This document shows positions 1-64,000 of a stretch of DNA of 64,000 nt, one piece after another. The notes beneath the pieces were generated by a model that was not told the origin of the DNA, did no database searches, and saw only the letters and a program-made list of their open reading frames with translations. The DNA comes from Myxococcota bacterium (GTDB lineage: Bacteria; Myxococcota_A; UBA9160; JAFDDA01). The translations under genes were made by a program, and so were the position numbers. Numbering within the stretch: position 1 is the stretch's first letter; every line of letters begins with the position of its first letter. The DNA lies in the NCBI GenBank assembly GCA_965228475.1, contig OZ245817.1:4704001-4768000 (forward strand). Direction: 5' to 3'.

Positions 1-1293
1 ATCCTGGTCAGCGTCGACGATCACGTGGTCGAGCCGCCCGACATGTTCGAGCAGCACGTCCCCGTGCAGTGGAAGGACCGCGCGCCGCGGGTCGAGCGGC
101 TCGCCTCGGGCGCCGACGTCTGGACCTTCGAGGGCCAGCCGATTCCGAACATCGGCCTGAACGCCGTGGCCGGCCGGCCGCCCGAGGAGTACGGCGTCGA
201 GCCGACCTCCTTCGATCAGCTCCGCGCGGGCTGCTACGACGTCGACGCGCGCATCGGCGACATGAACGCGAACGGCGTGCTCGCGAGCATGTGCTTCCCC
301 TCGTTCCCGTCGTTCTGCGGCGCGCTCTTCCTGCGCTGCGAGGACAAGGCCCTCTCCCGCGTGATGCTCCAGGCCTACAACGATTGGCACATCGACCAGT
401 GGTGCGGGAGCCACCCCGGCCGCTTCATTCCGCTCTCGCTGCCCCCGATCTGGGACCCGGAGCTCATGGCCGAGGAGGTCCGGCGTGTCGCGAAGAAGGG
501 CTGCCACGCGGTCTCCTTCTGCGAGAACCCGGAGAAGCTCGGCCTGCCGAGCCTGCACGCCCCGCACTGGGACCCCTTCTGGCGCGCGTGCTCCGAGGAA
601 GGAACGATCGTCTGCATCCACATCGGCTCGGCGGCGGGCATGGTCTTCACGTCCATGGACTCGCCGGTGAACGTGATGATCACGGTCTCGCCGATGAACA
701 TCTTCAGCTGCGCAGCGGATCTCCTGTGGAGCCGGATGACGCGCGAGTATCCGGACCTCCGCTTCGCGCTCTCGGAGGGCGGCATCGGCTGGATCCCGTA
801 CTTCCTCGACCGCGTCGACTACGTCTACAAGCAGCACAAGGCCTGGACGCGGCAGGACTACGGCGGGCGGCTGCCGAGCGAGGTCTTCCGCGAGCGCTTC
901 ATCACCTGCTTCATCGACGACCCGGTCGGCGTGCGCGAACGCGAGCGGGTCGGCCTCGACACGATCACCTGGGAGTGCGACTACCCGCACTCGGACTCGA
1001 CCTGGCCGAAGGCGCCGGAGGCGCTCTTCTCGCGCCACTTCGAGGGCGTTCCGGACGCCGACATCCACGCCATCACCCACGGCAACGCGCTGCGCACCTT
1101 CCGGCTCGACCCCTTCGCCCATCTGCCGAAGGAGGAGTGCACCGTCGCGGCGCTGCGCGCGAAGGCCACGGACGTCGATCTTTCGCTGAAGGGGCACGGC
1201 GGAACGCCGCCGAACGACCACGGCGGGCCGGTCACGGCCGGGGACATCACGAAGCAGCTGGCGACGGCTTTCGTGGCGCCGCCGGCGGACTAG
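1..1293 (+). CDS. Amidohydrolase family 2 protein (5' end outside window)
   Basis: Frame open from base 1 (ILVSVDDHVVEPP); motifs AYNDWHID, CIHIGS, LSEGGIGWIP, WECDYPHSDSTWP typical of Amidohydro_2. Confidence 0.9.
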   Translation: MLVSVDDHVVEPPDMFEQHVPVQWKDRAPRVERLASGADVWTFEGQPIPNIGLNAVAGRPPEEYGVEPTSFDQLRAGCYDVDARIGDMNANGVLASMCFPSFPSFCGALFLRCEDKALSRVMLQAYNDWHIDQWCGSHPGRFIPLSLPPIWDPELMAEEVRRVAKKGCHAVSFCENPEKLGLPSLHAPHWDPFWRACSEEGTIVCIHIGSAAGMVFTSMDSPVNVMITVSPMNIFSCAADLLWSRMTREYPDLRFALSEGGIGWIPYFLDRVDYVYKQHKAWTRQDYGGRLPSEVFRERFITCFIDDPVGVRERERVGLDTITWECDYPHSDSTWPKAPEALFSRHFEGVPDADIHAITHGNALRTFRLDPFAHLPKEECTVAALRAKATDVDLSLKGHGGTPPNDHGGPVTAGDITKQLATAFVAPPAD

Positions 1294-1294
1294 C

Positions 1295-2299
1295 TCAGGC
1301 GGCGAGAAGCGCCTTCGTCCGGCCGGCGAGCAGATCCGCCACGGGCCGCGAGCCGTCGAAGCGCTCGCACAGGATCTTGATCACCACGGTGATCGGGACG
1401 GAGAGGATCATCCCGATGATCCCCCAAAGCATGCCCCACAGGATGAGCGAGAGCAGGATCGTCACGGGGTGGAGGTCGAGCGACTCGCCCATGATCGTCG
1501 GCTCGAGGAAGTTCCCGACGGTGAGCTGGATGGCCGCCGGCACGGCGATGGCCGCGAGCGCGACCTGGGACGAGATCTCCGGGCTCACGAGCAGGATCGG
1601 CAGCGGCAGGAGCGTCGCCGCGATCGAGCCGATGCTCGGGATGAAGTTCAACAGGAAGGCGAAGAGCCCGAACACCAGCGCGAGCGGAACGCCGAGCAGC
1701 AGGAGCGTCAGCCCGACGAAGAAGCCCGTGGCGAGCGAGATCACCGCCTTCGTCGCGATGTAGCGCTTGATCCGCTTCTCGGCTTCGCCCCACATACCGT
1801 CCTTCGCGGCACGGCGACTGCTCCCGAAGACCAGGAACAGCACGAAGATCAGCACGACGAAGGAGTTCGAGAGCGTGTTGGCGATGGCGTTCGCCGTGCG
1901 CGCGAGGAAGCCGCCGATCGTCGAGACCGGGATCTGCGCCAGGGCCGCCTCCTGGGCGGGGCGCCAGCGCTCAGGGACCAGCGCCACCGCGTCCTCGGCG
2001 AGCTGGGAGAGATGAGCGGTGTAGAGGTCGGCCTTGGCCGTGAGCTCACCGACGGAGATCGAGACCAGCGTCGCCATGCCCACGAGCACGCCGACCCCGG
2101 CCAGCACCGCCGAGGCCATCGCCAGGGAGCGCGGAACCTTCAGGTGCTCTTCGAGGAACTCCGCCGCCGCGTGGAGCCCCATCGTGATGAACAGGGCCAG
2201 CGTGAAGGGAACCATCACCGGGCGAAGCCAGTAGAGGGCGGCTCCCGTCAGCACCGTGGCGATGAGCACCAGGCTGACGGTCTGGACGCGGGACTCCAT
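1295..2299 (-). CDS. AI-2E family transporter
   Basis: Multi-TM protein with LLNFIPSIGS, GNFLEPTIMGESLDLHP and WGMLWGIIGMILSVP motifs. Confidence 0.9.
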   Translation of the reverse strand: MESRVQTVSLVLIATVLTGAALYWLRPVMVPFTLALFITMGLHAAAEFLEEHLKVPRSLAMASAVLAGVGVLVGMATLVSISVGELTAKADLYTAHLSQLAEDAVALVPERWRPAQEAALAQIPVSTIGGFLARTANAIANTLSNSFVVLIFVLFLVFGSSRRAAKDGMWGEAEKRIKRYIATKAVISLATGFFVGLTLLLLGVPLALVFGLFAFLLNFIPSIGSIAATLLPLPILLVSPEISSQVALAAIAVPAAIQLTVGNFLEPTIMGESLDLHPVTILLSLILWGMLWGIIGMILSVPITVVIKILCERFDGSRPVADLLAGRTKALLAA

Positions 2300-2306
2300 C
2301 GCTCGT

Positions 2307-3821
2307 CTATAGCAAGCCGTCCCAGACGCGCCGGGAATTCGCGCCCGGGTCGTCCTCGAAGCGGAGCTCGCGGTCGAAGAGCAGCGTGGTCCGGGACTCG
2401 GGCGTCCAGGCCGGCCAGGCGCCGCCCGGGAGGCCGTCGTGCGCCGGGTTCCCGGTGCGGGCGAAGGCCAGCCAGGCGTCCATCGTGGCTTCGGAGAGTG
2501 CGTCGGCGTCGGGCCCCTCGGCGTTGAAGAAGTCCGCGCCCTGCATGCCCGTGCTGGTCACGCCGAAGACGAAGGGCAGCTCGATCGCGTGACACGCGCC
2601 GAGCATCCCGTTGCCGAAGCCGGCGACCCAGTCGTAGCGGTAGCAGTAGATGGAGCCGGGGTGCGCGTGGTGCGCCTCGGCCAGCCGCTGGGCCGGGATG
2701 CGGAAGACGCGGTCCGTCTCGAGCGCGAAGTAGAGGTCCGGCGGCGTCGCCTCGTGGCCGTGGTCGGCGCGGTAGGCGTCGAGAAGGGCGTCGGGCGTCC
2801 CGTGGTTCGCGATGCGGTCGCGCAGTCCGGCCTCGTCGAGCTGGGCCACGGCGGGGTCGAGGAACCCGAAGAGCTTCCACTCGTCGCGCGTCGTTCCGAC
2901 GAGCAGATCGACGCCGGCCGCCGAGCCTTCGCGGACCGCGTCGTGGGGCGTCGCGGGCAGGAAGTCCCCGTCGTGCACGGGCTGGAAGGGCAGCAGGCCG
3001 AGGGTGGTCCCGAGCGCGAGACTCGTCTGGGCCTGGGCGTCGCGGATCTTCTCCGCCGGAAGCTCGCGCAGGGCCCGCCCGGCATCGGCCGCGTCGACGC
3101 CGAGGGTCGCGAGGAGCGACTCCCCGACCTTCGTCGCCGTCGCCGCGTCGTGGACGTTGTGGGCGGCGCCGCTCTGGGGGATCGCCTTGTGGAAGAGCCC
3201 ACGCGCGGCGGGCGCGCCGAGGAGCGTGCCGACGCTCATGCCCCCCGCCGACTCCCCGAAGATCGTGACGTTGCCCGGGTCGCCACCGAAGGCCGCGATG
3301 TTGCGCTGCACCCACTCGAGGGCGGCCACTTGATCGCGGATGCCGCAGTTCGAGACCGCCTCCTCGAGACCGGGCGCGAGCTCCGGCAGGTGCAGGAAGC
3401 CGAGCGCCCCGAGGCGGTAGTTGATCGTCACCACGACGACGTCGCCGCGGCGCGCGAGCCGCGTGCCGTCGTAGATGGTCTGGGTGCCCGAGCCGAGCAC
3501 GAAGGCGCCCCCGTGGATCCACACCATGACCGGGCGCTTCGCGGCATCGGCGCCGGGCGTGAAGACGTTCAGGAAGAGGCAGTCTTCGTTCTGCTCACCG
3601 ACGTCCATGCCCGGGAGCGGAAGCATGATCGGCGGCTGGAGCGAGCAGGTCCCGGCCGCGCTGGCGTCGCGGACGCCGGCCCAGGGCTCGGGCGGCGCGG
3701 GGGCGGCGAAGCGGCGCGCGCCGACCGGCGGTGCCGCGTACGGGATGCCCCGGAAGATCTCGATGCCCTCCGCGTTCGTTCCCTCGAGCTTTCCGTACTG
3801 CGTCTCGACGATCGTTCCCAT
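2307..3821 (-). CDS. Type B carboxylesterase/lipase
   Basis: FRGIPYAAPP, EDCLFLNVF, WIHGGAF, catalytic GESAG, and ACHAIELPFVFG. Confidence 0.93.
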   Translation of the reverse strand: MGTIVETQYGKLEGTNAEGIEIFRGIPYAAPPVGARRFAAPAPPEPWAGVRDASAAGTCSLQPPIMLPLPGMDVGEQNEDCLFLNVFTPGADAAKRPVMVWIHGGAFVLGSGTQTIYDGTRLARRGDVVVVTINYRLGALGFLHLPELAPGLEEAVSNCGIRDQVAALEWVQRNIAAFGGDPGNVTIFGESAGGMSVGTLLGAPAARGLFHKAIPQSGAAHNVHDAATATKVGESLLATLGVDAADAGRALRELPAEKIRDAQAQTSLALGTTLGLLPFQPVHDGDFLPATPHDAVREGSAAGVDLLVGTTRDEWKLFGFLDPAVAQLDEAGLRDRIANHGTPDALLDAYRADHGHEATPPDLYFALETDRVFRIPAQRLAEAHHAHPGSIYCYRYDWVAGFGNGMLGACHAIELPFVFGVTSTGMQGADFFNAEGPDADALSEATMDAWLAFARTGNPAHDGLPGGAWPAWTPESRTTLLFDRELRFEDDPGANSRRVWDGLL

Positions 3822-3921
3822 GGCTCCTCCGGTACGTAGCGCGTGGTGCGGGCGACACGACAGGATGCACGAAAAGCGGCGGGGAAGGAACCTCCCCGGG
3901 CGGGCGCCCGGGAGCCTCCCG

Positions 3922-4623
3922 TCAGGACGTCGAGGCCCAGGACCCCGGGCGGCCCGGGCGCTCGAGGGCGTGGGCGAGGTCCGCCAGGAAACAGGCCCGC
4001 GGGATGGACTTCGCGCCCATCGAGAGCAGGTGATCGTTCTCCACCTGGCAGTCGAGGAACGCGTAGCCGAAGGCCTCGAGCCGCTCGCACAGCGCCACCA
4101 TGGCGACCTTGGATGCGTCGCGTTCGCGGTGGAACATCGACTCGCCGAAGAAGCCGCCGCCGATCGCCACGCCGTAGATGCCGCCGACGAGCCGGCCCCC
4201 GCGCCAGGCCTCGACGCTGTGGGCGTAGCCGAGCCGGTGCAGCGCGACGTAGGCCTCGATCATCGATTCGCTGATCCAGGTTCCGTCCTGTTCGCTGCGC
4301 GGAACGGTGCCGCAGGCGCGCATCGTGCCCTCGAAGTCCGAGTCGACGCGGATCTCGAAACGCTTCTGCCGCAGCGTCTTGGCGAGCTTTCGCGAGACGT
4401 GGACCTCGCTGGGTTCGAGCACGCAGCGCGGGTCCGGCGAGAACCACAGCATCGGCTCCACCTCGCTCGAGGGCCACGGGAAGATGCCCTGGCGGTACGC
4501 CGCCAGGAGCCACTCGGGCCCGAGGCCGCCGCCGACCGCCAGGAGTCCGCTTTCGTGGGCGCACTCGGGCGGCGGAAACACCGGCTCCTCACCGAGCCAA
4601 TAGGGGCCTTCGCGCCAGCGCAT
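3922..4623 (-). CDS. aat: Leucyl/phenylalanyl-tRNA--protein transferase
   Basis: GLLAVGG, AYRQGIFPW, WFSPDPR, AHSVEAW, FFGESMFH, DASKVA, LDCQV. Confidence 0.95.
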   Translation of the reverse strand: MRWREGPYWLGEEPVFPPPECAHESGLLAVGGGLGPEWLLAAYRQGIFPWPSSEVEPMLWFSPDPRCVLEPSEVHVSRKLAKTLRQKRFEIRVDSDFEGTMRACGTVPRSEQDGTWISESMIEAYVALHRLGYAHSVEAWRGGRLVGGIYGVAIGGGFFGESMFHRERDASKVAMVALCERLEAFGYAFLDCQVENDHLLSMGAKSIPRACFLADLAHALERPGRPGSWASTS

Positions 4624-4664
4624 GCCGGAAGGCTAGCCAGGAGTGGGCCGGAGGGCAGATCGCC

Positions 4665-5141
4665 CTAGGACTCGCGGAAGGAGCAGACCTTCCAGGCGCC
4701 GTCGCCGGTCTCGCAGACTTCGGCCCGCTGCCGCCGCTCGTGGCAGGCTTTGCGTTTCCGGCAGATCTGCTGGATCGCCTCGATGGTGACGGTGGACCCG
4801 TCCGTGGAGGACGTCTCCGAGAGCCGCTCGTAGCCGATCGAGACCACGTTGCCCTCGGCCGCGAGCACCTGGTCGTCCGGCGTCGCCTTGGAGCGGCCGA
4901 CACCGAGACGTGTATTTCGCCGTCCGCGCAGCTCCTGCACCTGGACCGTGCGCACCGCGCCCTTGGTGGCCAGCTTGCGCGCCTGCCCGTAGCGATCGTT
5001 CGCGAGATGCGAAGCGAACCGCTCGTAGGTCTCGAAGGCCTCGCTCCGGGGCGCGACCGCCTCGGGCAGCGAGACCGTTCCGGTCTGGAGGACCCACCAG
5101 CCGCCGCCGGCCAGGAGTGCCAAGAACAAGAGCTTTCCCAT
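4665..5141 (-). CDS. Hypothetical membrane-anchored protein
   Basis: N-terminal hydrophobic anchor (LLFLALLAGGGWWVL), GAGG RBS upstream, four C-terminal Cys; no family recognised. Confidence 0.65.
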   Translation of the reverse strand: MGKLLFLALLAGGGWWVLQTGTVSLPEAVAPRSEAFETYERFASHLANDRYGQARKLATKGAVRTVQVQELRGRRNTRLGVGRSKATPDDQVLAAEGNVVSIGYERLSETSSTDGSTVTIEAIQQICRKRKACHERRQRAEVCETGDGAWKVCSFRES

Positions 5142-5234
5142 GGCGCCACCTCGGACGCTTCATCGGCCGCCCGCGGGGCCCCATTGAGCCGCAGTTTCGG
5201 GAGCGGCTGTCGTACCATGGGCGCCGGAGGAACC

Positions 5235-6662
5235 ATGGGAGCCCGTACCGTTCTCTACGTCTGCCTGCTTTCTGGCTGGCTCGCCCTGCCGGCCGGCCCG
5301 GTCCGCGGGGACGACGCGGCGATCGCCCGCTTCACCGAGGCCCTGCGCTTCGAGACCATCTCCTTCGGCGACCCGGCGAACTGGCGCAGCGAGCCGTTCC
5401 TGGACCTCCACCGGCACCTGGAAGCGAGCTTCCCGCGCGTGCACCAGACCCTCCAGCGCGACGTCGTCGGGGACTACAGCCTGCTCTACACCTGGCGTGG
5501 GAACGATGCGGGCGCGGCACCGATCCTCCTGACCTCCCACCTCGACGTCGTCCCGGTTCCCGAGAGCACCCTCGAAGAGTGGGAGCAGCCGCCGTTCTCC
5601 GGCGCGATCGCGGACGGCTTCATCTGGGGCCGGGGCACCCTCGACAACAAGTACGGCGTCGTCGCCAGCCTCGAAGCCGTCGAGCGGCTGCTCTCCGATG
5701 GCTTCACGCCCTCCCGAACGGTCTACCTCGCCTTCGGCCACAACGAGGAGATCGGCGGCCAGGGCGGCGCGGCGGCCATCACGGACCTGCTCGCCTCCCG
5801 AGGCGTCCAGCTCGCCTGGAGCCTCGACGAAGGCCTCGCGGTGGTGTCGGGGGCCGTCCCGGGCCTCGAGGCTCCGACCGCCATGATCGGCATCGCCGAG
5901 AAGGGCTACGCCACCTTCGAGATCACGGCGCGGGCCGAGGGGGGACATTCGAGCACGCCTCCGCGTGAGGGCGCGATCGGCCGGCTCTCACGCGCCATCG
6001 CCCGCATCGAAGGCAACCCGATGCCCGGGCGCATGGACATCGCCGGGGGCCTCTTCGACGCGATCGGGCCTCACGTCGAGGGCGTCCAGGGGTTCGCGAT
6101 GCGCAACCACGGGCTGCTCGGCCCCGTCCTGCGCCGCGTCCTTTCGGGCAGCCCGGTGACGGACGCGATGCTCCGCACGACCACCGCGGTGACGATCGTC
6201 CGCGGCGGGACCAAGGAGAACATCCTCCCGCGCAGCGCCACGGCCACGGTGAACTTCCGCCTCTTCCCGGGCGACACGCCCGAAGACGTCGCCGCCCACC
6301 TCGCCGAGGTCATCGACGACGAAGGCGTCGAGATCGAACTCCTCGGCGGCAACGGCGCCTCCGCGGTCTCGAGCGACGAGAGCCGAGGCTTCACGGACAT
6401 CGCCGCCGCCATCGCCCGCGTCTTCCCGGATGCGATCGTGGCCCCGGGCCTCGTCCTCGCCGCCACGGACACCCGGCACTACAGCCGGATCGCCGACGAC
6501 GCCTACCGCTTCGGCCCCCTCGTGCTCACGACCGAGGACGCCAAGCGGATCCACGGGGTGAACGAACGCATCGGCGTCGAGAACTACCTGCAATGCATCG
6601 AGTTCTACGAGGCCCTGATCCGCCAGAGCGCCGGGCCGGGCAGCGAGCGCCCGGCCGAGTGA
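5235..6662 (+). CDS. M20 family peptidase (PM20D1/carboxypeptidase S-like), secreted
   Basis: Signal peptide; SHLDVVP, WGRGTLDNK, GHNEEIGG, GGHSSTPP, ATDTRHY, IHGVNERI; ATG preceded by GGAGG. Confidence 0.9.
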   Translation: MGARTVLYVCLLSGWLALPAGPVRGDDAAIARFTEALRFETISFGDPANWRSEPFLDLHRHLEASFPRVHQTLQRDVVGDYSLLYTWRGNDAGAAPILLTSHLDVVPVPESTLEEWEQPPFSGAIADGFIWGRGTLDNKYGVVASLEAVERLLSDGFTPSRTVYLAFGHNEEIGGQGGAAAITDLLASRGVQLAWSLDEGLAVVSGAVPGLEAPTAMIGIAEKGYATFEITARAEGGHSSTPPREGAIGRLSRAIARIEGNPMPGRMDIAGGLFDAIGPHVEGVQGFAMRNHGLLGPVLRRVLSGSPVTDAMLRTTTAVTIVRGGTKENILPRSATATVNFRLFPGDTPEDVAAHLAEVIDDEGVEIELLGGNGASAVSSDESRGFTDIAAAIARVFPDAIVAPGLVLAATDTRHYSRIADDAYRFGPLVLTTEDAKRIHGVNERIGVENYLQCIEFYEALIRQSAGPGSERPAE

Positions 6663-7168
6663 CGCCGGCCGAGCCCGTCTGGTACTTCGGCTACGGGAGC
6701 AACACCGAGCGCGGCACCTTCCTCGGCCGCCGCCGCATGCGCCCCCTCGAGGTCCGCGTCGGCCGTCTCGACGATTGGCTGCTGCGCTTCGACCTGCCGG
6801 TCGGCCGCGGGGAACGCGGGGTCGCGAACGTCGTGCCGCGGCGCGGGGAGCACGTCTGGGGCGTTCTCTGGCGCATCTCCGCCGAGCAGGCCCGCCACCT
6901 CGACCGGACCGAGGGCGTCGACCGCGGCTTCTACCGCCGCGTCGAGGTCGGCGTCCAGACCGGGGAAGGCGGCGCCGGCGGCGAGCTCGTCCGGGCCTTC
7001 ACCTACCACTCGCAGCGCGGGCGCGACGGCCGCAAGCCCTCCCGCCGCTACATGGGGCTGCTCCTCGCCGGCGCCCGCCAACACGGCCTCCCGGAGCCGT
7101 GGGTCGCGAACCTGCGCCGATTCGAGCTCGCCCGCGACGAGCGCACCGCCCAGGGGCGCCTCTTCTAG
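6659..7168 (+). CDS. Gamma-glutamylcyclotransferase family protein
   Basis: WYFGYGSN motif, VWGVLW, LDRTEG, PSRRY; GTG start overlaps upstream stop (GTGA). Confidence 0.85.
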   Translation: MTPAEPVWYFGYGSNTERGTFLGRRRMRPLEVRVGRLDDWLLRFDLPVGRGERGVANVVPRRGEHVWGVLWRISAEQARHLDRTEGVDRGFYRRVEVGVQTGEGGAGGELVRAFTYHSQRGRDGRKPSRRYMGLLLAGARQHGLPEPWVANLRRFELARDERTAQGRLF

Positions 7169-7197
7169 GGTGGGCCCGGGCGTCCTATACTGAAGAC

Positions 7198-7650
7198 ATG
7201 ACCCGCCGCGTCCACGAGCTGATGAACCCGGACGTCGTTTGTGCCTACCCGGACATGAGCGCCGGGGAGGCGCTGCGCCTCCTGCTCGACCGCGACGTCT
7301 TCGACGCGCCGGTCGTGAGTGGCGACGGCCGCATCATCGGCATCATCTCCCAGAGCGCGCTCATGCGGCACGTCGAGGCCCCCACGACCGCCAGCCAGAC
7401 GGGCCACTTCTTCACCGACGACGACGACTACCGGGATCTCGGGAATCTGCCGGGCGACCAGAGCGACACCCCCGTCGAGAAGATCATGACCACGGAGATG
7501 CACCCGGTGACGCGCGAGACGGGCGTCGCGGTGGCCGCGAACATCATGCGCGAGCGGAGCCTCCATCGGCTCTTCGTGACCGACCAGGGCAAACTCGTCG
7601 GCGTCGTGACCTCGCTCGATCTCCTGCGGATCGTCGAAGAGTTCGGCTAG
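7198..7650 (+). CDS. CBS domain pair protein
   Basis: Two CBS repeats (VHELMNPDVV...APVV...IIGIIS; VEKIMT...HRLFV...LVGVVTSLDLL). Confidence 0.88.
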   Translation: MTRRVHELMNPDVVCAYPDMSAGEALRLLLDRDVFDAPVVSGDGRIIGIISQSALMRHVEAPTTASQTGHFFTDDDDYRDLGNLPGDQSDTPVEKIMTTEMHPVTRETGVAVAANIMRERSLHRLFVTDQGKLVGVVTSLDLLRIVEEFG

Positions 7651-7657
7651 CGCGCCC

Positions 7658-8428
7658 TTGGGCACCGCCATCGTCTCGGGAAGCGCTTCGGGGATCGGCG
7701 CGGCCGTCCGCCAGCGCCTGGAAGCCTCGGGAGATCGCGTCGTCGGGATCGACCGGCGCGATGCGGACGTCGTCGCGGACCTCTCGAACCCCGACGGCCG
7801 GAACGCCGCCCTCGCCGGAGCCCGCGCAGCCTGCCCCGAAGGCGTCGACCGCCTGGTGCTGTGCGCCGGCCTCGGCGCCCACGTCGACGACGTTCCCGCG
7901 ATCGCCTCCGTCAACTACTTCGGCGCCGTCGAGCTCCTCGACGGTCTGAAGGACGCCATGTCCGGCCGCGATGGCGCCGCGGCCGTGGTCGTCTGCTCGA
8001 ACAGCGCCCAGCTCGGCCCCTTCCAGGAACACCCCTTCGTCCTCGCCCTGCTCGACCACGACGAGGCGCGCGCCCACGAGATCCTCGCGGGCGATCAGGG
8101 CGGCGGCTACATCGCCTACGGCGGCTCGAAGCACGCCCTCTCCCGAGCGGTGCGGCGGCGCGCCATGGGCTTCGGCCGCGCGGGCATCCGCCTGAACGGC
8201 ATCGCGCCGGGGCCGACGCGGACGCCTCTCATGGAAGGCACCATCGCCCATCCGATCTGGAGCAAGGGCGTCGAGATGCTCGACCTGCCGATCGACCGCT
8301 GGGCGGAGCCCGAAGAGATGGCCGGCGTCGTCGCCTTCCTGCTCGGCCCGGAAGCGGCGTACGTCCACGGGAGCATCCTCTACGCCGACGGCGGACACGA
8401 CGCGTCCGTCCGACCGGACGGCTTCTGA
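7658..8428 (+). CDS. SDR oxidoreductase, 3-alpha-hydroxysteroid dehydrogenase-like
   Basis: SGSASGIG Rossmann motif, ADLS, VNYFG, YGGSK catalytic YxxxK, NGIAPG; architecture like Comamonas 3-alpha-HSD/CR. Confidence 0.85.
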   Translation: MGTAIVSGSASGIGAAVRQRLEASGDRVVGIDRRDADVVADLSNPDGRNAALAGARAACPEGVDRLVLCAGLGAHVDDVPAIASVNYFGAVELLDGLKDAMSGRDGAAAVVVCSNSAQLGPFQEHPFVLALLDHDEARAHEILAGDQGGGYIAYGGSKHALSRAVRRRAMGFGRAGIRLNGIAPGPTRTPLMEGTIAHPIWSKGVEMLDLPIDRWAEPEEMAGVVAFLLGPEAAYVHGSILYADGGHDASVRPDGF

Positions 8429-8446
8429 GAAGACCCCGCGCCCGCG

Positions 8447-9391
8447 CTAGCGGACCGGCTCCACCCGATAGCCCCGCTCGCGGAGCAGCGTGATCACGCT
8501 GCGGTCGCCCACCAGATGCAGCGCACCGACCACCGCGAGCCGCGTCCCGCCGCGCTCGAGCCGCTCGGCGACGCCCTGCGCCATGGTCACGTTCCGGCGA
8601 TGGATCACGTGCTCGCTGAAATCCGGGGAGAGATCCAGCATCGCTGCCATCTCGGCGGCATCGCGGGTCTTCCACGAAGCCAGCATCTCCTTCAGTTCGG
8701 ACTCGAAGCCCCCGCCCCCATCCCAGAGTTCGAGGATGCGCGCCAGCTCGTCCGCGTAGACGGCGTCCGGAACCGCGGCCAGGGAGGCCAGCTGCTCGGC
8801 CATCGTTTCGAGGTAACCGCGGGGGGTCACCTCCGGGATGCGCCGCTGGAGCACGTTCTCCACGCCGTTCTCGACGTCGATCCCCATGGACTCCATCTGG
8901 GAGATCGTCATCCAGAACGCGATCAGCCAGGGGCGCGTGCGTTCGCGGTCGGGGACGAGCGTGGCGACCGTCGGGGCCGCCTCGACGAACCGCTCGAGGC
9001 GCTCGAGCGAGGCCGGATCGAGGAAGTCCGAGAGGCCCTGGGCCGGGGGAAAGGTGCCGTAGTAGCCGAGCATCTGGAGCAGCGCGACGGGGTTCGCCGC
9101 TTCGGCGTCGTCGACCTCGAAGACGACCTCCTCGGCTCCGTCGATGATCTCCGCGACCCGCGGTCCGAAGGAGAGCGGCACGTCGAGGAGGTGGACCGAG
9201 CCGAGCAGGAAGACGCGGCTCGCGGCGTCCGTGGGGTGCGACGCCTCCCAGAGGAAGGCGTTCTCGACGCGAAGCGTATGGGGCCCGCGGGAGACTGCGG
9301 GGGCGGGCTCGGGCGCCCGAGGCTCGGGGTTCGAGGCACACGCGAGCGGAGCGGCCAGGAGCAGTACCGTGCAGGCGGACTTCCAGGACAT
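8447..9391 (-). CDS. TraB/GumN family lipoprotein
   Basis: Lipobox-like PLAC; FLLGSVH, RPW, YLET..EQ, RRNVTM, VVGALHLVG. Confidence 0.85.
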   Translation of the reverse strand: MSWKSACTVLLLAAPLACASNPEPRAPEPAPAVSRGPHTLRVENAFLWEASHPTDAASRVFLLGSVHLLDVPLSFGPRVAEIIDGAEEVVFEVDDAEAANPVALLQMLGYYGTFPPAQGLSDFLDPASLERLERFVEAAPTVATLVPDRERTRPWLIAFWMTISQMESMGIDVENGVENVLQRRIPEVTPRGYLETMAEQLASLAAVPDAVYADELARILELWDGGGGFESELKEMLASWKTRDAAEMAAMLDLSPDFSEHVIHRRNVTMAQGVAERLERGGTRLAVVGALHLVGDRSVITLLRERGYRVEPVR

Positions 9392-9543
9392 GGGGACCCT
9401 CCTCCCATCGACCCGGGATCATACGCGCCCCCACGGCCGGCCCGCACGCCCGGCCGGGAGGTCCGGGCGAGTTCGGGCTTTACCGCGCCGTCGGATTCGT
9501 GTTCACTCGGGCGACCGCGGGTTCCTGCTTCGCGGAGACCTCC

Positions 9544-11172
9544 ATGGAAAGCTTCCAGATCGCCGACCTGTTCGAGGCCGTGGCGGATGCGGTGCCCGAC
9601 CGCACGGCCCTGGTCTGCGGGGAACGGCGCCTCACCTTCCGAGAGCTCGACGAAGCCGCCACGCGGCTCGCCCATTTCTTTGCCGACCACGGCATCGGGC
9701 GCGGCGACCACATCGGGACCTATCTCTACAACGGTGCCGAGTACGTGGTCGCCATGCTCGCCGCGTTCAAGATCTCGGCCGTCCCGATCAACGTGAACTA
9801 CCGCTACGTGGAGGACGAGCTCGCCTACCTCTTCTCGGACGCCGACCTGCGCGCGGTCGTGCACCACCGGGAGTTCGCGGACCGGATCGCGAAGGTCCGC
9901 GGCGCCTGCCCGAAGCTCGACCTCCTGCTCCACGTCGAGGACGGGAGCGAAGCCGACGTCGCGCGCAACGGATCCATCGAGTTCGAGACCGCCGTGCGAA
10001 GCGGTGGCGTCGAGCGCGACTTCACCGGCCGGAGCAACGACGACCTCTTCGTGATCTACACCGGCGGGACCACCGGCATGCCCAAGGGCGTCATGTGGCG
10101 CCACGAGGACGCGTACTTCGCCTGCTTCGGCGGCGGCAACCCGGTGGGCGACGACGTCCTCGAGCTCGAGGAGCTGCTCGAGCGGGCGCGGACGATCGGC
10201 GCCATCGGCGTGGCCTACATCGCGGCCCCGCTGATCCACGGCGCTGCGCAGCTCGCCACCTTCATCCACCTGATCGGCGGGATGAAGCTCGTCTACCAGA
10301 AGCAGTTCGACGCGATGGACGTCCCGCGCCTGATCGAAACCGAGAAGGCACTGACCTGCTCCCTCGTCGGCGACGCCATGGCCCGCCCGATCGCCGAGGC
10401 CCTCGAAGCGAACGCCGCGAGCGAAGCGCCGCGCGACTGCTCGAGCCTGCTCGTCGTCGGCTCCGCCGGCGCGATCTTTTCGGAGCCCGTGAAGGACCGG
10501 CTGAAGGCGCACCTTCCCCAGGCCACCATGCTCGACAACTACGGCTCGACCGAGACCGGCTTCCAGGGCAGCGGCGGGGGCGGACACAAGAGCTTCGGCC
10601 AGGGCCTCACCTTCGAGATGAACGCGCGCACCCTCGTCGTCGACGACGACCTCCGGCCCGTCGAGCCGGGCTCGGGCACGATCGGCCGCGTCGCCCTGCG
10701 CGGCCACGTTCCGGTCGGCTACTACGGCGACCCGGAGAAGAGCGCGGCCACCTTCCCGGTGATCGACGGCGAACGCTTCTCCGTGACGGGAGACCTCGCG
10801 GAGGTCGAGGCCGACGGCACGATCAAGCTCTACGGCCGCGGCTCCCTGTGCATCAACAGCGGCGGCGAGAAGATCTTCGTCGAGGAGGTCGAGAACGCCT
10901 TGAAGGCCCACCCCGGCGTGCGCGATGCGGTGGTGGTCGGCCTCGACGACGACCGCTGGGGGCAGCGGGTCGTCGCGCTCGTCTCGGTCGAGGACCGAGC
11001 GATCGAAGAGGATGCGCTGCGCGAGCACGCGCGCGGCCACGTCGCCGGCTACAAGGTCCCGAAGGAGATCTACGTGGTCGACGAGGTCTTCCGCGGGCCG
11101 AACGGCAAGGCCGACTACAAGCTCTCGAGCCGCGTCGCCGGGGAGCTCTCCGAGAGCCGCGCGGCGGGCTGA
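9544..11172 (+). CDS. Acyl-CoA synthetase (FadD19-like)
   Basis: AMP-binding motif IYTGGTTGMPKGVMWRHED, NVNYRYVEDEL, CINSGGEKIF, typical of FadD19 subfamily. Confidence 0.9.
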   Translation: MESFQIADLFEAVADAVPDRTALVCGERRLTFRELDEAATRLAHFFADHGIGRGDHIGTYLYNGAEYVVAMLAAFKISAVPINVNYRYVEDELAYLFSDADLRAVVHHREFADRIAKVRGACPKLDLLLHVEDGSEADVARNGSIEFETAVRSGGVERDFTGRSNDDLFVIYTGGTTGMPKGVMWRHEDAYFACFGGGNPVGDDVLELEELLERARTIGAIGVAYIAAPLIHGAAQLATFIHLIGGMKLVYQKQFDAMDVPRLIETEKALTCSLVGDAMARPIAEALEANAASEAPRDCSSLLVVGSAGAIFSEPVKDRLKAHLPQATMLDNYGSTETGFQGSGGGGHKSFGQGLTFEMNARTLVVDDDLRPVEPGSGTIGRVALRGHVPVGYYGDPEKSAATFPVIDGERFSVTGDLAEVEADGTIKLYGRGSLCINSGGEKIFVEEVENALKAHPGVRDAVVVGLDDDRWGQRVVALVSVEDRAIEEDALREHARGHVAGYKVPKEIYVVDEVFRGPNGKADYKLSSRVAGELSESRAAG

Positions 11173-11178
11173 TCGCGC

Positions 11179-11799
11179 TCAAGCGAGGCGCGCGGCGAGG
11201 TCTTCCTTGAGCAGGCCGAGCGGCCCGTCGAGCAGGCGCGCCGCCGGATCGCCGAGCATCCGTACCCCGGCCAGGCCCGAGAGCGTCGCGATCGTGTGGA
11301 GCTGGAGCGTCACGGTCTCGCGCCGCGTCCGGCCCGCCGTGGGAAAGAACCGCTTCCAGACCCGGTTCCAGGCGGCGAGCATCTCGCCCTGCCAGGGCAG
11401 GCCGCCGCCGCTCGGCGCCGAGGATTCGTTCAAGAGGATCTCGAAGGTGCAGCGGTAGCGCGGGCTCGAGAAGTGGCTCCAGGCCCGGTCGACGAAGAGG
11501 TCGATCCTTTCTTCGAGCGTCTTCTCCTCGACGTCCATGGCGATGAGCCCTTCGGCGAAGTGCGCGAAGGAATCCTCGAGCACCGCGACGAGGATGCCTT
11601 CCTTCCCGCCGAAGTGATGCTGCACGGCGCCCCAGGAGACGCCGGCGCGGCGCGCGATCTCGTTGGCGGTGGTCCGCCCGAGCCCGACCTCGCCGATGCT
11701 CTCGACCACGGCACGGATGAGCTTCGCGCGCGTCTGCGCGGTGCGCTCGGCATGGGAACGACGCACCCGCGCGCCCCGGCCCGGCGCCCGCGCGCTCAA
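11179..11799 (-). CDS. TetR/AcrR family transcriptional regulator
   Basis: HTH TTANEIARRAGVSWGAVQHHFGGKEGIL; start uncertain (TTG at 11799 overlapping upstream stop, or GTG at 11766). Confidence 0.88.
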   Translation of the reverse strand: MSARAPGRGARVRRSHAERTAQTRAKLIRAVVESIGEVGLGRTTANEIARRAGVSWGAVQHHFGGKEGILVAVLEDSFAHFAEGLIAMDVEEKTLEERIDLFVDRAWSHFSSPRYRCTFEILLNESSAPSGGGLPWQGEMLAAWNRVWKRFFPTAGRTRRETVTLQLHTIATLSGLAGVRMLGDPAARLLDGPLGLLKEDLAARLA

Positions 11800-12662
11800 C
11801 GCCGCCGCTCGTCTTCCACGCCGTAGAGCCTCGCCATCATCTGGGAGACGAGCCCACCGACGGGCAGTGTGACCTCCGCATCGCGGGCGAGCTGGAGCGC
11901 CCAGGCGAGGTCCTTCTCCGCGATCTTCATGTGGCCGCGCATCAGGGCCTGCATGCCCTCCCCCTTGCGCGCCTCTTCCGGCGCCTTGTGCGCCGCGAGG
12001 AAGGCCGTCATCAGCGGTGTCATCTGGCCGTTCGCCTGCCCGGCCTCCTCGAGCAGGCCTTCGGGCAGGCCGACGGCACGGGCGAGATGGAACGATTCGT
12101 AGGCCGCGGCCCATTGGATGTAGGTGATGAGGTTGATGCAGAGCTTGAGCTTCGCGCCGTTTCCGATCTCGCCGGCGTGGATCACCTTGGCCGCGCTGGC
12201 TTCGAGCATGGGCCGCGCCTTCTCGAGCGCCTCGGCGTCTCCGCCGACGAGGTAGGTCAGCTGCTTCTGGGCGGCGCGCGCGGCGCCTCCGGTCACGCAG
12301 GCATCGAGCACGGCCACGCCGCACGCGGCCCCCTCCGCGGCGAGCGCCTCGGCCGTCGCCGGCAGGATCGTGCTGTGGATCGCGACGACGGTGCCGGGCG
12401 CCGCGCCGGCGAGCAGCCCGTCCTCCCCCGAGAACACGGCGCGGACGTGGGCATCCTCGGGAACGCAGACCCCGATCACCTCGGAGGCGCCCGCGAGCGC
12501 CCGGGCGGACGCCGCCGGCCTGGCCCCGCCTTCGCGAAGCGCCTCCATCCGCGCCGCGTCGACGTCGAAGACCGTCGTCTCGAAGCCCGCGGGAGCCAGG
12601 TGCGCCGCGATCGGCGCTCCCTGATTCCCGAGCCCGATGAATCCGACCCGCAATGCCGCCAT
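11796..12662 (-). CDS. NAD(P)-dependent oxidoreductase, 3-hydroxyisobutyrate dehydrogenase family
   Basis: VGFIGLGNQG, HSTI, LDACVTGG, KLCIN, KDL motifs. Confidence 0.9.
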   Translation of the reverse strand: MAALRVGFIGLGNQGAPIAAHLAPAGFETTVFDVDAARMEALREGGARPAASARALAGASEVIGVCVPEDAHVRAVFSGEDGLLAGAAPGTVVAIHSTILPATAEALAAEGAACGVAVLDACVTGGAARAAQKQLTYLVGGDAEALEKARPMLEASAAKVIHAGEIGNGAKLKLCINLITYIQWAAAYESFHLARAVGLPEGLLEEAGQANGQMTPLMTAFLAAHKAPEEARKGEGMQALMRGHMKIAEKDLAWALQLARDAEVTLPVGGLVSQMMARLYGVEDERRR

Positions 12663-12696
12663 TCCGCCTCCCGGTGCGTCCGGCCGGCACGCTACC

Positions 12697-12726
12697 ACAT
12701 TTACATTGCATGCGTTATGTAAATGT
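12697..12726. promoter_or_regulatory. AT-rich palindromic operator between divergent oxidoreductase-TetR and cyp51 genes
   Basis: ACATTTACAT-N10-ATGTAAATGT, perfect 10-bp arms. Confidence 0.7.
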
Positions 12727-12741
12727 CATAGGGTGGCCCCG

Positions 12742-14133
12742 ATGAGCGCCGCCAGCGAAACGCACGCCGGCCCGGGGAGCGAAGCGCCCTCCGCACCCGG
12801 CGCCGCCCCGCCGCGCCTTTCGGGCGGCTGGCCCCTGCTCGGCCATCTCCTCGAACTCCGGCGCAGGCCGATCGACCTGTTCTGGCGCGTCCGCAACGAG
12901 TGCGGCGAGGTCGGCGAGATGAACTTCGCCGGGAGCCGGGTGGTGCTGCTCACCGGCGAGCACGCCCAGGAGGCCTTCTTCCGCGCCCGCGACGAGCAGC
13001 TCGACCAAGCCGCCGCCTACCCCTTCATGACGCCGGTCTTCGGCCGCGGCGTGGTCTTCGATGCGAGCCCGGAGCAGCGGCGCCAGGCGATGAAGAACCA
13101 ATCCCTGCGCGACCAGATGATGCGCGGCCACGCCGAAGGGATCGTCCACGAGACCGAGCGCATGATGGACCGCCTGGGCCCCGAAGGAGAGATCGATCTC
13201 CTCGACTTCTTCAGCGAGCTCACGATCTACACCTCGAGCGCGTGCCTGATCGGCAAGGGCTTCCGGGAAGAGCTCACGCCCGAGTACTTCCGCGTGTTCT
13301 ACGAGCTCGAGAAAGGCACCGACGCGCTCGCCTACGTGAACCCGTACCTGCCCCTGCCGGCCTTCCGCGCGCGGGACCGCGCCCGCCGCCGCCTCGTGAC
13401 CCTGTTGACCGGCGTCTTCGAGCGCCGCGCGAACCGCCCCGAGGATGCGCCGCGCGAGCTCTTCGACATCCTGCTCACCCTGCGCGACGACGCGGGGAAC
13501 CCCCGCTACACGATCGACACCGTCACGGGCATGTTCATCTCCATGATGTTCGCCGGTCATCACACGACCTCCGGCACCGCCGCGTGGACGCTGATCGAGC
13601 TGCTGAAGCATCCCGAGTACCTGGCGAGCGTCGACGACGAACTCGAAGCGCTCTTCGCCGACGGCCGCGACGTCTCCTACCAGGCCATGCGCGAGATTCC
13701 GCGGCTCGAAGCCGGGATCCACGAAGCCCTCCGGCTCCACCCGCCGCTGATCCTGCTGATGCGCAAGGTGATGGAGACCTTCCGCTACGGCGAGTACGAG
13801 GTGCCGCCCGGCAAGCTCGTCGCCGTCTCTCCGGCGGTCTCGAACCGCATGCCCGAGAACTTCCCGGAGCCGGACCGCTTCGATCCGGCGCGCTACGACG
13901 AGGGCCGCGAGGAGCACCGTCAGCTCTTCGCCTGGATTCCCTTCGGAGCCGGCCGCCACCGCTGCGTCGGCGCGGCCTTCGCCCTGATGCAGCTCAAGGC
14001 GATCTTCAGCCACCTGCTGCGCCACTACGAGTTCGAGCTCGCCCAACCCGCGGATTCGTACCGCAACGACCACTCGAAGATGGTGGTGCAGCTCGCGCAG
14101 CCGTGTCGCGCGCGCTACCGCCGCCGCCCCTAG
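12742..14133 (+). CDS. cyp51: Cytochrome P450, CYP51 (sterol 14-alpha-demethylase-like)
   Basis: AAYPFMTPVFGRGVVFDA (B-C loop), MMFAGHHTTSGT (I helix), EALR, FGAGRHRCVG heme motif; closely resembles mycobacterial CYP51B1 as recalled. Confidence 0.9.
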   Translation: MSAASETHAGPGSEAPSAPGAAPPRLSGGWPLLGHLLELRRRPIDLFWRVRNECGEVGEMNFAGSRVVLLTGEHAQEAFFRARDEQLDQAAAYPFMTPVFGRGVVFDASPEQRRQAMKNQSLRDQMMRGHAEGIVHETERMMDRLGPEGEIDLLDFFSELTIYTSSACLIGKGFREELTPEYFRVFYELEKGTDALAYVNPYLPLPAFRARDRARRRLVTLLTGVFERRANRPEDAPRELFDILLTLRDDAGNPRYTIDTVTGMFISMMFAGHHTTSGTAAWTLIELLKHPEYLASVDDELEALFADGRDVSYQAMREIPRLEAGIHEALRLHPPLILLMRKVMETFRYGEYEVPPGKLVAVSPAVSNRMPENFPEPDRFDPARYDEGREEHRQLFAWIPFGAGRHRCVGAAFALMQLKAIFSHLLRHYEFELAQPADSYRNDHSKMVVQLAQPCRARYRRRP

Positions 14134-14146
14134 AAAGGGAGACGCC

Positions 14147-14521
14147 GTGTCCGATTCGGAACGCCGCAAGCGCGGAGAAGAGAAGATCCGGGAGGTCTAC
14201 GCCGGGGACGTGGCCGTCCCGCCCGAGGGCGTCATGCCCTTCAGCGACGTGATGCTCGAGCAGCTCTTCGCCGAAGTCTGGACGCGCGGCGAGCTCTCCA
14301 TGCGCGATCGGCGGCTCCTGCTGATGGGCGTGATCGCGGCCCTCGGCGAGAAGGACACGTGGAAGATCCAGGTGCGCTCCGCCCTGAAGAACGGCGAGCT
14401 CACGGAAGCCCAGGTCCACGAGTGCCTGGTGATGCTCGCGCCCTACGCGGGTTACCCGCGCGTGGCTGGCCTGGTCGGCTCGACCTTCGAGGCGATCGCG
14501 GAGGCCAAGCCGAAGGACTGA
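14147..14521 (+). CDS. Carboxymuconolactone decarboxylase family protein
   Basis: LFAEVWTRGELSMRDRRLL and APYAGYPR motifs. Confidence 0.85.
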   Translation: MSDSERRKRGEEKIREVYAGDVAVPPEGVMPFSDVMLEQLFAEVWTRGELSMRDRRLLLMGVIAALGEKDTWKIQVRSALKNGELTEAQVHECLVMLAPYAGYPRVAGLVGSTFEAIAEAKPKD

Positions 14522-14530
14522 CGCGCCGGC

Positions 14531-14956
14531 CTAGGCCTGGAGCTTCTCGAGCATCGCCTTCATCTGGGCGTGCATCAGGTTGATGGCCTGGAGCGGACGG
14601 ATCATCACCTTGAACTCGGTGATCTCGGCGGCCTCGTTGCAGGTGATGATGTCGACGCCGTTCACGTACTTGCCTTCCACCTGGGTCTCGAACTCGAGCA
14701 CGGCCTGGTTGCCCGAGAGAACCTGCTTCACGTAGCGGAAGCTCGGCATGGAATCGCCGCTGGCGCCCGGCTTCTCGTCGCCGCCGAAGGTTCCGTAGGC
14801 CGCCGTCAGGTAGAGCTTGGTGACCTTCTTGCCCTCCTGGGGGGTGAAGACGATCGGCGAGTAGAAGACCACGTCCTCGGCGAGGAGCGCGTCGAGCCCG
14901 CCCGGGAAGCCTCCGCGCAGGTGGGCATGCCAGTTCTCGATGCACTTCTCGATCAT
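14531..14956 (-). CDS. NTF2-like/SnoaL-like protein
   Basis: LLAEDVVFYSPIVFTP, VLEFET, VNGVD, FKVMIRPL. Confidence 0.85.
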   Translation of the reverse strand: MIEKCIENWHAHLRGGFPGGLDALLAEDVVFYSPIVFTPQEGKKVTKLYLTAAYGTFGGDEKPGASGDSMPSFRYVKQVLSGNQAVLEFETQVEGKYVNGVDIITCNEAAEITEFKVMIRPLQAINLMHAQMKAMLEKLQA

Positions 14957-16065
14957 CGCGTCTCCTCGAGGTTCGTGGCTGCGGCCGGGGGCCCGGCGGG
15001 GTTCGCGGCCAGGGCATCGAAGCGCCCCGCCGGGCGAACCTTACGATAGGCCGCGACGATGGGGGAGAGCTCGGCCGGGCTCGCGCCGTGCAGGATGACG
15101 CCGTCGCAGCCGAGGTCGAACTGCCCCTGGATCTTCTCGACGCAGCGTTCGGCGCTGCCGGTGGCCGCCGGGGCGAGCCACTCTTCGGGAATGAGCTCGG
15201 CGATCTGCTCGAGCTGCTCGGTCGTGGCCACCGAATCGATCGCACCGCGCACGCCCTGCACCGCCGGCGAGGCCCGGAAGGCCGCGAGCACCGCCGGATC
15301 CCAGCGGTTGGTCTGCACCATCAGGTCGCCGTAGCCCTGGAGGTAGGTCGCCATGCGGCCGACGGTCTTCTTGAGCCGCAGCGCCTCGGGGAGGTGATCG
15401 CCCACCGTGGCGAAGCAGGACCACACCCGGACCGCCGCCGGGTCGCGGCCGGCCTCCTCCGCCGCCCGCTTGACGGCGGCCACGCAGCGCGCGGTGGTCT
15501 CGTCGGTGAAGAAGGTATGGAGCACCACGGCGTCGAAGGCGCGGCCGCCAAGGGCCAGGGAGTTCGGGCCGAAGGCCACGAAGGTCAGCGGGATCGGCTC
15601 CGCGTAGTCCGGGCCCATCGCGAGGAGCGGGTAGCGCCCGGCCGGGCCGTCGTGGCCGGCGACGACCTCGCCGCGCCAGATGCGCCGCATCAGACCCACG
15701 AAGTCCTCGATCTGCGCCGTCTTGATCCGGGGCAGGCCGTAGGCGTCGAAGATCGGCGGAATGCCCCGGCCGAGCCCGAGCGAAAAGCGACCGCCGGTGA
15801 GCCGGGCCATGGTCATGGCGAAGGCGGCCGTCACCATGGGATGACGCGTGTTGTGGTTGGTCGCGGCCGTGGCGATGCCGATCTCGCTCGAGACCGCGCC
15901 GACCGCGCCCGAGAGCGTCGCCGCCTCCTTCACGTTGAAGCGCTCGGAGATGAAGGCGGAGCCCAGGCCGAGGGCCTCGCCCTCCTGCACCTCGGCGATC
16001 AGGTCGCGCGGGGAGCTCGCGCCTCCGGCCAGGGTGTAGAAGGCGAGCTCGTTCATTCGCTGCAT
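14953..16065 (-). CDS. LLM class F420-dependent oxidoreductase (TIGR03857-like)
   Basis: ELAFYTLAG, FISERFNVKEA, TAATNHNTRHP, VVLHTFFTDE, VILHGASP. Confidence 0.85.
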   Translation of the reverse strand: MQRMNELAFYTLAGGASSPRDLIAEVQEGEALGLGSAFISERFNVKEAATLSGAVGAVSSEIGIATAATNHNTRHPMVTAAFAMTMARLTGGRFSLGLGRGIPPIFDAYGLPRIKTAQIEDFVGLMRRIWRGEVVAGHDGPAGRYPLLAMGPDYAEPIPLTFVAFGPNSLALGGRAFDAVVLHTFFTDETTARCVAAVKRAAEEAGRDPAAVRVWSCFATVGDHLPEALRLKKTVGRMATYLQGYGDLMVQTNRWDPAVLAAFRASPAVQGVRGAIDSVATTEQLEQIAELIPEEWLAPAATGSAERCVEKIQGQFDLGCDGVILHGASPAELSPIVAAYRKVRPAGRFDALAANPAGPPAAATNLEETR

Positions 16066-16135
16066 GGCCGATTCTGGTTCCGCGCTCCGCGCGATTGCAA
16101 GGAAATCCGCGGTCGGGCTGGGGTACCGTGAAGCG

Positions 16136-17206
16136 GTGAGCGCCATCCCGACCCCCGAGACGATCGACGCCGCCTGGCTGACCGCGCGGCTTCATGACGC
16201 GGGCCACGAGCGCGTCATGGTCCGCTCCTTCACCGCCGAGCGGATCGGCACGGGCCAGCTCGGCCTGTGCATCCGCTTCTCCCTCGAGCTCGAAGGCGAC
16301 GACCCGGACGCCCCCCGCAGCCTGGTCGCGAAGTTCCCCTCGGACGACCCGACGAGCCGCCAGTCCGGCGTGCAGCTGGGCGGCTACCTGAAGGAGGTGC
16401 GCTTCTATCAGGAGCTCGAACCGCGGCTCTCGATCGCGACGCCGCGCTGCTACTTCGCCGAGATCGAGGGCAAGGGGCCGGAATCGCTGGTGCTGCTCGA
16501 GGACCTGGCGCCGGCCCGGCAAGGCGACCAGCTCGCTGGCTGCTCCCCCGAGATCGCCCGCGCCGCGGTGCTCGAGCTGGTCGGGCTGCACGCCCCCACC
16601 TGGAATGACGCGAGCCTGCGCGGCATCGAGTGGCTCGGCGAGCCGAGCGAAGCGGCCACCCAGCTCGGCCGCGCCCTCTACCGCGCCCAGCTTCCGGGCT
16701 TCCTCGAGCGCTTCGGGCCCCACCTCGCCCCGGACGAGGCCGAGATCATCGCCCGGGTGGCCGACTCGACCGGCCCGCCCTTCGGCATGACCGACGGCCC
16801 CCTCGCCCTGGTCCACGTCGACTACCGGCTCGACAACCTGTTGATCGATGACGCACGCGAGCCCGCCCGGATTTCCGCCGTCGACTGGCAGAGCATCACG
16901 CTCGGGCGCCCGCTCTCGGACGTCGCCTACTTCCTCGGGGCCGGGCTCGAGCGCGAGGTGCGCAGGGGCTGCGAGGAGGAGATCGTCCGCGCCTACCACG
17001 CGGCGCTCGGCCGGGCGGGGGTCTCCGACTACTCCTTCGAGCAGTGCTGGCAGGACTACCGGTGGGGAAGCTTCTCGGGCTTCGCCGTCACGGTGATCGC
17101 CTCGATGATGGTCGTCCAGACCGAGCGGGGCGACGAGATGTTCGTGGCCATGGCCCGCCGCCACGCGGGCCACGCCCTCGACCTCGGCGGCGCCGAGCTG
17201 CTCTAG
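16136..17206 (+). CDS. Phosphotransferase (APH/ecdysteroid kinase-like)
   Basis: ERIGTGQ, KEVRFY, LLEDL, Brenner motif HVDYRLDNLL, VDWQ, DVAYFL. Confidence 0.88.
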   Translation: MSAIPTPETIDAAWLTARLHDAGHERVMVRSFTAERIGTGQLGLCIRFSLELEGDDPDAPRSLVAKFPSDDPTSRQSGVQLGGYLKEVRFYQELEPRLSIATPRCYFAEIEGKGPESLVLLEDLAPARQGDQLAGCSPEIARAAVLELVGLHAPTWNDASLRGIEWLGEPSEAATQLGRALYRAQLPGFLERFGPHLAPDEAEIIARVADSTGPPFGMTDGPLALVHVDYRLDNLLIDDAREPARISAVDWQSITLGRPLSDVAYFLGAGLEREVRRGCEEEIVRAYHAALGRAGVSDYSFEQCWQDYRWGSFSGFAVTVIASMMVVQTERGDEMFVAMARRHAGHALDLGGAELL

Positions 17207-17239
17207 CCCGGCACCGCTCCTCCGGAAAGCGAGCGCCGC

Positions 17240-17953
17240 CTACTTGTAGCCCTTGCCCTTCCCGTAGCTGCCGCCCTTCGGGCCGCCGCCCTTGCTCCCG
17301 GTCGGGATCTTGGCCTTGGGCAACCCCTCCACCTGCGGGCCGACGACGGTGCCCATCGGCGTCTGGGGGACGTTGGGCCCGGCGCGGTCGCCCGAGTTCT
17401 CCCCGCCGCCGCCCCCGCCGCTCGGCGGCGTTCCGACCTGGCCGGCGCCTCCGCTTCCGGCGAGGTTCGCCGGCGTCAGGGTGCTGGTCCCGACGCGGAT
17501 GTCCCGCCGGCCCCAGTTCGAATCCTTGATCAGGATCGTCCCGCCGCCCGCCTTGATCTTGAGCTTGTCCTTCACCTTGGTGTTCTTGACGGTGACGTCG
17601 TTGTTTCCCAGCTCGTCGTCGATGGTCAGGTCCTCGACGTCGAGGCCGTCGACGGTGACGTCGTCGTCTCCGCCCCGGGTCTTGATCTTGACCTTGCCCG
17701 TCACGCGCTGGCCGGTCGTCACGGAGGCCTGCCCGTTCACCGTGGTGCCGTTCTGACCGGTGACCGTGATCGTGCCGTCGGCGTTCTGGGTCACGATGAT
17801 GTCGTTGTTGCCCGAATCCCCGTTGATGTTGAGGTCGCCCCCGGGCGTGACGGCTCCCACCTGGACGTCCCCGCCGGCCGCTTCGGCGGCTCCGGGAATC
17901 GCCAGCGCGAAGGCGACGAGAACGAGAGAGGCGAGAGACGATCGACGGATCAT
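17240..17953 (-). CDS. Secreted hypothetical protein with beta-solenoid-like repeats and Gly/Pro/Lys-rich tail
   Basis: Signal peptide after AAGGAGG RBS; repeats GDSGNNDIIV / RGGDDDVTV / ELGNNDVTV. Confidence 0.75.
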   Translation of the reverse strand: MIRRSSLASLVLVAFALAIPGAAEAAGGDVQVGAVTPGGDLNINGDSGNNDIIVTQNADGTITVTGQNGTTVNGQASVTTGQRVTGKVKIKTRGGDDDVTVDGLDVEDLTIDDELGNNDVTVKNTKVKDKLKIKAGGGTILIKDSNWGRRDIRVGTSTLTPANLAGSGGAGQVGTPPSGGGGGGENSGDRAGPNVPQTPMGTVVGPQVEGLPKAKIPTGSKGGGPKGGSYGKGKGYK

Positions 17954-18018
17954 GGCGGCCCTCCTTGGACGGTTCATGATCGCCTTTTCCGCGCTGCGAA
18001 TGCAACGAATCGCTGGGC

Positions 18019-18061
18019 GCGCGGAACGAGAGTTCCCAAGGAGGGAAACTCCGTTCCGCGC
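18019..18061. repeat. Inverted repeat (candidate enhancer/UAS or RNA hairpin)
   Basis: GCGCGGAACG-AGAGTTCCC-AAGGA-GGGAAACTC-CGTTCCGCGC. Confidence 0.6.
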
Positions 18062-18143
18062 AGGACGAGTCTTTCCCGTTCCCGGTGAAGCCCCGGCGGA
18101 TTGCTTCTCAAGAAAATCGGGCGGTTCAGTTTCCCGGATCGGA

Positions 18144-18159
18144 TGGCGCGCCGCTTGCA
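18144..18159 (+). promoter_or_regulatory. Sigma54 (-24/-12) promoter
   Basis: TGGCGCGCCGCTTGCA, exact GG-N10-GC spacing, matches TGGCAC-N5-TTGCW with one mismatch. Confidence 0.65.
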
Positions 18160-18308
18160 CAGGCGAGGTGACACCGGACGGTGATTCCCTCGGAACGCCG
18201 CTCCGCACCGTTCGAATCCCCCGTTCAGATCTTTCCCTCTGAACTCGACGGCATTGAAACCAGGTACGCAGGGCCGGACGCAGCCGGCACCTGCAAGAGG
18301 GACCGACC

Positions 18309-19109
18309 GTGCTGCACCCGAGCGATGCCTTCGTCTACCCGTTCTTCTACACCGCGGCCCGCCGGGATTGGCAGAGCGAGCCGCCGCGCACCAACATGCG
18401 CGACGCCCTGGCGGTGATCGAGATCCAGTCCGCCCTGCTCGAGCTCGGCCTCGCGCGGCCGGGGGAGACGATCCTGAACATGCCGCCGAAGAAAGCCCCC
18501 CGCTCCCTCCTCCCGTGGGAGCAGTGCTACGAGATCGATCTCTCCTTCGTCCGGCCCGGCGGGATGCTGCTCGCCTGCACGCGTCCGCCGATCAGCGACT
18601 GGAACGAGTGGGAGGAAGACCGCAAGAAGGTCGAGGCCGGGAACACGCGGCTCGAGCGGCGCATCTTCTTCGAGTTCATCAAGTACCTCCCGACCTGCTG
18701 CCGCTCGCACCTGCTCGTCTCCGAGGCCATCGCGGCGGTGCTCGACGAGCCCTTCCGCAACCGCCGCGAGAGCGTGATCGCCCAGAAGAACCCGAGCCGT
18801 TACCTGCACTTGAACGGTGACGACGGCTGGAGCCCGGCGGGCAAAGACGCGCGCTCGCCCGTCTTCGGCATCAACACGCGCGCCCTCTACGAGGACGGCC
18901 CGGGCCTCTACTGCTTCTTCGGGATGGACTCGATCTCGACCCTCGCCTGGGCCTGGAAGGTCCGTCACGAGATGCCGCACCTGCTCGAGAAGCCCGGCTT
19001 CTCGTTCTTCGAGCTGATCCCGGGTGCGCTTCCCGAGCGCCCGACGGACCACCGCTGGGCCGCGGACTGGGGCATCGAATGCGTGGTGGAGGGCCAGCTT
19101 CCCTACTGA
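18309..19109 (+). CDS. Hypothetical protein (orphan, 266 aa)
   Basis: GTG after GAGG RBS, GC3-rich coding pattern, natural amino-acid composition; no family recognised. Confidence 0.75.
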   Translation: MLHPSDAFVYPFFYTAARRDWQSEPPRTNMRDALAVIEIQSALLELGLARPGETILNMPPKKAPRSLLPWEQCYEIDLSFVRPGGMLLACTRPPISDWNEWEEDRKKVEAGNTRLERRIFFEFIKYLPTCCRSHLLVSEAIAAVLDEPFRNRRESVIAQKNPSRYLHLNGDDGWSPAGKDARSPVFGINTRALYEDGPGLYCFFGMDSISTLAWAWKVRHEMPHLLEKPGFSFFELIPGALPERPTDHRWAADWGIECVVEGQLPY

Positions 19110-19204
19110 GCCCGAGAAACTTTCGGCCCGAAACGAAATCGCCGGAGTCGATGGCAGGTTCCGTTCGTACCACCACGCACGCCGCTGCGGAAAGGAGAAC
19201 GAAC

Positions 19205-19984
19205 ATGAGCCGAGACACGCGAGACCGGAAGCGGGCGCGGATGCGCAAGAAGGTCAACGCCGAGCCCGATCCGACGGAGGAAGAACGCAACTGGGCCTTC
19301 GTCGAGCGCTGCGTCGGGACGCCGGGAGTGCGCACGCTCTACCTCTGGGGCCCGCCCGGGACGGGCAAGAGCCACGCCGCCTTCCACGCGGGCGGCACCG
19401 GGCGCGGCGTCTACGCCATCGCCCTGACGGAGGAGACGCCGGCCGCGGAGCTGCGCGGTTTCTTCCGGCCCGACGAGCGGGGCATGGTCTGGCAGGACGG
19501 CCCCATGGTGATGGCCATGCGCGAAGGGGCGCGGCTCGTGATCAACGAGCTCGGCCACGCCGGCCCGGACGTACTCGCCCTGCTCTATCCGGTGCTCGAG
19601 AGCGTCGACACCGCCCGCATCACGCTCCCGACGGGCGAAACCGTCGCACCCGCCGAGGGTTTCTCCTGCATCGCCACGAGCAACGACCCGCCGAACACGC
19701 TGCCCCTGGCCCTGCGCGACCGCTTCGACGCCACGATCGAAGTGAACATGCCCCACCCCGCGGCCTTCGAGCGGCTCCCCGAGCACCTGCGCGGCCCCGC
19801 GAAGCAGACCTGGGGCCTCGGCGAGGATCGGCAGATCTCCGTACGCGGCTGGCTCGCCATCGCGCGGCTCGAGCCGGAGTTCGGGCTGCGCGACGCCTGC
19901 CGCGCGGTCTTCGGCAACGAGCGGGGAGCCCGGGTCTTCGAGGGGCTCGAGCTTCGCCAGCTGAGCTTCGAAGGGGGGGCGTGA
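19205..19984 (+). CDS. MoxR/CbbQ/CobS-like AAA+ ATPase
   Basis: Walker A GPPGTGKS, WQDGP, Walker B variant LVINEL, sensor I IATSN, Arg finger ALRDRF, sensor II ISVR; AAGGAG RBS. Confidence 0.9.
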   Translation: MSRDTRDRKRARMRKKVNAEPDPTEEERNWAFVERCVGTPGVRTLYLWGPPGTGKSHAAFHAGGTGRGVYAIALTEETPAAELRGFFRPDERGMVWQDGPMVMAMREGARLVINELGHAGPDVLALLYPVLESVDTARITLPTGETVAPAEGFSCIATSNDPPNTLPLALRDRFDATIEVNMPHPAAFERLPEHLRGPAKQTWGLGEDRQISVRGWLAIARLEPEFGLRDACRAVFGNERGARVFEGLELRQLSFEGGA

Positions 19985-19985
19985 G

Positions 19986-21422
19986 ATGGGTGGGTTCAAG
20001 GCGCCGGGGGACGTCCTCCCCCCGCTTCGCCCGGAGCGCTCCGAGGTCGAAGCGTCCCGCTACGCCCCCTACCCGGAGATCGCCTGCCCGGGGCCCCGGT
20101 GGAGGGTGATCGACTCGACGGGCCGCACGGATCTCCCGAGCATCGGGGTCACGGACATGGAGAACCGCGTCATCTACACCCCGCTGCGGGCCGACGGCGT
20201 CGAGGTCTCCACCCACGAGCTCGGCCACGTGCTGTTCTCGCCGCCGAAGCTCCCGAAGGTCCGCTTCCCGCAGATCCTCCTGATGGCGGTGGAGGACGCG
20301 CGGGTGAACCTCGCCCTGGCCGCCGCGGGGCGCGCACTGCACTTCGACGCCGAGCGCTCGGCGGAGATCCGGCTGCGCGGCACCCACGATCTCAAGCGCG
20401 GCGAGTTCCACGTCTTCCTGCTCCGGCTCGTGGCCTCCCTCGGGACGGGCGAGGCGCCGGTCCTCTTCGAGGAGCTTGCCTCGGCCCCGGCGGAGGCGGA
20501 GCACTGGGTCGAGGGCTGGGTGACGGCGGTCGAGACCCGGCTCGAGCGCGCACGGGTTCGTTCCGGCAAGCCGGTGGCGCCATTCCCTGTGGCGCTGCGC
20601 ATCGCGCGGGATCTCGCCCGGAACTTCGACGCGTGCGCCCTGCTCGACGAAGCGCTCCGCGTCCCCGGGCAGTCCTGCTGCGTCGCGGACACCACCGGGG
20701 TCGAAGAGCGCGGCGCGCGGCGGCGCCCGCGCTTCCTGGCCGACCTGCCGGAGGAGGGCGGCGCCCCGGGGCCCTACGACAAGCCGGGCGTCCGGCCCGG
20801 AAAGCTGCGGGTGACCGAGGCGCCGATGCCCCTCGGTCGAACCGCGCGCCCGCTCCCGATGGGGCGCCGGTACCGCCCGGCGACGGAGGGCTGCCACGTG
20901 GCGCGGCCCCACCGCTGGGCGCTCGACCGCGCCATCTTCCGCCGGGCCGTGCGCGCCCGCGGCGGCACCGTGCTGATCGACGTCTCGGGCAGCATGCGCC
21001 TCTCGGCCGAGATGGTGCAGTCGCTCGTCGAGGCCTCGGGCGGCGCGGCGCTCGTCGCCATCTATTCGGGCCGCGCGCGGGAGGGCGAGCTCCGCATCGT
21101 CGCGCGCGGCGGACGGCGCGCGGCGGAGGAGGGGCTCGAGCCCTTCGGCAACGGCAACATCGTCGACCTCCCGGCCCTCGAGTGGCTCGGCCGCCAGCAC
21201 GAGCCGCGGATCTGGGTCTCCGACGGCGGCGTCACCGGGATGATGGACAAGAGCTCTCCCGAGATCCGCAAGCGCTGCGGGACGGTGGTGCGGCAGCACC
21301 GCATCCAGCAGGTCGCGGACTCCGGGGAGGCGGTGAAGCGCCTCGCGGCGAGCGGCCGGGGAACCGCGAGCTCCGGAAAGGCGAAGAAGCGGCGCGCACC
21401 GAGCCCCGAGCTCGAGTTCTAG
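19986..21422 (+). CDS. Metallopeptidase-like (HExxH) + vWA domain protein, AAA partner
   Basis: HELGH (20214-20228) followed by VEDARVN; MIDAS LIDVSGSM (DVSGS at 20979-20993) and WVSDG. Confidence 0.82.
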   Translation: MGGFKAPGDVLPPLRPERSEVEASRYAPYPEIACPGPRWRVIDSTGRTDLPSIGVTDMENRVIYTPLRADGVEVSTHELGHVLFSPPKLPKVRFPQILLMAVEDARVNLALAAAGRALHFDAERSAEIRLRGTHDLKRGEFHVFLLRLVASLGTGEAPVLFEELASAPAEAEHWVEGWVTAVETRLERARVRSGKPVAPFPVALRIARDLARNFDACALLDEALRVPGQSCCVADTTGVEERGARRRPRFLADLPEEGGAPGPYDKPGVRPGKLRVTEAPMPLGRTARPLPMGRRYRPATEGCHVARPHRWALDRAIFRRAVRARGGTVLIDVSGSMRLSAEMVQSLVEASGGAALVAIYSGRAREGELRIVARGGRRAAEEGLEPFGNGNIVDLPALEWLGRQHEPRIWVSDGGVTGMMDKSSPEIRKRCGTVVRQHRIQQVADSGEAVKRLAASGRGTASSGKAKKRRAPSPELEF

Positions 21423-23158
21423 AAGTCCTGGGGGATGGGGTGGGGAACCCCGTCGAGGACGGTTCCCCAGATCGGGACGTCGGCGAGACCCTCGGGCTCG
21501 ACCGCGTAGGGGTCCGCTTCGAGCACGGTGAAGTCGGCACGCTTGCCGGGCGCGAGCGTGCCGATCTCCTCCTCGAGCCCGAGGCTCCAGGCGGACTCCA
21601 CCGTGATGGCGCGCAGGGCCGCCTCGCGCGAGAGCCGCTCGCCCGGGCCCCACACCTTCCCGTCGCTCGCGACGCGCGTCATGGCGATGCTCGCGAGCCG
21701 CAGGGGCTCGGCGGGAGCCATCGGGTAGTCCGAGTGGAAGGAGGTGGCGACGCCCGCGCGCCCGAGCCCACCGAGGGGAGAGATCCGCGCCGCCCGCTCG
21801 GGACCGAGGCCGTGCTCGGCGTAGATCGGCGAGAGCTCGTGGGTATAGTAGGCGTTGTTCGAGACGGCCGCGCCGAGCTTCGCCACCCGCGCGTGCTGGT
21901 CCTCGCGGGCGAAGCCGTAGTGCTCGAGCACGACGCGCCGCTCGCCCGGCGTGCGGGCCTGCTCGGCTTCGAGCTGATCGAGCACGAGGTCGAGGCCGGC
22001 GTCCCCGTTCACGTGGACGTGGAGGTCCCAGCCCTTTCGCCAGAACGCCGCGAGCACCGCGGCCTGGGCTTCGGGCTCCATCATCCACTCGCCGTGGTGC
22101 CCGTCGAGGTAGCCGTCCCGCATCTGCATGAGCTGGCTGAAGATCGCGCCGTCCCCGTAGTACTTGGCATGACGCACGATGCGCACGCGGTCCGTCGAGA
22201 AGCGCAGGAGGCTCGCCGCCTCCCGTTCCGCGGCTTCCGCCGAGCCCGTCTCGCGCAGGAAGAACGTCGCATTCGGCACGAGGGCCAGGCGGAAGGGTGC
22301 GTCATGGAGCCGGAGCGCCAGGTGCAGCATCGCGAGCTCCCCGAACTTCGAGGCCTGGGGGAAGCCCATGTCGCCGACGGTGGTCAGGCCGCCGCGATGG
22401 ACCACGCGGATGAGCTGCTCGAGGCCGCGCAGATAGCGCCGCGGCTCGGTCAGGATCTTCACCATGGGCCGGCCGAGATCGAAGACCGCCGTCTCCCAGA
22501 GATGGCCGGCCTCCCAATCCGCGTGGGGGTGCGCGTCGAAGGCCGCGCGCTCGAGGCCGAGCCGGGCGAGCCCCGCGCCGTTGAAGAACATCTCGTGCAC
22601 CGAGCGTTGCCACACCAGCAGGGGGCGCTCGGGGGAGACCGCGTCGAGATCCGCGCGGGAGAGCTCGCCGTGGTAGGGGCGGTGGTAGCCCCAGACGAGG
22701 AGCCACTCGTCTCCCGCCCGGCCTTCCCGGGCGGCGACGAGCTCGCGCAGGCGGTCGAGAAAGGCCTCCCGCCCGCGGACCGCGCGGGTGCGTCCGGCCG
22801 GGGTGGTCCACTCCATGGCCGAGACGATCTCCATGCCGAGGATCGTGGCGCCGAGGGAAGGGTGGAGGTGCGGGTCGATGAACCCGGGCAGGATCACCTT
22901 GCCCGCGAAGCGGTCGTCGCGCTCGAAGGGGTCTTCGCCGAGCGCCGCTTCGACCTCGGCGAGGCTTCCGAGGGCCCGGATCCGTCCGCCTTCGACGGCG
23001 ATGGCCTCCGCCTTCGGCTGCCCGGGCTCCATCGTGTGGATGATGCTGGCTGTATAGAGCGTCGCCGGCGGATCCCCGCCACAGCCGAGGGCCAGCAAGG
23101 CGAGCACCGGCGCCAGGGATGCCCGCCATCCGCGCCGGAAACCGGCCGCGTGCGTCAT
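21419..23158 (-). CDS. Amidohydrolase family 3 (YtcJ-like) lipoprotein
   Basis: Lipobox LALGC; PGFIDPHLH, KYYGDG, HVHVNGD, LEH, HSDYP, GTLAPGKRADF. Confidence 0.9.
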   Translation of the reverse strand: MTHAAGFRRGWRASLAPVLALLALGCGGDPPATLYTASIIHTMEPGQPKAEAIAVEGGRIRALGSLAEVEAALGEDPFERDDRFAGKVILPGFIDPHLHPSLGATILGMEIVSAMEWTTPAGRTRAVRGREAFLDRLRELVAAREGRAGDEWLLVWGYHRPYHGELSRADLDAVSPERPLLVWQRSVHEMFFNGAGLARLGLERAAFDAHPHADWEAGHLWETAVFDLGRPMVKILTEPRRYLRGLEQLIRVVHRGGLTTVGDMGFPQASKFGELAMLHLALRLHDAPFRLALVPNATFFLRETGSAEAAEREAASLLRFSTDRVRIVRHAKYYGDGAIFSQLMQMRDGYLDGHHGEWMMEPEAQAAVLAAFWRKGWDLHVHVNGDAGLDLVLDQLEAEQARTPGERRVVLEHYGFAREDQHARVAKLGAAVSNNAYYTHELSPIYAEHGLGPERAARISPLGGLGRAGVATSFHSDYPMAPAEPLRLASIAMTRVASDGKVWGPGERLSREAALRAITVESAWSLGLEEEIGTLAPGKRADFTVLEADPYAVEPEGLADVPIWGTVLDGVPHPIPQDF

Positions 23159-23925
23159 TCGCCGCCGCCGAGCCGGCGCTGGGCGCGGGCGCGCAGCTCG
23201 GCGACCGCCTCGTAGGCCCGGTCGCGGAGGGAGTGGCGGTCTTCGTAGCCGAGGCCCTCGACGGGAATCGGCGCGCCGACCTCGATCGCGACGGGACCCC
23301 GGTGCAGACGCACCGTCTCCGGCGGCCAGACCTCGCGGCTCCCGGCGATCGCGACGGGCAGGACCGGCAGCCGATCCGTGAGCGCCGTGACGAAGGCGCC
23401 CATCTTGAAGGGAAGGAGCTCGTCCTTTCGGGAGCGCGTGCCCTCGGCGAAGAAGAGCACGGAGACCTCGGGCGGCCGCTCGGCCATGAGCTTCTTCAGG
23501 CGCTTCACGTCCTCACCGGTGCGGCTGCGTTCGACGCGCACGTTCCCCGTGAGGCGCAGCGCCTGGCCGAGGACCGGGATGTCCATGAACTGTTCCTTGG
23601 CGACGGCGCGGATCACGAGCTGCGGGAGCGCGGCGAGGAGCGCGACCGGATCCCAGTTGCCTTCGTGGTTCGCCACGACGACGTAGGCCTGGCCCGCGGC
23701 GATCCGTTCCTCGCCGTGGGTCACGAGCCTCGTGCCCGCCATGCGGACGCAGAGTTTCGCCGCCGCGACGTAGACCCGGTGCACGGCCCGCGCCGACGCG
23801 CCGGCCAGCGCCGCCGCGATCGCCACGAGGCTCAGGAAGAAGAGCGCCGTCGGAAGGACGACGAGGGCGACGGCCGTCCGGAGCAGACCGTCGCTCGCGG
23901 GCCGGGAGCGGGGACGTTGCGACAC
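23155..23925 (-). CDS. 1-acyl-sn-glycerol-3-phosphate acyltransferase (PlsC family)
   Basis: NHEGNWD (HxxxxD), FFAEGTRS, PFKMGAF. Confidence 0.9.
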   Translation of the reverse strand: MSQRPRSRPASDGLLRTAVALVVLPTALFFLSLVAIAAALAGASARAVHRVYVAAAKLCVRMAGTRLVTHGEERIAAGQAYVVVANHEGNWDPVALLAALPQLVIRAVAKEQFMDIPVLGQALRLTGNVRVERSRTGEDVKRLKKLMAERPPEVSVLFFAEGTRSRKDELLPFKMGAFVTALTDRLPVLPVAIAGSREVWPPETVRLHRGPVAIEVGAPIPVEGLGYEDRHSLRDRAYEAVAELRARAQRRLGGGE

Positions 23926-24019
23926 GGAAGCCTCCGTTCGCCGCGAGTGTAACCCGGATGCCGGCCGGGCATCCGACCGGGGAATCCGGCGAGTCCGGCC
24001 GGATCCGAAGGAGAAGCCC

Positions 24020-24643
24020 ATGCGATCACGAACCCACGGCGCTCCGCTCGCACTCGGTGTGGTGCTTGCCCTCCTCACGATGGGAACGAGCGCCCTCCTC
24101 GCGATGGGAACGAGCGGAACGGCCGAGGCCGAAGCGCCCCTCGACGGCTTCGAACGTTTCGTCGGCCCGGGCGGGAGCTTCCACTTCGAAGGCGAGACCG
24201 CGCGGGACGGTCTCGCGCACCTCGGAAGCTGGTTCGTCCCGGCGGGCGAAGCCGCCGGCTTCCACCACGTCTACACCCAGCCCGAGGCCATCGCCGCCTA
24301 CCGCGAGACGGGCGTCTTCCCCGACGGTGCCGTGCTCTTGAAGGAGCTGCGCGGCTTCTCACGAGCGAACTACACGACGGGCAGCGACGTGGCATCCCCG
24401 TCGGCGCCGACCCAGTGGTTCCTCATGGTGAAGGATGCCGAGGGGCGGAATGCCGAGAACCCGCTCTGGCGGGAAGGCTGGGGCTGGGCGCTCTTCAAGG
24501 CGGACGCGCCGGGCAAGAACGTCGCGAAGGGCTTCGCGACCGACTGCCAGGGCTGCCACCTCCCCGCGCGCGCGACGGATTGGGTCTACGTGCAGGGCTA
24601 CCCGCGCCTCACGGCCGACTCCGCAGCTGAGCCTGGCCGCTAG
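24020..24643 (+). CDS. Cytochrome P460 family protein
   Basis: Signal peptide; FHHVY, FPDGAVLLKEL, MVKD, GWGWA, CQGCH heme motif near C-terminus, YPRL. Confidence 0.85.
   Translation: MRSRTHGAPLALGVVLALLTMGTSALLAMGTSGTAEAEAPLDGFERFVGPGGSFHFEGETARDGLAHLGSWFVPAGEAAGFHHVYTQPEAIAAYRETGVFPDGAVLLKELRGFSRANYTTGSDVASPSAPTQWFLMVKDAEGRNAENPLWREGWGWALFKADAPGKNVAKGFATDCQGCHLPARATDWVYVQGYPRLTADSAAEPGR
24068..24115 (+). repeat. 24-bp tandem duplication in the P460 signal peptide
   Basis: GCCCTCCTCACGATGGGAACGAGC followed by GCCCTCCTCGCGATGGGAACGAGC (1 mismatch). Confidence 0.85.
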
Positions 24644-25575
24644 TGGGCGCCGACGTCCTCAGCGAGGTGCTCACGGCTCTCGAGCTCTCGGCCGTTCCGT
24701 GGTTCCGCGCGGAGCTCCACCACCCGTTCGGCGTCGCCGTCCCGCCCGGCGCCGAGGGTGGGGACGGCGCCATCCGGTTCCACGTCGCGATGGAGAACGA
24801 CTGCACGATCGCCGTCGGCGAAGACGAACCGCTGCGCTTTCATGCGGGAGATCTCGTCCTCGTTCCGGGTGGGGCGAGCCATGTCCTCTCCGACTCACCC
24901 GGACGCGCCTCTACACCTTTGGCCGAGGCCCTCGCGGGCGCGCGCTTCGACGGGATCGGTCCGATCACGCTCGGCGAAGGCCGCGATCGGACCGTCGTCG
25001 TCTGCGGTGAGTTCCGCTTCGCGAACGAGGCGCTCCATCCCTTCGTCGCTTCCCTGCCGTCGTTGCTCCACCTCCCCGCCGAGGAGGGAACGGGCTACGG
25101 CTGGGTGGAGAGCCTGCTGGAACACCTCGAGCGCGAGGCCCGCCACCAGCGGACGGGCCACGTCGAAGTCATCCGCCGGATCGCCGAGATCCTGCTCATC
25201 GAAGTCTTTCGCGCCCGCGCCGACGACCCGGAGCTCGGCGCGCTCTCCGCGCTCGCGGACCCGCAGCTCCGCCGCGCCCTCGAGGCCATCCACGCCCAGC
25301 CCGAGGCGGACTGGCGCCTCGAACAGCTCGCGCGGATCGCCGGGCAGTCGCGCACGGTCTTCGCCGAGCGGTTCCGGGCGCGCGTCGGCGTCGCGCCGAT
25401 GAAGTACCTCACCGGCTGGCGGATGCAGAAGGCGCGCCGCCTGCTCGCCGAGTGTGACGAGCCGGTAGGCTGGGTGGCCCAGCGCGTCGGGTACGGCTCG
25501 GAGTCCGCCTTCAACCGGGCCTTCCGGGAACACTTCGGCGTTCCACCCGGAACCTGGCGCCGGAGCGCCGCCTAG
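24643..25575 (+). CDS. AraC family regulator with Cupin_6 domain (RclR-like)
   Basis: N-terminal DVLSEVL...FHV, GDLVL, VVCG; C-terminal double HTH WRLEQLARIAGQSRTVFAERF...GYGSESAFNRAF. Confidence 0.9.
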   Translation: MGADVLSEVLTALELSAVPWFRAELHHPFGVAVPPGAEGGDGAIRFHVAMENDCTIAVGEDEPLRFHAGDLVLVPGGASHVLSDSPGRASTPLAEALAGARFDGIGPITLGEGRDRTVVVCGEFRFANEALHPFVASLPSLLHLPAEEGTGYGWVESLLEHLEREARHQRTGHVEVIRRIAEILLIEVFRARADDPELGALSALADPQLRRALEAIHAQPEADWRLEQLARIAGQSRTVFAERFRARVGVAPMKYLTGWRMQKARRLLAECDEPVGWVAQRVGYGSESAFNRAFREHFGVPPGTWRRSAA

Positions 25576-25708
25576 CCGCTCGCCCCGGCTCCGCGCTTCC
25601 GGACGATCGGGCAAGTCCCGCGAACGCCGGCGCGGCTCCCGCGCCTTGGCACCGCATCGAACTCTCCACAACGAACCGGCCCCACCCGGGCCGGAAGGAG
25701 AGAAGAAG

Positions 25709-26206
25709 ATGAATCACGATCGAACCGTTTCCCGGAACGCTTTCGCCGCACTCGGCGCGCTGCTCTTCGCCTTCGCGATGCCGGCCGCCGCCGAGGACGA
25801 GCAGAACCTCTCGCTCGGACTGACCGCCGAGGGAAAGCCCCTCGCCATGCACGGCTACGACCCCGTGGCCTACTTCACGCTCGGCGCGCCGACCCTCGGC
25901 AGCGCCGCGCACGCCGTCGTCCACGAGGGTGCGACCTACTACTTTGTGAGTGAGGACCACGCCAAGCGCTTCCGGAAGTCGCCGGCGAAGTACGCGCCCC
26001 AGTTCGGCGGCTACTGCGCCTTCGGCGTCTCCGTCGGCAAGAAGTTCGACGCGGACCCGCGCTTCTGGGCGGTTTCCGACGGGCGGCTCTTCCTGAACCT
26101 GAATGCGGACATCGCGAAGATGTTCCAGAAGGACGTGCCCGGCGCCGTCGCCAAGGCCGACGGCCAGTGGCGGAAGATCGAGCGCAAGGCGGTCGGCGCG
26201 CTCTAG
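25709..26206 (+). CDS. YHS-domain periplasmic protein
   Basis: Signal peptide; GYDPVAYF, YYFVS, KYAPQFGGYCAFGV, DGRLFLN. Confidence 0.85.
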   Translation: MNHDRTVSRNAFAALGALLFAFAMPAAAEDEQNLSLGLTAEGKPLAMHGYDPVAYFTLGAPTLGSAAHAVVHEGATYYFVSEDHAKRFRKSPAKYAPQFGGYCAFGVSVGKKFDADPRFWAVSDGRLFLNLNADIAKMFQKDVPGAVAKADGQWRKIERKAVGAL

Positions 26207-26227
26207 GCGCCCCGCGCTTCGGCACGA

Positions 26228-26260
26228 ATCCCACCCGGGCCTCGGCGGCTCGGGTGGGAT
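26228..26260. terminator. Hairpin between convergent genes (possible bidirectional terminator)
   Basis: ATCCCACCCGGGCC-TCGGC-GGCTCGGGTGGGAT, 14-bp stem with one G:U pair. Confidence 0.6.
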
Positions 26261-26279
26261 CTCGTTTCGCGCTTCCCGC

Positions 26280-27167
26280 TCACGCCCCGGGCGCGAGCGC
26301 CTCGAGCACGGCCAGGTCGTTGCCGAAGGCGGCGTCCGGCCGGATCGGCTGGATGCAGACGTGGGTGGCGCCCGCGTCGTGATGCTCCTGGATCCGCGCC
26401 CGCAGGGCATCCTCGTCGCCCCAGGCGACGATCGCGTCGACGAGCCGGTCGCTCGGCGCCGCCGGATCCGCCCAGTCCGAATCTTCGAAGCCGAGCTCTC
26501 GCAGGTTGTTCTGGTAGTTCGGCGCGCGCAGGTAGATCGCCATGGCGTTGCGGGCGGCGGCGCGAGCGCGCTCCGGATCGGTCTCGAGGATGACCTTCTG
26601 CTCCGGGCAGAGCCAGGCGTCCGGGCCCATGCGCTCGCGTGCGCGGCGCGTGTGCTCGGGGGTCACGAAGTAGGGATGCGCTCCGCGCACGCGGGTGGCC
26701 GCGAGCTTGAGCATGAGCGGCCGCAGCGCGGCCAGCACGATCGGGGCATCCTCCTCGGGCGGGCGCGCCATGAAGATCGCCTTCTCCATCGCATCGAGGT
26801 ACTCGCGCATGGCCGGCACGGGCTTCTTGTACTCGTGGCCGCGGGCGTTCGAGACGAGATGCTTGTGCGAGACCCCGATGCCGAGAACGAAGCGCCCGGA
26901 CGCGAGCGACGACATCGTCTTGTGGATGGCCTTCATGGTCATCGGATCGCGCGCGTAGATGTTGGCGATGCCGGTGCAGAGCACGAGCTTCTCGGTGTTC
27001 GCGGCCAGGTAGCCGAGCGTCGCGAAGGGATCGAGGCCCACGGCCTCCGGAATCCACAGCGCGGAGTACCCCCAGCGCTCGATCTGCTGCGCGAAGGCCA
27101 CGCTCTCCTCGGGCGAGTTCCCGTCGAGCGCCGCCCAGACTCCGAGCTTTCCGATCTCCGTGGCCAT
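26280..27167 (-). CDS. LLM class F420-dependent oxidoreductase (TIGR03620-like)
   Basis: GKLGVW, GYSALWIPE, TGIANIYARDP, GRFVLGIGVSH, GAHPYFVTPEHT, AGATHVCIQ. Confidence 0.88.
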   Translation of the reverse strand: MATEIGKLGVWAALDGNSPEESVAFAQQIERWGYSALWIPEAVGLDPFATLGYLAANTEKLVLCTGIANIYARDPMTMKAIHKTMSSLASGRFVLGIGVSHKHLVSNARGHEYKKPVPAMREYLDAMEKAIFMARPPEEDAPIVLAALRPLMLKLAATRVRGAHPYFVTPEHTRRARERMGPDAWLCPEQKVILETDPERARAAARNAMAIYLRAPNYQNNLRELGFEDSDWADPAAPSDRLVDAIVAWGDEDALRARIQEHHDAGATHVCIQPIRPDAAFGNDLAVLEALAPGA

Positions 27168-27211
27168 TCCGACTCCTTCTTGATCGACACTTTTCGATCG
27201 ACGCTTCCCGA

Positions 27212-27628
27212 TCAATCGACGTGCTTGGGTTCCGGCGAGTGGTGGTACTCGACCTCGCCGAACGCGTCGGCGGCGAGCACGTAGAGTAGCCGCATCGGCG
27301 CCGGGCCGGTGTTCACCGCGACGTGTTCGCAGCCACCGGGCAGGTAGACCGCCGAACCCGGCCGCAGCGCATGGACCTCCCCGTCGATGAAGACGGCGCC
27401 CTCCCCTTCGAGGAGGAAGTAGACCTCGGCCTGGGCGTGGTGGTGGCTGACGGCCGGGGAACCGGGCTCCCGCGGCGGGAGCTCCGCCACGCCGAGGGTG
27501 AAGCCGCGGGTCGGCGTGCGGTCCGCGGAGAAGAGCGTCCGCCAGGCGACGTGCCCCGCCGTCGCCTCGTTCCAACTCTCGAGGGTCACCTCGTCCGCGT
27601 GGACGACGAGCGCGCGCTCCTTGGTCAC
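27212..27628 (-). CDS. Cupin domain protein, DddW-like
   Basis: WRTLFSADRTPT, cupin motif 1 HHHAQAEVYFLLEGEG, motif 2 PGGCEH. Confidence 0.75.
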   Translation of the reverse strand: MTKERALVVHADEVTLESWNEATAGHVAWRTLFSADRTPTRGFTLGVAELPPREPGSPAVSHHHAQAEVYFLLEGEGAVFIDGEVHALRPGSAVYLPGGCEHVAVNTGPAPMRLLYVLAADAFGEVEYHHSPEPKHVD

Positions 27629-27640
27629 GGACGGCGCCCG

Positions 27641-29341
27641 CTAGGGGTTCATCGTGTAGGCGCCGTCGAGGGGCTCGACGTGGCGCTTCCAGACCCGCTC
27701 GTAGCGCTCGGCGTCGTGGGCCGGCTTGCGCATCATCTCCTGGCAACGCACCTGCTGGGCCTCGTTGCTGCTCGGCTGGCCGTAGAGGCCGAGCGCGTGC
27801 TCGCCGACGTCGCGCACCATGAACTCGAAGATCTGGTCGAGGAGATCGTCGTCGAGCTCGTAGATGCGCGCGTTCTCGAGGAGGAGCTGCGCGTAGACCA
27901 CCAGGGCGAAGATCTCGCCTCCCGCCATCAGGAAGTCGACGTCCTTCATCTGATCGGGCCCGGGCGGCGACTCCTGGAGCAGCGAGCGGAAGGCCTCGAC
28001 CTGCTCGGCGAAGATCTTCACGTTCGGGACGTCGACGCCCTCGAAGGCCTTGCGGTAGTCGTGGAACTGGATCTGGGAGAGGCCGCGCGTCGAGCCCTGG
28101 TCGAAGAGGAAGTCGTCGTTCGCGCCGTGGTCCTGCCGCGCGATCTCCGGGTACTCGGCCGGGTTGAAGAAGAAGTTCGGCATGAACTTCGCGATCAGCG
28201 CGATGTTCACGTGGACCGTCCCTTCGAGCTTCGGCAGCGCCCGGATGTCGACGGCCGCCTGGCTGAAGTACATGTCCTTCTCGAAGCCCTTGGCCGCGAT
28301 CGCGTCCCAGAGCAGGTTGATCACGGACTCGCCCTGGGTCGTGACCTTCATCTTCACCATCGGGTTGTAGAGCAGGTAGCGGCGGTCGGAGGCCGAGGCG
28401 CTCCGCATGTAGTCCGCCGCGCGCAGGGCGAAGAGCTTCATCGCCGTGAGGCGCGCATGGCCCTCGACGAACATGCGCCGCACGTGGGACATGTCCGTGA
28501 CCTTCATGCCGTAGAGCACGCGGTTGTGGGCGTGGGTGATGGCCTCGTAGAGGGCGTGGGTGCACATCCCGATCGAGGCCCAGCCGAGGTTGTACTTGCC
28601 GATGTTCACCGTGTTGAGCGCGGCGTCCCAGGCGGCGCGGCCCTTGTGGAGGATGTCCTCCTCGCGCACGGGGTAGTCGCGCAGCTCGTACTCGCTCACG
28701 TAGTTCTGGCTCGCGACGACGTTCTTCACGAGGTGGTAGTTCTCGTGCTTCGGGTCGGCCGCGAAGAAGACGTACTCGTCGTCGTCCGCGAAGCGGCCGA
28801 AGGTCGAGACGATGGCGGCTTCGTTGCCGTTCCCGATGTAGTACTTGCGGCCGTTCGCGCGCCAGCCGGGGAGCGACTCGTCGCGCGTCAGCACCATGTC
28901 CGTCGAGTAGATGTCGGCGCCGTGGTCTTTCTCGGAGAGGCCGAAGGCGAAGATGCCGCCGTCCTCGATGGCCTTCGCCGTCCGCTTGCGCATCGCCTCG
29001 TTCTCGCTCATCCAGAGCGGCCCGAGCCCGAGCACCGAGACCTGCCAGACGTACCAGTACTGGAGCCCGTAGAAGCCCAGGATCTCGGCGAACTCGCAGA
29101 TGCGCCAGGTGTCCCAGCGCGCGTCCGAGGCGCCCTCGCCTTCGGGCGTGCACAGCGTCGCGAACAGGCGCTCCTTGCCGGCGTACTCGACGAAGTCCGA
29201 GTACCAGGGGCGGTCGTAGTAGTCGGCGAGCAGCCGCTCCTTCCCCTTGTTCTCGAAGAACGCGACGGTCTTGCGCATGACCTCGGCGGAGCGCTCGTCG
29301 GGGTAGGGACGGGTGAGGTTCTTCGGGTCGAGCAGGATCAT
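27641..29341 (-). CDS. Acyl-CoA dehydrogenase
   Basis: FAFGLSEKDHGAD, ANGRKYYIGNG, TVNIGK, AAKGF, LEGT. Confidence 0.9.
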   Translation of the reverse strand: MILLDPKNLTRPYPDERSAEVMRKTVAFFENKGKERLLADYYDRPWYSDFVEYAGKERLFATLCTPEGEGASDARWDTWRICEFAEILGFYGLQYWYVWQVSVLGLGPLWMSENEAMRKRTAKAIEDGGIFAFGLSEKDHGADIYSTDMVLTRDESLPGWRANGRKYYIGNGNEAAIVSTFGRFADDDEYVFFAADPKHENYHLVKNVVASQNYVSEYELRDYPVREEDILHKGRAAWDAALNTVNIGKYNLGWASIGMCTHALYEAITHAHNRVLYGMKVTDMSHVRRMFVEGHARLTAMKLFALRAADYMRSASASDRRYLLYNPMVKMKVTTQGESVINLLWDAIAAKGFEKDMYFSQAAVDIRALPKLEGTVHVNIALIAKFMPNFFFNPAEYPEIARQDHGANDDFLFDQGSTRGLSQIQFHDYRKAFEGVDVPNVKIFAEQVEAFRSLLQESPPGPDQMKDVDFLMAGGEIFALVVYAQLLLENARIYELDDDLLDQIFEFMVRDVGEHALGLYGQPSSNEAQQVRCQEMMRKPAHDAERYERVWKRHVEPLDGAYTMNP

Positions 29342-29426
29342 GGGGCGTCCTTGGGTGGGGCGGCGCTTCGCGCGCCGTGGCGGGCGACGTTCTTCGCCCG
29401 GACGGACGATCTTCGCACGAATCCGG

Positions 29427-30134
29427 CTAGAAGACGATCTCCATGGGGAGCCCGGCCGCGTCGAGGACCGGCTCGGCGGGGAGCGTCTCCGCCTCGCCCG
29501 CCGCGATCCGGTGCGCGGTGTAGAGGGCGGCGGCCGCGTCCACGATGTCGTCGTCCGCCAGCCAGCGACGAGGCTCGCCGCCGCGGGCGCGGGCGAGCAG
29601 GTCCGGGCCGAGCCAGGACTCGACGAGGCGGAGTCGCTCGGTCCGACCCTGCGGTCGCTTCTTCGCGAAGGCCATGGGCTCGCCTCCGTTCCAGACGAGG
29701 AAGGAGAGCTCCGGGTGGACCTCGCGGAAGGCCGCCCGGGCCGCCGGGTGCTCGGCGAGCAGCCGGTCGACCTCGCGGATCTTCGGGAAGAGGTTCCAGG
29801 CCTGCCGGCTCACGCGGCGGCCGTCCGCGCGCCGGGTGGTCTCGCAGGCCTCGGCGTAGTCGCTCGCCCCGAGCGCCGCGCGGATCGGCGCCGGGAACAC
29901 GCTTCGCCCCCGCGCCGGGCCGAGCCGGGCGCGCGCTGCGAGATCGCAGGCGCGGCTTCCCGCCTCGGGCAGGCCGATCGGAATGTCGATGGCGACGATC
30001 TCGGGAACGGGAGGCTTGCGCAGCAGGTCCGCCGCGTGCTCGATGTGGTCGAAGGCGACGGCGCCGGTCGCCCCGTTCCGCGAAGCGCGGAACCAGCCGC
30101 CGCGGCAGCCGTCGACGCCGGCGAGCCACGCCAC
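29427..30134 (-). CDS. DUF429 domain protein (predicted RNase H-like nuclease)
   Basis: AGVDGCRGGW, AIDIPIGL, SVFPAP, EVHPELSF, DDIVDA. Confidence 0.85.
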   Translation of the reverse strand: MAWLAGVDGCRGGWFRASRNGATGAVAFDHIEHAADLLRKPPVPEIVAIDIPIGLPEAGSRACDLAARARLGPARGRSVFPAPIRAALGASDYAEACETTRRADGRRVSRQAWNLFPKIREVDRLLAEHPAARAAFREVHPELSFLVWNGGEPMAFAKKRPQGRTERLRLVESWLGPDLLARARGGEPRRWLADDDIVDAAAALYTAHRIAAGEAETLPAEPVLDAAGLPMEIVF

Positions 30135-30137
30135 GGG

Positions 30138-31019
30138 CTAGAGCAGCTCGAGCTGGCCGTTCGCCTGCTCTCCCGACTCGCCCGGGAAGGGCGGCAGCTC
30201 GCCGAGATCCTGCTTCGTCCGCGGCGCGACGCGCGCGTGGAAATCCCGCGCGACCTCGGGCGTCCGCAGGTTGCTCGCCGTGTGGACGAAGAAGATCGGG
30301 TCGAGCCCGTCGTCGATCCAGCCTGCAACGCGCTCGGCCCACTCTTCCAGGTAGGGCTCGTTCGCCTCGTCGTCGGGATGGCCGACGAAGCGCACCATCG
30401 GCCGGCGCCCGACCGGCTCGGGCCGCACGGGCAGGTCCGGCTTCTTGTGGAGGGCCGCGAGCACCTCCGGGTGGTTCGGGTTCCCGGCGCGCAGCGCGCG
30501 CGTGTCCATCACGACGCGGTCGCAGCCGCGCTCCGAGAGCAGCTCGTCCGCGTGGCCCGCGAGGGCTGCATCGTAGAAGTAGTCCCGATGGCGGAGCTCC
30601 ACGGCCCACTCGAACTCGCGCGGTGCGCACTCGAGGAAGGCTTCGAGGTCGCGCAGCCGGTCCGGCCCGAAGTTCGGCGGGAGCTGCAGGAGGATCGGGC
30701 CGCAGCGTTCGCGCAGCGGCTCGATCGCGCGCAGGAACGCTTCGAGCGGCGCCTTGGCGTCGAGCAGCAGGCCGTCGTGGGTGATCTCGCGCGGAAGCTT
30801 GAAGGAGAAGCGGAAGTCCGGGGGCGTCTCGGCGAGCCAGCGTGCGACCGTCCGCGCGCTCGGCGCGCTGTAGAAGGTGGTGTTGCCCTCGACCGCGTTG
30901 AAGACGCGCGCGTACTGGCCGAGCCGGTCGCCCGGGCGGGCGTCGCGGCTGAAGAGCGAGCCGTTCCAGGGCTCGAAGCTCCATAAGGGCGCGCCGAGGG
31001 CGTAGCGGGCGAGGGTCAT
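30138..31019 (-). CDS. DUF72 domain protein (YecE-like)
   Basis: YARVFNAVEGNTTFY, FSFKLPREITH, LQLPP, AVELRH, FFVH. Confidence 0.9.
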   Translation of the reverse strand: MTLARYALGAPLWSFEPWNGSLFSRDARPGDRLGQYARVFNAVEGNTTFYSAPSARTVARWLAETPPDFRFSFKLPREITHDGLLLDAKAPLEAFLRAIEPLRERCGPILLQLPPNFGPDRLRDLEAFLECAPREFEWAVELRHRDYFYDAALAGHADELLSERGCDRVVMDTRALRAGNPNHPEVLAALHKKPDLPVRPEPVGRRPMVRFVGHPDDEANEPYLEEWAERVAGWIDDGLDPIFFVHTASNLRTPEVARDFHARVAPRTKQDLGELPPFPGESGEQANGQLELL

Positions 31020-31157
31020 GGGCGCAGCTTAACCCGGCGGGCGTGGGCGGCCGTCCGAGGCCGGCGCTTCACCGCGGACCGGCCGCATTGGTAGAATCGG
31101 ACGACGATGAGCAAGCAAGCCAGGCCTGGCGCGCCGGCCACGGGAAGCGGCGAAACC

Positions 31158-32141
31158 ATGTCCGCACGGAGCGAGAGCATCGGCGTCCCCGGCCCGGGCG
31201 TCGCAGTGGCCGTGCTCGTGGCCCTCGCCCTGTTCAACTTCGCGACGGGCGTCTTCCGTCCGAACGCGCTGCCCGACTACGCGGGCTCGGCGCGCCAGAT
31301 CATCGGCATGGGCCTGATGACGACGCTCCTCCCGGCCTACCTCATCGTCGCCACCTGGTTCGGCCAGCGCCGCTCCTTCGCGCTGCTCGAGGCGCTGCGA
31401 AGCCGGCTCCCCGACCCGGCGCCCATCGATGCGGCGAGCCAAACGCTGCGGGGCGGCCTCCGGGCGACGTGGGTGCAGGGGATCGTGCTCGGCTGCTTCC
31501 TCGCCCTCTTCAACACCCAGCCCGTCGAGGCCCTGCGCGGCCCGCTGCCCGTGCTCGAGGGCGCGATCTCCTTCGGACAGTTCGCGCTCTGGATCGCGGT
31601 GGCGCTCCTGTTCGGGGTGCGACGAAAAGCCGCGCACGCCTTCCGCGAGCTCGCGCGAATCGTTCCGATCGATCTATTTCGCCCTGAGACGCAGCGCCTC
31701 ATCGCGCGCTCGGGCGTCGTCGACGTCGCCGTCGTCGCGGGCGCGCTGCTCTTCACGCCGCTGCAATCCCTCGACGCCGAGTTCCGCTGGTACAACTACC
31801 ACTTCGGTCTGCTCGTGGCGCTTCCCGCCGCCGCCTTCTTCCTGCTGTGGCCCATCACCCCACTCCACCGCCGTAACCAGGTGGAACGCGACGCCCAGCT
31901 CGCTGCGCTCGACGCGAAACTCGACGAAACACTGCACGGTGACGGGCGCACAGCGAGCGAAGACGGAGCGATCGGCCGGCTGGAAACGCTCCTCGCGCAC
32001 CGCGATCGCATCGCACGCGTGCGGACGTGGCCCCTCAGCACCGGCCTCCTCTCGCGCGTTTTCCTCTACCTCGTGATTCCGCCGCTCGCCTGGGCCGCCG
32101 CCGCCGTCGTCGAACGCTTCGTAGACCAGATGCTCGGCTGA
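31158..32141 (+). CDS. Hypothetical multi-pass membrane protein
   Basis: About 7 hydrophobic segments, C-terminal TWP...LYLVIPPLAW; start could also be 31107. Confidence 0.7.
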   Translation: MSARSESIGVPGPGVAVAVLVALALFNFATGVFRPNALPDYAGSARQIIGMGLMTTLLPAYLIVATWFGQRRSFALLEALRSRLPDPAPIDAASQTLRGGLRATWVQGIVLGCFLALFNTQPVEALRGPLPVLEGAISFGQFALWIAVALLFGVRRKAAHAFRELARIVPIDLFRPETQRLIARSGVVDVAVVAGALLFTPLQSLDAEFRWYNYHFGLLVALPAAAFFLLWPITPLHRRNQVERDAQLAALDAKLDETLHGDGRTASEDGAIGRLETLLAHRDRIARVRTWPLSTGLLSRVFLYLVIPPLAWAAAAVVERFVDQMLG

Positions 32142-32253
32142 AGAGTCTCAGCGACCCGTACGACCTTTTCGGTTGCACGCCTCAACGTCACCCATTTGGG
32201 GAATGCAACGGACGCGGAGTTCGCGTAGAAACGAGTCGAGGCCACGCCTGCTC

Positions 32254-32589
32254 GTGTCGCGCTACCAACGTTCCGTGGAGATCGAAGACCTCGTCGTCGC
32301 CCTGGCGGTGACCCGCCAGGGGCTCACCATCTCGGACATCGCCGAGCGCTACGACGTCTCCCGCCGAACCGCCGAGCGCATGCGCGACGCCGTCGGCGAA
32401 CGCTTCCCCCTGGTCGAAGCCGCCCGCAGCGGCGGCGAGCGCCGCAAGCGCTGGCGCATCGAAGGCCCGACGGGCTCCGTCCTCGCCACGATCGACGCTC
32501 AGGGCCGAGCGGTGCTCGCCCGCGCCGTCGCCGCCCTGCGCGAAGCCGGCCGGGTCGAACTCGCCGCCGAGCTCGAGAAGCTCGGATGA
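32254..32589 (+). CDS. Stand-alone HTH protein resembling the N-terminus of WYL/DriD-type regulators (possibly truncated)
   Basis: GLTISDIAERYDVSRRTAERMRDAV...KRWRI; no WYL domain follows. Confidence 0.65.
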   Translation: MSRYQRSVEIEDLVVALAVTRQGLTISDIAERYDVSRRTAERMRDAVGERFPLVEAARSGGERRKRWRIEGPTGSVLATIDAQGRAVLARAVAALREAGRVELAAELEKLG

Positions 32590-32868
32590 AGGGAGCGCGC
32601 GCGCGGCTCGGGAAGCCGCCCTCATCCCTTCGGAGCTCGCGGAAAGCCACTCGCTCGCGCCCCCCAGCGGATCGCGCGTGCGGCAGGCGGCGGCGCTGCG
32701 GGCACCCCCGGCTCCGCCGTCTGCTCTCCGCGAGCGCTGCGCCGCAATAGATAGGACCCGACGCCCCGATTGCTGAGGCAGGGTGTCTCGCCCGCGCCCG
32801 GAGCAACCCGCATGCGGCTCGCGCGGGCGGTACGTCTCCTGCAAGATCTCCGCACAGGAGACCCGTCC

Positions 32869-33363
32869 ATGCCCTACCGGTTGAGCGACCTGATGACGCG
32901 GACCGTCCGGTCCGTGAAAGCCGACGAACCGCTGCTCGACGTGCAGTGGCTCTTCGTCGAGCAAGGCTTCCACGGCGCCCCCGTCGTCGACGACGGCGAC
33001 CGCCTCATCGGCGTCATCAGCACCAGCGACCTGCTCCGCGCCGCGACCGCCGAACTCGAGCCGGTCCCCGACACCGAGGCCTACCTGCGAGACCTGGTCG
33101 AGTTCGCCGCCGTCTTCTCGGACCCCAAGAACCGGCCCGAGCTCAGCGACCTGCAAGAGCGGCTCGCCCACCAGACCGTCGCCGACTTCATGACCCGCGA
33201 CGTCGTCTCCGTCCCCGAGGAAACCCCCGTCGCCGAGGTCGCCCGCCTCCTCCGCGAACACCAGATCCACCGCGTCTGGGTCGTTAACGAAGGCCGCGTC
33301 AGCGGCGTCGTCTCGACCTTCGACCTGCTGCCGGTGATCGAGGAGCTGGCGGGCTCCGCCTAG
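32869..33363 (+). CDS. CBS domain pair protein
   Basis: LSDLMTR...HGAPVVD...LIGVISTSDLL; VADFMTRDVV...IHRVWV...GVVSTFDLL; AGGAG RBS. Confidence 0.88.
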   Translation: MPYRLSDLMTRTVRSVKADEPLLDVQWLFVEQGFHGAPVVDDGDRLIGVISTSDLLRAATAELEPVPDTEAYLRDLVEFAAVFSDPKNRPELSDLQERLAHQTVADFMTRDVVSVPEETPVAEVARLLREHQIHRVWVVNEGRVSGVVSTFDLLPVIEELAGSA

Positions 33364-33376
33364 CGGGCGTCGAGCG

Positions 33377-33449
33377 TGGGCCCTCCAGGATTCGAACCTG
33401 GGTCCCTCCGGTTATGAGCCGGGTGCTCTAACCACTGAGCTAAGGGCCC
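33377..33449 (-). tRNA. tRNA with CAT anticodon, most likely tRNA-Ile2 (lysidine-modified); CCA not encoded
   Basis: GGGCCCTTAGCTCAGTGGTTAGAGCACCCGGCTCATAACCGGAGGGACCCAGGTTCGAATCCTGGAGGGCCCA; full cloverleaf, paired 1:72 and no 3 G-C anticodon stem so not initiator; 5' end resembles ileX-type tRNAs. Confidence 0.92.
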
Positions 33450-33513
33450 GGGCGGCAGGCTAACGGAGGTGCGGCGGGGTTGCCGTCGGGCTGCTGGGGC
33501 GCTGCCGGTCGGG

Positions 33514-33529
33514 TGTGAATTCACTCACA
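33514..33529. promoter_or_regulatory. CRP-family consensus site
   Basis: TGTGA-ATTCAC-TCACA, perfect TGTGA-N6-TCACA. Confidence 0.6.
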
Positions 33530-33550
33530 TTGACCCGTTTTGGGGTCAAT
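33529..33550. promoter_or_regulatory. Second dyad, candidate operator
   Basis: ATTGACCC-GTTTTG-GGGTCAAT. Confidence 0.5.
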
Positions 33551-33615
33551 TCCACTCAGCCTTTCTCCGATCTCTCTTGCCAAGGCCCGCGTGGGGACGC
33601 GGCGAGAGGACCGAG

Positions 33616-34290
33616 ATGAGTCGACGAACGTTTTTGCCCTGCCTGTTCAGCCTGCTGCTCGCCGTTGCCGGTGCGCTGCCGGCGCGGGCGGCGACGATGA
33701 TCACGAGCGCGAGCGACGCGGCCCTGGTGGGCGCGACGGTGCTGACCTTCAACGGCCAGGCCGACAACACGAACTTCCTGACGACGACGATCGGGAACAC
33801 CACGGTGCTCTCGAACTCGAACACGCTCCGCTTCGACAACCAGTACGCGGCGCAGTTCGGCACCACGGGCATCGCGCTCGAGACGCGCGCCGGGGGCTCG
33901 AACGACGACATCGAGTTCCGCTTCGCCTCCCACGTGGTGGCGGTCGGCTTCAACATCAACGCCCTCGACATCGACCTCACGATGAACCTCTACGACGTGA
34001 ACGACGTCCTGATCGACAGCTTCACGATCCAGAACCAGCCCGGGCAGGGGCTCAGCGGAAACAACCGCCGCGGCTACGCGGGCGCGAGCTCGCCCGATGC
34101 GCCGATCGCGCGCGTGCAGCTCGTGAACGCGAGCCAGCACGACTTCTTCCTGATCGACAACCTCGCGACGGTCGTCCCGGAAGTCGGCGCGGCGCTCCTG
34201 CTGCTCGGCGGCCTGGCCGGGCTCGGCTGGCTCGGGCGGCCCATCCGGCTGCGTGAAGGCCTGCGCGAAGAGCACGTCACCACCCACTAG
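33616..34290 (+). CDS. PEP-CTERM-like exosortase substrate (secreted)
   Basis: Signal peptide, Asn/Thr-rich beta domain, C-terminal VPEVGAALLLLGGLAGLGWLGR + basic residues. Confidence 0.75.
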   Translation: MSRRTFLPCLFSLLLAVAGALPARAATMITSASDAALVGATVLTFNGQADNTNFLTTTIGNTTVLSNSNTLRFDNQYAAQFGTTGIALETRAGGSNDDIEFRFASHVVAVGFNINALDIDLTMNLYDVNDVLIDSFTIQNQPGQGLSGNNRRGYAGASSPDAPIARVQLVNASQHDFFLIDNLATVVPEVGAALLLLGGLAGLGWLGRPIRLREGLREEHVTTH

Positions 34291-34337
34291 CCGCGGCCCT
34301 TTTCCGCCCACAGGCCCGCCGCGTGTATGATCGCGCG

Positions 34338-35453
34338 ATGGGCTCCGATGCGTTGAACGCGCTCTACGACGCCGTCGAAGAGGACACCGCGAGCAAGGGC
34401 TGCGCCGCGCAGGTGGCCCTCGCCCGCGGCGGGGAGCTGCTCGGCACGCGCACCTTCGGCGATGCCCCCGCCGGCGACGCCACGCTCTTCTCGATCTTCT
34501 CCGTCACCAAAGCCTTCACCTCCGCGGTGGCCTGGCTGCTCCTCGCCGACGGGGAACTCTCGCTCGGGGATCGCGCGGCCGACCTCATCCCCGAGTTCGA
34601 GAGCCACGGCAAGGGCATCGTGACCGTCGAGCAGCTGCTCACGCACACCGCCGGCTTCCCGAATGCCGTGCTCCCGACGCGCGACTGGCCCGACCCGGCA
34701 CGCCGTCTCGAGCACTTCGCCTCCTGGCCGCTCGAGTGGGAGCCGGGAAGCCGCTTCGTCTACCACGGCGGCTCGACGATGTGGGTGCTCGCCGAGCTCA
34801 TCACGCGCGTGGCGGGCCGCGACTACCGCGCCTTCCAGCGCGAGCGGATCTTCGAGCCGCTCGGCCTCGCCGATCTCCACAACGGCCTGCCCGACGAAGC
34901 CGCCGCGCGTGTCGCCGACGTGCGCGTCGTCGGCGAGGAACCGACGGAGGCGGAGCGCGCCGTCTCCCCCGTCGACGCTCCGATGATCGGCGAAGAAACC
35001 CTCGCGCACGCGAACCGCGCCGAGGACCGCGCCATCGGCCACCCCGGCGGCGGCATCATCGCGACCGCCGCCGACGTCGCGCGCTTCTATCAGGCCCTGC
35101 TCGAAGACGAAGCGGGCGATCCGAAGGGGCGCGAGCGCCTCTGGCCCGCCGCGCTCCTGCGCGACGCCTGGACCCCGCGCCACACGGAACTGATCGATCC
35201 GATGACCGGACATCCGGCCCTGCGCGGGCTCGGCGTCGTCGTCGCGGGCGAGGAAGGCAAGCTCTGGCGCGGCTTCGCCGAGACGTGTTCGCCCCGGGCC
35301 TTCGGCCACATGGGCGCTGGCGGGCAGATTTCCTGGGCCGACCCGGAGACCGGACTCGTCTTCGTCTACCTGACCAACGGCGCCGAGCGCGACCCGGCGC
35401 GCCAGGGTCTACGCGGCTTCCGTCTCTCCACCCTCGCCGCAGCCTGCGCGTGA
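34338..35453 (+). CDS. Serine hydrolase, beta-lactamase family
   Basis: FSVTK (SxxK), LLTHTAG, YHG, FGHMGAGG. Confidence 0.9.
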   Translation: MGSDALNALYDAVEEDTASKGCAAQVALARGGELLGTRTFGDAPAGDATLFSIFSVTKAFTSAVAWLLLADGELSLGDRAADLIPEFESHGKGIVTVEQLLTHTAGFPNAVLPTRDWPDPARRLEHFASWPLEWEPGSRFVYHGGSTMWVLAELITRVAGRDYRAFQRERIFEPLGLADLHNGLPDEAAARVADVRVVGEEPTEAERAVSPVDAPMIGEETLAHANRAEDRAIGHPGGGIIATAADVARFYQALLEDEAGDPKGRERLWPAALLRDAWTPRHTELIDPMTGHPALRGLGVVVAGEEGKLWRGFAETCSPRAFGHMGAGGQISWADPETGLVFVYLTNGAERDPARQGLRGFRLSTLAAACA

Positions 35454-35494
35454 ACGATCCGAGCTAAGCTCGCGTCTTCTTGGAGGAGGTGGCC

Positions 35495-35971
35495 ATGGCG
35501 ATCGAAGGGATCGGAAAGGCTCCGGGCAAGGGGGGCGGGCGCAACGCGAAGCTCCGCGCGCCCACGGTCTACAAGACGGAAGTCTTCGAGCGGATCGACC
35601 GCCTCTCGCGAGACCCCGAGCAGACCCGGCGCGCGATCGAGTCGCTGCGCAGCGGCTCGGGGCTCCTCGACGTCGCGAGCGAAGCGGGCGCCATCGGCGG
35701 CGGCGACGGACGCCGCGAGCACCTCGAACGCCACTGGCTCGGCAGCGAAACCGACCGCGAGGTTCTGCGGCGCGCACTCGTCCGCGCGGGCGAGCTCGTC
35801 CTCGAGCATCGCGTTCCGGCCGACGTCTACTGGGTGTTCGCGGGAGACCGGCGGGAGGTCGGCGTCTCCTACAGCGGGCAGCAGGTCACGGTGATCGTCG
35901 TGACGCCCTTCCCGGACGTCGAGACCGAAGGCGCCGCACCCGACCACCCGGCGATCGAGATCTTCCGCTAG
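35495..35971 (+). CDS. Hypothetical protein
   Basis: Strong GGAGGAGGT RBS, coding-like codon usage; no family recognised. Confidence 0.7.
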   Translation: MAIEGIGKAPGKGGGRNAKLRAPTVYKTEVFERIDRLSRDPEQTRRAIESLRSGSGLLDVASEAGAIGGGDGRREHLERHWLGSETDREVLRRALVRAGELVLEHRVPADVYWVFAGDRREVGVSYSGQQVTVIVVTPFPDVETEGAAPDHPAIEIFR

Positions 35972-38355
35972 GCCTTCGAGCGCCCGGCTTCGGGCGGCAA
36001 GGCGTAGAGATCCTGCCGTCCGCTGCGCCCGCGAATCGCGAGCGCCTCGTGGGCGACGAAGCCCTCGCCCGCTTCCCCCGCGGCCTGCCAGGTCGCCGCG
36101 TCGGTGACGATGGCCGCGTCGAGCTTCCGGGTCATCTCCTGGAGCCGGGCCGCCAGGTTCGTGGTGTTGCCGACGGCGCTCCAGATCGCCCGGTCCGCGG
36201 CCTGGATGTTTCCGACGAAGGCCTCGCCCGTAGCGATGCCAACGCCGACCTCGAGCGATGCGCCCGACTCCGCGCCTTCCACCGGGAGCGCTGCCACCGC
36301 GCGCACGATCTCCCGCCCGGCGAGGACCGCCGCACGCTCCTTGCTCTCGAGCTCCCGCGGTGCGCCGAAGACCGCCATCATTCCATCGCCGTTGAACTCG
36401 ACCACGCTCCCGCCGTTCGCGCGAACGACCTCTGAAACGAGTTTCGTGTAGCGGTTCACCGTGGAGAAGATCTCGTCCGCCGAACGCTCCTCGCTGAAGC
36501 GCGAATAGCCGCGGATGTCCACGAAGGAAACCGTGACTTCGCGGCGGCCTTCCACGAGCTCCCGACCGTGGACGAGTTCATCCACCAGGGCACCCGGCAC
36601 ATAGCGCCGCAGAGCGGTCTGCATGCTGCGCGCCTCCTCGGTCAGCTGCTCGGGCCCGAAGCGGGCGAACCCGGCGGAGACCCGCTCGGCGAGCCTGCCC
36701 AGGAGATCGAGCTCGCTCGAGGTGTAGATGTCTCCCGAGCGCTTGGAGCCGAGGCAGATCACCGCGGCCAGGGCACCCGCCGGGCGAACGGGCAGGATCA
36801 CCGGCACGCCGAGGGTCTCGAGGGCGGCGCGGTCGAAGGGGCTGAGGCTCGACTCGCCGCCGCGCCGCCGCAGGCCTTCGGCCGAGAGCGGAACGCCGCG
36901 TTCTTCGAGCACCGAGACCAGCGGGCTCGAAGCCGGGAACGCCGGCGGGACGACGTGCCCCCGGACCCAGATCGGAGCGAAGCTCTCGCCGTCGCGCACG
37001 TAGACGGAGCAGCTTTCCGGGTGGAACAGTTCGTCGAGCCCGGCCCCGACCGTCTCCGCCAGCGCCGCCGGCCCCTTGCTCGCCCCGAGCCGCTCCGCGA
37101 GGCCCTCGAGCGACTTCTCGAGCGCCGGCCGCGCCGGGTAGAAGACCGACTCGACGCGCGGTGCCAGCCAACGGTGCGCGGGAATGACGGCGATCGCCAG
37201 CGCCAGCGAGAGAGCGAGCTGGGCGTTGGCAGACTCGATCCCGAGCGTCGCGGAGAAGCGCTCGGCCACCGCCGGCCCCAGCGCGAGCAACGTCCCCGCA
37301 CCGACCAGGCCGATCAACGTGTAGGACGCCGTCGAGTTGATGAGCCGGTCAATGTCGAGGAGGTTGTAGCGGGCGATCGCGATCACGACGGAGATCGGGA
37401 TCAACGCCAGCGTGCTCATGCTGACGACGAGCAGGCTGAAGACCCCGACGTCGAAGGCGGCCAGGGCCGTCGCCGCAGCCGGGAGCGCCACCGCCAGGTA
37501 GACGCCCAGCAGGACCCACTTGATCTGGCGGCGTGAGAGGGCGTCGGCCATGCGGTAGGTGTGGCTCGCGATGCCGACGAGCAGCGCGAAGAAGAGCAGG
37601 TCGCCGAGGGTCATCCCGAGGTTCCCGAGGCTCCGGCCGAAGGGGAACTCGTAGAAGCGGCTGCTCTCGAAGGGGATGAGGGCCAGGAAGAGCCAGGGCC
37701 CATAGCGTGCAAAGTCACCGAGCGCGTTCGGAGGGCGCGCGCCGTCCGGAAAGAGCAGCGCGGCGCGCAGCGCCAGGGGAATCGCGAAGCCGACGGAGAA
37801 GACGTGCACGACGAAGGAGAAGAGCGTGACGCTCTGGCTCCCGCCGAACGTGCAGGCCAGGAAGCACGCCGCCACGAGGAAGGTCTGGGCGAAGGCGCGG
37901 ACCAGGCGCGAGCGCGGCGCCTGCAGCGTCAGCAGGAGCGCGGCGAGCGCGAAGACGAAGGATGCCGGGAGGCGGGGCCAGTAGATCCGGTAGGAGCGGA
38001 CGGGCACGACGGCGCGGCCCACTTCGCCGCCGCGTTCGAAGACGACGGGGACCTCGCCCTCCGCGCGGCTCGCCTCGTAGAAGATCGGGTAAAGCGCCGT
38101 GTGGCCGCGCCCGAGCAGGCTCTCGCCGCCAGCCGCACGGATCCGGTCTCCGACCCGGAGCCCCGCTTCCTCCGCTCCGGAGCCCGCCGCCAGGCCGACG
38201 AGCTCGGGCGCCCCGCCCGAAGCCTGGGCTCGCGTGAGGATCAGGGTCGGGTAGCCGACCTGGGTGATGACCGAATGCAGCGAGAGCCCGAAACAGACGA
38301 TCCAGAGCGGAACGAGCACCCACAGCGTTCGGTCGAACGGGCCGCGCGGGTCCAT
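35968..38355 (-). CDS. Membrane class III nucleotide cyclase (PDZ-like + multi-TM + GAF-like + cyclase)
   Basis: AEEAGLRVGD (PDZ-like), ~10 TM segments, LGSKRSGDIY (GAF-like), FVDIRGYS, EFNGDG, GVGIATG, GNTTNLAARLQ. Confidence 0.88.
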   Translation of the reverse strand: MDPRGPFDRTLWVLVPLWIVCFGLSLHSVITQVGYPTLILTRAQASGGAPELVGLAAGSGAEEAGLRVGDRIRAAGGESLLGRGHTALYPIFYEASRAEGEVPVVFERGGEVGRAVVPVRSYRIYWPRLPASFVFALAALLLTLQAPRSRLVRAFAQTFLVAACFLACTFGGSQSVTLFSFVVHVFSVGFAIPLALRAALLFPDGARPPNALGDFARYGPWLFLALIPFESSRFYEFPFGRSLGNLGMTLGDLLFFALLVGIASHTYRMADALSRRQIKWVLLGVYLAVALPAAATALAAFDVGVFSLLVVSMSTLALIPISVVIAIARYNLLDIDRLINSTASYTLIGLVGAGTLLALGPAVAERFSATLGIESANAQLALSLALAIAVIPAHRWLAPRVESVFYPARPALEKSLEGLAERLGASKGPAALAETVGAGLDELFHPESCSVYVRDGESFAPIWVRGHVVPPAFPASSPLVSVLEERGVPLSAEGLRRRGGESSLSPFDRAALETLGVPVILPVRPAGALAAVICLGSKRSGDIYTSSELDLLGRLAERVSAGFARFGPEQLTEEARSMQTALRRYVPGALVDELVHGRELVEGRREVTVSFVDIRGYSRFSEERSADEIFSTVNRYTKLVSEVVRANGGSVVEFNGDGMMAVFGAPRELESKERAAVLAGREIVRAVAALPVEGAESGASLEVGVGIATGEAFVGNIQAADRAIWSAVGNTTNLAARLQEMTRKLDAAIVTDAATWQAAGEAGEGFVAHEALAIRGRSGRQDLYALPPEAGRSKA

Positions 38356-38365
38356 GGAAAAGAGG

Positions 38366-39496
38366 CTAGCGCGCCTCCGCTCGAAGATCGGCCAGGCTCA
38401 CAACGCGGCACTGCGGCTCCGGGTGGTCCTTCGCGCGCACCCAGCGCACGCCCATCGTCCCGTGGTGATGGCCCGCGGTGTCGAGCCAGTTGCCCGTGCC
38501 CGGATCTTCGTGCGCCACGATGATGCGCACCGATCCATCGGCTTCGTAGCGCGCCTGGCCACTGTTCACGTGGGTCTGGTGGAAGTGGTAGTCGAGGGAT
38601 TCGGCCCAGATGTTCCCGAGCTGGAGGTTCCAGTAGTGACACTCGGGCGGTGTCACCTCGATGACGAGCGCCTCGTCCGGCGCGAGCTCCCAGAACCCGA
38701 GCCACATGCGGATGTTCGGGTCGCCGCCCATGTGGAGGTGCTTCTCCATCGGCGGGAGGTGGAACGCGTTGCTCGGCGCCTGCTCGCGGTAGCCGATCAC
38801 CCAGTCGTAGAACCACTGGGCGCAGCCGACGGCGTAGAGCGCGCTCCCGAGGAGCTGCCCCGGCATGCGCGTCGCCTCGAGCGGCGGCGGCGCAGCGCCT
38901 TCGTGGCCGACGCACTCGATCGAGATGTCGACGGGCTGCTCCTTCGCGCGATCGAGGAAGGTCTGGCGCACGAGGATCTGCTTCGTGTTCGGGCCGAGGC
39001 GCAGCCAGTCGCCCGAGCCCTTCGCCGGCTCCTTCTGACTCGCGTAGACCTCGAAGCTGCCGTCGGCTCCGAGCGTGAGGTCGGAATCGTTCAGGTGACC
39101 GGCGCCGCCCGTGATCTTGTCCTTGGCCGCGAAGTTCTGATCCTGCGCCGCGAGCGAGAGGTAGTGGATGCTCCCGCGCCGGCCCCGCAGCCGGTAGTCG
39201 TAGGCCGGGTTCACGGAGGCGCTGCGATAGAAGTTGTCCGGGTTGTCGAGGCCCATCTTCACCATCTCGGGCATGGTGCGGAAGACCGGGTACTCGGGAC
39301 CGGTCGCTTCGGCGAAGGAGATCATCCCCGCCCGCGCGAGGCGCGAGAGGTATCGCAGGCCCTCGCCCCGGTCGAAGTCCGAGGCTTCGAGCTCCGGGCG
39401 CGCGAGCACCTCGCCCGCCTTCTTCAGGAGATCGCAGAAAGCATCCCAGGCCTCGCGGGCCTCATCGGCGCTCATGCCGGCTTCGGCGTCGCTCAT
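38366..39496 (-). CDS. DUF1214-type protein associated with sulfotransferases
   Basis: EGLRYLSR, MGLDNPDNFY, YRLRGRRG, ESLDY, DPGTGNWLDTAGH. Confidence 0.78.
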   Translation of the reverse strand: MSDAEAGMSADEAREAWDAFCDLLKKAGEVLARPELEASDFDRGEGLRYLSRLARAGMISFAEATGPEYPVFRTMPEMVKMGLDNPDNFYRSASVNPAYDYRLRGRRGSIHYLSLAAQDQNFAAKDKITGGAGHLNDSDLTLGADGSFEVYASQKEPAKGSGDWLRLGPNTKQILVRQTFLDRAKEQPVDISIECVGHEGAAPPPLEATRMPGQLLGSALYAVGCAQWFYDWVIGYREQAPSNAFHLPPMEKHLHMGGDPNIRMWLGFWELAPDEALVIEVTPPECHYWNLQLGNIWAESLDYHFHQTHVNSGQARYEADGSVRIIVAHEDPGTGNWLDTAGHHHGTMGVRWVRAKDHPEPQCRVVSLADLRAEAR

Positions 39497-39497
39497 C

Positions 39498-40634
39498 TCA
39501 TTTCCCTCCGAGGCCGAAGCGCTCGATGTAGCGGGCGAAGCGCGTGTGGACGCGCTCGCGGGTCAGTCCGAAGCTCGCGAGGTCGTACTCGTGCTTGCCG
39601 TGCTTGTCCTTCGGGTGGCTCGCCGAGTACTCGGCCATCGCATACTCCGGCGCGCCCTCGAAGGGCATTCCGAAGTGATCGTAGACGCCGCGCGCCGCCG
39701 CACTGTTGTCGGCCACGAGCGCGTCGTAGTCGACGTCGATGAAGCGGGCTTCGTCGAGCTGCTCGCGGGCGTCCATGGCGCGGTCCATCGAATCCGCGTA
39801 GTGCTTCAAGACGAGCGGGCCGAACTCTTCCGCGGAGATCGAGACGCGGCTCTCGACGATCATGTAGATCATGCTCGAAATCGATGCGATGCAGGCCGCC
39901 GGGTCGCGATGGTTCCAGACGAGGCTGCAATCCGGGAAGGTCTCGACCAGCACGTCGAGCGCCCAGAGGTGCGAGGGCGTCTTCAGGAGCCAGCGCTCAC
40001 CCGGGCGCTGCCAGTCGAGCAGCCGGAGCAGGTCCGCGTAGTAGCGGTAGAGCGGGCGGAAATCGTGCTCGGCGAACCAGCTCGCATAGGGCTCGAGCAT
40101 CAGCTCGTAGCCGAGCTGGCCGCCGTCGAGTCCGAAGGCGTGGAGCAGGACGCACTCTTCCGGCGTATCCGCGTCGGCGAAGTGGGCCTTGGTGAACTCC
40201 GGGTTCTTCTTGCGGCTCTGCTCGGTGACGGCCTTCATGGCCTTGTAGCGCGGGTCGACCTCGCCCGGCGCGAGATCCCAGTTCGGGTCCGGGAAGATCC
40301 CCTCCCAGAGGTAGAGCGGCCGCGCGCTCGGGTCGGCGGCGAGCAGGTTGAAGAGCGCGGAGGTTCCGGAGCGCGGCAGGCCGGTCAGGAGCATCGGCTT
40401 CGCGATGCGGCGGTCGCGGATCTCGGGGTGGCGCCGGAAGGCCTCTTCGATCTTCAGGCGGGTCGCGAGCAGGTTCACGAGGCGGCCCCGGTGCTGCGCG
40501 ATTCCCTTCTCGGTGAAGGGGTTCTTCTCGGTCAGCTCGATCAGGGCGCGCAGGCCCGGCCGGTAGTGATCCGTCCCGAAATCGGAGAGGCCCGTCGCCT
40601 GGCGCGCTTCTTCGAGCAGTTCGTCTTCGTTCAA
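39498..40634 (-). CDS. Sulfotransferase family protein
   Basis: 5'-PSB loop TGLPRSGTS, PEEC, WLLKTPSH, HRDP, YDALVAD; start (TTG) approximate. Confidence 0.88.
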   Translation of the reverse strand: MNEDELLEEARQATGLSDFGTDHYRPGLRALIELTEKNPFTEKGIAQHRGRLVNLLATRLKIEEAFRRHPEIRDRRIAKPMLLTGLPRSGTSALFNLLAADPSARPLYLWEGIFPDPNWDLAPGEVDPRYKAMKAVTEQSRKKNPEFTKAHFADADTPEECVLLHAFGLDGGQLGYELMLEPYASWFAEHDFRPLYRYYADLLRLLDWQRPGERWLLKTPSHLWALDVLVETFPDCSLVWNHRDPAACIASISSMIYMIVESRVSISAEEFGPLVLKHYADSMDRAMDAREQLDEARFIDVDYDALVADNSAAARGVYDHFGMPFEGAPEYAMAEYSASHPKDKHGKHEYDLASFGLTRERVHTRFARYIERFGLGGK

Positions 40635-40774
40635 GGATGGCCTCGTCGTTCGGACGATCCGGCGCCGTCCGTCGCGCAGTGGGAACCCGCGGCGGCCGAG
40701 TATACCCCGACCGGGCGTGCGCAATGGCGACCAAGCTGCGATCCTCGGCCAGGCACGGAACCGAGGTCCGATGG

Positions 40775-42130
40775 ATGCCCGAAACCCGCCATGCCGTTGC
40801 CGTCGTCGGAGGCGCCACCTCCGGCGCGGAGATCGCCGCCCGGCTGGCCGAGACCGGCGTCGACGTGACGGTCTTCGAGCAGAGCCCCCTGCCCTACGGG
40901 AAGATCATGGACGGCCTCCCGCGCTGGCACGTCGCCCTGCGCCGGAAGGAGTACGAGAACGTCAACACGAAGCTCTCCCAGCCCGGGGTGCACTTCGTGC
41001 CGAACACCCGCATCGGCCAGGACATCGGCTTCGCCGAGCTCGCGAGGGAGTGGGGCTTCACCGCGGTGGTGCTCGCCTCGGGCGCCTGGAACGACCGGCC
41101 GATCCCCATCGAGGGCGCCGACGCCTACGTCAACAAGGGACTGATCTACCAGAACCCCTTCATCATCTGGTTCAACCACGCGGACGAGGCAGGCTACGCC
41201 GGCGAAACCTTCGAGGTCCGGGACGGCGCGCTCGTCGTCGGCGGGGGCCTCGCCTCGATCGACGTGACGAAGGTGCTGATGCTCGAGACGACGCGGGCGA
41301 AGCTCGCCGAGCGCGGCATCGAGGTCGACATCGTCGAGTTCGAGGTGAAGGGCATCCCGAAGATGCTCGCCGCCCACGGGCTCACCTTCGAGGAACTCGG
41401 CATCGAGCCCGCCACGCTCTTCTACCGCCGCCGCGGCGAGGACATGCCGCTCGTCGAGATCCCGCCCGACGCCGACGAGAAGCGCCGCGCGAAGCTCGCG
41501 GGCGCGCGCGGCAAGGTCCTCGCCAAGGCGCTCGAGAAGTACCTCTTCCGCTTCGAGCCCCTCGCCGCGCCGGAGGGTCTCGTCGTCGACGACGGCCGCC
41601 TCGTCGGGCTGACCTTCCGCCGCACGAAGATCGAGGATGGCCGCGTCGTCCCGACGGACGAGACCTTCGAGCGCCGCGGAAGCTGCATCTACAGCTCCAT
41701 CGGAAGCATCCCGGTTCCGATGGAAGGCATCCCGATGAAGGGCGAGCTCTACGACTTCACGGATTGGGAGCTCGGCCGTCTCGCGGACTACCCGAACGTC
41801 TTCTCCGTCGGGAACATCGTGACCGGCAAGGGCAACATCGTCGCCTCGCGCAAACACTCCGCGGCCGTCGCGGAGCAGGTGATCGAACAGTTCCTCGGGG
41901 TCGGCGATACGGACGGCCACGAGGGCGAAGAGAGCCTGCTCGAGGGCGTCACTTCAACGGCCACCGAAGCCGCCGGCCGGATCGCCGCGGAGCTCTCGGC
42001 TCAGCCGGCGATCGAGCCCGCGGTGCTCGAGGCCCTGCGCAAGCGCGTGGCCGAGCGCCAGGCCGCCGTCGGCCACGACGGCGACTACCGCGCCTGGATC
42101 GAGCGCAACACGCCGCCCGACCTGCAGTAG
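40775..42130 (+). CDS. FAD-dependent oxidoreductase (ferredoxin-NADP reductase/GltD-like)
   Basis: VAVVGGATSG, FEQSPLPYG, VVLASGA, VVGGGLASID, YRR, SSIG. Confidence 0.8.
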   Translation: MPETRHAVAVVGGATSGAEIAARLAETGVDVTVFEQSPLPYGKIMDGLPRWHVALRRKEYENVNTKLSQPGVHFVPNTRIGQDIGFAELAREWGFTAVVLASGAWNDRPIPIEGADAYVNKGLIYQNPFIIWFNHADEAGYAGETFEVRDGALVVGGGLASIDVTKVLMLETTRAKLAERGIEVDIVEFEVKGIPKMLAAHGLTFEELGIEPATLFYRRRGEDMPLVEIPPDADEKRRAKLAGARGKVLAKALEKYLFRFEPLAAPEGLVVDDGRLVGLTFRRTKIEDGRVVPTDETFERRGSCIYSSIGSIPVPMEGIPMKGELYDFTDWELGRLADYPNVFSVGNIVTGKGNIVASRKHSAAVAEQVIEQFLGVGDTDGHEGEESLLEGVTSTATEAAGRIAAELSAQPAIEPAVLEALRKRVAERQAAVGHDGDYRAWIERNTPPDLQ

Positions 42131-42167
42131 CCCCAGCAGCCCCCACGAATCCGATCTCCGCTCGTTG

Positions 42168-42193
42168 GTAACCGGCCGCGCGCCGGGTGCGTA
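42168..42193 (+). promoter_or_regulatory. ECF16/SigF-like promoter
   Basis: GTAACC-N16-CGTA, near the Caulobacter SigF consensus GTAACC-N16-CGAA, about 50 bp upstream of the precursor gene. Confidence 0.65.
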
Positions 42194-42242
42194 GTGGTTT
42201 GTGAAGCCGGAACACCGGCGAAAATCCAACGAAGGAGACTCG

Positions 42243-42521
42243 ATGAAGACCCGAAGTGGCATGCTGGCCGCGGCCGCGGCCTCCCTGTTCATGGCCGGTG
42301 GCGCGGCCCTGGTGGCCGCCCCGGCGGCAGCGGAAGACAAGATCAAGTGCGAGGGCGTGAACTCCTGCAAGAGCCACAGCGATTGCAAGACGCTCTTCAG
42401 CGAGTGTGCCGGCCACAACGACTGCGCCGGCAAGGGTTTCAAGATGCTCACGCCGGAAGAGTGCGACGAGGCGAAGGCCGAGATGGCGCGCAAGGCCGGT
42501 GAGAGCAAGGACCGCATGTAG
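42243..42521 (+). CDS. Bufferin-type (BufA2-like) Cys-rich secreted RiPP precursor
   Basis: Signal peptide then CEGVNSCKSHSDCK...CAGHNDCAGKGF...C (6 Cys); directly upstream of MNIO gene. Confidence 0.85.
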   Translation: MKTRSGMLAAAAASLFMAGGAALVAAPAAAEDKIKCEGVNSCKSHSDCKTLFSECAGHNDCAGKGFKMLTPEECDEAKAEMARKAGESKDRM

Positions 42522-43409
42522 ATGAGCCATGCGCCCGGTACGCGGTCCGACGCCCCCTATCTCGGTGTCGGCGTCGGGCTGCGGCCGGTGCACTACGGCG
42601 AGCTGCTCTCGCGCGCCGCCGAAGGCCGGCTCGAGATCGACTGGGTCGAGGCCACGAGCGAGAACTACATGATCCCGGGCGGGCGGCCGCTGCGCATCCT
42701 CTCCGAGGTGCGCGCCGCCCTTCCCCTCGTTCTCCACGGCGTCTCGATGAGCCTCGGCTCGACCGATCCGCTCGACGCCGGCTACCTCGACGACCTCGAC
42801 ACCCTCGCCGCACGCTTCGAGCCGAGCTGGGTCTCGGACCACCTGTGCTGGACCGGCGTCGGCGGCCACAACCTGCACGACCTGCTCCCGCTGCCCTACA
42901 CGGAGGAGGTCGTCCGCCACCTGGCCACGCGGATCCGGCGGGTGCAGGAACGCCTCGGGCGGCGCATCGCCGTCGAGAACGTCTCCTCCTACGTGAGCTT
43001 CGCGGCGAGCGCCCTCACGGAGTGGGAGTTCCTCTCCGCCGTCGCCGAAGAGGCGGACTGCGGAATCCTCCTCGACGTGAACAACGTCTTCGTCTCCGCC
43101 CACAACCACGGCTTCGACGCCCGCACCTACCTCGCAGCGATCGACCCGGATCGCATCTTCCAGATCCACCTCGCGGGGCCGAGCGAGGAAGGCCCGCTGC
43201 TCATCGACACCCACGACCACCCGGTGCGGGAAGAGGTCTGGCAGCTCTACGCGGAGCTCGTCGCCCGCACGGGGCCCGTCTCCACCTTGATCGAATGGGA
43301 TGCGAACCTCCCGAGCTTCGAGCGACTCTGCCAGGAAGCGAAGCGGGCGCGCACGATCCTCGATGCCGAGGCAAGCGGGAGCGCCCGTGCAGTCGGAGCC
43401 CTCGGTTGA
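42522..43409 (+). CDS. MNIO (DUF692) family RiPP maturase, BufB-like
   Basis: GVGLRPVH, ENYM, LHGVSMSLGS, SDHLCW, HDLLPLPYT, ENVSSY, LLDVNN, QIHLAG, IDTHD, IEWD. Confidence 0.93.
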   Translation: MSHAPGTRSDAPYLGVGVGLRPVHYGELLSRAAEGRLEIDWVEATSENYMIPGGRPLRILSEVRAALPLVLHGVSMSLGSTDPLDAGYLDDLDTLAARFEPSWVSDHLCWTGVGGHNLHDLLPLPYTEEVVRHLATRIRRVQERLGRRIAVENVSSYVSFAASALTEWEFLSAVAEEADCGILLDVNNVFVSAHNHGFDARTYLAAIDPDRIFQIHLAGPSEEGPLLIDTHDHPVREEVWQLYAELVARTGPVSTLIEWDANLPSFERLCQEAKRARTILDAEASGSARAVGALG

Positions 43410-44197
43410 GCGCCCTCGCCGACGCCCAGGAGCGGCTCTGGCGCTTCATCACCGCGCCGAGCGGCGTGCGTGCAGCCCTCGCAGAGGCCGGGCCTGCCGA
43501 GCGCGACGCCTTCGAGACCCTGCTGGCGCGCGACGACGCACTTCCGAGCGCGCTCCGCCTCGAGATCTACGCCAACGCCTATTTCCAGCGCATCCTCGAG
43601 GTGCTCGAGCGCGACTTCGAGGCACTCGCTGCGGCCCTCGGCGAGGCCGGCTTCCACGATCTCGTGACGGCCTACCTGTGCGTCCACCCGCCCCGCCGCG
43701 CTTCCCTGCGCCACGCCGGGGCCGAGCTTCCCGGCTTCCTCGCTGCGCACGAGGCCGCCGCACCGTTCCGCTCCCGCTGGCCCTTCGCCGCGGACCTGGT
43801 CCGGTTCGAGTGGGCCAAGGGCATCGCCTTCGACGCGCCGGATGCGGAGCCCCTCGGCCGGGAGCACCTCGCCCGCGTTGCGCCCGAGCGTTGGGACGGC
43901 CTCTGCTTCGCGCTCCAGCCGGGCGCCGCGCTGCTCGAGTTCGGTTGGGACGTCACCGAAGCCGCGCCCGTGCTGCGTCCGACCCGCGTGCGCGTCTGGA
44001 GGAAGCGGGAGCGCGTGCACCACCGCAAGATCGAGGACGAAGAGTTCGCGCTGCTCGCGGACCTCGTCGCCGGAGCGTCCTTCGGGGATCTTTGTGCCCG
44101 GCTCGTCGCGGTGGCGGGTGAGGAAGAGGCCCCGCAACGTGCCGCGGGCTGGCTCGCCCACTGGCTCGAGGACGAGCTCCTGGCCGCCCGGCCCTAG
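43406..44197 (+). CDS. DUF2063/BufC-HvfC-like MNIO partner protein
   Basis: RLEIYANAYFQRI, LGEAGF..LVTAY..HPP, DLVRFEWA; TTG start overlaps MNIO stop. Confidence 0.85.
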   Translation: MSALADAQERLWRFITAPSGVRAALAEAGPAERDAFETLLARDDALPSALRLEIYANAYFQRILEVLERDFEALAAALGEAGFHDLVTAYLCVHPPRRASLRHAGAELPGFLAAHEAAAPFRSRWPFAADLVRFEWAKGIAFDAPDAEPLGREHLARVAPERWDGLCFALQPGAALLEFGWDVTEAAPVLRPTRVRVWRKRERVHHRKIEDEEFALLADLVAGASFGDLCARLVAVAGEEEAPQRAAGWLAHWLEDELLAARP

Positions 44198-44210
44198 CCG
44201 GCCGCTGGCG

Positions 44211-44957
44211 CTAGACCGCCGGGATGTGCTCGCGAATCTCCGCGAGCACGCGGTCCGGGTGCGAGCGCACCTGGTAGTTCTCCGACTGATCGATCCAGCG
44301 CACGATCCCCTTCGCGTCGACGAGGAACGTCGTCGGGACGGGCATGCCGGTGACGCCCTTCGGCGTGATGCTGTTCGGGTTCCGAAGACCGTAGCGGTCG
44401 GTCACCGCGAGATCCGCGTCCGAGAGCATCACCGCGTTCGCGCCGTGCTTCTTGCGTCCCTTGCGGATCTCCGCCGGCGTGTCGCTGCTCACGGTCACGA
44501 GCGAGACGCCGTGGGCATCGAGCTCGGGCCGCATCTCTTCCCATCGCCGCAACTCGGCGACACAGTACGGTCACCAGTGGCCGCGGAAGAACTTCAGCAG
44601 GTAGGGCTTGCCCGAGAGGCTCGAGAGGGCGAACTCGGCACCCCCGTCGTCGACGGCGCTGAACTCGATGATGCGCTCGCCGACGCCGGTCTTCGGCGGC
44701 GTGCGCGACTGCCCCGCGAAGGGCTGCAGGAAGAGGAACGTGCCCGAGAGCGCGAGCGCCAGGCCCGCGCCGATCTTGCCGAGGAGGCCCGCGCCCGCCA
44801 CGAAGGCGGTCACGGCGAGGAGCGCGCCGAGGCCCATCGCAGCGATCACGAGGCTTCGCACCTCGGCGGTGCGAACCGCCTGCATGCGCTGGAACCAGAG
44901 CGCGCCGGTGGCGCCGACCACCGTGACCGCGAGCAAGGCGAAGAGGTTGCCGTCCAT
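44211..44957 (-). CDS. Membrane-anchored AhpC/TSA (peroxiredoxin-like) selenoprotein, UxxC motif
   Basis: Two track ORFs are in the same frame, joined across one TGA (44571-44573): FFRGHW-U-PYCVAEL; three N-terminal TM helices; C-terminal PTTFLVD..GIVRW. Confidence 0.85.
44544..44560 (-). promoter_or_regulatory. Bacterial SECIS-like hairpin
   Basis: mRNA UGA-CCGUACUGUG-UCGCCG-AGUUG-CGGCGA, stem starts 11 nt after UGA. Confidence 0.65.
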
Positions 44958-44974
44958 GGGGAAACGGTAGCGCC

Positions 44975-45667
44975 CTAGGACACCGGGAGCAGTGCGGCGA
45001 TGAGGAAGCGAATCACGTGCTCGCGCGCCTCGTCCGGATCGTACGCCTCGGGGGCGCGGTCCCAGTGGATGTGCACCGCCCAGGTCACGAGCGTCTCGAG
45101 CGTGATGCGGGCGAGCAGGCGGACGTTCGGGACGCGTCGGATCTGGCCCGAGGCCATGCGCTGCTCGAGGTAGCGGCGCAGGGAAGCCCGCCCGCCCTCG
45201 CGCCCCGTCTCCTGCCAGATGGGGCCGAGCTCCGGATGGTCGAGACAGCGGTCGATCAGCTTGATCCCGCGGCGGTTCGCGCTGAGCACGTCGAAGAGCT
45301 CACCGAGAACGGCTTCGAGTTCGCCGCGCGGGTCGCCGGCCCGATCGCGACCGTTCGCCGCTTCGAGGAGTGGCTGCGTCGATTCCTCCGAGATCCGCTG
45401 CTTCACGAAGACGCTGAGCGACCCGGACTTCGGCGTGGGGATGGGCAGGTGCTCGGGCTTCTCGATCCGGCCTTCGCGGTCCGCGGCGCCGACACAGAGC
45501 GCGAAGAGGGCCTCCTTGCTCTCGACGTAGCCGTAGAGCGTTCCCTTCGCGACACCGACGGCGGCAGCGACGTCGGCCATCTGCGTGCGGCGATACCCCC
45601 GCTCGATGAAGACCTCGACGGCAGCGTCGACGAGCTCGCCGAAGCGCTCTTCGGGAATCCGTCTCAC
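44975..45667 (-). CDS. TetR/AcrR family transcriptional regulator
   Basis: GYRRTQMADVAAAVGVAKGTLYGYVESKEALF. Confidence 0.92.
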   Translation of the reverse strand: MRRIPEERFGELVDAAVEVFIERGYRRTQMADVAAAVGVAKGTLYGYVESKEALFALCVGAADREGRIEKPEHLPIPTPKSGSLSVFVKQRISEESTQPLLEAANGRDRAGDPRGELEAVLGELFDVLSANRRGIKLIDRCLDHPELGPIWQETGREGGRASLRRYLEQRMASGQIRRVPNVRLLARITLETLVTWAVHIHWDRAPEAYDPDEAREHVIRFLIAALLPVS

Positions 45668-46317
45668 CGGGCGCCCGCCTCCGTTCGTGGCTCGAAGATC
45701 TGGAAGCTCTGGACGGGGAGGAACTCGAAGCTCTCGGTCCGCCGATAGCCCGCCGCTTCCATCTCGGAAACGATCACGGCGGCATCGCTCGTGTGCTCAC
45801 CCTGGATCCAACGGATCGGCGCCGGCGTGTCGTGGCGGTCGTCGAGATGGGCGACGCGCCCGCCGGCCGCGAGATCCGTGCGCAAGCGCTCGAAGTAGGC
45901 GATCTGGCCCTCGATGTGGTGATAGGTCAGGCAGGTCATCGCGAGGTCGATCTCTCCATCGGGGAGCTCCGGATCTTCGTAGCGGCCCCGAACGATGACG
46001 ACGTTCTCGAGGGCCTCCCGCGAGACGCGCTCCTCGAGCTCCGCGATCTTATCGTCTTCGACCTCCACCGCGAAGACGACGCCTTCTTGGCCGACCGCGC
46101 TCGAGAGGTAGGGCAGCCAGTAGCCGTCCCCGGCGCCGATCTCCGCGACCCGGTCTCCCTCCGCCAGGCCGAGGGAGCGGACGACCCGCTCCGGATGCTG
46201 CCAGCCGTCTCGTCCCCCGGTGAGGAGGCCCGGAAGATCGACCTTCGCGACCGGCGCGCAGGCGGTGCCGAGCGCCGTCAACGAAGACAGGGCCATGCAG
46301 CGGGCGAAGCGCTTCAT
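45664..46317 (-). CDS. Class I SAM-dependent methyltransferase (lipoprotein-like)
   Basis: RDGWQHP, motif I VAEIGAGDG, FAVEVE, TYHHI; N-terminal LGTAC. Confidence 0.87.
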   Translation of the reverse strand: MKRFARCMALSSLTALGTACAPVAKVDLPGLLTGGRDGWQHPERVVRSLGLAEGDRVAEIGAGDGYWLPYLSSAVGQEGVVFAVEVEDDKIAELEERVSREALENVVIVRGRYEDPELPDGEIDLAMTCLTYHHIEGQIAYFERLRTDLAAGGRVAHLDDRHDTPAPIRWIQGEHTSDAAVIVSEMEAAGYRRTESFEFLPVQSFQIFEPRTEAGAR

Positions 46318-47699
46318 CGGATCTTTCCTCCGGACTCGAGGGCGAGACGCCGGATACGCCGGCGGTACTCCTGGTGGCGCCCTTCGTCGAGGCCGAGGCG
46401 CGCCAACAAGGCCATGGCGAGGAGGGTCGCGAGGAGCGGCAGAACGGAGACCGAGAGTTGGATCCCGTTCAGCGTCTCCGCCGTCTGGGCCACGTTGGGC
46501 TCGAAGCCGATCCCGGAAAGCAGGAGGCCTGCGAAGAGGATCGAGAACCCGACGGCCATCTTGATCGCCAGGTTCCACGTCGCGAAGAAGGTGCCCTCCT
46601 TCCGCTCTCCCGTTCGGGCTTCGTCGCCGTCGACCACGTCGGCCTTGAGCGAAGGGCCGAGCACGGCGCCCGCCCCGGTGGCCGCTCCGAAGACCACGGT
46701 GAGCCCTGCGATGAGGAGCGTGTCCCCGGCCCCGACGAAGGCCATCCCCGCGAAGACGCCGCCCTTCACCGCGAGCGAGCCGCCCCAGACCCGGGCCTTC
46801 CCGAAGCGCCGTGAGAGCGGCACCCACACCGGGAGCGTCGCGAGGGTCGTGAGGATCGCGCCGAAGAGGTAGTACGCCGTCGAACCCGGCGTCTCGAGCA
46901 CGTACTCCGTCACGTAGGGAAGCATCACGACGAAGATCTGGTAGCCGAGCATCTCGAGGAAGAAGACGCCGACCAGGATGCGCGCCTCCCGGTTCCGCAT
47001 GACGTCGAGGAACGCGGCGTGGGGCGCCTTGCTGCCGCCGCGCCCGAGGTGATGCTCCGGCTCGCTCAGCCCCGCGCTGACGATGACGGTGCCGATCACC
47101 ATGAGCAGACCCGCGGCCGTGGCAACGCACACCGCAGCCACCCGCGGTGAGTCGGCGTTCTCCATCAAGAGGAGGGAAGCGGCGCCGAGCACGATCCCGA
47201 TGTGGTCGCCGAAGGCCTTCGCGCCGAACACGCGCGTCCGGTCGTGGTAGCCCTCGGAGAGCTCCGCGCCGAGGGCGTGGTAGGGCACGCTGAAGGCGGT
47301 CACGGCGGTGTAGAAGAGCAGGATCGACGCGCCCATCCACAGGTCGAGGTGCTCGGGCGGAAGGGAGTCCGGCGGGGACCAGACCGCCATGTAGGAGCCG
47401 GCGATCGGCAGCGCCGAGAAGAGGAACCACGGCCGTCTTCGCCCGAGGCGGGTCCGCGTCCGGTCGCTCAGGTGCCCGACGACCGGGTCGGTGACCGCGT
47501 CCCAGAAGCGCCCGACGGCGAAGATCACTCCGATCGTCGCCGGGGCGATCAGCAGGACGTCGGTTGAGAACTTCAGGAGGTACAGGCTCACGGCCGTGAA
47601 CACGAAGTGGATGGCCACCCCCGGCGCGCCGTAGGCGATCAGGACGGAGAGGGGGACGCGGGCCTCGGAGCCTCGGGACGGTGCGGAGTACTGGGTCAT
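46314..47699 (-). CDS. MFS transporter, GPH (MelB-like) family
   Basis: WDAVTDPVVGHLSDRTRTRLGRRRPW, PYHALGAELS..YHDRT, ADVVD..E..TGERKEGTF. Confidence 0.92.
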   Translation of the reverse strand: MTQYSAPSRGSEARVPLSVLIAYGAPGVAIHFVFTAVSLYLLKFSTDVLLIAPATIGVIFAVGRFWDAVTDPVVGHLSDRTRTRLGRRRPWFLFSALPIAGSYMAVWSPPDSLPPEHLDLWMGASILLFYTAVTAFSVPYHALGAELSEGYHDRTRVFGAKAFGDHIGIVLGAASLLLMENADSPRVAAVCVATAAGLLMVIGTVIVSAGLSEPEHHLGRGGSKAPHAAFLDVMRNREARILVGVFFLEMLGYQIFVVMLPYVTEYVLETPGSTAYYLFGAILTTLATLPVWVPLSRRFGKARVWGGSLAVKGGVFAGMAFVGAGDTLLIAGLTVVFGAATGAGAVLGPSLKADVVDGDEARTGERKEGTFFATWNLAIKMAVGFSILFAGLLLSGIGFEPNVAQTAETLNGIQLSVSVLPLLATLLAMALLARLGLDEGRHQEYRRRIRRLALESGGKIR

Positions 47700-47738
47700 G
47701 CGGGCCTCCTGGGTCGGTGGCCGCAAGGTAATGTTAAC

Positions 47739-47753
47739 TGACCCGGTCGGTCA
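47739..47753. promoter_or_regulatory. Candidate TetR operator overlapping the -35 of the MFS operon promoter
   Basis: TGACC-CGGTC-GGTCA; minus-strand TTGACC-N18-TACCTT. Confidence 0.5.
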
Positions 47754-47819
47754 AGTCTTCAAGAAGAACGGGTCCCAGGTATCATGATTCCCATTGGAAA
47801 TCAGATACTTGGGCGCTCG

Positions 47820-49634
<1,815 letters not shown>

Positions 49635-49654
49635 GGGTTTCTCCTTGAGACCTT

Positions 49655-51487
49655 CTAAAAAGCTGCGCTGCTTGAGCTGCCGGGGCGGCCGGGGGGCCGC
49701 ACCGACGGTTCGGGGACATGGGTTCTTCGGCGTCGGCGCTCGACGCGCTGCTGGGCCTCGGCCAGAAGCTCCGCATCGGAGAGCTCCTGCCGCTGCCAGC
49801 GGCGGCGCCGGTCGCGTCCTTCGTCGCGCTGGGTGGCTTCTTGGAGGCTCGCCACCACGTCCGCGAAGACTCGTTTCGCCCGCTCGGCGTCGCCCGCGAA
49901 GCGATCGTCGAGCACGACGCTGCGGAGCACCGCCAGCGCCACGGGATCCTCGCCGGCACCCGCGCCGTCGGCGGCGTCGATCGCGGCGACGTCGACCGTT
50001 CCGGCGCGCGCCGCTTCGTCGAGGGCGCGGGAGAGGGCCGTCCGGGCGGGGCTCTCGGGAACCAGGGAAAGCAGCGCGTCGTGAGGCTCGACGCTCGCGA
50101 GGCTCGGGTCGGACACGATCGCGGCGATCAGATCGAGGGTCCAACGCACGCGGCGGTCGTCGCGCCGCGGCGGCTCGGGGACGGCTTCCCGCGCGGCGGT
50201 CTCCCCGCCGCTGCGCGCGCGCAGCGTCGCCTGCTCGACCGCGGCGATCTCGACGTCCACGGCCAGGGCGAGCTGGCGGATGCGCTCGCTGCGCTCGACG
50301 GCATCGGGCACGAGCGCGAACAGCGGCGCCACGGCCGCAACGGCATCCGCCTTCTCCCAGGGCGTCGCGCAGCCGCGGGCGACCGCACGCGAGATCACGC
50401 GGTCGAAGGCCGGCTCGGAGGCGTCGACGCGGGCGCGCAGGCCCTCGGCCCCCTCGCTCGCGAGCAGGTCGTCGGGGTCCTGGCCGGCCGGGAGGAGCAC
50501 CGTCTCCGCGCGCAGCCCTTCGGGTAACAGGACCTCGAGAGCGGACTCCGCCGCGCGCTGGCCGGCCTCGTCGCCATCGAAGACCAGGACCACGCGGCCC
50601 GTCCGTCGGCGGAGCGCCCGCGCATGCTCGGCGGTGAGCGCCGTGCCGCAGGTCGCCACGGCTTCCTCGATGCCGGCGCGGTGCATCGCGATCCGGTCGA
50701 AGTACCCCTCCACGACGACCGCCCTCTCGCTCTTCCGCATGGCCGCGACGGCGTCGTTCAGGCCGTAGAAGACTTCGCGCTTCTTATAGATTGGGCTCTC
50801 GGGGGTGTTCAGGTACTTCGGCTTCTGCTCGTCCTGGGTCGCGCGGCCGCCGAACCCGAGCACCTGGCCGCGTGCATCCTGGATCGGGAAGGTGATGCGC
50901 CCGCGCAGCATGTCGTAGCTGCGGCCTTCGCGATTCCCGATCAACCCGGCCTGCTGGCCGATGGCCGCCGGGATCTTCTCGCGCTCGAGGCGTCCGAGCA
51001 GCGCACGCCCGCTCGCCGGCGCGAAGCCGATGCCGAAGCGCGCGATCTCCTCCGGTCCGATGCCCCGCTTCGCCAGATACGCGCGCGCGGCCTCCGCTTC
51101 CGGCGCGCGCAGGGCCTCGGCGTAGAGCGCCTGGGCGGTCTGGTTCGCGCCGCGGAGCTTCTCCGAGAGCCCCGCCTCGCCCGGCGCGGCGTGCTCGGGA
51201 ATCTCGATCCCGAGCTCGCGGGCGAGGGTCCGCACCGCCTCGGGGAAGGTGAGGTTCTCGTGCATCATCAGGAACGTGATGGCGTTGCCGCCCTCGCCGC
51301 ACCCGAAGCAATGGAAGATCTGCCGTTCGACGTTGACGTTGAACGACGGAGTCTTTTCGTCGTGGAAGGGACAAAGCCCGGAAAAGTTGCGTCCGGACTT
51401 CTTAAGGCTGACGTGGCGTCCGATCAGTTCGACCAGATCGACGCGATCCCGAATGGCTTGGAGGGTTTCCTCGGGAATGCGTGCCAC
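49655..51487 (-). CDS. dnaG: DNA primase
   Basis: [11 protein letters not shown]...CFGC zinc finger, [31 protein letters not shown]. Confidence 0.97.
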
Positions 51488-51499
51488 TTCGACCCCGAC

Positions 51500-51697
51500 C
51501 TAGCGCGCCGCCCTCTTGAGCTTCTTCAGCGCCCGCTTCCGTGCCGCCGCAGCCTTCTTCTTCTTGCGGATGCTCGGCTTGTCGTAGTACTCGCGGCGGC
51601 GCAGCTCAGTGAGGATTCCGGCCTTTTCGCACTGCTTCTTGAAGCGCTTCATGGCCTGTTCGAAGGTTTCGTTCTCTTTGACTTTGACGACCGGCAT
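51500..51697 (-). CDS. rpsU: 30S ribosomal protein S21
   Basis: [10 protein letters not shown]...[23 protein letters not shown]. Confidence 0.97.
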
Positions 51698-52001
51698 TCG
51701 AGCGGGTCTCCCAGCGAATCTGACGCTCCGTCAGATGCGCGACGCTATCGGAAGTAAGTGGTCGCGGAAACCCGCTCGTGTCGGAAGCTGCCGGTTGAAG
51801 AACGCGGCCGGGAGAGGCCGGTGGGCGGCGGCAACTTCGCCACAGAACTGAGTTTTACGCGCTATCCCCCAGAAAAACTGAACAAATTCAAACGTTTGCC
51901 AGCACCCGTGCGCGAGGCCGAGCAAGGCTAGCCCAGGGGTTTTCCGCCTGCCACGACGCCGCGTGTCATCGAATCGTTCCCCAAGCCCCGAGAATTTCGT
52001 G

Positions 52002-52880
52002 CTAGGCGCGAGGGCCTTCCAGGGGCTCCCTGGGAGGCCGGACGGGGATGCCGAGGGCCATCAGATCGCGCTTCACCTCCCCCACCGTCGTTTCCTTGAA
52101 GTGGAAGATCGAGGCCGCCAGCGCCGCCTGGGCGTGGCCGCCTTCGGGGCCGTCGTCGAGGGCCTTCGCCATGTCCTCGGCGCTGCCGCCGCCGCCGGAG
52201 GCGATCACCGGGATGGGGATCGCGTCCGCCACGGTGCGCACGGCTTCGAGGTCGTAGCCCGCCTTCGTCCCGTCGCGATCCATGCTCGTGAGCAGGATCT
52301 CGCCGGCGCCCGCCTCGGCCATCGCGCGCGCCCAGGCCACGGCATCGATCCCCGCCGGCGTGCGCCCGCCGTGGGTACAGACCTCCCAGCGCGATTCGCC
52401 GGGGACGATGGGTGCGAGCGCGGCACCCGCGAGCTTCTCCCCGCCGGCGCGCTCGCTCGGAACGAGGACATCGCCCGAGACCGCACGCGCATCGATCGCG
52501 ACGACGAGGTTCGCGCTGCCGATCTTCGCCGCGGCGCGCGCGACGAGGTCCGGATCCTTCACCGCGGCGGTCATGATCGAGACCTTGTCCGCGCCGGCGT
52601 TCAAGAGATCCCGGATGTCGTCGAGGCTGCGCACGCCGCCCCCCACCGTGAGCGGCATGAAGACGGTCTCGGCCGTGCGCGAGACGACGTCGAAGATCGT
52701 GCGGCGTTCCTGGTGGCTCGCGGTGATGTCGAGGAAGGTGATCTCGTCGGCTTCCTGGGCATCGTACATCTGGGCGACCTCGACCGGGTCGCCCGCGTCG
52801 ACGTGGTCGACGTACTGCACGCCCTTCACGACGCGGCCGTCGGCGACGTCGAGGCACGGGATGATGCGCTTCTTCAGCAT
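52002..52880 (-). CDS. hisF: Imidazole glycerol phosphate synthase cyclase subunit
   Basis: [47 protein letters not shown]. Confidence 0.97.
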
Positions 52881-52896
52881 CGCGGCGCCCGCATCT

Positions 52897-53637
52897 TCAC
52901 GAGGATGCCTCGACGGCCTCGGCCAGATCGACCGCACCGGTGTAGAGCGCGCGGCCGACGATGATGCCGGCGATGCCGTCCGCCTGGGCCTCGGCCGCCG
53001 CACGCACGTGGGCGACTTCGCCGACGCCGCCGGAGACGATCACGGGGATCGAGACGGCGCGCGCGAGCTCTCGGGTCGCCTCGAGGTTCGGCCCGGTCTG
53101 CATGCCGTCGCGCGCGATGTCGGTGTGGATGATGGCCGCGACGCCCGCGTCCTCGAAGCGCCGGGCGAGATCCACGGCCGTGGTCTCGCTCGCCTCGAGC
53201 CAGCCTTCGACCGCGACGCGCCCGTCCTTGGCGTCGATGCCGACGGCCACCTGCCCGGGGAAGGCGCGGGCGGCTTCGCGCACGAGCTCGGGTTCGCGCA
53301 GGGCCACCGTCCCGAAGATCACGCGCTCGACGCCGAGGGCGAGGGTCTCCTCCGCGATCTCCACGCTCCGGATGCCGCCGCCGACCTGGAGCGGAACCTT
53401 CCCGGCGGCGTCGGCGACCTCGGCGATCCGGCGGATCGCCTCGCGGTTGCGCGGGGTGCCCTCCTTCGCGCCGTCGAGATCCACCGCGTGGAGGCGGCGC
53501 ACCTTCGCGGCGACGAAGCGCTCGGCCATCGCGCCCGGGTCGTCGCCGTACTCCGTCGCCTGGTCGTAGCGCCCCTGGGAGAGACGCACGCAGCGCCCCC
53601 CGAGGAGGTCGATGGCCGGGATCAGCTCGAACGCCAT
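52897..53637 (-). CDS. hisA: ProFAR isomerase
   Basis: [38 protein letters not shown]. Confidence 0.97.
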
Positions 53638-53644
53638 GGCCGCC

Positions 53645-54307
53645 CTAGTAGGCGCTCTCGCCGGCGGGCATGGACTTCGACATCTCGCTCGCGCCCCAGC
53701 GCGCGAGCTCCTCCGCCGTCAGCCAGCGCGTGCCGCCGCCCGGGTAGCGGCGCACGTTCAGCAGGTTCTCGTTGATCGGCTGCTGCGTCTCTTCGAACGT
53801 GCCGCTCCACAGACGCCGCGCGGCCGGGGCGTCCTGGAGCATCACGCGGAATCCCACGCTCGCCGGGTTCGCCGCGGCGAGGGATTGCCCCGTCCGCTCG
53901 CGGAAGCGGGTCACCGTGCCGGTCAGGACGCCGTCGGCCCCGAAGGCGAAGGCCGCGAGGTTCGCGATGGGCCGCCGGTTCTCCGGAATGGCCGGGTCGA
54001 GGCCCGCCTCGTCGAGGGCGACGCGGAAGTCGTCCGCCGGAATGACGCGCACGCCGCGGCCGGCCAGGGCTTCGGTCACGTAGCGCGTCACGAGCTTGGT
54101 GACGGCCTCCGTCGAATCCGTCGTGTTCTCGGGGCCGCTGCGCTTGAGATCCCCGCCCGTGGTGAAGGGGACCACCACGACCTTGCTCACCGTGGCGCCG
54201 CCGCGGTCTTCGAAGGCCGGGAAGGTCTCCTGGCGGACCGTGTCGAAGGCACAGGCGGAGAGCAGCAGCGCCGCGGCCGCGGCCCAGACCGTTCGCACGC
54301 GCCTCAC
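53645..54307 (-). CDS. Hypothetical lipoprotein within his operon
   Basis: Lipobox LSAC; KVVVVPF, GADGVLTGTV, LWSG, resembling CsgG/LpoB-like alpha/beta lipoproteins; GTG overlaps hisH stop. Confidence 0.72.
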   Translation of the reverse strand: MRRVRTVWAAAAALLLSACAFDTVRQETFPAFEDRGGATVSKVVVVPFTTGGDLKRSGPENTTDSTEAVTKLVTRYVTEALAGRGVRVIPADDFRVALDEAGLDPAIPENRRPIANLAAFAFGADGVLTGTVTRFRERTGQSLAAANPASVGFRVMLQDAPAARRLWSGTFEETQQPINENLLNVRRYPGGGTRWLTAEELARWGASEMSKSMPAGESAY

Positions 54308-54930
54308 TGGGCCACCCACTCGGCGTAGGCGGAAAGCAGACGGTGACCCGCGGACTGACTCTTCTCGGGATGGAACTGCACGGCGAAGATGCCCTCCCTG
54401 GCGACGGCCGATGCGAAAGGTCCACCATACTCCGTCACGCCGACCACGTCGCTCGCTTCCGCGGGGCGCGCGTAGTAGGAGTGGACGAAGTAGTAGTCCT
54501 CTTTCTCCGGCAGGCCGCCGAGCATCGGGTGCGCACCCGAGAAGGCGACCTCGTTCCAGCCGATGTGCGGCACCGGAAGCGACGTCTCGGGGAAGCGCTC
54601 GACGCGGCCCGGCAGCACCCCGAAGCCCTTCGTCACGCCGTGCTCGTGGCCCTCTTCGAACAGCAGCTGGAGCCCGAGGCACAGGCCCAGGTAGGGCTTG
54701 CCGTCTTCGATCGCGCGGACGACCGCGGCGTCGAGCCCCTTGCTGGCGAGGCTCTCGGCGGCGTCCTTGAACGCACCGACGCCCGGCAGGACGACGCCGT
54801 CGGCGCGCGCGAGGGCCGCCGGGTCGCCGGTGACCTCGACGCGCAGCGGACACTGCTCGAGCGCCTTCGCCACGCTGCGAAGGTTTCCGTAGCCGTAGTC
54901 CACGACGGCGATGGTGGGGAGGGGGGACAT
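54304..54930 (-). CDS. hisH: Imidazole glycerol phosphate synthase glutaminase subunit
   Basis: DYGYGNLRSV, LPGVGAF, GLCLGLQ, PHIGWN, YFVHSY, QFHPEKS. Confidence 0.97.
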   Translation of the reverse strand: MSPLPTIAVVDYGYGNLRSVAKALEQCPLRVEVTGDPAALARADGVVLPGVGAFKDAAESLASKGLDAAVVRAIEDGKPYLGLCLGLQLLFEEGHEHGVTKGFGVLPGRVERFPETSLPVPHIGWNEVAFSGAHPMLGGLPEKEDYYFVHSYYARPAEASDVVGVTEYGGPFASAVAREGIFAVQFHPEKSQSAGHRLLSAYAEWVAQ

Positions 54931-54934
54931 GTCT

Positions 54935-54994
54935 TTCCGTTCGAAGCTCGCGGGTTCCGTTCGGGGCTCGGGCGTTCCGTTCGAAGCCTTGGGG
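54935..54994. repeat. Three imperfect 20-bp tandem repeats in the hisB-hisH spacer
   Basis: TTCCGTTCGAAGCTCGCGGG / TTCCGTTCGGGGCTCGGGCG / TTCCGTTCGAAGCCTTGGGG at 54935, 54955, 54975. Confidence 0.8.
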
Positions 54995-55021
54995 GTTCGG
55001 CCGTTCGCTCTGCGGGTCGGG

Positions 55022-55612
55022 CTAGAGGCTGCCCTTCACCGAGGGCACGCCCTCGACACGCGGGTCGAGCTCCACCGCTTCGCGCAGTGCTCGTGCCGCG
55101 CCCTTGAAGACCGCCTCGACGACGTGGTGCGGGCTATTCCCGTACCGCTGCTCCACGTGGAGGTCGAGCCCGGCGTTCTGCGAGAACGCGTAGAGGAAAT
55201 CTTCGACCAGCGAGACGTCGAAGTTCCCGACGCGATCGTTCGGCAGGTTCACGAGGTAGACCATGTAGGGACGGTTCGAGACGTCGACGGAGGTCTCGAC
55301 CTTCGACTCGGCCATCGGCAGCACGCAGTGCCCGAAGCGCCGGATGCCCTCGGCGTTGCCGAGCGCCTCGCGGACGGCCTGACCGAGGGTGATGCCGACG
55401 TCCTCGACCGTGTGGTGCAGATCGACCTCGAGATCGCCCTTGGCCTCGAGCCGCAGGTCGAAGAGCCCGTGCTTGGTGAAGGACTCGAGCATGTGGTCGA
55501 AGAACGGGATGCCGGTCGCCACCTCGTAGCTGCCGGTGCCGTCCAGATCGAGCTCGATCCGGATCTCCGTTTCCTTCGTCTTCCGCGTGATCTGCGAGCG
55601 TCGCCCACTCAC
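55022..55612 (-). CDS. hisB: Imidazoleglycerol-phosphate dehydratase
   Basis: RKTKET, FFDHML, DLHHTVED, NSPHHVVEAVFK, PSVKGSL. Confidence 0.97.
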   Translation of the reverse strand: MSGRRSQITRKTKETEIRIELDLDGTGSYEVATGIPFFDHMLESFTKHGLFDLRLEAKGDLEVDLHHTVEDVGITLGQAVREALGNAEGIRRFGHCVLPMAESKVETSVDVSNRPYMVYLVNLPNDRVGNFDVSLVEDFLYAFSQNAGLDLHVEQRYGNSPHHVVEAVFKGAARALREAVELDPRVEGVPSVKGSL

Positions 55613-55652
55613 GGCTTTCCCTCTTCTTTCTGCGTCAGCCCGGCCGCGAAGC

Positions 55653-57023
55653 TCACGGCTGGACCTCCGCTTCCCGCGCCGCCTCGCGCTCCCGGCGCGC
55701 GCGGCGAATCTTCTGCAAGCGTAGCTCCACCGAGTTGGCGTGGCCGGTCAGGCCTTCGAGCTCGGCCAGGCGGATCACCTCGGTCCCGAGCTCGCGCATC
55801 TTCGGCGGCTCGAATCGCATGAAGCTCATCCGCTTCATGAAATCCTCGACGCCGAGCGGCGAGAAGAAGCGCGCCGTGCCCCCCGTCGGCAGCACGTGGC
55901 TCGGCCCGGCGAGGTAGTCCCCGACGGCCTCGGGCGTGTAGTGCCCGAGGAAGACGGCCCCGGCGTTCTCGACCTGCTTCAGCGCCACGTCCGGCTTCTC
56001 GATGGCGAGCACCAGGTGCTCGGGCGCGTAGCGGTTCGCGAGGGCGATCGACTCCTCGAGGTTCTTCGTGAGGATGATCGCGCCGCGGTCCGCGAGGGAC
56101 TTCTTCGCGATCTTCGCGCGCTCGAGACTCTTCAGCTGCTTTGCGAGCTGGTCCTGCACCTTGGTGATGAGACCCTTCGTGTGGGTCACGAGGATCGGGC
56201 ACGCGACCTCGTCGTGCTCGGCCTGGGAGAGCAGGTCCGCCGCGACCCAGGGCGCCGTCGCCGTGCGGTCGGCCACGATCAGGATCTCACTCGGGCCTGC
56301 CTCGGAGTCGATCGCGACCTGGCCGAAGACGAGGCTCTTGGCCGTCGCCACCCAGACGCTCCCGGGCCCGACGATCTTGTCGACGGCGGGCACGGACTCG
56401 GTGCCGTAGGCGAGCGCCGCCACCGCGTGCGCGCCGCCCATCTTGAAGATGCGGTGGACGCCGGCCAGGCGCGCGGCCATCAGCACGTCCGGGCGGATGC
56501 TGCCGTCGGGCTGGGGCGGCGTGGCCATCACGATCTCGGGGACGTCCACCACCGAGGCGGGCACCGCCGTCATGATCACCGAAGAGGGATAGGCCGCCTT
56601 TCCGCCGGGCACGTAGACGGCGACGCGAGAGAGCGGCCGCACCTTCATGCCGAGCAGGGCGCCGCCCTCCTCCTTGATCTCCCAGCCGGAGGGAATGCGC
56701 CGGCGGTGGAACTCCCGCACGCGCATGGCCGCCTTGCCGAGGGCGGCCCGGTCCGCCGGGTCGAGATCCTCGATGCCGGCGTCCCACTCGGCCTTCGTCA
56801 CTTCGAGGGCCTCGACCTTCGCACCGTCGTACTTCTTGACGAGGTCCGTGAGGGTCGCGTCGCCGCCCTCCCTCACCTGCTCGATGATCTTCCGGACGGA
56901 CTTCTCGACGGTGCCTTCGGACTCGAAGCGGCGCTCGCAGAGCGCGGCGAAGCGCTTCTCGAAACCACTGGCCTTCGCCTCGAGCACCGTCATCGGGCCC
57001 TTCGCACTGGCGCGGGCTGCCAT
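55653..57023 (-). CDS. hisD: Histidinol dehydrogenase
   Basis: YVPGGKAAYPSS, DKIVGPG, AGPSE, SQAEHD, APEHL, GDYLAGPSHVLPT. Confidence 0.97.
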   Translation of the reverse strand: MAARASAKGPMTVLEAKASGFEKRFAALCERRFESEGTVEKSVRKIIEQVREGGDATLTDLVKKYDGAKVEALEVTKAEWDAGIEDLDPADRAALGKAAMRVREFHRRRIPSGWEIKEEGGALLGMKVRPLSRVAVYVPGGKAAYPSSVIMTAVPASVVDVPEIVMATPPQPDGSIRPDVLMAARLAGVHRIFKMGGAHAVAALAYGTESVPAVDKIVGPGSVWVATAKSLVFGQVAIDSEAGPSEILIVADRTATAPWVAADLLSQAEHDEVACPILVTHTKGLITKVQDQLAKQLKSLERAKIAKKSLADRGAIILTKNLEESIALANRYAPEHLVLAIEKPDVALKQVENAGAVFLGHYTPEAVGDYLAGPSHVLPTGGTARFFSPLGVEDFMKRMSFMRFEPPKMRELGTEVIRLAELEGLTGHANSVELRLQKIRRARREREAAREAEVQP

Positions 57024-57026
57024 CGG

Positions 57027-58289
57027 CTACCCCCTTTCCCGTCGGATCGTGGCGCCCAGGCGGGAGAGTTTCTCCTCGATCCGCTCGTAGCCTCGATCGA
57101 TGTGATAAACGCGATTCACCGCGGTCTCGCCGCGCGCGGCCAGCCCCGCGATCAGCAGGCTCGCCGAGGCACGCAGGTCCGTCGCCATCACCGGCGCTCC
57201 CGAGAGACTCTCCACCCCGCGCACGTGGGCCGACCGCCCGGCGAGGGTGATGTCCGCCCCGAGCCGCTGGAGCTCGGGGACGTGCATGAAGCGGTTCTCG
57301 AAGACCGTCTCGGTCACGATGCTCGAGCCGTCCGCCACGGTGAGCGCCGCCATGAACTGGGCCTGCATGTCGGTCGGGAAGCCCGGGATCGGCGCCGTCG
57401 TGATGTGGATGCCGCGCAGGCCTTCCGGCGCGTTCGCGCGCACGCGGTCCCCGCTGACCTCGACCTCCGCACCGGCTTCGCGCAGCTTGTCGAGGGTCGA
57501 CTCCATGTGCGACGGGTCGACGCCCGTGACGGCCACGTCGCCCTTCGTGACGGCGCCGGCCAGGAGCAGCGTCCCGGCCTCGATGCGGTCGCCGGCGACG
57601 CGGTGCTCCACGCCGCGCAGGGAGGCGACGCCGCGCACGACGACGCGGTCGCTCCCGGCGCCGCGCACGTCCGCGCCCATGCGGTTCAGGAACTCGGCGA
57701 GCTCCTCCACCTCGGGCTCGCGCGCGGCGTTCTCGATCACCGTCTCGCCGTTCGCGAGGGCGGCGGCCATCATCACGTTCTGGGTGCCGTTCACCGTCAC
57801 CACGTCGAAGCGGAAGCGCGCGCCGATGAGCCGGGTCGCGGCCGCCTCCACGTAGCCGTGCTCGAGGCCGACCTTGGCGCCGAGGGCGGCGAGCCCCTTC
57901 AGGTGCTGGTCGACCGGGCGCACGCCGATGGCGCAGCCGCCGGGCTCGGACACCCGGGCGTGGCCCGCGCGCGCGAGCAGCGGCCCGAGCACCATGAAGG
58001 AGGCGCGCATCTTGCGCACGATGTCGTAGGGCGCCTCGGGGCGGAGCGCGCCCCGGGCCTCGATCCGCACGACGTCGCCGTGCTCGGCGTCGCGCTCGGC
58101 CGTCAGCCCGAGCGCCCCGAGCAGCTCGATCATCGCGTCGACGTCCCGCAGGCGCGGCACGTTGCGCAGCACCGTCGGCCCCTCGGCCAGGATCGACGCC
58201 GCGAGCAGCGCGAGGCAGGAGTTCTTCGAACCGGATGCCGCGGTCTCACCCGAAAGGCGAGCGCCGCCGTTCACGACGATGCTGTCCAA
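57027..58289 (-). CDS. murA: UDP-N-acetylglucosamine 1-carboxyvinyltransferase
   Basis: SGSKN, KMRAS, PGGCAIGVRPVDQH, FPTDMQ, FENRFMH, ATDLRA, HIDRGY. Confidence 0.97.
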   Translation of the reverse strand: MDSIVVNGGARLSGETAASGSKNSCLALLAASILAEGPTVLRNVPRLRDVDAMIELLGALGLTAERDAEHGDVVRIEARGALRPEAPYDIVRKMRASFMVLGPLLARAGHARVSEPGGCAIGVRPVDQHLKGLAALGAKVGLEHGYVEAAATRLIGARFRFDVVTVNGTQNVMMAAALANGETVIENAAREPEVEELAEFLNRMGADVRGAGSDRVVVRGVASLRGVEHRVAGDRIEAGTLLLAGAVTKGDVAVTGVDPSHMESTLDKLREAGAEVEVSGDRVRANAPEGLRGIHITTAPIPGFPTDMQAQFMAALTVADGSSIVTETVFENRFMHVPELQRLGADITLAGRSAHVRGVESLSGAPVMATDLRASASLLIAGLAARGETAVNRVYHIDRGYERIEEKLSRLGATIRRERG

Positions 58290-58290
58290 C

Positions 58291-59166
58291 TTACGAAGCC
58301 TCCGGGCCGCGGCCGGCCACGACGCGGGGCTGCCCCGCGAGATCCTTCACCACGCGCACCTCCGAGAGCCCGGCCTGGCGCGCCCAATCGGCGACCCGCT
58401 CGGCCTGGTCCGGTGCCAGCTCGACCGCGAACCCGGCGGAAGTTGCCAAAAGGTCGCGGCTTTCGGCCACCAGGGCCTCGAGGACCTCGGTGCCCTCGGG
58501 CCCGGCATAGAGGGCCTGGGCCGGCTCCTGGGCGAGCTCGGGGGCGACCTCCTGGGCCTCGGCGTCCCGCAGGTAGGGCGGGTTCGAGACGATCAGGTCG
58601 AAACGCTGGCCGGCGGCGGGCTCGAAGCGGTCGCCCTCCGCGAAGGTCACGCGATCCGAGAGCCCGAGGCGCTCGGCGTTGGCGCGGGCCACGCCGAGGG
58701 CCGCGGCGGAGACGTCCGTCGCCAGCACGCGGGCCTTCTTGCGCTCGTGGGCCAGGGCCAGGGCGATGGCCCCGGAGCCGGTCCCGACGTCGAGGATGCG
58801 GTACTCGGCCTCGCGGTCCGGCAGGAACTCGAGGGCCACCTCGACCAGAGTCTCGGTCTCGGGCCGCGGGACCAGGACGTCCGGCGTGAGCTCGAGCATC
58901 AGGGACCAGAATTCCTTCCGGCCCGTCAGCAGCGCGATGGGCATGCGGTCGTTGACGCGCCGCTTCACGAGCTCGCGCAGCGCCGCGCGCTCGGTCTCGT
59001 GCACGGGCTTGTCGTACTGGAGGTAGAGCTCGAGGCGCTCGAGCCCGAGGGCGTGGGCGAGCAGGCACTCGGCATCGAGCCGCGGCGAGGCGATCTCGTT
59101 TTCCTTGAAGTAGGACTCGATCCACCGCAGCAGATCCACCACGGTCCAGGTCTTCTGTTGCGTCAT
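58291..59166 (-). CDS. prmC: Release factor glutamine methyltransferase
   Basis: VLVPRPETE, LDVGTGSGAI, VSNPPY; follows prfA. Confidence 0.96.
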   Translation of the reverse strand: MTQQKTWTVVDLLRWIESYFKENEIASPRLDAECLLAHALGLERLELYLQYDKPVHETERAALRELVKRRVNDRMPIALLTGRKEFWSLMLELTPDVLVPRPETETLVEVALEFLPDREAEYRILDVGTGSGAIALALAHERKKARVLATDVSAAALGVARANAERLGLSDRVTFAEGDRFEPAAGQRFDLIVSNPPYLRDAEAQEVAPELAQEPAQALYAGPEGTEVLEALVAESRDLLATSAGFAVELAPDQAERVADWARQAGLSEVRVVKDLAGQPRVVAGRGPEAS

Positions 59167-59182
59167 TCCGTCCTCGGCTGCG

Positions 59183-60253
59183 TCATGCCGCCGCCTCCTG
59201 CTGGGACCGGAACCAGGTGTTCACCGCCTCGACGAGCTCGTCGAGGGAGCCGTCGAGGACGGCTTCGAGATCGTGTCGCGTGATGCCGGCGCGGTGGTCC
59301 GTGATGCGCGACTGCGGGAAGTTGTAGGTGCGGATGCGCTCGCTGCGGTCGCCCGTCCCGACCTGGGCACGCCGCTCCCCGGCGCGCTCCTCGGCCAGAC
59401 GCGCCTGCTCCGCCTCGTAGATCCGCGAGCGCAGGATCTTCATCGCCCGCGCCTTGTTCTTGTGCTGGGACTTCTCGTCCTGGCACTGCACCACGGTCCC
59501 CGTCGGCACGTGGGTGATGCGCACGGCCGAGTCCGTCGTGTTGACGCTCTGGCCGCCCGGGCCCGAAGCCCGGAACACGTCGATGCGGAGATCCTTCTCC
59601 TGGACGTCGAGGTCGAGCTCCTCGGCCTCGGGAAGCACCGCCACCGTCGCCGTCGAGGTGTGGATGCGGCCCTGGGACTCCGTCACCGGAACCCGCTGCA
59701 CGCGATGGACGCCGCTTTCGAACTTGAGCCGGCTGTAGACGCGGTCGCCCTTGATGTTGCAGACGACCTCCTTCACGCCGCCGCCCTCGGTCTCGGAGTT
59801 CGAGAGCATCTCGATCTTCCAGCCGCGGAGCTCGGCGTAGCGCCCGTACATGCGGAAGAGATCGCCGGCGAACAGCGCCGCCTCGTCGCCGCCGGCCCCC
59901 GCGCGCACCTCGAGGATCACGTTCTTCTCGTCGTTCGGGTCCTGGGGCACCAGGAGCTCCCGGATCTCCGCCTCGAGCCGGTCGCGCTCGGCCACGAGCT
60001 CGTCGTGCTCCGCCTGGGCCATCTCGCGCATCTCGGCGTCGTCGTCCTGGAGCATCTCGCGGGTGCCCTCGATGTCCGCCGAGACCTTCTCGAAGCGCTC
60101 GGAGGCCTCGAGCAGGGGCCGGAGCCCGGCGAGCTCCTTCGCCACGCGCGCGTACTCGGCGGGCGACTTCGCGAGCACCGGATCCTGGAGCTTCTCCTCC
60201 AGCGGGCCGGCCTTCTCTCGAACGGCAGCGATGTGCTTTTCCAGGTCGGACAT
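59183..60253 (-). CDS. prfA: Peptide chain release factor 1
   Basis: PVT anticodon motif (VQRVPVTES), GGQ motif, RIRTYNFPQ. Confidence 0.97.
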
Positions 60254-60474
60254 GACGCACTCTCACACCGACGCACGAGCGACGGCACGGTGGGGGGACT
60301 GAACGGTGGGGGCAAGGAAACGGACGTGGGGGCAGGGCCGCGCGGCCAGACAGGCTCGCGACCCTAATGACGGAGATCGGTCGTAGCGACGAAAAATCCA
60401 GCCATCCAACTAAGGATCGCCGAAAAACCCCCACCCCGCAACAAACCGTCGCGAACTCCCCTCACCCTACCGAT

Positions 60475-60594
60475 CGCGGGGGACGGGGCAGGGGCTGATG
60501 CGAAGTAAAGCGCAGCCCGAACTCGGATCTCGAATACGCCTCGCAGGTCCGCGAGGGCGAGCCATGAGCAGCAGCCCCTGCCCCGTCCCCCGCG
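60475..60594. repeat. 120-bp element with 23-bp perfect terminal inverted repeats
   Basis: CGCGGGGGACGGGGCAGGGGCTG (60475-60497) and CAGCCCCTGCCCCGTCCCCCGCG (60572-60594). Confidence 0.8.
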
Positions 60595-60609
60595 CGCGCC
60601 GAGGAAACC

Positions 60610-62088
60610 CTAGGAGTTCATCGACTCCAAGAACTCCTCGTTCGTATCCGTAGCCTTGATCTTCTCCAGCAGGAACTCCATCGAGTCCACCGGAGAGAGC
60701 GGCGCCAGCACCTTGCGCAGGATGAACATCCGGTTCAGGTGCCCATCCGACATCAGGAACTCCTCGCGGCGCGTGGAGCTCCGGGTGATGTCGATGGCCG
60801 GATAGGTGCGGCGATCCGCGAGCTTGCGGTCGAGCAGGATCTCGGAGTTCCCCGTGCCCTTGAACTCCTCGAAGATCACCTCGTCCATGCGCGAGCCCGT
60901 GTCGATCAGCGCCGTGCCCACGATCGTGAGGCTCCCGCCCTGCTCGATGTTGCGCGCCGCGCCGAAGAAGCGCTTCGGCTTGTGCATGGCGTTGCTGTCG
61001 ACGCCGCCCGAGAGGATCTTGCCCGAGTGCGGCACCACGGTGTTGTGGGCCCGCGCCAGGCGCGTGATCGAGTCGAGCAGGATCACCACGTCGCGCTTGT
61101 GCTCGACGAGGCGCTTGGCCTTCTCGATCACCATGTCGGCGACCTGCACGTGGCGGGTCGGCGGCTCGTCGAAGGTCGAGGCGATCACCTCGCCCTTCAC
61201 GTTGCGCTGCATGTCGGTCACCTCTTCGGGCCGCTCGTCGATGAGCAGCACGATGAGATAGACCTCCGGGTGGTTGTCGGCGATGGCGTTGGCGATGTCC
61301 TTCAGGATCATCGTCTTGCCGGCCTTCGGCGGCGAGGGGATGAGGGCGCGCTGGCCCTTCCCGATGGGCGCGATCAGGTCGATGATGCGCGTCGTCATGC
61401 CGCCCGACGCCGCTTCCAGGTTGAACTTCTCCTGGGGGTAGAGCGGCGTCAGGTTGTCGAAGTTGATGCGATGACGCGCCTGCTCGGGCTTCTCGAAGTT
61501 GATCTTGTCGACCTTGAGCAGGGCGAAGTAGCGCTCGCCTTCCTTGGGCGGGCGGATCTGGCCGGAGAGCGAATCGCCGGTGCGCAGGCCGAAGCGGCGG
61601 ATCTGCGAGGGCGAGACGTAGATGTCGTCGGGCCCGGGCAGGTAGCTCTGGTCCGGCGCCCGGAGGAAGCCGAAGCCGTCGGGCAGGGTCTCGAGCACGC
61701 CCTCGGCGTAGATCTTCCCCTCGGCGGCCGTCTGGGCCTGGAGCACCGCGAACAGCAGGTCCTGCTTGCGCAGGCCGGCGGCGTTCTCGATCTCGAGCTC
61801 CTCGGCGAGGTCCGAGAGCTTCTCCATGGGCATGGCCTTGAGGTCGGCCACGTACATCCGTTCGCCGTCGTCCTCGTCGGTGACTTCGAAGTCGTCGTCG
61901 AGCAGCTCGTCCTCGACGTCGAGGACCTTCATCTTGCGTTCGCGGCCACCTCCGCCGCGGTTGCCGCCGCCCCGAGAGCGTCGACCTTTGCCGCGGCGAT
62001 TTCCGCCGCCGCCGCGGCCACCGCCGCCTCCGGCGCCACCGCCACCTCCGCCACCGTTGAGCTTCGCGTCGGCCTTCTGGGTCGTCAT
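60610..62088 (-). CDS. rho: Transcription termination factor Rho
   Basis: [58 protein letters not shown]. Confidence 0.97.
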
Positions 62089-62462
62089 ACGTGCGTGTCG
62101 CCTGCCTCTCGTGTTGGAAACGTTCGAATCTGGAGTTCGGGTTGCTGGATGGGGGGTCTTCTTGCGTTCGATCGGGTCGGTGGGGCTTGGGATGGGGTCG
62201 GTTTGGGTGCGACTCGGGAGTCGGGACGACCGGGTGGGGTGTGGTGCCGGTCGCTTGCCGCCGCGCTCGGGTGGATTCCCGGCCGGCGGATGAGTTGAGG
62301 TGCGGACTGGGCTCCTGGTCGCGTCTTCGGTCGATCGGCCCTGAAGGTTGATTTCTTCCCGGGGGGAACCTGCTCCTGGGACCAGGTTTTCTTGGACCCG
62401 AGGACGATGAGTGCCTGGCGGGAACCCCCGTCTGGGCTGAGGAGCCCAGCGAGAACGGGTAG

Positions 62463-62492
62463 AACCTAGAGCCTACACCGGCGGGGTGTCAA
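62463..62492 (-). promoter_or_regulatory. Sigma70 promoter for rho
   Basis: Minus strand TTGACA-N18-TAGGTT. Confidence 0.6.
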
Positions 62493-62509
62493 GACCGGCC
62501 GCATGGGCT

Positions 62510-63193
62510 TCACCCGACCCTCTCCGCCGGGGCGATCCAATGCACCAGGCGCCCGGAGCGGGGCCCGTCCCGCCGGTAGGAGTGGAACCGCTCGGAATCA
62601 CAGGAGGTACAGGCCGTGGCGGCGACGCCGATCCGGGCCTCGGGCACCCCCGCCGAGAGCAGCTCCTGGCGGGTCAGCGCCGCGAGATCGAGCCAGGCAT
62701 GACGCGGCCGGCCGGGCCGGGTGGCCTGGGCGAGGCCCTCGGGGCCGAAGCGGCGAAGGGCCGCCTCGAGGACCGGCCCGTCGACCTCGTAGCAGCAGGG
62801 TCCGATGTGGGGGCCGACCGCCGCAACCAGCCCCCGGGCCCCGAGCGCCCGGAGCCGGGCCACGGCCAGGGTGAGGACGCCGGCCGTGAGGCCCCGCCAG
62901 CCCGCGTGGACGGCGGCCACGAACGCCCCGCTCCGGTCCGCCAGGAGCACCGGGACGCAGTCCGCGGTCACTATGCCGACGGCCAGCCCGGGCTCGGTGG
63001 CGGTGATGCCATCGGCCTCGACCCCCGCGGCGTCGCCGGGCGCCTTGGCGTCGTGGACGAAGGTTCCGTGGACCTGGACGGGCCGCGTCAAACCGGGCGG
63101 CTCCTCGACGCCCCGCAACCCGAAGGAATGACGCACCCCGGCTGCGCGCAGGATCGGATCTTCGAGGGGCTCGGCGGCGGCGGGCTCGCTCAC
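62510..63193 (-). CDS. pgeF: Peptidoglycan editing factor PgeF (YfiH-like)
   Basis: QVHG, ADG, TADCVPVL, AVHAGWRG, GPHIGPCCYEV, CTSC, FHSYRR; follows rluD. Confidence 0.93.
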   Translation of the reverse strand: MSEPAAAEPLEDPILRAAGVRHSFGLRGVEEPPGLTRPVQVHGTFVHDAKAPGDAAGVEADGITATEPGLAVGIVTADCVPVLLADRSGAFVAAVHAGWRGLTAGVLTLAVARLRALGARGLVAAVGPHIGPCCYEVDGPVLEAALRRFGPEGLAQATRPGRPRHAWLDLAALTRQELLSAGVPEARIGVAATACTSCDSERFHSYRRDGPRSGRLVHWIAPAERVG

Positions 63194-64000
63194 GCCTCGG
63201 CCCCCCGGAGCTTCTCGAGGGCCGCCAGCAGGTCGGCCGGCGGCGGGGTCTCGAAGCGCAGCCGCTCCCCGCTTCCCGGATGGTCGATGCCGAGAACCGC
63301 GGCGTGCAGGGCCGGGCGATCGAGGGCGATCCCCGCGGCCCGCGCGCGCCGGGCGCCGCGGCCGTAGACCGGGTCGCCGAGCAGCGGAAGCCCGGCCGCG
63401 GAGAGATGGACCCGGATCTGGTGGGTGCGGCCGGTCTCGGGCCGGATCTCGAGCCAGGAGACGCCGGCCTTCGGGAAGCGCTCCGTGACGCACCAGGCCG
63501 TGTGGGCTTCGCGGCCGCTGCGCGTCCGCACCGACATCTTCTTGCGGTCCCGCGGATGGCGCCCGATCGGCCGGTCGCTGCGGCCCTCGTCTTCCCGCGG
63601 CACCCCGACGCAGAGCGCGCGGTAGACGCGCTCGACCGTGTGATCGTGGAACTGCTCGGAGAGCGCCGTGTGGGCCGCGTCGTTCTTCGCGGCCACCATC
63701 ACGCCCGAGGTGCCGCGGTCGAGCCGGTGCACGATGCCCGGCCGCAGCACGCCGCCGATGCCCGAGAGATCCCCGCAATGATGGAGGAGCGCGTTCACCA
63801 AGGTCCCTCGCTCGTGTCCTGGCGCCGGGTGTACCACCAGGCCCGCCGGCTTGTCGATCACGATGAGGTCCGGGTCTTCGTGCAGGATCGCGAGGGGGAT
63901 CGCCTCGGCCTCGACCCCGCTCGGCACGGCCTCGGGCGGCGCCGCTTCGATCCGGTCGCCGGCCTCGACCCGGCGCGAGGCCCGGACCACCTTGCCGCCG
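63190..64000 (-). CDS. rluD: 23S rRNA pseudouridine synthase RluD/RluA family (5' end outside window)
   Basis: IDKPAGLVVHPAPG, RPGIVHRLDRGTSG, TGRTHQIRVH, GDPVYG, ALHA. Confidence 0.93.
   Translation of the reverse strand, partial: GGKVVRASRRVEAGDRIEAAPPEAVPSGVEAEAIPLAILHEDPDLIVIDKPAGLVVHPAPGHERGTLVNALLHHCGDLSGIGGVLRPGIVHRLDRGTSGVMVAAKNDAAHTALSEQFHDHTVERVYRALCVGVPREDEGRSDRPIGRHPRDRKKMSVRTRSGREAHTAWCVTERFPKAGVSWLEIRPETGRTHQIRVHLSAAGLPLLGDPVYGRGARRARAAGIALDRPALHAAVLGIDHPGSGERLRFETPPPADLLAALEKLRGAEA

Follow-up and report, generated by a model that had tools for sequence, protein, structure and literature searches.

Three adjacent genes on a Myxococcota contig, coding for an orphan protein (ORF1), a small AAA+ ATPase and a protein with a metallopeptidase motif and a vWA domain (ORF3), raise the question of whether they act together and, if so, as what kind of machine. 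The question reaches beyond this locus. A cobS gene with a 'cobT/peptidase' neighbour is widespread in tailed viruses of bacteria and archaea, and its role there has been argued from annotation alone; cobS is counted among the 25 core genes of cyanophages (PMC3037559).

Gene layout and genomic setting

The window, i.e. the whole stretch of 64,000 nucleotides that was analysed, contains the three genes co-oriented on the + strand at 18309-19109, 19205-19984 and 19986-21422. ORF1 (18309..19109, + strand) starts with GTG and encodes 266 aa, and ORF3 (19986..21422, + strand) encodes a CobT-like adaptor of 478 aa. The ATPase gene appears in the ORF listing in its longest form (19079-19984, + strand, 301 aa). 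We favour the ATG at 19205 (19205..19984, + strand, 259 aa), which is directly preceded by GGAAAGGAG, a stretch containing the Shine-Dalgarno sequence AGGAG (19193..19197, + strand) 7 nt 5' of the start codon. Alignments with ATPase homologues begin at about residues 1-30 of this shorter form, the length already given in the first-pass annotation. The ATPase stop codon and the ORF3 ATG meet in the junction TGAGATG with a 1-nt spacer, and these coordinates agree with the earlier description of three same-strand genes, the last two 1 bp apart.

The flanks examined (12.6-26.2 kb) carry genes for P450, CMD, luciferase-like, APH/EcKL kinase, amidohydrolase, acyltransferase, cytochrome P460, AraC and YHS proteins. 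The usual clients of such pairs had been described as missing nearby, and indeed the stretch at 12.6-26.2 kb contains none of the nor, cbb, cox, cob and bat genes. The same region, about 6 kb on each side of the trio, is free of phage genes, as had also been observed, and the GC content is similar to that of the remaining genome.

The trio had further been placed under sigma54 control. A sigma-54-type -24/-12 match, TGGCGCGCCGCTTGCA (TGGCGC-N5-TTGCA; 18144..18159, + strand), lies 150 nt 5' of ORF1 and is the sole match to the consensus in the window, compared with 0.11 expected; at least one match occurred in 11 of 100 shuffles. The consensus match is real, but a relaxed motif was found in none of 14 homologous upstream regions, and no gene for an enhancer-binding protein is located within the window. 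The source genome contains rpoN and about 22 enhancer-binding protein genes outside the window, and sigma-54 activators adjoin the trio in one related locus (L018) and lie near it in another (L009). We regard the element at 18144..18159 as a possible promoter that is not conserved elsewhere.

A compact ATPase of the CobS/MoxR class

By its sequence, the product of gene 2 belongs among the AAA+ ATPases of the CobS/MoxR class and is compact. It matches Pfam AAA_5 (PF07728; E 3.9e-18, 66.2 bits against a cut-off of 22) and the CobS-like phrog_249, which is labelled 'porphyrin biosynthesis' (E 2.2e-23), and a Pfam search revealed no match to CobS_N or CbbQ_C. The usual length of CobS exceeds that of the 259-aa protein by about 70 residues. 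Translation places Walker A, GPPGTGKS, at residues 49-56 and Walker B, LVINE, at residues 111-115, with Asn replacing the usual Asp. This N-E form is retained in at least 90% of 25 cellular and 72 viral ATPase homologues, whereas cyanophage CobS has DE. Because the Walker B Asp is changed to Asn throughout the family, ATPase activity is taken here as an assumption. Identity is 27-28% with cyanophage CobS and 33-54% with IMG/VR homologues.

The CobT-like adaptor

ORF3 matched no Pfam, NCBIfam or PADLOC model, and Pfam gave 0 matches at E<=10 among 30 family members. In the predicted structure (pLDDT 82), the N domain (residues 22-216; 20049..20633, + strand) consists of a three-stranded sheet (strands 40-43, 55-57 and 62-65) followed by seven helices across residues 69-216. 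The HELGH motif (residues 77-81; nt 20214-20228, + strand) is located in the first long helix, H77-E78-x-x-H81 falling within helix 69-84, and VEDARVN (residues 102-108; nt 20289-20309, + strand) in the helix that follows, with E103 inside helix 96-113. A charged linker (residues 232-265; 20679..20780, + strand), predicted to be disordered with pLDDT <50 and containing 12 charged residues out of 34, separates this domain from the vWA domain (residues 320-458; 20943..21359, + strand), which includes the MIDAS motifs DVSGS (residues 332-336; nt 20979-20993, + strand) and SDG (residues 412-414; nt 21219-21227, + strand). Walker A, the charged linker and all of these motifs had been named in the first-pass annotation and were recovered on translation.

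In an alignment of 30 homologues with 37-60% identity, the zincin residues H77, E78, H81, E103, D104, R106 and N108 and the MIDAS residues D332, S334, S336, S412 and D413 are invariant, and thus the motifs are not due to chance. ORF3 homologues are 361-493 aa long and share one architecture. The HExxH and E motifs are spaced by 21-23 residues in all 26 full-length cellular homologues and in 62 of 78 viral ones, and the cellular adaptors, which stem from several phyla, retain HExxH, the E motif and the MIDAS without exception (26/26). Fifteen of the 78 viral adaptors lack HExxH yet keep the MIDAS, which argues that proteolysis is not essential to the pair in general. With HExxH and E[EDQ]xR on consecutive predicted helices, the gluzincin arrangement, the N-terminal domain of ORF3 is likely zincin-like and represents a putative peptidase.

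The C-terminal part of ORF3 is, in the structural model, a vWA domain with an intact MIDAS, and phrog_33218 matches residues 314-453 (E 2.3e-21). A Foldseek comparison of ORF3, already suggested in the first-pass annotation, found the NorD VWA domain to be closest (9qh6_G, E 3.6e-4), and VIA-align ranked 9qh8_G highest (Z 9.4, rmsd 2.6 over 121 residues), ahead of other vWA domains at Z 6-8; these searches used the whole ORF3 model, and their result lists were filled by the vWA domain.

The orphan protein ORF1

ORF1 has no Pfam (E<=1), PHROG, PADLOC or NCBIfam match. Its AlphaFold model (pLDDT 92.6, pTM 0.90) shows a confident alpha/beta fold, for which no significant fold match was found in PDB or BFVD. 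The family comprises 753 representative clusters, and nearly all of the best 150 of these have a length of about 240-300 aa and one fixed architecture. Residues D32, R92, E116, R132, G197, P198 and W254 are invariant. Within the trio, ORF1 evolves fastest, with 28-41% identity versus 47-59% for the ATPase. ORF1 is cytoplasmic, and its family has not been named; we propose it as the third subunit or as a client of the machine discussed below.

Linkage and distribution of the three genes

The first-pass annotation had treated the three genes as one system, a claim to be abandoned if the orphan gene were never linked to the pair. That refuting case fails: linkage is seen from both sides, and the trio is a conserved unit. 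Anchored on ORF3, ORF1 is co-oriented and immediately upstream in 17 of the 23 cellular loci that have at least 900 bp of upstream sequence; it is divergent in one, and the pair stands without ORF1 in five (L007, L022, L024, L029 and L031). Anchored on ORF1, the ATPase gene is the neighbour in 13 of 15 assessable metagenome loci, the vWA gene follows in all seven that extend far enough, and the pair is missing in two of the 15 (L146 and L148). ORF1 and ORF3 also co-occur in the identical three of 201 genomes of the phylum and are adjacent in all three.

The cassette is rare and patchy, being present in 3/201 phylum genomes and 4/41 relatives. Neither a fourth conserved gene near the trio nor, across 26 loci, a recurrent candidate client gene around it was found. 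ORF1 was found in none of the 80 viral loci, and a pattern scan of IMG/VR gave no relative of it. That the three genes constitute one functional cassette is a reading we adopt with reserve, at slightly less than even odds. The earlier label of an 'undescribed system' holds for one part of the locus: only the combination with ORF1 seems to be new, whereas the pair is already known from phages (PMC7824862, PMC8651126).

Kinship with phage pairs

The first-pass annotation had pointed to a resemblance to pairs in tailed phages. This likeness proved correct, and therefore the pair is not undescribed. An ATPase plus peptidase-vWA pair, termed 'cobST' or MoxR + metallopeptidase-vWA, is described from T4-like cyanophages, jumbo phages and archaeal tailed viruses (PMC8651126, PMC7824862). 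A tblastn search with ORF3 against GenBank phages gave no match at E<=1e-5. Our viral scan confirmed 133 relatives and kept 80 IMG/VR loci, and in 73 of these 80 an ATPase gene adjoins the ORF3 homologue. The motifs are shared by the 'peptidase' frame beside cobS in cyanophage S-CAM3, which reads HEVGH, 21 residues, and then VVEDARIE.

In a tree of 98 ATPase sequences rooted on cyanophage CobS, the 25 cellular sequences and that of the IMG/VR contig L039 form one clade (support 1.0). Its sister group consists of 57 viral sequences (0.985), and other viral branches surround it. On L039, the cell-type pair adjoins an integrase. The tree and the shared motifs show that genes 2 and 3 belong to the phage 'cobST' pair as its cellular branch, residing in genomes without detected CobN and retaining all catalytic and MIDAS residues. 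The direction of transfer is tentative because the tree root is a viral outgroup.

Such kinship could also mean that the pair is a prophage leftover, which once served the phage in virion assembly and processing or in replication-linked remodelling and is useless to the host. A role in virion assembly and processing was proposed for the jumbo-phage pair by Iyer et al. (PMC7824862), and the pair is plentiful in viral contigs. Against this, 26/26 cellular copies from several phyla have kept every catalytic and MIDAS motif, these copies form one old clade, and ORF1 is specific to cells (0/80 viral loci). The genome-like GC content and the absence of phage genes for about 6 kb on each side likewise argue against a leftover, and the neighbour of the pair in viral loci is an exonuclease (phrog_284 among 8 of 12 tested downstream neighbours) and not a structural gene. 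We consider a leftover highly improbable.

A proposed remodelling machine

Our preferred, though tentative, reading is that the trio encodes a machine of phage descent that remodels or processes a target at the expense of ATP, and that ORF1 is either its client or its third subunit; we would put the chances of this reading a little below one half. It preserves the ATP-driven remodelling/proteolysis module of the first-pass annotation as the best reading, with ORF1 as subunit or client, and gives up the defence part. The mechanism is argued from the solved CobS-CobT, NorQ-NorD and CbbQ-CbbO machines. As described in two preprints, CobT_N docks on the small domain of CobS, a finger of the VWA domain occupies the pore, and the N domain of CobT is likened to peptidase M48C (bioRxiv 10.64898/2026.07.21.739949, 10.64898/2026.10.09.757910). 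By analogy, the ATPase would assemble as a hexamer, the N domain of the adaptor would bind the small AAA+ subdomain, and the finger beside the vWA domain would insert into the central pore. The MIDAS would hold an acidic residue of the target, which ATP hydrolysis would then remodel. ORF1 would be the counterpart of CobN in cobaltochelatase or of VMAP in the ternary MoxR-vWA systems, acting as a dedicated client or third subunit, and the zincin site may cut ORF1 or a protein presented by ORF1. The pair would have been acquired from phages once and joined to ORF1 later, with the direction of this transfer being tentative.

A bolder version, which we rate as unlikely, sees the trio as an ATP-gated, self-contained proteolytic switch of phage origin, in which the motor and the vWA-MIDAS feed ORF1 to the zincin site and thereby activate or destroy it. 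The phage cobS and cobT products would likewise be remodelling or processing machines and not chelatase subunits. If this were true, the 'cobS/cobT' of the cyanophage core and of many other tailed phages would stand for protein processing and not for cobalt chelation.

The trio is a simple three-protein system for testing the targets of a CobS-class motor and may reveal the role of the phage pair. The MoxR-vWA ternary systems also gain a compact member, one in which the likely protease sits on the adaptor.

Comparison with known systems

The defence role given to the trio in the first-pass annotation would make it a VMAP-like anti-phage or conflict system domesticated from phage, with ORF1 as sensor or effector and the zincin as executioner. 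VMAP ternary systems are known in myxobacteria; Kaur et al. 2020 (PMC7159879) report that the order of third component, MoxR and vWA is strictly kept and that VMAP-C is an alpha+beta domain whose fold is unknown. The trio shows the same order in 17/23 cellular and 13/15 ORF1-anchored loci, and its third component, too, is alpha+beta, has an unknown fold and conserves polar residues. Its patchy distribution, variable flanks and apparent acquisition from phage, the integrase next to the cell-type pair on L039, and the rapid evolution of ORF1 relative to the ATPase would also fit. However, ORF1 consists of a single small domain to which no enzymatic or effector part is joined at the N terminus, and ORF3 lacks C-terminal effector domains. 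Both families keep a single architecture without effector shuffling, contrary to the variability of effector domains, which Kaur et al. place first among the hallmarks of conflict systems. VMAP-C (PF20028) matches neither ORF1 nor anything else in the source genome, which holds a single copy. Searches of PADLOC-DB 2.0 with the trio proteins gave no significant match, only short P-loop matches (best IetA, E 0.0058 over 19 residues), and the five matches among 94 flanking ORFs from 26 loci (two sigma-54 activators, two Ser/Thr kinases and one PDC-S07) were all via generic domains. The loci show no defence-island setting. The defence role was thus not borne out, and we judge it improbable.

NorQ-NorD, CbbQ-CbbO and RavA-ViaA suggest a different function, namely that of a MoxR-vWA maturation chaperone whose client is encoded elsewhere and for which ORF1 acts as specificity adaptor or co-chaperone and is not itself the target. 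The vWA domain of ORF3, with its intact MIDAS, is structurally nearest to that of NorD in the NorQ complex, clients of known MoxR-vWA pairs are frequently unlinked, and the fixed architecture of ORF1 among the best 150 of 753 clusters suits a housekeeping-type accessory protein; the flanks hold metabolic genes. Against this, ORF3 is far shorter than its NorD and CbbO counterparts, which are not known to have an intact zincin site, and carries a zincin-like N domain, while the ATPase lacks CbbQ_C. Neither nor nor cbb genes are near the cassette, the 26 loci disclosed no recurrent client gene, and the rarity of the cassette (3/201 and 4/41 genomes) is unlike that of a chaperone for a core enzyme. 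A chaperone of this kind is therefore rather doubtful.

DUF2201 proteins (PF13203, a putative metallopeptidase N domain, plus a VWA-like domain; MoxR partners) resemble ORF3 in having an HExxH N domain followed by vWA. When ORF3 was compared by hhalign with ten DUF2201-type proteins of the same phylum, the vWA part aligned with a probability of 94% (E 1.1e-7). An hhalign profile match of the N part to the DUF2201_N zincin domain covered 37 columns only (E 0.0098, probability 4%); in it the HExxH follows a 'TD..R...P' strand motif, which is also its position in DUF2201_N. The Pfam model of DUF2201_N fails on 30/30 ORF3 members, and the domain was not found in the source genome.

The phage cobST pair matches genes 2 and 3 in both proteins and in the order of their domains, and its genes, too, are adjacent and co-oriented. 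Shared features are HExxH, about 21-23 residues, E[ED]xR[IV], a linker and a DxSxS vWA, and, with the IMG/VR sequences, the N-E Walker B. In contrast, the cellular copies group in a clade apart and keep the zincin site throughout (26/26 versus 62/78 viral), ORF1 lies upstream only in cellular loci (0/80 viral), and the cassette is embedded among metabolic genes, whereas the viral pair is found beside replication and recombination genes.

Finally, the CobS plus CobT-like architecture, the 'porphyrin biosynthesis' label of the ATPase family and the proposal by Liu et al. that viral CobST hijacks host CobN, with an effect on cobalamin supply (PMC8651126), could indicate CobS and CobT of an aerobic cobaltochelatase that inserts cobalt together with CobN. 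CobN/ChlH (PF02514) was detected in 0/5 trio genomes (G000, G001, G022, G028 and G170), including the source genome G000, which is 96% complete and consists of one contig; the control search was positive in 5/14 reference genomes. This argues that the cassette is not a cobaltochelatase. In addition, Pfam CobT (PF06213) has no match in ORF3, anywhere in the source genome or among the 30 family members at E<=10, CobS_N is not matched by the ATPase, and HExxH, intact in ORF3, is missing from one true CobT (L119). Weak CobT signals comprise an atlas hit at rank 26 (score 0.93) and a cyanophage homologue with E 0.24 over the VEDARIE motif. For this genome an aerobic cobaltochelatase is close to rejected and hardly credible. 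The remodelling machine that we favour nonetheless shares its design with CobNST: an AAA_5 motor is paired with an adaptor made of an N domain (three-stranded sheet and helices), a long flexible linker and a C-terminal vWA domain, so that the predicted architecture of ORF3 follows the CobT plan given in the preprints, and the three-component logic, in which the adaptor grips a third protein, is the one proposed for the cassette.

Gene organization of the trio

The trio is a real and conserved locus of three genes on the forward strand, consisting of ORF1 (18309-19109, 266 aa), an ATPase gene and ORF3 (19986-21422, 478 aa), which encodes the putative adaptor of the ATPase. It lies on the single 5.0 Mb contig of the source genome, which has about 70% GC (window G000:C1:4704001-4768000). 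The open frame of the ATPase is listed at 19079-19984 on the same strand, and its start is most likely the ATG at 19205, giving a protein of 259 aa, because an AGGAG is located 7 nt upstream and the alignments with homologues begin within residues 1-30 of this 259-aa form. ATPase stop and ORF3 start meet in TGAGATG, with a spacer of 1 nt. The first-pass annotation described the locus correctly, and its motifs GPPGTGKS, HELGH, VEDARVN, DVSGS and SDG are all present in the translation. An Rfam scan of 17000-22500 gave no match, nor did a scan of 17900-21700 for sigma-70 promoters and terminators. Three sequencing runs from two studies contain this DNA, and no RNA run is listed for it.

Upstream of the trio, a divergent gene on the reverse strand (17243-17974) encodes a secreted Gly/Thr/Asp-rich protein with the signal peptide MIRRSSLASLVLVAFALAIPGAAEA and no Pfam match; the ORF is listed as far as 18208, although a later start would agree better with the signal peptide. 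Downstream, genes for a cytochrome P460, a cupin-AraC regulator and a secreted YHS-domain protein follow in a row (24020-26206), possibly a small metal- or nitrogen-oxide-related unit unconnected with the trio.

The ATPase and its adaptor

The ATPase is a CobS/MoxR-class AAA+ protein that matches Pfam AAA_5 (E 3.9e-18) and PHROG 249, a CobS-like 'porphyrin biosynthesis' family (E 2.2e-23), and shares 27-28% identity with cyanophage CobS. In its Walker B motif LVINE (window 19535-19549, residues 111-115), Asn replaces the Mg-binding Asp of AAA+ proteins. Among 25 cellular and 72 viral homologues (L005-L118), at least 90% show the hhhNE pattern; cyanophage CobS has DE. The exchange runs through the whole family and is an oddity for an AAA+ motor.

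ORF3 has no match in the Pfam, NCBIfam or PADLOC models, and Pfam compared with 30 ORF3 homologues gave none at E<=10. The sole family match is that of its C-terminal part to PHROG 33218, a family of unknown function. The AlphaFold model, built with 30 homologues (pLDDT 82), falls into three parts. Seven helices and a three-stranded sheet make up the N domain, residues 232-265 form a disordered linker and residues 320-458 an alpha/beta domain. According to the model, the latter is a vWA domain, with the NorD VWA domain of NorQ-NorD complexes as best match (Foldseek E 3.6e-4; VIA-align Z 9.4, rmsd 2.6 over 121 residues). HELGH is located on the first long helix of the predicted structure and E103 on the next, a layout that corresponds to a gluzincin arrangement. 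The residues of the zincin motif and of the MIDAS are invariant across the 30 sequences.

The predicted layout fits the description of CobT in two preprints (bioRxiv 10.64898/2026.07.21.739949 and 10.64898/2026.10.09.757910). One, from 2026, reports for the N domain of CobT a three-stranded sheet with helices, like peptidase M48C; the other reports that CobT_N docks on the small domain of CobS, while a finger beside the VWA domain enters the pore. A PDB search with the ORF3 sequence profile returned chance-level matches only (E above 0.3), and hhalign of the ORF3 N domain against a true CobT (L119) gave a probability of 0.1%. ORF3 is built like CobT, yet it is not placed in the CobT family, because its sequence-level link to Pfam CobT is weak.

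Kinship with the phage 'cobST' pair

ATPase and ORF3 together are the phage 'cobST' pair, a known module. In IMG/VR, an alignment-based scan led to 133 confirmed relatives, and 80 loci were kept. Their ORF3 homologues show 25-47% identity, many over the full length, and an ATPase gene (33-54% identity) is found directly upstream in 73/80. No GenBank phage was hit at E<=1e-5 by tblastn with ORF3 or with its viral homologue L041. The accessible part of Iyer et al. (PMC7824862) presents the pair as a MoxR AAA+-vWA chaperone pair with an N-terminal metallopeptidase and suggests a role in virion assembly and processing; the pair is likewise described in the accessible part of Liu et al. (PMC8651126).

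In the cyanophage S-CAM3, a Synechococcus phage, a RefSeq CDS annotated as 'peptidase' lies just upstream of cobS and starts at MDFINVVEDARIE (L133:1500-1830, NC_031906.1). Read further upstream, its frame contains HEVGH, then 21 residues and then the motif at MDFINVVEDARIE, and so carries both motifs of ORF3 at equal spacing. The annotated start was probably called too late and cuts off the zincin motif, because the open frame upstream holds HEVGH 21 residues earlier. Comparison of A1 with the 'peptidase' as annotated aligned the MIDAS stretch alone (probability 5.5%). In S-CAM3 the pair sits between gp46-like and sliding-clamp genes and thus belongs to the replication module, not to the structural module. 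The downstream neighbour of the viral pair is an exonuclease (phrog_284) in 8/12 tested loci.

The MIDAS is kept in 78/78 viral adaptors, and HExxH is lost in 15/78, having decayed to HQLGR or LQLGH in some viral lineages. In viral adaptors (N-terminal regions of L040, L041, L061, L083 and L084), HExxH is directly preceded by a Cys-x2-Cys...His insert, for example CEDCGAFHDKMIRRHEMGH, which the cellular proteins lack.

ORF1 represents a large family of stand-alone proteins

ORF1 has no family match in Pfam, PHROG, PADLOC or NCBIfam. Its AlphaFold model is very confident (pLDDT 92.6, pTM 0.90), and comparison with PDB and BFVD gave no significant structural neighbour (best E in BFVD 0.15). Rejected candidates were BcsB, the best match of Foldseek in the PDB (E 0.16) and of VIA-align (6yg8_A, Z 7.1, rmsd 4.2 over 161 residues), and the N-terminal domains of GH84 and GH115 enzymes (VIA-align Z 5-6), in a range that the tool classes as a common arrangement.

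The family is large: when 1.84 billion representatives were searched with a profile, 753 clusters matched at E<=1e-3 and 326 of them at E<=1e-30, and the best-listed 150 of the 753 are nearly all stand-alone proteins of 240-300 aa. Matches in the ESM Atlas are unnamed bacterial clusters only, and the source annotations of relatives read 'hypothetical protein' throughout. A literature search, for a family that has no name of its own, found no description of it or of the trio, which is weak evidence that it is unpublished. In the sole multi-domain form among the matches listed, the metagenome protein P0229 (503 aa), seven disintegrin-like repeats (PF00200, E 2.3e-39) are joined to an ORF1 homologue, of which the C-terminal half is present; an error in gene calling may account for this form. 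In genome G170, the ORF1 homologue (G170:C18:36274-37014) contains one in-frame TAA inside the match, which may reflect a pseudogene or an assembly error.

ORF1 is linked to the pair in cells

Locus scans with one protein as query found nothing, and the loci were obtained by alignment-based scans. Anchored on ORF3, such a scan of GTDB genomes yielded 34 loci (L005-L038); L002-L004 were set aside as repeats of three of them by identical match statistics. ORF1 is co-oriented and directly upstream in 17 of the 23 loci that are assessable, i.e. that contain the ATPase and at least 900 bp upstream. It is divergent in one (L036) and absent from five (L007, L022, L024, L029 and L031). The reciprocal scan, anchored on ORF1, gave 16 metagenome loci, 15 of them assessable; the ATPase comes next after ORF1 in 13/15, and the vWA gene then follows in all seven loci that are long enough to show it. 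In L146 and L148, ORF1 is present without the pair. A sample of 201 phylum genomes contains ORF1 in three (G000, G028 and G170) and ORF3 in exactly these three, adjacent to ORF1 in each. No conserved fourth gene was found around the trio.

The ORF1 HMM matched none of the 80 viral loci, and an IMG/VR pattern scan found no relative. A conserved ORF of about 170 aa precedes the pair in 44/67 viral loci and is unrelated to ORF1 (hhalign probability 0.1%). ORF1 is strictly linked to the pair in cells and is a cell-specific third component.

At L028:7497-8525, one frame fuses residues 9-152 of an ORF1 homologue to residues 296-461 of the vWA protein, without the ATPase, as if a deletion had left a remnant of the trio.

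Origin of the cellular copies

A FastTree phylogeny was calculated from 98 ATPase segments and rooted on cyanophage CobS, leaving out HSPs shorter than 180 residues and L001-L004. The 25 cellular sequences and one IMG/VR sequence, L039, form one clade (support 1.0). Its sister group is made up of 57 viral sequences (0.985), and other viral branches lie deeper in the tree (supports 0.59-0.94). The tree points to a likely transfer from phage to cell, a direction that is not proven because the root itself is viral. ORF1-less pairs are scattered within the cellular clade, and thus ORF1 was lost or moved several times. The L039 contig (locus 2393-5848) carries a cellular-clade pair without ORF1, which is followed after 700 bp by an integrase gene, and has a RecE-like exonuclease nearby; it may have served as a mobile carrier in the transfer of the pair. 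The possibility of a prophage remnant was not supported: no phage genes are present in the flanks of the trio in the window, and all sites are intact in 26/26 cellular copies.

Regulation and alternative roles

Control by sigma-54, as proposed in the first-pass annotation, is possible for the source-genome copy but does not characterize the system as such. The window contains a single sigma-54-type match, TGGCGC-N5-TTGCA at 18144-18159 (expected count 0.11; at least one match in 11/100 shuffles), and none of 14 homologous upstream regions contains the motif, even in relaxed form. Besides rpoN, the source genome contains about 22 activator genes, all located outside the window. Elsewhere, a gene for a sigma-54 enhancer-binding protein is located directly downstream of the trio in L018 (L018:9359-10432) and 2 kb from it in L009 (L009:11299-12807).

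A function as cobaltochelatase is not supported, as CobN/ChlH was found neither in the source genome (96% complete) nor in four other trio-bearing genomes, while the same search detected it in 5/14 control genomes. Pfam CobT was not found in the source genome.

The defence role considered in the first-pass annotation gained no backing from PADLOC, which gave no significant match for ORF1, ATPase or ORF3. Such a role has a low probability. It would agree with the patchy distribution (4/41 relatives and 3/201 phylum genomes), with a gene order like that of VMAP systems and with the likely origin from phages. VMAP-C is without match, and the recurrent flanking genes encode SDRs, acyl-CoA ligases and amidohydrolases. 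Only 5/94 flanking ORFs from 26 loci matched PADLOC, all via generic domains (two sigma-54 activators, two Ser/Thr kinases and one PDC-S07). Architectural diversity, a hallmark of conflict systems in the available text of Kaur et al., was not seen.

Possible function and relation to known systems

ORF1, ATPase and ORF3 very probably work together. By analogy with CobST, NorQD and CbbQO, the ATPase would form a hexameric motor, and the adaptor would dock on it via the N domain and insert a finger into the pore; the MIDAS would hold a target protein, and ATP hydrolysis would remodel it. ORF1 could be either this MIDAS-held target or an additional, third subunit, and cleavage of ORF1 or of a protein presented by it might take place at the zincin site. 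The complete reading, in which the trio is an ATP-driven remodelling or processing machine with ORF1 as client or subunit, is put forward tentatively, with slightly less than even chances. The apparently new element is the ORF1-containing trio, which falls within the ternary theme of MoxR-vWA systems and offers a tractable system for learning which function 'cobS/cobT' genes have when CobN is missing.
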